DNA of 14,434 nt, from the NCBI RefSeq assembly GCF_006345805.1, contig NW_021825856.1, positions 1 through 14,434 on the forward strand, in the 5' to 3' direction. This document shows positions 1 to 14,434 of the stretch, piece by piece; the first letter of the stretch is position 1; each line of letters opens with the position of its first letter. A model generated the notes under the pieces. That model was not told where the DNA came from. It was given only the letters and a program-made list of their open reading frames with translations, and made no database searches. The position numbers were made by a program, and so were the translations under genes. Source of the stretch: Octopus sinensis. Taxonomy: Eukaryota.

Positions 1-54
1 ATTTATGTCTATCTATCTATCTGTATATTTACAGCTGTTTTATTCTCGTTCTTG

Positions 55-69
55 TATATATATGTGTAT

Positions 70-105
<36 letters not shown>

Positions 106-272
106 CTGTATGTGTATGTATACGGGTATGTATTATATTTATATATGCAAACATATATGTATATAATATATATATAGTACATATATATATATATTCACAT
201 ATATGCATATATATATATATGTATATATATGTGTGTCTGTTGGTATATATATGTATATATATATACTATATA

Positions 273-304
<32 letters not shown>

Positions 305-441
305 GTATGTATACGGGTATGTATTTATATTTATATATGCAAACATATATGTATATAATTATATATATATAGTACATATATATATATATTCACATAATGC
401 ATATTATATATATGTATATATATGTGTGTCTGTGTGTATTA

Positions 442-490
<49 letters not shown>
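55..490. repeat. (TA)n-rich tract with a ~191-bp tandem duplication
   Basis: Landmarks TACGGGTATG (121 and 312), GCAAACATAT, AGTACAT, TTCACAT and GTGTGTCTGT recur in the same order about 191 bp apart within (TA)n runs. Confidence 0.85.
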
Positions 491-491
<1 letters not shown>

Positions 492-939
492 CTTTCATCT
501 TCTATATTTTTTCAGTCATTTGACTGTAGCCATGCTGGAGCACCGCTTTGAAGATGGTATTCGAACAAATCGATCCCGGAAAATTTTTGTCACGTGTGGT
601 CACTATTCTATCGAACCGTTGTGTCGAACCGCTAGGTGACTGTGAATAAGCAAACTGATACAGATTGTCAAGCTGCATGAGGGACGAGCAAACAGAAACT
701 CACACACATACATAAACAACCACATTTAAGCACACACATACAGACACACACACATGCGCGCGCGCGCACACACACACATGACGGATTTCTATCAGTGAAC
801 TGTATCAAATGCACTCAGAAGGCTCTGGTTAACCCAGGGCTTCAGTGGGAGGAACATGCCCCAAATGCACACAGCGGGACTGAACCCAGAACCATGTGGT
901 TTGCAGCAAACTTCTTAACGCACAGCGACGCCTGCGCCT
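492..939 (-). mobile_element. tRNA-derived SINE, family A, diverged near-full-length copy
   Basis: Minus strand starts AGGCGCAGGCGTCGCTGTGCGTTAAG with a B-box-like GGTTCAGTCCC, has an internal (GT)n tract, and ends GCGGTGCTCCAGCATGGCTACAGTCAAATGACTGAAA. Collinear with the copy at 6765-7173. Confidence 0.85.
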
Positions 940-1022
940 ACAGGTATGTATTTATTTATTTAGGTCTCTGTGTGTGTGTGAGTGTGTGCGAATGTGTGTG
1001 CATTTATAACATATGTAATATA

Positions 1023-1611
1023 CAAGGTGTCCCAGATGTCGTGCACCACCCTGGTTTTTTAAAAGAATACACCCTTATTGATTTCAAAAACACCTTATTG
1101 AAATTGATTGTAGCAAATGCTCAAATTGATAACATGCAGAAAAAAATATACTCTTTATATATAAAAGAGGGGTTGTGTGCTGTCTGTCTTCTACGATTTA
1201 GATTCCTAACTACTCCCACATTTTGCGGTGCAGTTTAACCAAAACCGGGTATCTTATAGTCGTGATTCATATCGAGCCCTTCTGGGTATTAGCGCGCGTG
1301 TACGATGAGTCTACGATTTAAAAAAAAGATTACCATCAATTTTCCCCATTTTTAATACATTTTGGCATATATAAGGGAAGTAACTCTCTAAAAATTTATT
1401 ATTAAATCTCAGAACGTATAAAGCTACAGTAACACCCCCCTTTATGGTTAGCCATATTGAGATGGCTATTATACTTTACATCTCTAAAAATGCTTATATA
1501 GTTATTTCCCTTACAAACCCGAGCAACACCGGGCGATACTGCTAGTAAAATATAATGCTTTAATTACTTTAAATGAAAACCAGAATGGTGCGCGACTTCT
1601 GGGACACCCTG
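1023..1611. mobile_element. Tc1/mariner-type MITE with 36-bp TIRs and TA target duplication
   Basis: 1023-1058 CAAGGTGTCCCAGATGTCGTGCACCACCCTGGTTTT matches the reverse complement of 1576-1611 at 31/36. TA at 1021-1022 and 1612-1613. No coding capacity. Confidence 0.9.
1152..1545 (+). mobile_element. Non-autonomous Helitron nested in the MITE
   Basis: 5' TCTTTATATATAAAAG. 3' GC-rich hairpin CCCG-AGCAACAC-CGGG (1518-1533), an 8-nt spacer, then CTAG (1542-1545) followed by T. No TSD. The base before the 5' TC is C rather than the canonical A, so the 5' boundary may be off by a few bases. Confidence 0.8.
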
Positions 1612-1622
1612 TATAATATATA

Positions 1623-1680
1623 GGTGGCCTGATAAATAGGTTTCCGGGCTGTTGCCATAGAAGCAAAGCTAATGCACGCA
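1623..1680 (+). mobile_element. Isolated mariner terminal fragment
   Basis: Ungapped 43/58 match to the mariner end at 2015-2072, in the same orientation and also preceded by TA. Confidence 0.7.
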
Positions 1681-1933
1681 TATATGTGTGTGTGTGTGTA
1701 TGTGTGTGTATGTGTGTGTATATGTTTGTGTGTCTGTGTTTGTCCCCTCAACATCACTTGACAACCGATGGTAGTGTGTTTACGTCCCCGTAAATTGGCG
1801 GTTCGGCAAAAGAAACCGATAGAATAAGTACCAGACTTCCAAAGAATAAGTTTTGATATCGATTTGCTCGAATAAAGGCGGTGCTCCAGCATGGCCGCAA
1901 ATCAAATGGCTGAAACAAGTAAAAGAGTAAAAG
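1681..1933 (+). mobile_element. SINE family A, 3' half
   Basis: (TG)n, then CTTGACAACCGATG...GGTTCGGCAAAAGAAACCGATAGAATAAGTACC...GGCGGTGCTCCAGCATGGCC...GAAACAAGTAAAAGAGTAAAAG, which is the reverse complement of ~6775-6965. Confidence 0.9.
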
Positions 1934-2209
1934 TGTTACTGCATTCGTCAGAAATTCGAATAGCAAAACGGAGACATACGTATTGACATGAAAACGAAAG
2001 TATATCGTAATATACGTGGTCTAATCTACAAGTATCCGGGCTGTTGCTATGGTAACGAAGCTAAAGCATGCAGAGTAAAAGCCGCATGGCACTGATTGAC
2101 CTTGAACTCTGCTGTGCAAGCGCACTAAGTTTCAACATTCTAGCTCACTTCTACTTTTTACAGCAGTGCTTGGAGTGAAGGCGTGTAATGTGTGATCGTC
2201 GCATTGATC

Positions 2210-2290
2210 ATGAAAGAGAAAGTTGAGCCGAGAATCTGCTTCAAATTTTGCCAAAAGGTTGGTGATACCGGATCAGAGGCCTACGCATAG
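2210..2290 (+). pseudogene. Mariner transposase N-terminal fragment
   Basis: MKEKVEPRICFKFCQKVGDTGSEAYA* resembles the EQRxCIKFCxKLGxTxxEAY start of the first mariner HTH. Confidence 0.8.
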
Positions 2291-2700
2291 TTTTCAAAAA
2301 GTTTTCATCGGTCTTGACACAATCAAGGAGATCTTGCGCAACTGAAACCCGAGTTTCTTTTTGGTCAGCTGAAAGCAGTTTTGGTATAGACTTAGCATAC
2401 ACCAGTGTCATACCCAAATCTCCAGTGATAATGGACAGAACCGAACGGTAACTAATCTGCAAAACTCCTGATATCTCACGGATGTTGATCCGAAAATTTC
2501 TCTCACAGCTGCACGCACATCTGCGATGTTTTTCTCAGTTCTGCTGGTTGCGGGTCTGCCATAACGTTCGCCTATATCGACATTTTTTCGGCCATCTTGG
2601 AAACGTCTGACCCACTCATACACTCGTGTGCGGCTCTTACTCTCTCCTCTCCATACATTTTCTGCAACTTCATGTAGGCTTCTGAGCATGTATCGTCATG
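2290..2700 (-). pseudogene. Mariner transposase DNA-binding region, frameshifted, no catalytic domain
   Basis: Three frames join: DTCSEAYMKLQKMYGEE / SRTRVYEWVRRFQDGRKNVDIGERYGRPATSRTEKNIADVRAAVRE / ISYRSVLSIITGDLGMTLVYAKSIPKLLSADQKETRVSVAQDLLDCVKTDENFLKT. Contains GRP and WVP(K/H)xL-like motifs and stops just before the expected first catalytic Asp. Confidence 0.9.
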
Positions 2701-2707
2701 ACAAATT

Positions 2708-2770
2708 GCTGGTGCTCCAGCATGGCCGCAGTAGAATGACTGAAACAAGTAAAAGAATAAAAGAATAAAA
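2708..2770 (+). mobile_element. SINE family A or partner-LINE 3' tail only
   Basis: GGTGCTCCAGCATGGCCGCAGTAGAATGACTGAAACAAGTAAAAGAATAAAAGAATAAAA. Confidence 0.8.
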
Positions 2771-2832
2771 GACAGCTGTATGCAATATTTTACCAAAATG
2801 GAAAATTATATTTCTCTCTGAATATCGCTACC

Positions 2833-2912
2833 TATGTATACAGGTATGTGTATGTATGTGTGAGTGTGTGTGTGTGTGTGTGGTGTGTGTGTGTGTATGT
2901 GTGTGTGTGTGT
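2833..2912. repeat. (TG)n microsatellite
   Basis: Visible dinucleotide run. Confidence 0.95.
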
Positions 2913-2919
2913 ATTAATA

Positions 2920-3272
2920 TATTACAGTTCTATATTTAAGAGATGAGGAATTATGTACATTATTTCCATTATTTACAGTATTTACATTCAACGGATATTT
3001 GTCCTCATCTTGTGTGTTGTTAACACAACGTTTCGGCTGATATACCCTCCAGCCTTCTTCGGGTGTCTTGGGAAAATTTCGAACCTGGGTTCGCATTCCT
3101 ATGGTATTTTTCGATGTTGATATCATTATTATCATTATTGTTGTTGTTGTTGTTGTTGTTGTTCAAGTCAATGCTTGGAATCGAAGTAGGAATCTTGGAG
3201 TTAGTAGTCCGCGCTCTTAACCACTCCGCGATATGCCCGTGGTCATATGGCGTAGTGGTGAAGAGCGCAGGC
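2920..3272 (-). mobile_element. tRNA-headed, hammerhead-containing short retroelement with an inverted partial second head
   Basis: Minus strand from 3238: GGGCATATCGCGGAGTGGTTAAGAGCGCGG (A-box-like), CTTCGATTCC (B-box-like), (AAC)n/(AAT)n, hammerhead motif at 3067-3022, AT-rich 3' part. 3241-3268 is an inverted copy of the head (24/28). Confidence 0.75.
3022..3067 (-). ncRNA. Minimal type I hammerhead ribozyme motif (U4C variant)
   Basis: GACAC-CCGAAGA-A-GGCUG-gaggguauau-CAGCC-GAAAC-GUU-GUGUU: helix I GACAC/GUGUU, helix II GGCUG/CAGCC, palindromic AACGUU in place of helix III. Confidence 0.7.
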
Positions 3273-3429
3273 ACATGAAATAACATGAAATAACAAACAA
3301 CAACAACAACAACAGAGAAAATTTTAGGAAAAATAAATAAATGAGTGGAAACTTTGACAGTGAGTGTGTTAAGTAATAAGGCACTAAAAGAGACTGACTC
3401 TACCCAGATACAACAAAATATACGTATGT

Positions 3430-3920
3430 ATACCGTTTTCTATCTGTCTCTCTCCCCCTCTTTCTCCTTTACTCTCTCTCTTTCTCTCGTTGCTGACACG
3501 TGACCATCGTCCATCTTTCTTTTTCTTCAGCCCTGTCATAGAGACTGCACGTATTCTATATGTCTCATTATTCTATCTTTTCTCCAGCGTTCAATATTTT
3601 AACTTCGTTTGGTCTAACAATCCTCCATGTTTGTTTTCCGTTTCATTGTATGTCCTGTTTTTGTTACCAGCTTTGACCCTACGCAAATCCCAAATTTTAT
3701 TTTGTTTTTTGCGGGAGCAACTGCCTTCGATGTCTCATATTGTCGTTCAATGCTCAAAATGAGGAGGAGATGGACATCCGACAACTGATGAAGGGCCGTT
3801 TTTTATGTTACTTGTCCTGTTTTTCATTTGTTTCTCTCCTTGTTTGCGTATCAACTCATTTGTTTTCGTATTTCATGTTGTTTACGGTTTGTGACGTCCT
3901 GTACCCATATATGCTTATGT
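3430..3920 (+). repeat. Unclassified pyrimidine-rich repeat, possibly a decayed PLE terminal-repeat-like sequence
   Basis: Layout similar to 5597-5795: CT-rich run and T-rich 3' part ending in (TG)n. Contains a half hammerhead core CTGATGA at 3785. Family not established. Confidence 0.3.
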
Positions 3921-3940
3921 GTGTGTGTGTGTACATATAT

Positions 3941-4355
3941 GGGCTTTGGGTATGCTGGGTCACAGCCAGTGTTGTTACTTTTTCAATGGCCATTCTTTCG
4001 TGATTACCCTTTGGTGTCGGAGCTAGTTCGATATTGTTGTCCTGCTTCAAGAGTCTTGCCGTGATTTACTTTCATCTCGGAACTTCGACAACAGGAGGTC
4101 AATTTGTTTCGTAATAACCTCTAGCTCTTCTCTATGTAAATCTCTCAGTAGCTTTGAGCAAGTTATTAAATAACGATGGGTTTTCGAAACCCAAGCCGTT
4201 GCAGTACATGGTCTTCATTTGGAACAGTACAGTGACGTCCAGCTCGAGGAGTGGTATAGCTCTCCATACCAAAATTTGCGTGTGTCTGTGTGTCCTAAAT
4301 ATTGAAGATATTTTCCATTCTATATACTTCAATCTTCTTCTCAATATGCACAATT
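3941..4355 (-). mobile_element. 3' end of a decayed LINE (CR1/L2-group-like ORF2 C-terminus plus 3' UTR)
   Basis: Joined frames NFGMESYTTPRAGRHCTVP / KTMYCNGLGFENPSLFNNLLK / LRDLHREELEVITKQIDLLLSKFRDESKSRQ fit the P.LFN.LP..LR......FK..LD..L pattern of LINE ORF2 C-termini, with frameshifts and stops. The segment above ~4290 is uncertain. Confidence 0.75.
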
Positions 4356-4404
4356 CTTCCCATGTAAGTCCTTGTTTTGTGTTCTTTGATGGTGTGTTGG
4401 CTTG

Positions 4405-4700
4405 TTGCTTTGTTTGTTTGTTTGTTTTTTCCTTCGCTCCTTCGTTCCTTCCTACTTTCGTTCCTTCCTTCCGTTGTTCCTTTCTTCTTTCTTTCTTCCT
4501 TCCTTCCTTCGTTTCTTTCTTTCTTTCTTTCCTTCCTTCCTTCTTTCTTTCTTTCTTTCTTTCTTTCTTTGTTAGTTTGTTTGTTTGTTTGTTTGTTTGT
4601 TTCTTTCTTTCTTTCCATTCTGTCTTTCTGTTCTTTTGTCACTCTGTTCTTTTTTCTTTCCTTTGGTGGACTTTTCTGTCGTTCTCCTCTTCCGCCTTCT
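4405..4700. repeat. (TTTG)n/(TTCC)n/(TTTC)n low-complexity tract
   Basis: Visible tetranucleotide runs; source of the F/L/S-rich and K/E/R-rich spurious ORFs. Confidence 0.95.
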
Positions 4701-4735
4701 CCACCACACCCCCATCCCACACCCAATTCCGCCGA

Positions 4736-4773
<38 letters not shown>

Positions 4774-4774
4774 G

Positions 4775-4830
<56 letters not shown>

Positions 4831-4862
4831 GCTGCTACTCCTCCTGCTGCTGCTGCTGTTGC
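4736..4862. repeat. Compound trinucleotide repeat (GCC)12-(CTA)18-(CTG)n
   Basis: GCC x12 at 4736-4771, CTA x18 at 4775-4828, then imperfect CTG. Confidence 0.95.
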
Positions 4863-5130
4863 AACTGTTTCCTTTTTCACTGCTCCAAATGTTGTTACAA
4901 TTTTAAACTCTTCGAACCCTAGTCTATTATTTAGGAAGCTGTGTGTATGGATGCTTTCGTGTGTGTATGTATGTGTGCGTGTGTGTGTATGTGTGTAGTA
5001 GTGTGAATGTGTGTGTGAGTGTGTGGAAGGAACGATGTCTTCAGTTTTCTTCGCATTAGCGATCTTCATACTCCGTTAAATATTTATAGTATTTCGAATA
5101 ATGTTGTAATGGTGTCTGATTTAATATCTT

Positions 5131-5207
5131 TAATAATAATAATAATAATAATAATGATAATAATAATAATAATGATAATGATGATAATAATAATAATGAT
5201 GATGTTT

Positions 5208-5242
<35 letters not shown>

Positions 5243-5312
5243 AATGATGATGATAATTGTCATATAATGATAATAATAACAATAATAATAATAATAAGGG
5301 CGACAATATTAA
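5131..5312. repeat. (AAT)n/(GAT)n microsatellite, probably the expanded tail of the adjacent SINE
   Basis: Visible runs abutting the 3' end of the minus-strand SINE at 5313. Confidence 0.9.
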
Positions 5313-5468
5313 TAATCCTTTCTACCATAGGCACAAGGCATGACATTTCGGGAGAAAGGACCAGTGAATTACGTACCTCGCCCCTACCAGTGCTCGACTG
5401 GTTATTTTACAGATAACGAAAGGATGAAAGAGAACGCCGACCCCGGCGAAATTTGAACTCAGAACATA
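5313..5468 (-). mobile_element. 5'-truncated tRNA-derived SINE, family D (Meta-domain-like core)
   Basis: Minus strand: B-box GAGTTCAAATT, then CTTTCATCCTTTCG...AAAATAACCAG (a degenerate match to the MetaSINE-type central motif), ending GTAGAAAGGATT-(ATT)n. Confidence 0.7.
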
Positions 5469-5596
5469 CAAAATTTCGTATGTGTAGTCGTCTAGTAAAC
5501 TGGCTGAAGTCGGTCTCTCATGCTATATTGTATAAAGATTAAGATATATGTATGATTATATTACGTATTACACATGTATGCATGTGTATATACATA

Positions 5597-5795
5597 CATG
5601 TCCGAGCCAGTCGCCATGATAGGTCGTTCGCCACTACACACATTTTTTTCTCTCCTTGTTTTTTGTCCCTTTCTGTAGAAGAGCGTAGGCTCGAAACGTA
5701 AAAGACTTTTTCTATTCATGAGCGTTATACTAATACATCTGTTTGTTTTGTAAACCACCTGTCTTCGTCTTTTGTTCTTTTCGTAAATTCTCCCC
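5597..5795 (+). mobile_element. PLE terminal-repeat-like fragment with hammerhead motif
   Basis: Pyrimidine run, hammerhead-like core, TGAGCG..TAATAC and T-rich tail, flanked by (TA/CA) microsatellite. Same layout as 12058-12215. Confidence 0.6.
5665..5706 (+). ncRNA. Minimal hammerhead ribozyme-like motif (A6U variant)
   Basis: CUUU-CUGUAGA-A-GAGC-guag-GCUC-GAAAC-GUA-AAAG: helix I CUUU/AAAG, helix II GAGC/GCUC, palindromic ACGU. Confidence 0.6.
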
Positions 5796-5879
5796 ATACA
5801 TACATACATGCGTACATATACATGCATATGTATACATATACAAAAATATGTATATATACTTATATATATATGTGTGTGT

Positions 5880-5920
<41 letters not shown>

Positions 5921-5937
5921 CGTGTATATATTCATGT

Positions 5938-6215
5938 GGAGGCACTCGCGGTCGAGGGATCGCGAGTTGGAATCTCAGACTGAGCGATGTGTGTTTATGA
6001 GCGAAACACCTAAGCTCCATGCGGCTCCGGCAGAAAGTAATGGCGAACTTCTGCTGACTCTTTCGCCACAACTTTCTCTCACTCTTTCCTCCTGCATCTT
6101 GCAGTTCACCTGCGACCGTCCAGGTGGGGAACCTATACGCCAAGGAAACCGGGAAACCGGCCCTTATGAGCCAGGTATGGCTCGAGAAGGAACAAACAAA
6201 CAACAAAAAAAAGAC
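5938..6215 (+). mobile_element. tRNA-derived SINE, family B, A-box deleted
   Basis: Collinear with 7428-7744 (GAGCGAAA.CAC.TAA, GCGGCTCCGGCAG, CAACTTTCTCTCACTCTTTC, GAAACCGGGAAACCGG). A-rich tail. Possible TSD ATATTCATGT (5928-5937) / ATATGCATGT (6216-6225). Confidence 0.85.
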
Positions 6216-6764
6216 ATATGCATGTACACATGCATATGCATATGTATATATGCATGTGTGTGTGTATGTATGTTTATATACGCATCATCATCATCTTCAT
6301 CGTCATTATCAGTCGCAGCAGCAGGAGTAGAGCAGCAGAATCATCGTCGCTAGAAATACTAGTCGGTTCTTCCTCAAATCTTATCCTAGCCACGTGTTAT
6401 ATATATATATATATATATATTTTGCACTACCAACACTACCAACTATTGTGAGCTTTTTGCCCACAGCAAAGGGCTAATGAAAGAAGACCTCATTTTTGTC
6501 AACGCTCCAAGCACAAAGCAAAAACGATGTACAACAGTAGCGATAGTAACATAAACAATTGCAACAGTAAGTGCAGCAACAGCAACTAAAATAAAAAAAA
6601 TAGCAGCAACAGCAGTAGCAGCAGCAGTAACAGGAGCAGCAGCAACGCCGTCGGGAACTGAAATCCTCAGAACAAAAAGAACAACGAAACAATGCCAGAT
6701 TTGCCCTCTTCCGCAGTAAAACGCAAACACGTTGGCAACGATAGACGTAGATATTCCGCATTCC

Positions 6765-7173
6765 CTTTTACATTCTTTTACTCTTTTACTTGTTTCAGTC
6801 ATGTGACTGTGGTCATGCTGGAGCACCGCCTTTAGTCGAGCAAATCGACCCTAGGACTTATTCTTTGGAAGCCTAGTACTTATTCTATCGGTCTCTTTTG
6901 CCGAACCGCTAAGTTACGGGGACGTAAGCACACCAACATTGGTTGTCAAGCGATATTGGGGGAACAAACACATACACGCAAACATATACACACACATACA
7001 TACATATACTTATTACGACGGTCTTCTTTCAGTTTCCGTCTACCAAATCCACTCACAAGGCTTCGGTCGGCCCGAGGCTTTAGTAGAAGACACTTGCCCA
7101 AGATGCCACTCAGTGGGACTGAACCCGGAACAATGTGGTTGGAAAGCAAGCTACTTACCACGCAACCACTCCT
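6765..7173 (-). mobile_element. tRNA-derived SINE, family A, best-preserved copy
   Basis: Minus strand AGGAGTGGTTGCGTGGTAAG (A box), GGTTCAGTCCC (B box), CORE-like CTTGGGCAAGTG, internal (TG/TA)n, 3' stem-loop CAGTCA-CA-TGACTG and a (GTAAAAGA)n tail. Confidence 0.9.
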
Positions 7174-7427
7174 AACTTTTTTGCCTCAAAGATGTCTTCG
7201 TGGGACAAAAGGAGGAATGAATTGATAGAAGAAAAATGACGTTCCAATAAAAAAGAAAAAATCAGCCAGTGTGTGTTTGACCCTTTCATAAACAATCGTA
7301 CATCCATATCGTAACTATTAACACCACAAACGCAATCATAAAACCCTCAATCACAAAGATGCAACAACCACCACCGGAAAGAAAAGTCAGAAGCAAGGCA
7401 CCAATTATGATGAATGAAACAATAAAA

Positions 7428-7744
7428 GGAGGCGCAATGGCCCAGTGGTTAGGGCAGCGGACTCGCGGTCAGAGGATCGCGGTTTTGATTCCCAGACCGG
7501 ACGTTGTGTGTGTTTATTGAGCGAAAACACTTAAAGTTCCACGCGGCTCCGGCAGGGGGTGGTTGCGATCCCTGTTTTACTCTTTCGCCCCAACTTTCTC
7601 TCACTCTTTCTTCCTGTTTCTTGAGTAACGTTGCGATGGACTGGCATCCTGTCTAGCTGGTGGGGGGACACATTTACCATAGAAACCGGGAAACCGGGCC
7701 CATGAGCCAAGCTAGGCTTGAAAAGGTCTAAAAAAAGAAAAAAA
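7428..7744 (+). mobile_element. Full-length tRNA(Arg-like)-derived SINE, family B, with 12-bp TSD
   Basis: A box TGGCCCAGTGG, B-box-like GGTTTTGATTCCC, A-rich tail. GAAACAATAAAA at 7416-7427 and 7745-7756. Confidence 0.92.
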
Positions 7745-7816
7745 GAAACAATAAAAACAACAGCAAAACAAAATCGGTTAAGGGCACAAAATACAGGATC
7801 CTTCGACTTCACTGCC

Positions 7817-7911
7817 TATCTTTTGATAGTTACTTGTTTCAGTATTTGATTGTGCCCATGCTGGGGCACCGCCTCGAAGACATTTTATTTGTATGAATCG
7901 ACCCCATTACT
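7817..7911 (-). mobile_element. SINE family A 3' fragment
   Basis: TACTTGTTTCAGT...CCATGCTGGGGCACCGCC...AATCGACCCC matches 6788-6851. Confidence 0.8.
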
Positions 7912-8099
7912 GATACGATAGTGAGTTGATGAAGTATTTAGCAGAAAACAGGAAAATTCCAAACGGTAGAAAAAAAGTTTACCGAACTGACAGCAAAACC
8001 ATCACACCACAAACAAATATTGAAGGCATTGTCAGGTGTTAACAAAAACATTTTTGGAAAAATTCATTGGAAGCGCCGGACGATTCACACTCGCACTTA

Positions 8100-8216
8100 C
8101 ATTTGATGCTTTGTTTAGAGAGTATCCTTTGTTTGTTGAGCAGTATTCTTCGTCAGTGTAAGATCCAACGTGATTCGCATAATACGTGCATTACCACCCA
8201 TCCAGATGATTTTAAA
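8100..8216 (-). pseudogene. PLE GIY-YIG endonuclease C-terminal remnant (distal part)
   Basis: Minus frames FKIIW, then LCESRWILH*RRILLNKQRILSK, resemble the ...IKW...CxLCLxEKxxIL...LLNKRSELISKCRH end of PLE ORFs. Confidence 0.55.
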
Positions 8217-8618
8217 GTTGGATGTATGGTAAGGAGATTTTTGCACAACTATATGTTTTCAGGGTCAGTTCCACTGCGTGACACCTTGGGTACAGGCGAC
8301 TCCTAGGCCTGGACACGTCGAAAGAAGTCCATCGTATATATATATATATGTATATACACACGTGTGTGTGTGTGTGTGTGTGTATCTGTATGTGTTTGTG
8401 TCTGTTAACTCTCCGGCTTGACAACTGGTGCCGGGAAGCTTACGTTTCCCCTAAATTAACGATTCGAAATTGCAAGTCAATAGAAAATGTACCAGGTTTT
8501 AAAAAATGTACTGGGGTCGATTTGTTCGACAAAAATCCTTTAGGCTTGCAACCTAATATGGCTGTAGCCGAAAGACTGAAAAAAGTATAAGATAAAAAAG
8601 ATAAAAAAGATAAAATAA
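8217..8618 (+). mobile_element. SINE family A, old copy with internal deletion
   Basis: TGTATGGTAAG, GGGTCAGTTCCACTGCGTGACACCTTGGG, GAAAGAAGTCCATCG-(TA)(TG)n, GCTTGACAAC, GGGGTCGATTTGTTCGAC and a (AAAAAGAT)n tail. Confidence 0.8.
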
Positions 8619-8760
8619 TCTTTTAAGTGCCATATATATCTTGAGAAAGCTGTGTGGTTTCTTTCATCTGTATGACGAAAGTGGTAAGTTTGATTGAAGT
8701 AATATCTTACGAAGTCCCCCATTCACACTTCTATTTAAGAACTACGATCTGTGTTTTCTG
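8619..8760 (-). pseudogene. PLE GIY-YIG endonuclease remnant (proximal part)
   Basis: In one frame *IEV*MGDFVRYYFNQTYHFRHTDERNHTAFSRYIWHLKD, matching YIG...F..RY.NH..SFRH....N.T.LSKYIW.LK. Codons TAA-ATA-GAA differ from Y-I-G codons by two single-base changes in total. Confidence 0.75.
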
Positions 8761-9002
8761 GAGATATAAAAGACATCTACAAGGGCATCCTAAGAGGAAA
8801 AATGTAAAGAATTATATCATAATACAAAGCTTTGAACTACATTTGTTCCTTGTCGTGTCATTATTGCTCGACCCGCCTGACCAAGTCGATTTTCAAAAAA
8901 AAATTTAATTTTCGAAATTAGTATATATGAATAATATTTCGTCATATGACCAGTGAAAAGTTTCATTCACTGATGCCCTAAGCATGACCAGCAGCTCTTG
9001 TA

Positions 9003-9073
9003 GATTCATTGGTCTGGTGTGTTGGTGACTGATGAGACACAACGATGTCAAAACATTCTTGGACTAATGAATC
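9003..9073 (+). ncRNA. Decayed hammerhead ribozyme-like motif
   Basis: CUGAUGA (9029-9035), GACA-caacga-UGUC helix II, AAAACAUU in place of GAAACGUU, enclosed by a 15-bp helix (9003-9017 with 9059-9073, four G-U pairs). Confidence 0.5.
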
Positions 9074-9317
9074 GAGTATTGTGAATACATAGTCGTCGTA
9101 AAGAAGTTCTTTTCCTGTGACGACATGTAACAGCAATTAGCATATTCATATTCGTATCTGTGGGATAGAGAAAATTTGCAAGCCATCGTACCCATCAATT
9201 TTAGAGTAGAAACGTACGTAAATAACTTCTAAAAATGTATATACATACACACACGCACACACATAAACAATCACCTACACCCAAACACACACACATGTAT
9301 AATTATGTACATATAGG

Positions 9318-9526
9318 ATCCATCCATCCATCCATCCATCCATCCATCCATTCTTCCATCCATCCATCCATCCATTCTTCCATCCATCCATCCATCCATC
9401 CATCCATCCATCCATCCTTCAATCTATCCATCCATCCATCCATCCATCCATCCATCCATCCATCCTTCAATCCATCCATCCATCCTTCCATCCATCCGTC
9501 TGTCAGTCTGTCTGTCTCTCCTTCTT

Positions 9527-9578
<52 letters not shown>
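9318..9578. repeat. (ATCC)n followed by (CTAT)n tetranucleotide microsatellites
   Basis: Visible runs; source of the PSIH and MDGW ORFs. Confidence 0.95.
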
Positions 9579-9698
9579 CATCTATATCCTTACACACATA
9601 TATATATCTATATATGCTCTCTTCCTCTCCCTGTCCCCTCTCTCCCCCTCTGTGCGTATATATATATATACATGCATACACACACACATACACACACA

Positions 9699-9754
<56 letters not shown>

Positions 9755-10194
9755 TTCCTGATTTCTATGATATAAAGACGAAAGCCGTATAATTATAGTA
9801 ATTTTTTTTTAAAGTGATATATTCAGCAACTGTTAGAAAGAATATTAAGACAAATATGAACTTTAAGAAAAATCAACTAATTATGATAACAACAAAAACA
9901 AGACAGAGAGTGATAGTAATTACATTAATGAGAGCAATAATAATAAACACAAAATTAAAAACAAACAAAAAAGACTGATGACTGTGAAACAAAATAACAA
10001 CAATAACAGCCATGACAACAACATGTAGAGCAATAATGATAATAACAAGAATGAAAATAATAAGAATGAAATTTTAAGAATGAAAATAATAGCAAAAGGA
10101 AAACCGAAATAATTATAATCATTTAAAATTCTAATGAACTGTTTATTAATTATTTTAACAATATATCACACCTAATTATGGTTTCCTCTACCTA

Positions 10195-10400
10195 CATCTC
10201 TTTCTCTCTCTCTCTTTGTCTCTCTTTCTCTGTCTTTCCTAGCACTCTGTCTCACTCACACTCACACACTTACAGATATACATAAATACATACACATGTC
10301 GATATATATGCACATATATATATACATACATATAGATAGATAGATATACATATAGATATATATGCGCATATATATGTATATCTATATATCTATATGTATG

Positions 10401-10455
<55 letters not shown>

Positions 10456-10510
10456 TAGGCACACAATAAACAAACACACATAAATACACACACACAAACA
10501 CACACAGACT
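10195..10510. repeat. (CT)n/(CA)n/(TA)n compound microsatellite
   Basis: Visible runs. Confidence 0.9.
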
Positions 10511-10615
10511 TACGCTAATTTACTCACACCCATACATACACTTACAAAGGTAATTATGCGTGATATTTCGTGTAATCAATAGCTTTATTTCTCTATAAAT
10601 TTGCAGAAATATATA

Positions 10616-10643
10616 CCACAACCACCACCACCACCATCACCAA

Positions 10644-10695
<52 letters not shown>

Positions 10696-10827
10696 GCTGC
10701 TGCTGCTACTGCTACTACTACTTGTACTACTATCGATAATAATTATAATAATAGTGATAATATTATTAGCAACAACAACAACAATAATAATAATAATAAT
10801 AATAATAATAGTAATAATAATAATAAC

Positions 10828-10886
<59 letters not shown>

Positions 10887-10892
10887 TAATAA
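10616..10892. repeat. Compound trinucleotide tract (CCA)n-(CTA)n-(CTG)n-(AAC)n-(AAT)n
   Basis: Visible runs. Confidence 0.95.
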
Positions 10893-11621
10893 GTATAGAT
10901 TTCATTATTGTTTTAAATTGCAATTAAAATTTAAGTGAAATTGGAATGAATAATAATGAAATAGCAAACAGCTAAACAAAACCAAAAAAGGAGAAAAGAA
11001 ATACAATAAAACAGTAAAATGTTAGAAAATACAATAAAATATTCGAAATACATGTGATGTTATTCAACTTCCCCATCTCCATCGCGAATTTTGTATATAA
11101 AAAAAAGTGGGGTGGATCCAAATTCATTGTTTTAAATTGATATTCGCGTTAATTTTCTAAATATTTATGGTGTAGCGTATGAGAAGCGGGCGATGGCGAG
11201 AGGATGATGGTGAGAAATGCAACGAAGTTTGTAAGGCGATGAGAGCAAAATGATGGAACCCGAGGTGGTGTTAGCAGATGCCGAAAATATTGGATAACGG
11301 TGACTGACAGTGGTTGGTTGGTTGGTTGGGCTATAGTTCTCTCTGAGCTGATAAGTGTGAAATGAGAGTGCGGTTGAATTTAGGGGTCGGAGATGATTTG
11401 TAATCAACCTACAGCGATTCCTCTAGTTTTACTACACGCTACGTCACACCTATTCATGACGTTTCCCCATCTTCTTGTTTTGACCGGTATGTTATTTCTA
11501 ATAACAAGTATGTACGCACAGAAATCATACAAGCGTACATGCATATACATACACATATACATACGTATATACATACAAATGCATATATATATATATATAT
11601 ATGTATACATATGTCTGTGTA

Positions 11622-12023
11622 GGGGTACTAGGTATGTGAGTAGACCGTTATTACCTTACAAGGATGTTTGCAAAAGGGACATGAAGGCCTGCAACATCAA
11701 TATTAACGGTTGGGAGGCAGTTGCCGGCAACCGTGGAGATTGGCAACGTACCGTATAAGAGGGAATACAAAGGAGTGACAGAGAGAGAGAGAGGAGAAAT
11801 GGAAAGACAAGAAAAGACGTCAACAAGAAACTATGGCATTACAACCGGCCAGGAACAGTCTTCGCTACATTTGCAGTACCTGCCAGAGGGAATGCTTGTC
11901 CAGGATAGGACTACACAGCCACAGCAGGAAATGTATCAGGACATGAAATGTAAAAGCCGGACTAGACTACTTTATGCGCAACTCCATTGTCTCCCGAGAC
12001 AAAAAGGATGCCAACAACAACAA
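11622..12023 (+). mobile_element. 5'-truncated RTE-clade LINE (ORF C-terminus, 3' UTR, (AAC)n tail)
   Basis: GTRYVSRPLLPYKDVCKRDMKACNININGWEAVAGNRGDWQRTV*, a frameshift in an (AG)n run, then YICSTCQRECLSRIGLHSHSRKC (C2HC zinc finger; stop 11944-11946). 3' hairpin TTGTCTC-CC-GAGACAA (11987-12002) and CAACAACAACAA tail. Confidence 0.92.
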
Positions 12024-12027
12024 TATA

Positions 12028-12057
<30 letters not shown>

Positions 12058-12058
<1 letters not shown>

Positions 12059-12215
12059 ATCCAAACATGAAAACACAAAGAAAAACACAACGCGAGGACG
12101 TGGAACAAGTATAGTATTATTGGCGCTCTCAGGAAAGAAGGAGAAGGAGGGTTTAACGTTTCGAGCGGAGCTCTTCGTCAGAAACCTAGAAAAGGAAAGA
12201 TCCAAAGAAGGAAAA
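12058..12215 (-). mobile_element. PLE terminal-repeat-like fragment with intact hammerhead
   Basis: Minus strand: pyrimidine run, hammerhead, TGAGAGCGCCAATAATAC and T-rich tail running into (TA)n. Confidence 0.65.
12150..12186 (-). ncRNA. Minimal type I hammerhead ribozyme, canonical core
   Basis: GGUUU-CUGACGA-A-GAGC-ucc-GCUC-GAAAC-GUU-AAACC: perfect helix I GGUUU/AAACC, helix II GAGC/GCUC, all conserved core bases present. Predicted cleavage after GUU, between 12155 and 12154. Confidence 0.82.
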
Positions 12216-12962
12216 TATGTACTATATAATAATAATTTATATAATTATATAATATAATACATATACACACATGAATTGATTGATTGATTGATGGACTGAG
12301 TGGTTGATTTGGTTTATTGGTGAAATTTCCGTTTCATAAACAGTAAAATTAGTCAATATATAACATAGAGTGTATATTTAATTAAAAAGTGAGATTTCGG
12401 GAATCAGAACAACGTAGCACTCAGTTTCACAGTAGCAATTATGAAGAATAATGAAATGTAGAAGTAGCATGACAATATATAGGAAAAAATATTCATCCAT
12501 CGAAATACGAATTGTCAAAATTACATAGCATAGCTACTTGTATAGTTGGCCACCAACCAAAACAGAAAGAGTTTAGAAAAATGTAACTTACTATTTAATT
12601 CGCAATGCACTTAGTATTTTTAATCTGTTGACGGGACGAAAGACATCATATAGTTATGTTTTCGGTATCATATGTGTAAAACACACGTACGTACAAAAGG
12701 CCGCATTGTTAATTATTTTTAATGTTACATATTGTTCCACAGCACCCATAAATCAACAATTCAATTGTCTGATGATATATGAATATGGAATATAGTGCTA
12801 CTATTCAAGAAGATCTAATGAGAGAGAGAGAAAGAGGTGTATATATATAGAGAAAGAGAGAGATAGAGAGAGAGAGAGAAAGTGAGAGAAATACTGACAG
12901 ATACACACACACACAAACACATAAACATGAACTAATTATATTATAGTAATCACCGATAATTA

Positions 12963-13322
12963 ACTGACACTTCGTCGGTTATGACGACGAGAATTCTAGT
13001 TGATACGATCAACGGAACAGCCTGTTTGTGAAATTAACGTGCAAATGTCAGAGCACTCATATGTGTCCCCTTAACGTGATGTGTCTCCTTAACGCAGATA
13101 TGTGTCTCCTTAACGTAGTTCTCAGGGAGATTCAGCATGACATAGAATGTCTCAAGACTGGCACTTTGAAATACAGGTGCAACTCATTTTTGCCAGCTGA
13201 ATGAATCGAAATAACGTGAAATAAAGTGTCTAGCTCAGGGACATCATGTGCCACCAGGAATCGAACTCACAAATTTATGATCGTGATCTGAATATTCTAA
13301 TCAATAGGCCACGCACCTCCAC
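12963..13322 (-). mobile_element. tRNA-derived SINE, family C, full length
   Basis: Minus strand GTGGAGGTGCGTGGCCTATTGATTAG (A box), GAGTTCGATTCC (B box), CORE-like TCCCTGAGCTAGACACTTTA, 3' hairpin TCGTC-ATAACC-GACGA. Head related to family B. Confidence 0.85.
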
Positions 13323-13699
13323 CAAACCATCGCGAATGCATAAATGGGAAGCAGCATATTGCAGTTCGACATGGTTCAGAGAATAATACTGCAATGGTTT
13401 AGTACAATTGATGACACATTTGAGAATTGTGCGCTTTTATACAAACTAAGAGGAAGTCATACGATATGAAAACATTAAAAGAAAAGAAACGTAGAAGAAA
13501 ATCGTGATGCCGTTACAACACAAACACACACACACATATATACATAATACGTATACAGAGCACATACATCTATTTACACATATTCATAAATACATGCACA
13601 CATTCACATACACAAATAGCTATAAATATATACACATACGGGAGGATACCTCTTTCAATTAATCTGCCATATTTAACCATGATGTTATGCACTCCTACA

Positions 13700-13746
13700 A
13701 TATATATATATATATCGGCAAATGCCTATCTCTCTCTTTCTGTATG

Positions 13747-13802
<56 letters not shown>

Positions 13803-14378
13803 TATATATATTATATATATATATATAATATATATAAATATATTATATATTATATGTATGTATGTATATATATGTATATGTATGTATGTATATATATTGT
13901 ATATATATATATATATTTATATGTATGTATGTATGTATGTATATGTATGTATATATATATATATATCGGCAAATCTCTATCTCTCTCTTTTTGTATGTGT
14001 ACACACACACGCGCACACACACACAATCACACCCACACACAGACACGCACAAACACACAAATATTACATATGCCTCTGTGCACATCTATACCTATATATA
14101 TATATACACCTTGCGTAGATGCATGCATATATATATATATACATACATCTATACCCATGCACATCTACGTACATACAAACATACATACATACATACGTAC
14201 ATACATACATACATACATACATACATACATACATACATACCTATATAAATAAGTACGTACGTACATACATACATACATAATACATACATACATACATATA
14301 TACATACATACATACATACATACATACATACATACATACATACATACATACATACATACATACATACATACATACATA
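13700..14378. repeat. (TA)n/(TATG)n/(CA)n/(TACA)n microsatellite block
   Basis: Visible runs, including a long (TACA)n at ~14170-14378. Confidence 0.95.
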
Positions 14379-14434
14379 GACACGTATATCAAATTCAAGT
14401 ACAGGACAGCGGTACACGTAGAAAATGTTGCTAT

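Follow-up and report, generated by a model that had tools for sequence, protein, structure and literature searches.

The window, a 14,434-nt stretch of Octopus sinensis DNA (contig NW_021825856.1), carries on its minus strand a unit in which a tRNA-like head is followed by an (AAC/AAT)n spacer, then by a type I hammerhead of the minimal kind and by a 9-bp complement. An earlier note on this DNA had placed the unit at 2920-3272. The minus-strand unit is real but begins at about position 3244; what lies upstream (3235-3272) is an inverted, plus-strand fragment of the head. The features are:

3244-3163, minus strand: tRNA-derived head, the 5' end of the pLTR and the likely start of transcription; the best of nine genomic tRNA types compared is Arg(TCT), z 8.4
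3231-3221, minus strand: A box, with a G>C change in the window copy; the family majority fits the A-box pattern, 13 nt after +1
3186-3177, minus strand: B box, with a G>C change in the window copy; the family majority fits the B-box pattern
3162-3119, minus strand: (AAC/AAT)n spacer of variable length, median ~38 nt
3096-2923, minus strand: codons 1-58 of a Penelope ORF, with the ATG at 3096-3094; the window copy stops at the long 3' end
3076-3073, minus strand: TTTT, a minor variant (7 of 123 copies) that is not in the family majority
3067-3022, minus strand: minimal type I hammerhead; core 3062-3056 with U4>C at 3061, GAAA at 3034-3031
Hammerhead stems, minus strand: stem I 3066-3063 with 3026-3023, stem II 3054-3050 with 3039-3035, stem III a 2-bp palindrome
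After 3027, minus strand: hammerhead cut, predicted from sequence
3010-3002 with 2949-2941, minus strand: 9-bp complementary pair, enclosing the short 3'-end cluster; a candidate structure for the initiation of reverse transcription
2962-2923, bounds approximate, minus strand: optional Penelope 'tail', between the two 3'-end clusters (PMC11167929)
3235-3272, plus strand: part of the head (positions 1-38) repeated in inverted orientation as a fold-back arm, overlapping the 5' palindrome

In the window the unit stands solo, has an inverted arm of 38 nt and lacks poly-A. This copy is likely to be inactive, because both boxes and U4 are altered (the C at this core position had already been pointed out) and a TTTT is present. 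On the window unit Rfam called neither a hammerhead nor a tRNA and ARAGORN called no tRNA; relaxed ARAGORN, which is noisy (107 calls over 80 related loci), sees the head only at its loosest setting. The fold of the whole unit is no better than that of shuffled sequences (z -1.03). Over 49 aa, the 58 codons share 45% identity with the start of a related Penelope protein, P0001 (E 6e-5; N-terminus).

Other repeats share the window. A broken transposase fragment, presumably mariner-like, lies just downstream of the unit (2241-2695, minus strand), and a ~200-bp interspersed repeat occurs twice in opposite orientations (1698-1899 and 6808-7009, 87% alike). Further tRNA-derived SINE heads are indicated by weak profile hits and a weak Rfam tRNA hit at 879-919, 7105-7145, 7437-7494, 13254-13315 and 12303-12358. 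At a separate locus, seven tRNA-Cys genes lie within 3 kb (L227:493-3006).

The unit represents a repeat family rather than a chance arrangement, since exact 30-mers are abundant in the 2.72-Gb, microsatellite-rich source genome (4,274 for the hammerhead, 504 for the CpG-rich head and 400 for the ORF-head junction) while reversed controls give 0. The hammerhead half yielded 4,335 first-look candidates, the best 40 of them at 89-94% identity, and rough scaling leads to ~21,000 hammerhead arms and ~1,600 ORF ends; exact matches are unusable for the copy number of the head (1 of 72). The stretch was also found in sequencing runs of five organisms, none of the runs listed being RNA, and is present in the contigs of two possible RNA runs; in a DNA run of a related organism the summed contig depth is 3.6-fold higher at the head, a figure that is not a copy number. 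The earlier note had proposed that the head and hammerhead halves be checked for linkage; they are linked in 72 of 86 loci selected by pattern (from 100 listed places among 504, on contigs C1-C3), in 27 of 30 selected by the head, the window itself included, and in 20 of 29 selected by the hammerhead.

Both halves belong to a coding element with the order head, (AAT)n, ATG, hammerhead, reverse transcriptase (RT), GIY-YIG, stop and head again. At one hammerhead locus, RT and nuclease codons end just before a head, and in 27 of 30 loci selected by the ORF (24 of 27 after four duplicates were collapsed) the ORF end passes into the head at one fixed junction. At the other end of the element, the 'tail' runs on into the ORF start, so that a pLTR is found at both ends and overlaps the start of the ORF, as in Penelope elements. 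The hammerhead half encodes the first codons of the ORF, and one natural copy holds a stop-free frame of 401 aa running from spacer through hammerhead into ORF. The majority sequence has a stop-free frame of 799 codons. Pfam finds an RVT_1 domain (E 1.4e-10) but no GIY-YIG in the piece that was scanned, which is decayed; the C-terminal GIY-YIG/CCHH nuclease motifs align with those of relatives. The ORF protein is 54% identical to P0001 and 35-43% identical to the anole protein P0018, which is taken from its N-terminus to be PAc, and from this identity to P0018 and the domain order we infer a placement in Penelope/Poseidon.

Given the head at a fixed ORF junction, the 'tail' that runs into the ORF start, the RVT_1 domain and the nuclease motifs, the unit almost certainly consists of the pLTR and tail from an autonomous retrotransposon of the Penelope/Poseidon kind, and this the main one of the genome. 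The 30 loci that best match the anole Penelope protein are all members of the family of the window unit, and none of these 30 belongs to a control Penelope family in the same genome. The suggestion that the unit is mobilised by a Penelope RT/GIY-YIG protein was thus well judged, as was the statement that it has no poly-A or LINE-type tail: its 3' half is instead Penelope N-terminal coding sequence. The 9-bp complement is confirmed. Within the N-terminal coding part, a 9-nt repeat (2950-2988 in the window) varies across the family by whole units, so that the reading frame is kept. Four copies of one near-full-length insertion, 98-100% identical, were met on a chromosome and three small contigs (L072, L078, L079 and L080), which reflects either recent duplication or assembly redundancy.

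The earlier note had seen in the unit a separate, non-autonomous SINE/retrozyme hybrid. A form of this reading, an independent non-autonomous Pol III SINE or retrozyme that borrows a Penelope 3' end and whose ORF-linked copies are secondary chimeras, can point to the excess of solo over ORF-linked copies (64 against 22 of 86), to a sharp 5' end and to the flipped palindrome loops of some solo arms. It is nevertheless very improbable. One fixed ORF-head junction recurs in 400 exact copies, the head also runs into the ORF start, and the 30 best Penelope loci of the genome are all of this same family. When 102 solo units were compared with 40 ORF-linked ones, divergence was equal (88% against 87-88%) and polymorphisms were common to both, which gives no indication that SINEs form a lineage of their own; candidate solo-specific variants were rejected, as the differences at P<0.01 were CpG sites or due to the sampling of copies. 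It is this comparison, together with the junction in 27 of 30 loci, that largely refutes independence. As in SINE2 elements, the head is tRNA-derived with A and B boxes (the source tRNA is not pinned down by the nine types compared), but a separate non-autonomous lineage is not seen, nor is a LINE-derived or poly-A tail or a target-site duplication. The head-to-tail tandem units, each with a hammerhead, that characterise retrozymes were likewise not found in the copies inspected, which are single or head-to-head.

The minimal hammerhead proposed earlier is well conserved. A check of the consensus for CUGANGA found CTGA(T/A)GA in 181 of 250 copies, 147 of the 250 additionally retaining GAAA, and at U4 itself 89% of copies have T and 8% have C. 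Stems I and II covary across Penelope families at 8 of 9 pairs in a set of 12 hand-picked sequences (five from the family of the window unit and seven relatives). By sequence and covariation, then, the pLTR holds a minimal type I hammerhead with a palindromic stem III, another Penelope trait, and self-cleavage is predicted. Similar minimal hammerheads are described as weak cutters that need to be dimeric or to have a protein present (PMC4209133, PMC11167929), and in one RNA run read ends do not pile up at the predicted cut. A 6-bp hairpin, CGAACC/GGTTCG, had also been proposed; it was rejected as a conserved structure, having a 2-nt loop and a first C that is a private change of the window copy, and in the family the stretch is simply codons 1-6 of the ORF.

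The spacer, which the earlier note had described correctly, holds a further element at some loci. Fragments of another LINE, which we take to be Dong/R4-like, lie inside the (AAT)n stretch at L061:2372-3791 (with an RT frame of 393 aa) and in L075 after 2300, and in L044 after the head (all oriented). With LINE fragments in several spacers, a LINE that targets TAA repeats may be using the spacer as its insertion site.

The ends of the copies are informative. Near-full-length and short copies alike have their 5' ends at the start of the head, where ends pile up: 64 of 86 head copies lack an upstream ORF (three keep a few ORF-end bases by eye), and the 22 that extend into it have ends scattered over 45-780 nt. 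Among six copies with head, hammerhead and ORF start, five begin at the head and one is in tandem. Inverted arms precede 38 of the 86 heads. At the 3' side the ends gather at two places (132 and 170 of 317), with none between them at positions 166-176, and both recur as loose ends. No target-site duplication over 8 nt was seen in 30 solo copies. An optional tail of 30-40 bp and inverted 5' arms are Penelope features, the former explained by two internal RT start sites (PMC11167929) and the latter described for Penelope (PMC8557442, PMC3846280).

It has to be asked what the 5' pile-up means. The 5' palindrome, with a 5-bp stem and a 2-nt loop, could itself create it by self-priming (PMC3846280), and the pile-up would then mark a hot spot for RT stopping or fold-back in long tandem RNAs and say nothing about a promoter. 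Fold-back arms of 1-75 nt do begin exactly at the palindrome, and palindromic inverted junctions are known in Penelope (PMC3846280). Many copies, however, begin at the palindrome without any fold-back, so small a stem and loop would be expected to make a weak stop for ~70% of cDNAs, and the depletion of T runs set out below is left unexplained; we regard this account as improbable. The loop of the palindrome is flipped in 9 of 54 solo arms against 1 of 30 ORF-linked arms, which is compatible with re-copying of solo units.

The alternative is that transcription starts at the head. The tRNA-like head with A and B boxes, as recognised in the earlier note, is borne out by the family, in which consensus-type boxes lie at +14 (A) and +59 (B), exactly where the 5' ends pile up (64 of 86), and fit the consensus although ARAGORN no longer recognises a tRNA. 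By comparison, A and B boxes occur together in none of the 11 distinct hammerhead pLTRs readable among 80 related Penelope loci from metagenome contigs (a set that does not include P0001, the closest relative), and 6 of the 11 have a TATA ~51 nt upstream. Tentative tRNA-like boxes upstream of related Penelope ORFs at two loci (L281 and L341) were set aside, as they look like unrelated neighbours, and another SINE family as donor of the head was rejected, other tRNA-like heads in the loci scoring 20 bits or less among the matches listed. In ORF-linked copies, the ~15 bases that immediately precede the head look like an inverted head start (for example L064:2270-2300, oriented), as if the head had first been joined to the ORF end through a fold-back insertion.

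If Pol III transcribes the element, T runs are expected to be absent from the transcribed strand. The 2.7-kb column majority has no run of four or more T on the sense strand and 30 on the antisense strand. In the ORF, TTTT occurs 0 times against 4.6 expected; a codon-aware null gives P=0.005 for T4 and P=0.002 for T3, and the same test applied to 26 related frames gives P<=0.05 in one. Further nulls range over P=0.003-0.028, the stricter ones giving weaker T4 depletion (P=0.026-0.028). Across 42 natural copies, which are not independent of one another, there are 32 T4 runs against 173 expected, and across 52 related ORF stretches 328 against 248 expected; three of the 52 have no T4, and these three carry T runs in or beside the pLTR. 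This test sets a majority sequence against single natural relatives, and some observations count against its message: G4 runs are also missing (0 against 3.1), and another long ORF of the same genome has no T4 (0 against 2.6). Non-canonical terminators number 0 against 1.9 expected (P=0.19). A related Penelope family with 47% identity to P0001 (L291, L325) has ~2 kb of ORF without TTTT and a T-rich pLTR without boxes.

Taken together, the depletion of T runs, the boxes at the 5' pile-up and the relatives without boxes suggest that Pol III drives an autonomous retrotransposon. We consider it probable that the unit is a Penelope/Poseidon pLTR and tail whose tRNA-derived head is an internal Pol III promoter, and the head itself probably functions in this way. 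That Pol III makes the full-length element RNA is more tentative, falling a little short of an even chance. So too does the fuller proposal of a whole 2.7-kb Pol III RNA purged of terminators and translated without a cap, with a terminal repeat that doubles as a SINE and has thousands of solo copies.

Some evidence counts against Pol III. The ORF end has a TATA-like word at -28 that overlaps the stop codon, and TCACT near -13, so that tandem copies could start a Pol II RNA at the same place; both words are known from rotifer pLTRs (PMC3846280). RNA made by Pol III has no cap and is usually short (PMC10886601), which leaves translation of the ORF to be accounted for. The single raw RNA run comes from a related organism (6% of it read, 12,481 reads, library strandedness not shown); its reads are about equal on both strands, 74% continue into unlike sequence and there is no pile-up of starts or ends, as read-through from host transcripts would give. 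Libraries of this type lose short RNAs.

These points lend weight to a reading in which the element is the same Penelope but its head, once part of a SINE or a tRNA pseudogene, became fixed in the pLTR as a passenger, with Pol II transcribing tandems from the TATA at the end of the upstream ORF and with solo units the dead by-products of internal RT initiation. The TATA at -28, the read-through seen in the RNA run and the want of variants private to solo units all suit it, and textbooks have Penelope transcribed by Pol II from tandem copies (PMC6765202, PMC3846280). It sits poorly with a sense strand depleted of T runs, with boxes that match the consensus in a head that ARAGORN misses as a tRNA, and with a tandem arrangement in only one of six copies with a 5' pLTR. 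A passenger head is therefore rather unlikely, though the most serious competitor to a head that acts as promoter.

With the head as promoter, a cycle can be proposed. The RNA would start at the head under the internal Pol III promoter, and the element's protein would nick AT-rich DNA, RT then beginning inside the RNA at one of two sites in the first codons, as has been shown in vitro for the anole Poseidon element (PMC11167929). From the 5' site RT would copy only the first ~320 nt, yielding solo units such as the window copy, and from the 3' repeat it would copy the ORF. The cDNA end may fold back on the 5' palindrome or join a second cDNA to give inverted arms. Cleavage by the hammerhead is predicted only for a dimer or when protein assists. 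If their boxes are intact, solo units could be re-copied, in which case the repeat would act as a built-in SINE.

How does the element compare with known systems? With the Penelope/Poseidon PLEs described from the anole (PAc; PMC11167929) and those with minimal hammerheads (PMC4209133), it shares an RT with C-terminal GIY-YIG, solo pLTRs, a minimal type I hammerhead pLTR overlapping the ORF start, two RT start sites with an optional tail, and inverted 5' arms, but unlike them its pLTR starts with a tRNA-derived A/B-box head and its sense strand is free of TTTT. Schistosoma Sm-alpha and Sj-alpha (PMC6765202, PMC2770079) similarly combine a tRNA-derived head, Pol III promoter and hammerhead in a short repeat. 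As tRNA-SINEs with hammerheads are known in schistosomes, the hybrid envisaged in the earlier note would not be new; the schistosome repeats, however, are described as ORF-less, non-coding, SINE-like and tandem, whereas the octopus unit is dispersed or head-to-head and lies within a coding element. The TRIMp3 elements Cassandra, Helenus and Ajax (PMC10886601) also have a small-RNA-derived Pol III promoter within a terminal repeat, but these are non-autonomous LTR elements of 0.3-1.3 kb whose autonomous partners are argued to require Pol II (PMC10886601), and the octopus repeat belongs to an autonomous element. Non-LTR retrozymes (bioRxiv 10.64898/2026.07.22.740005) resemble it as non-coding derivatives of Penelope pLTRs with type I hammerheads; they are defined by head-to-tail tandem arrays, which dominated none of the octopus loci inspected, and the words 'tRNA' and 'Pol III' are absent from the main text of that paper.

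The available text of the cephalopod repeat papers (PMC13282606 with its supplement, PMC8967140) reports Penelope and SINE classes and does not mention a tRNA-headed Penelope, and that of PMC4494074 has non-autonomous fusions only. Searches of the open literature showed no tRNA-headed Penelope of the autonomous kind, though a database entry in Repbase or Dfam may exist. An autonomous Penelope with a tRNA-derived head may be new.

By the usual division, autonomous retrotransposons are transcribed by Pol II and only short non-coding SINEs by Pol III (PMC10886601). If the reading favoured here is true, a Penelope element whose terminal repeat holds a tRNA promoter and whose coding strand is terminator-free would break that division and allow one to test directly whether translation and retrotransposition are open to a long Pol III RNA. 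The element also shows a route by which a SINE-like element can arise within its own helper, since the RT of Penelope initiates internally, close to the 5' end of the RNA. In practice, thousands of SINE-looking repeats in this octopus genome are the ends of Penelope elements.
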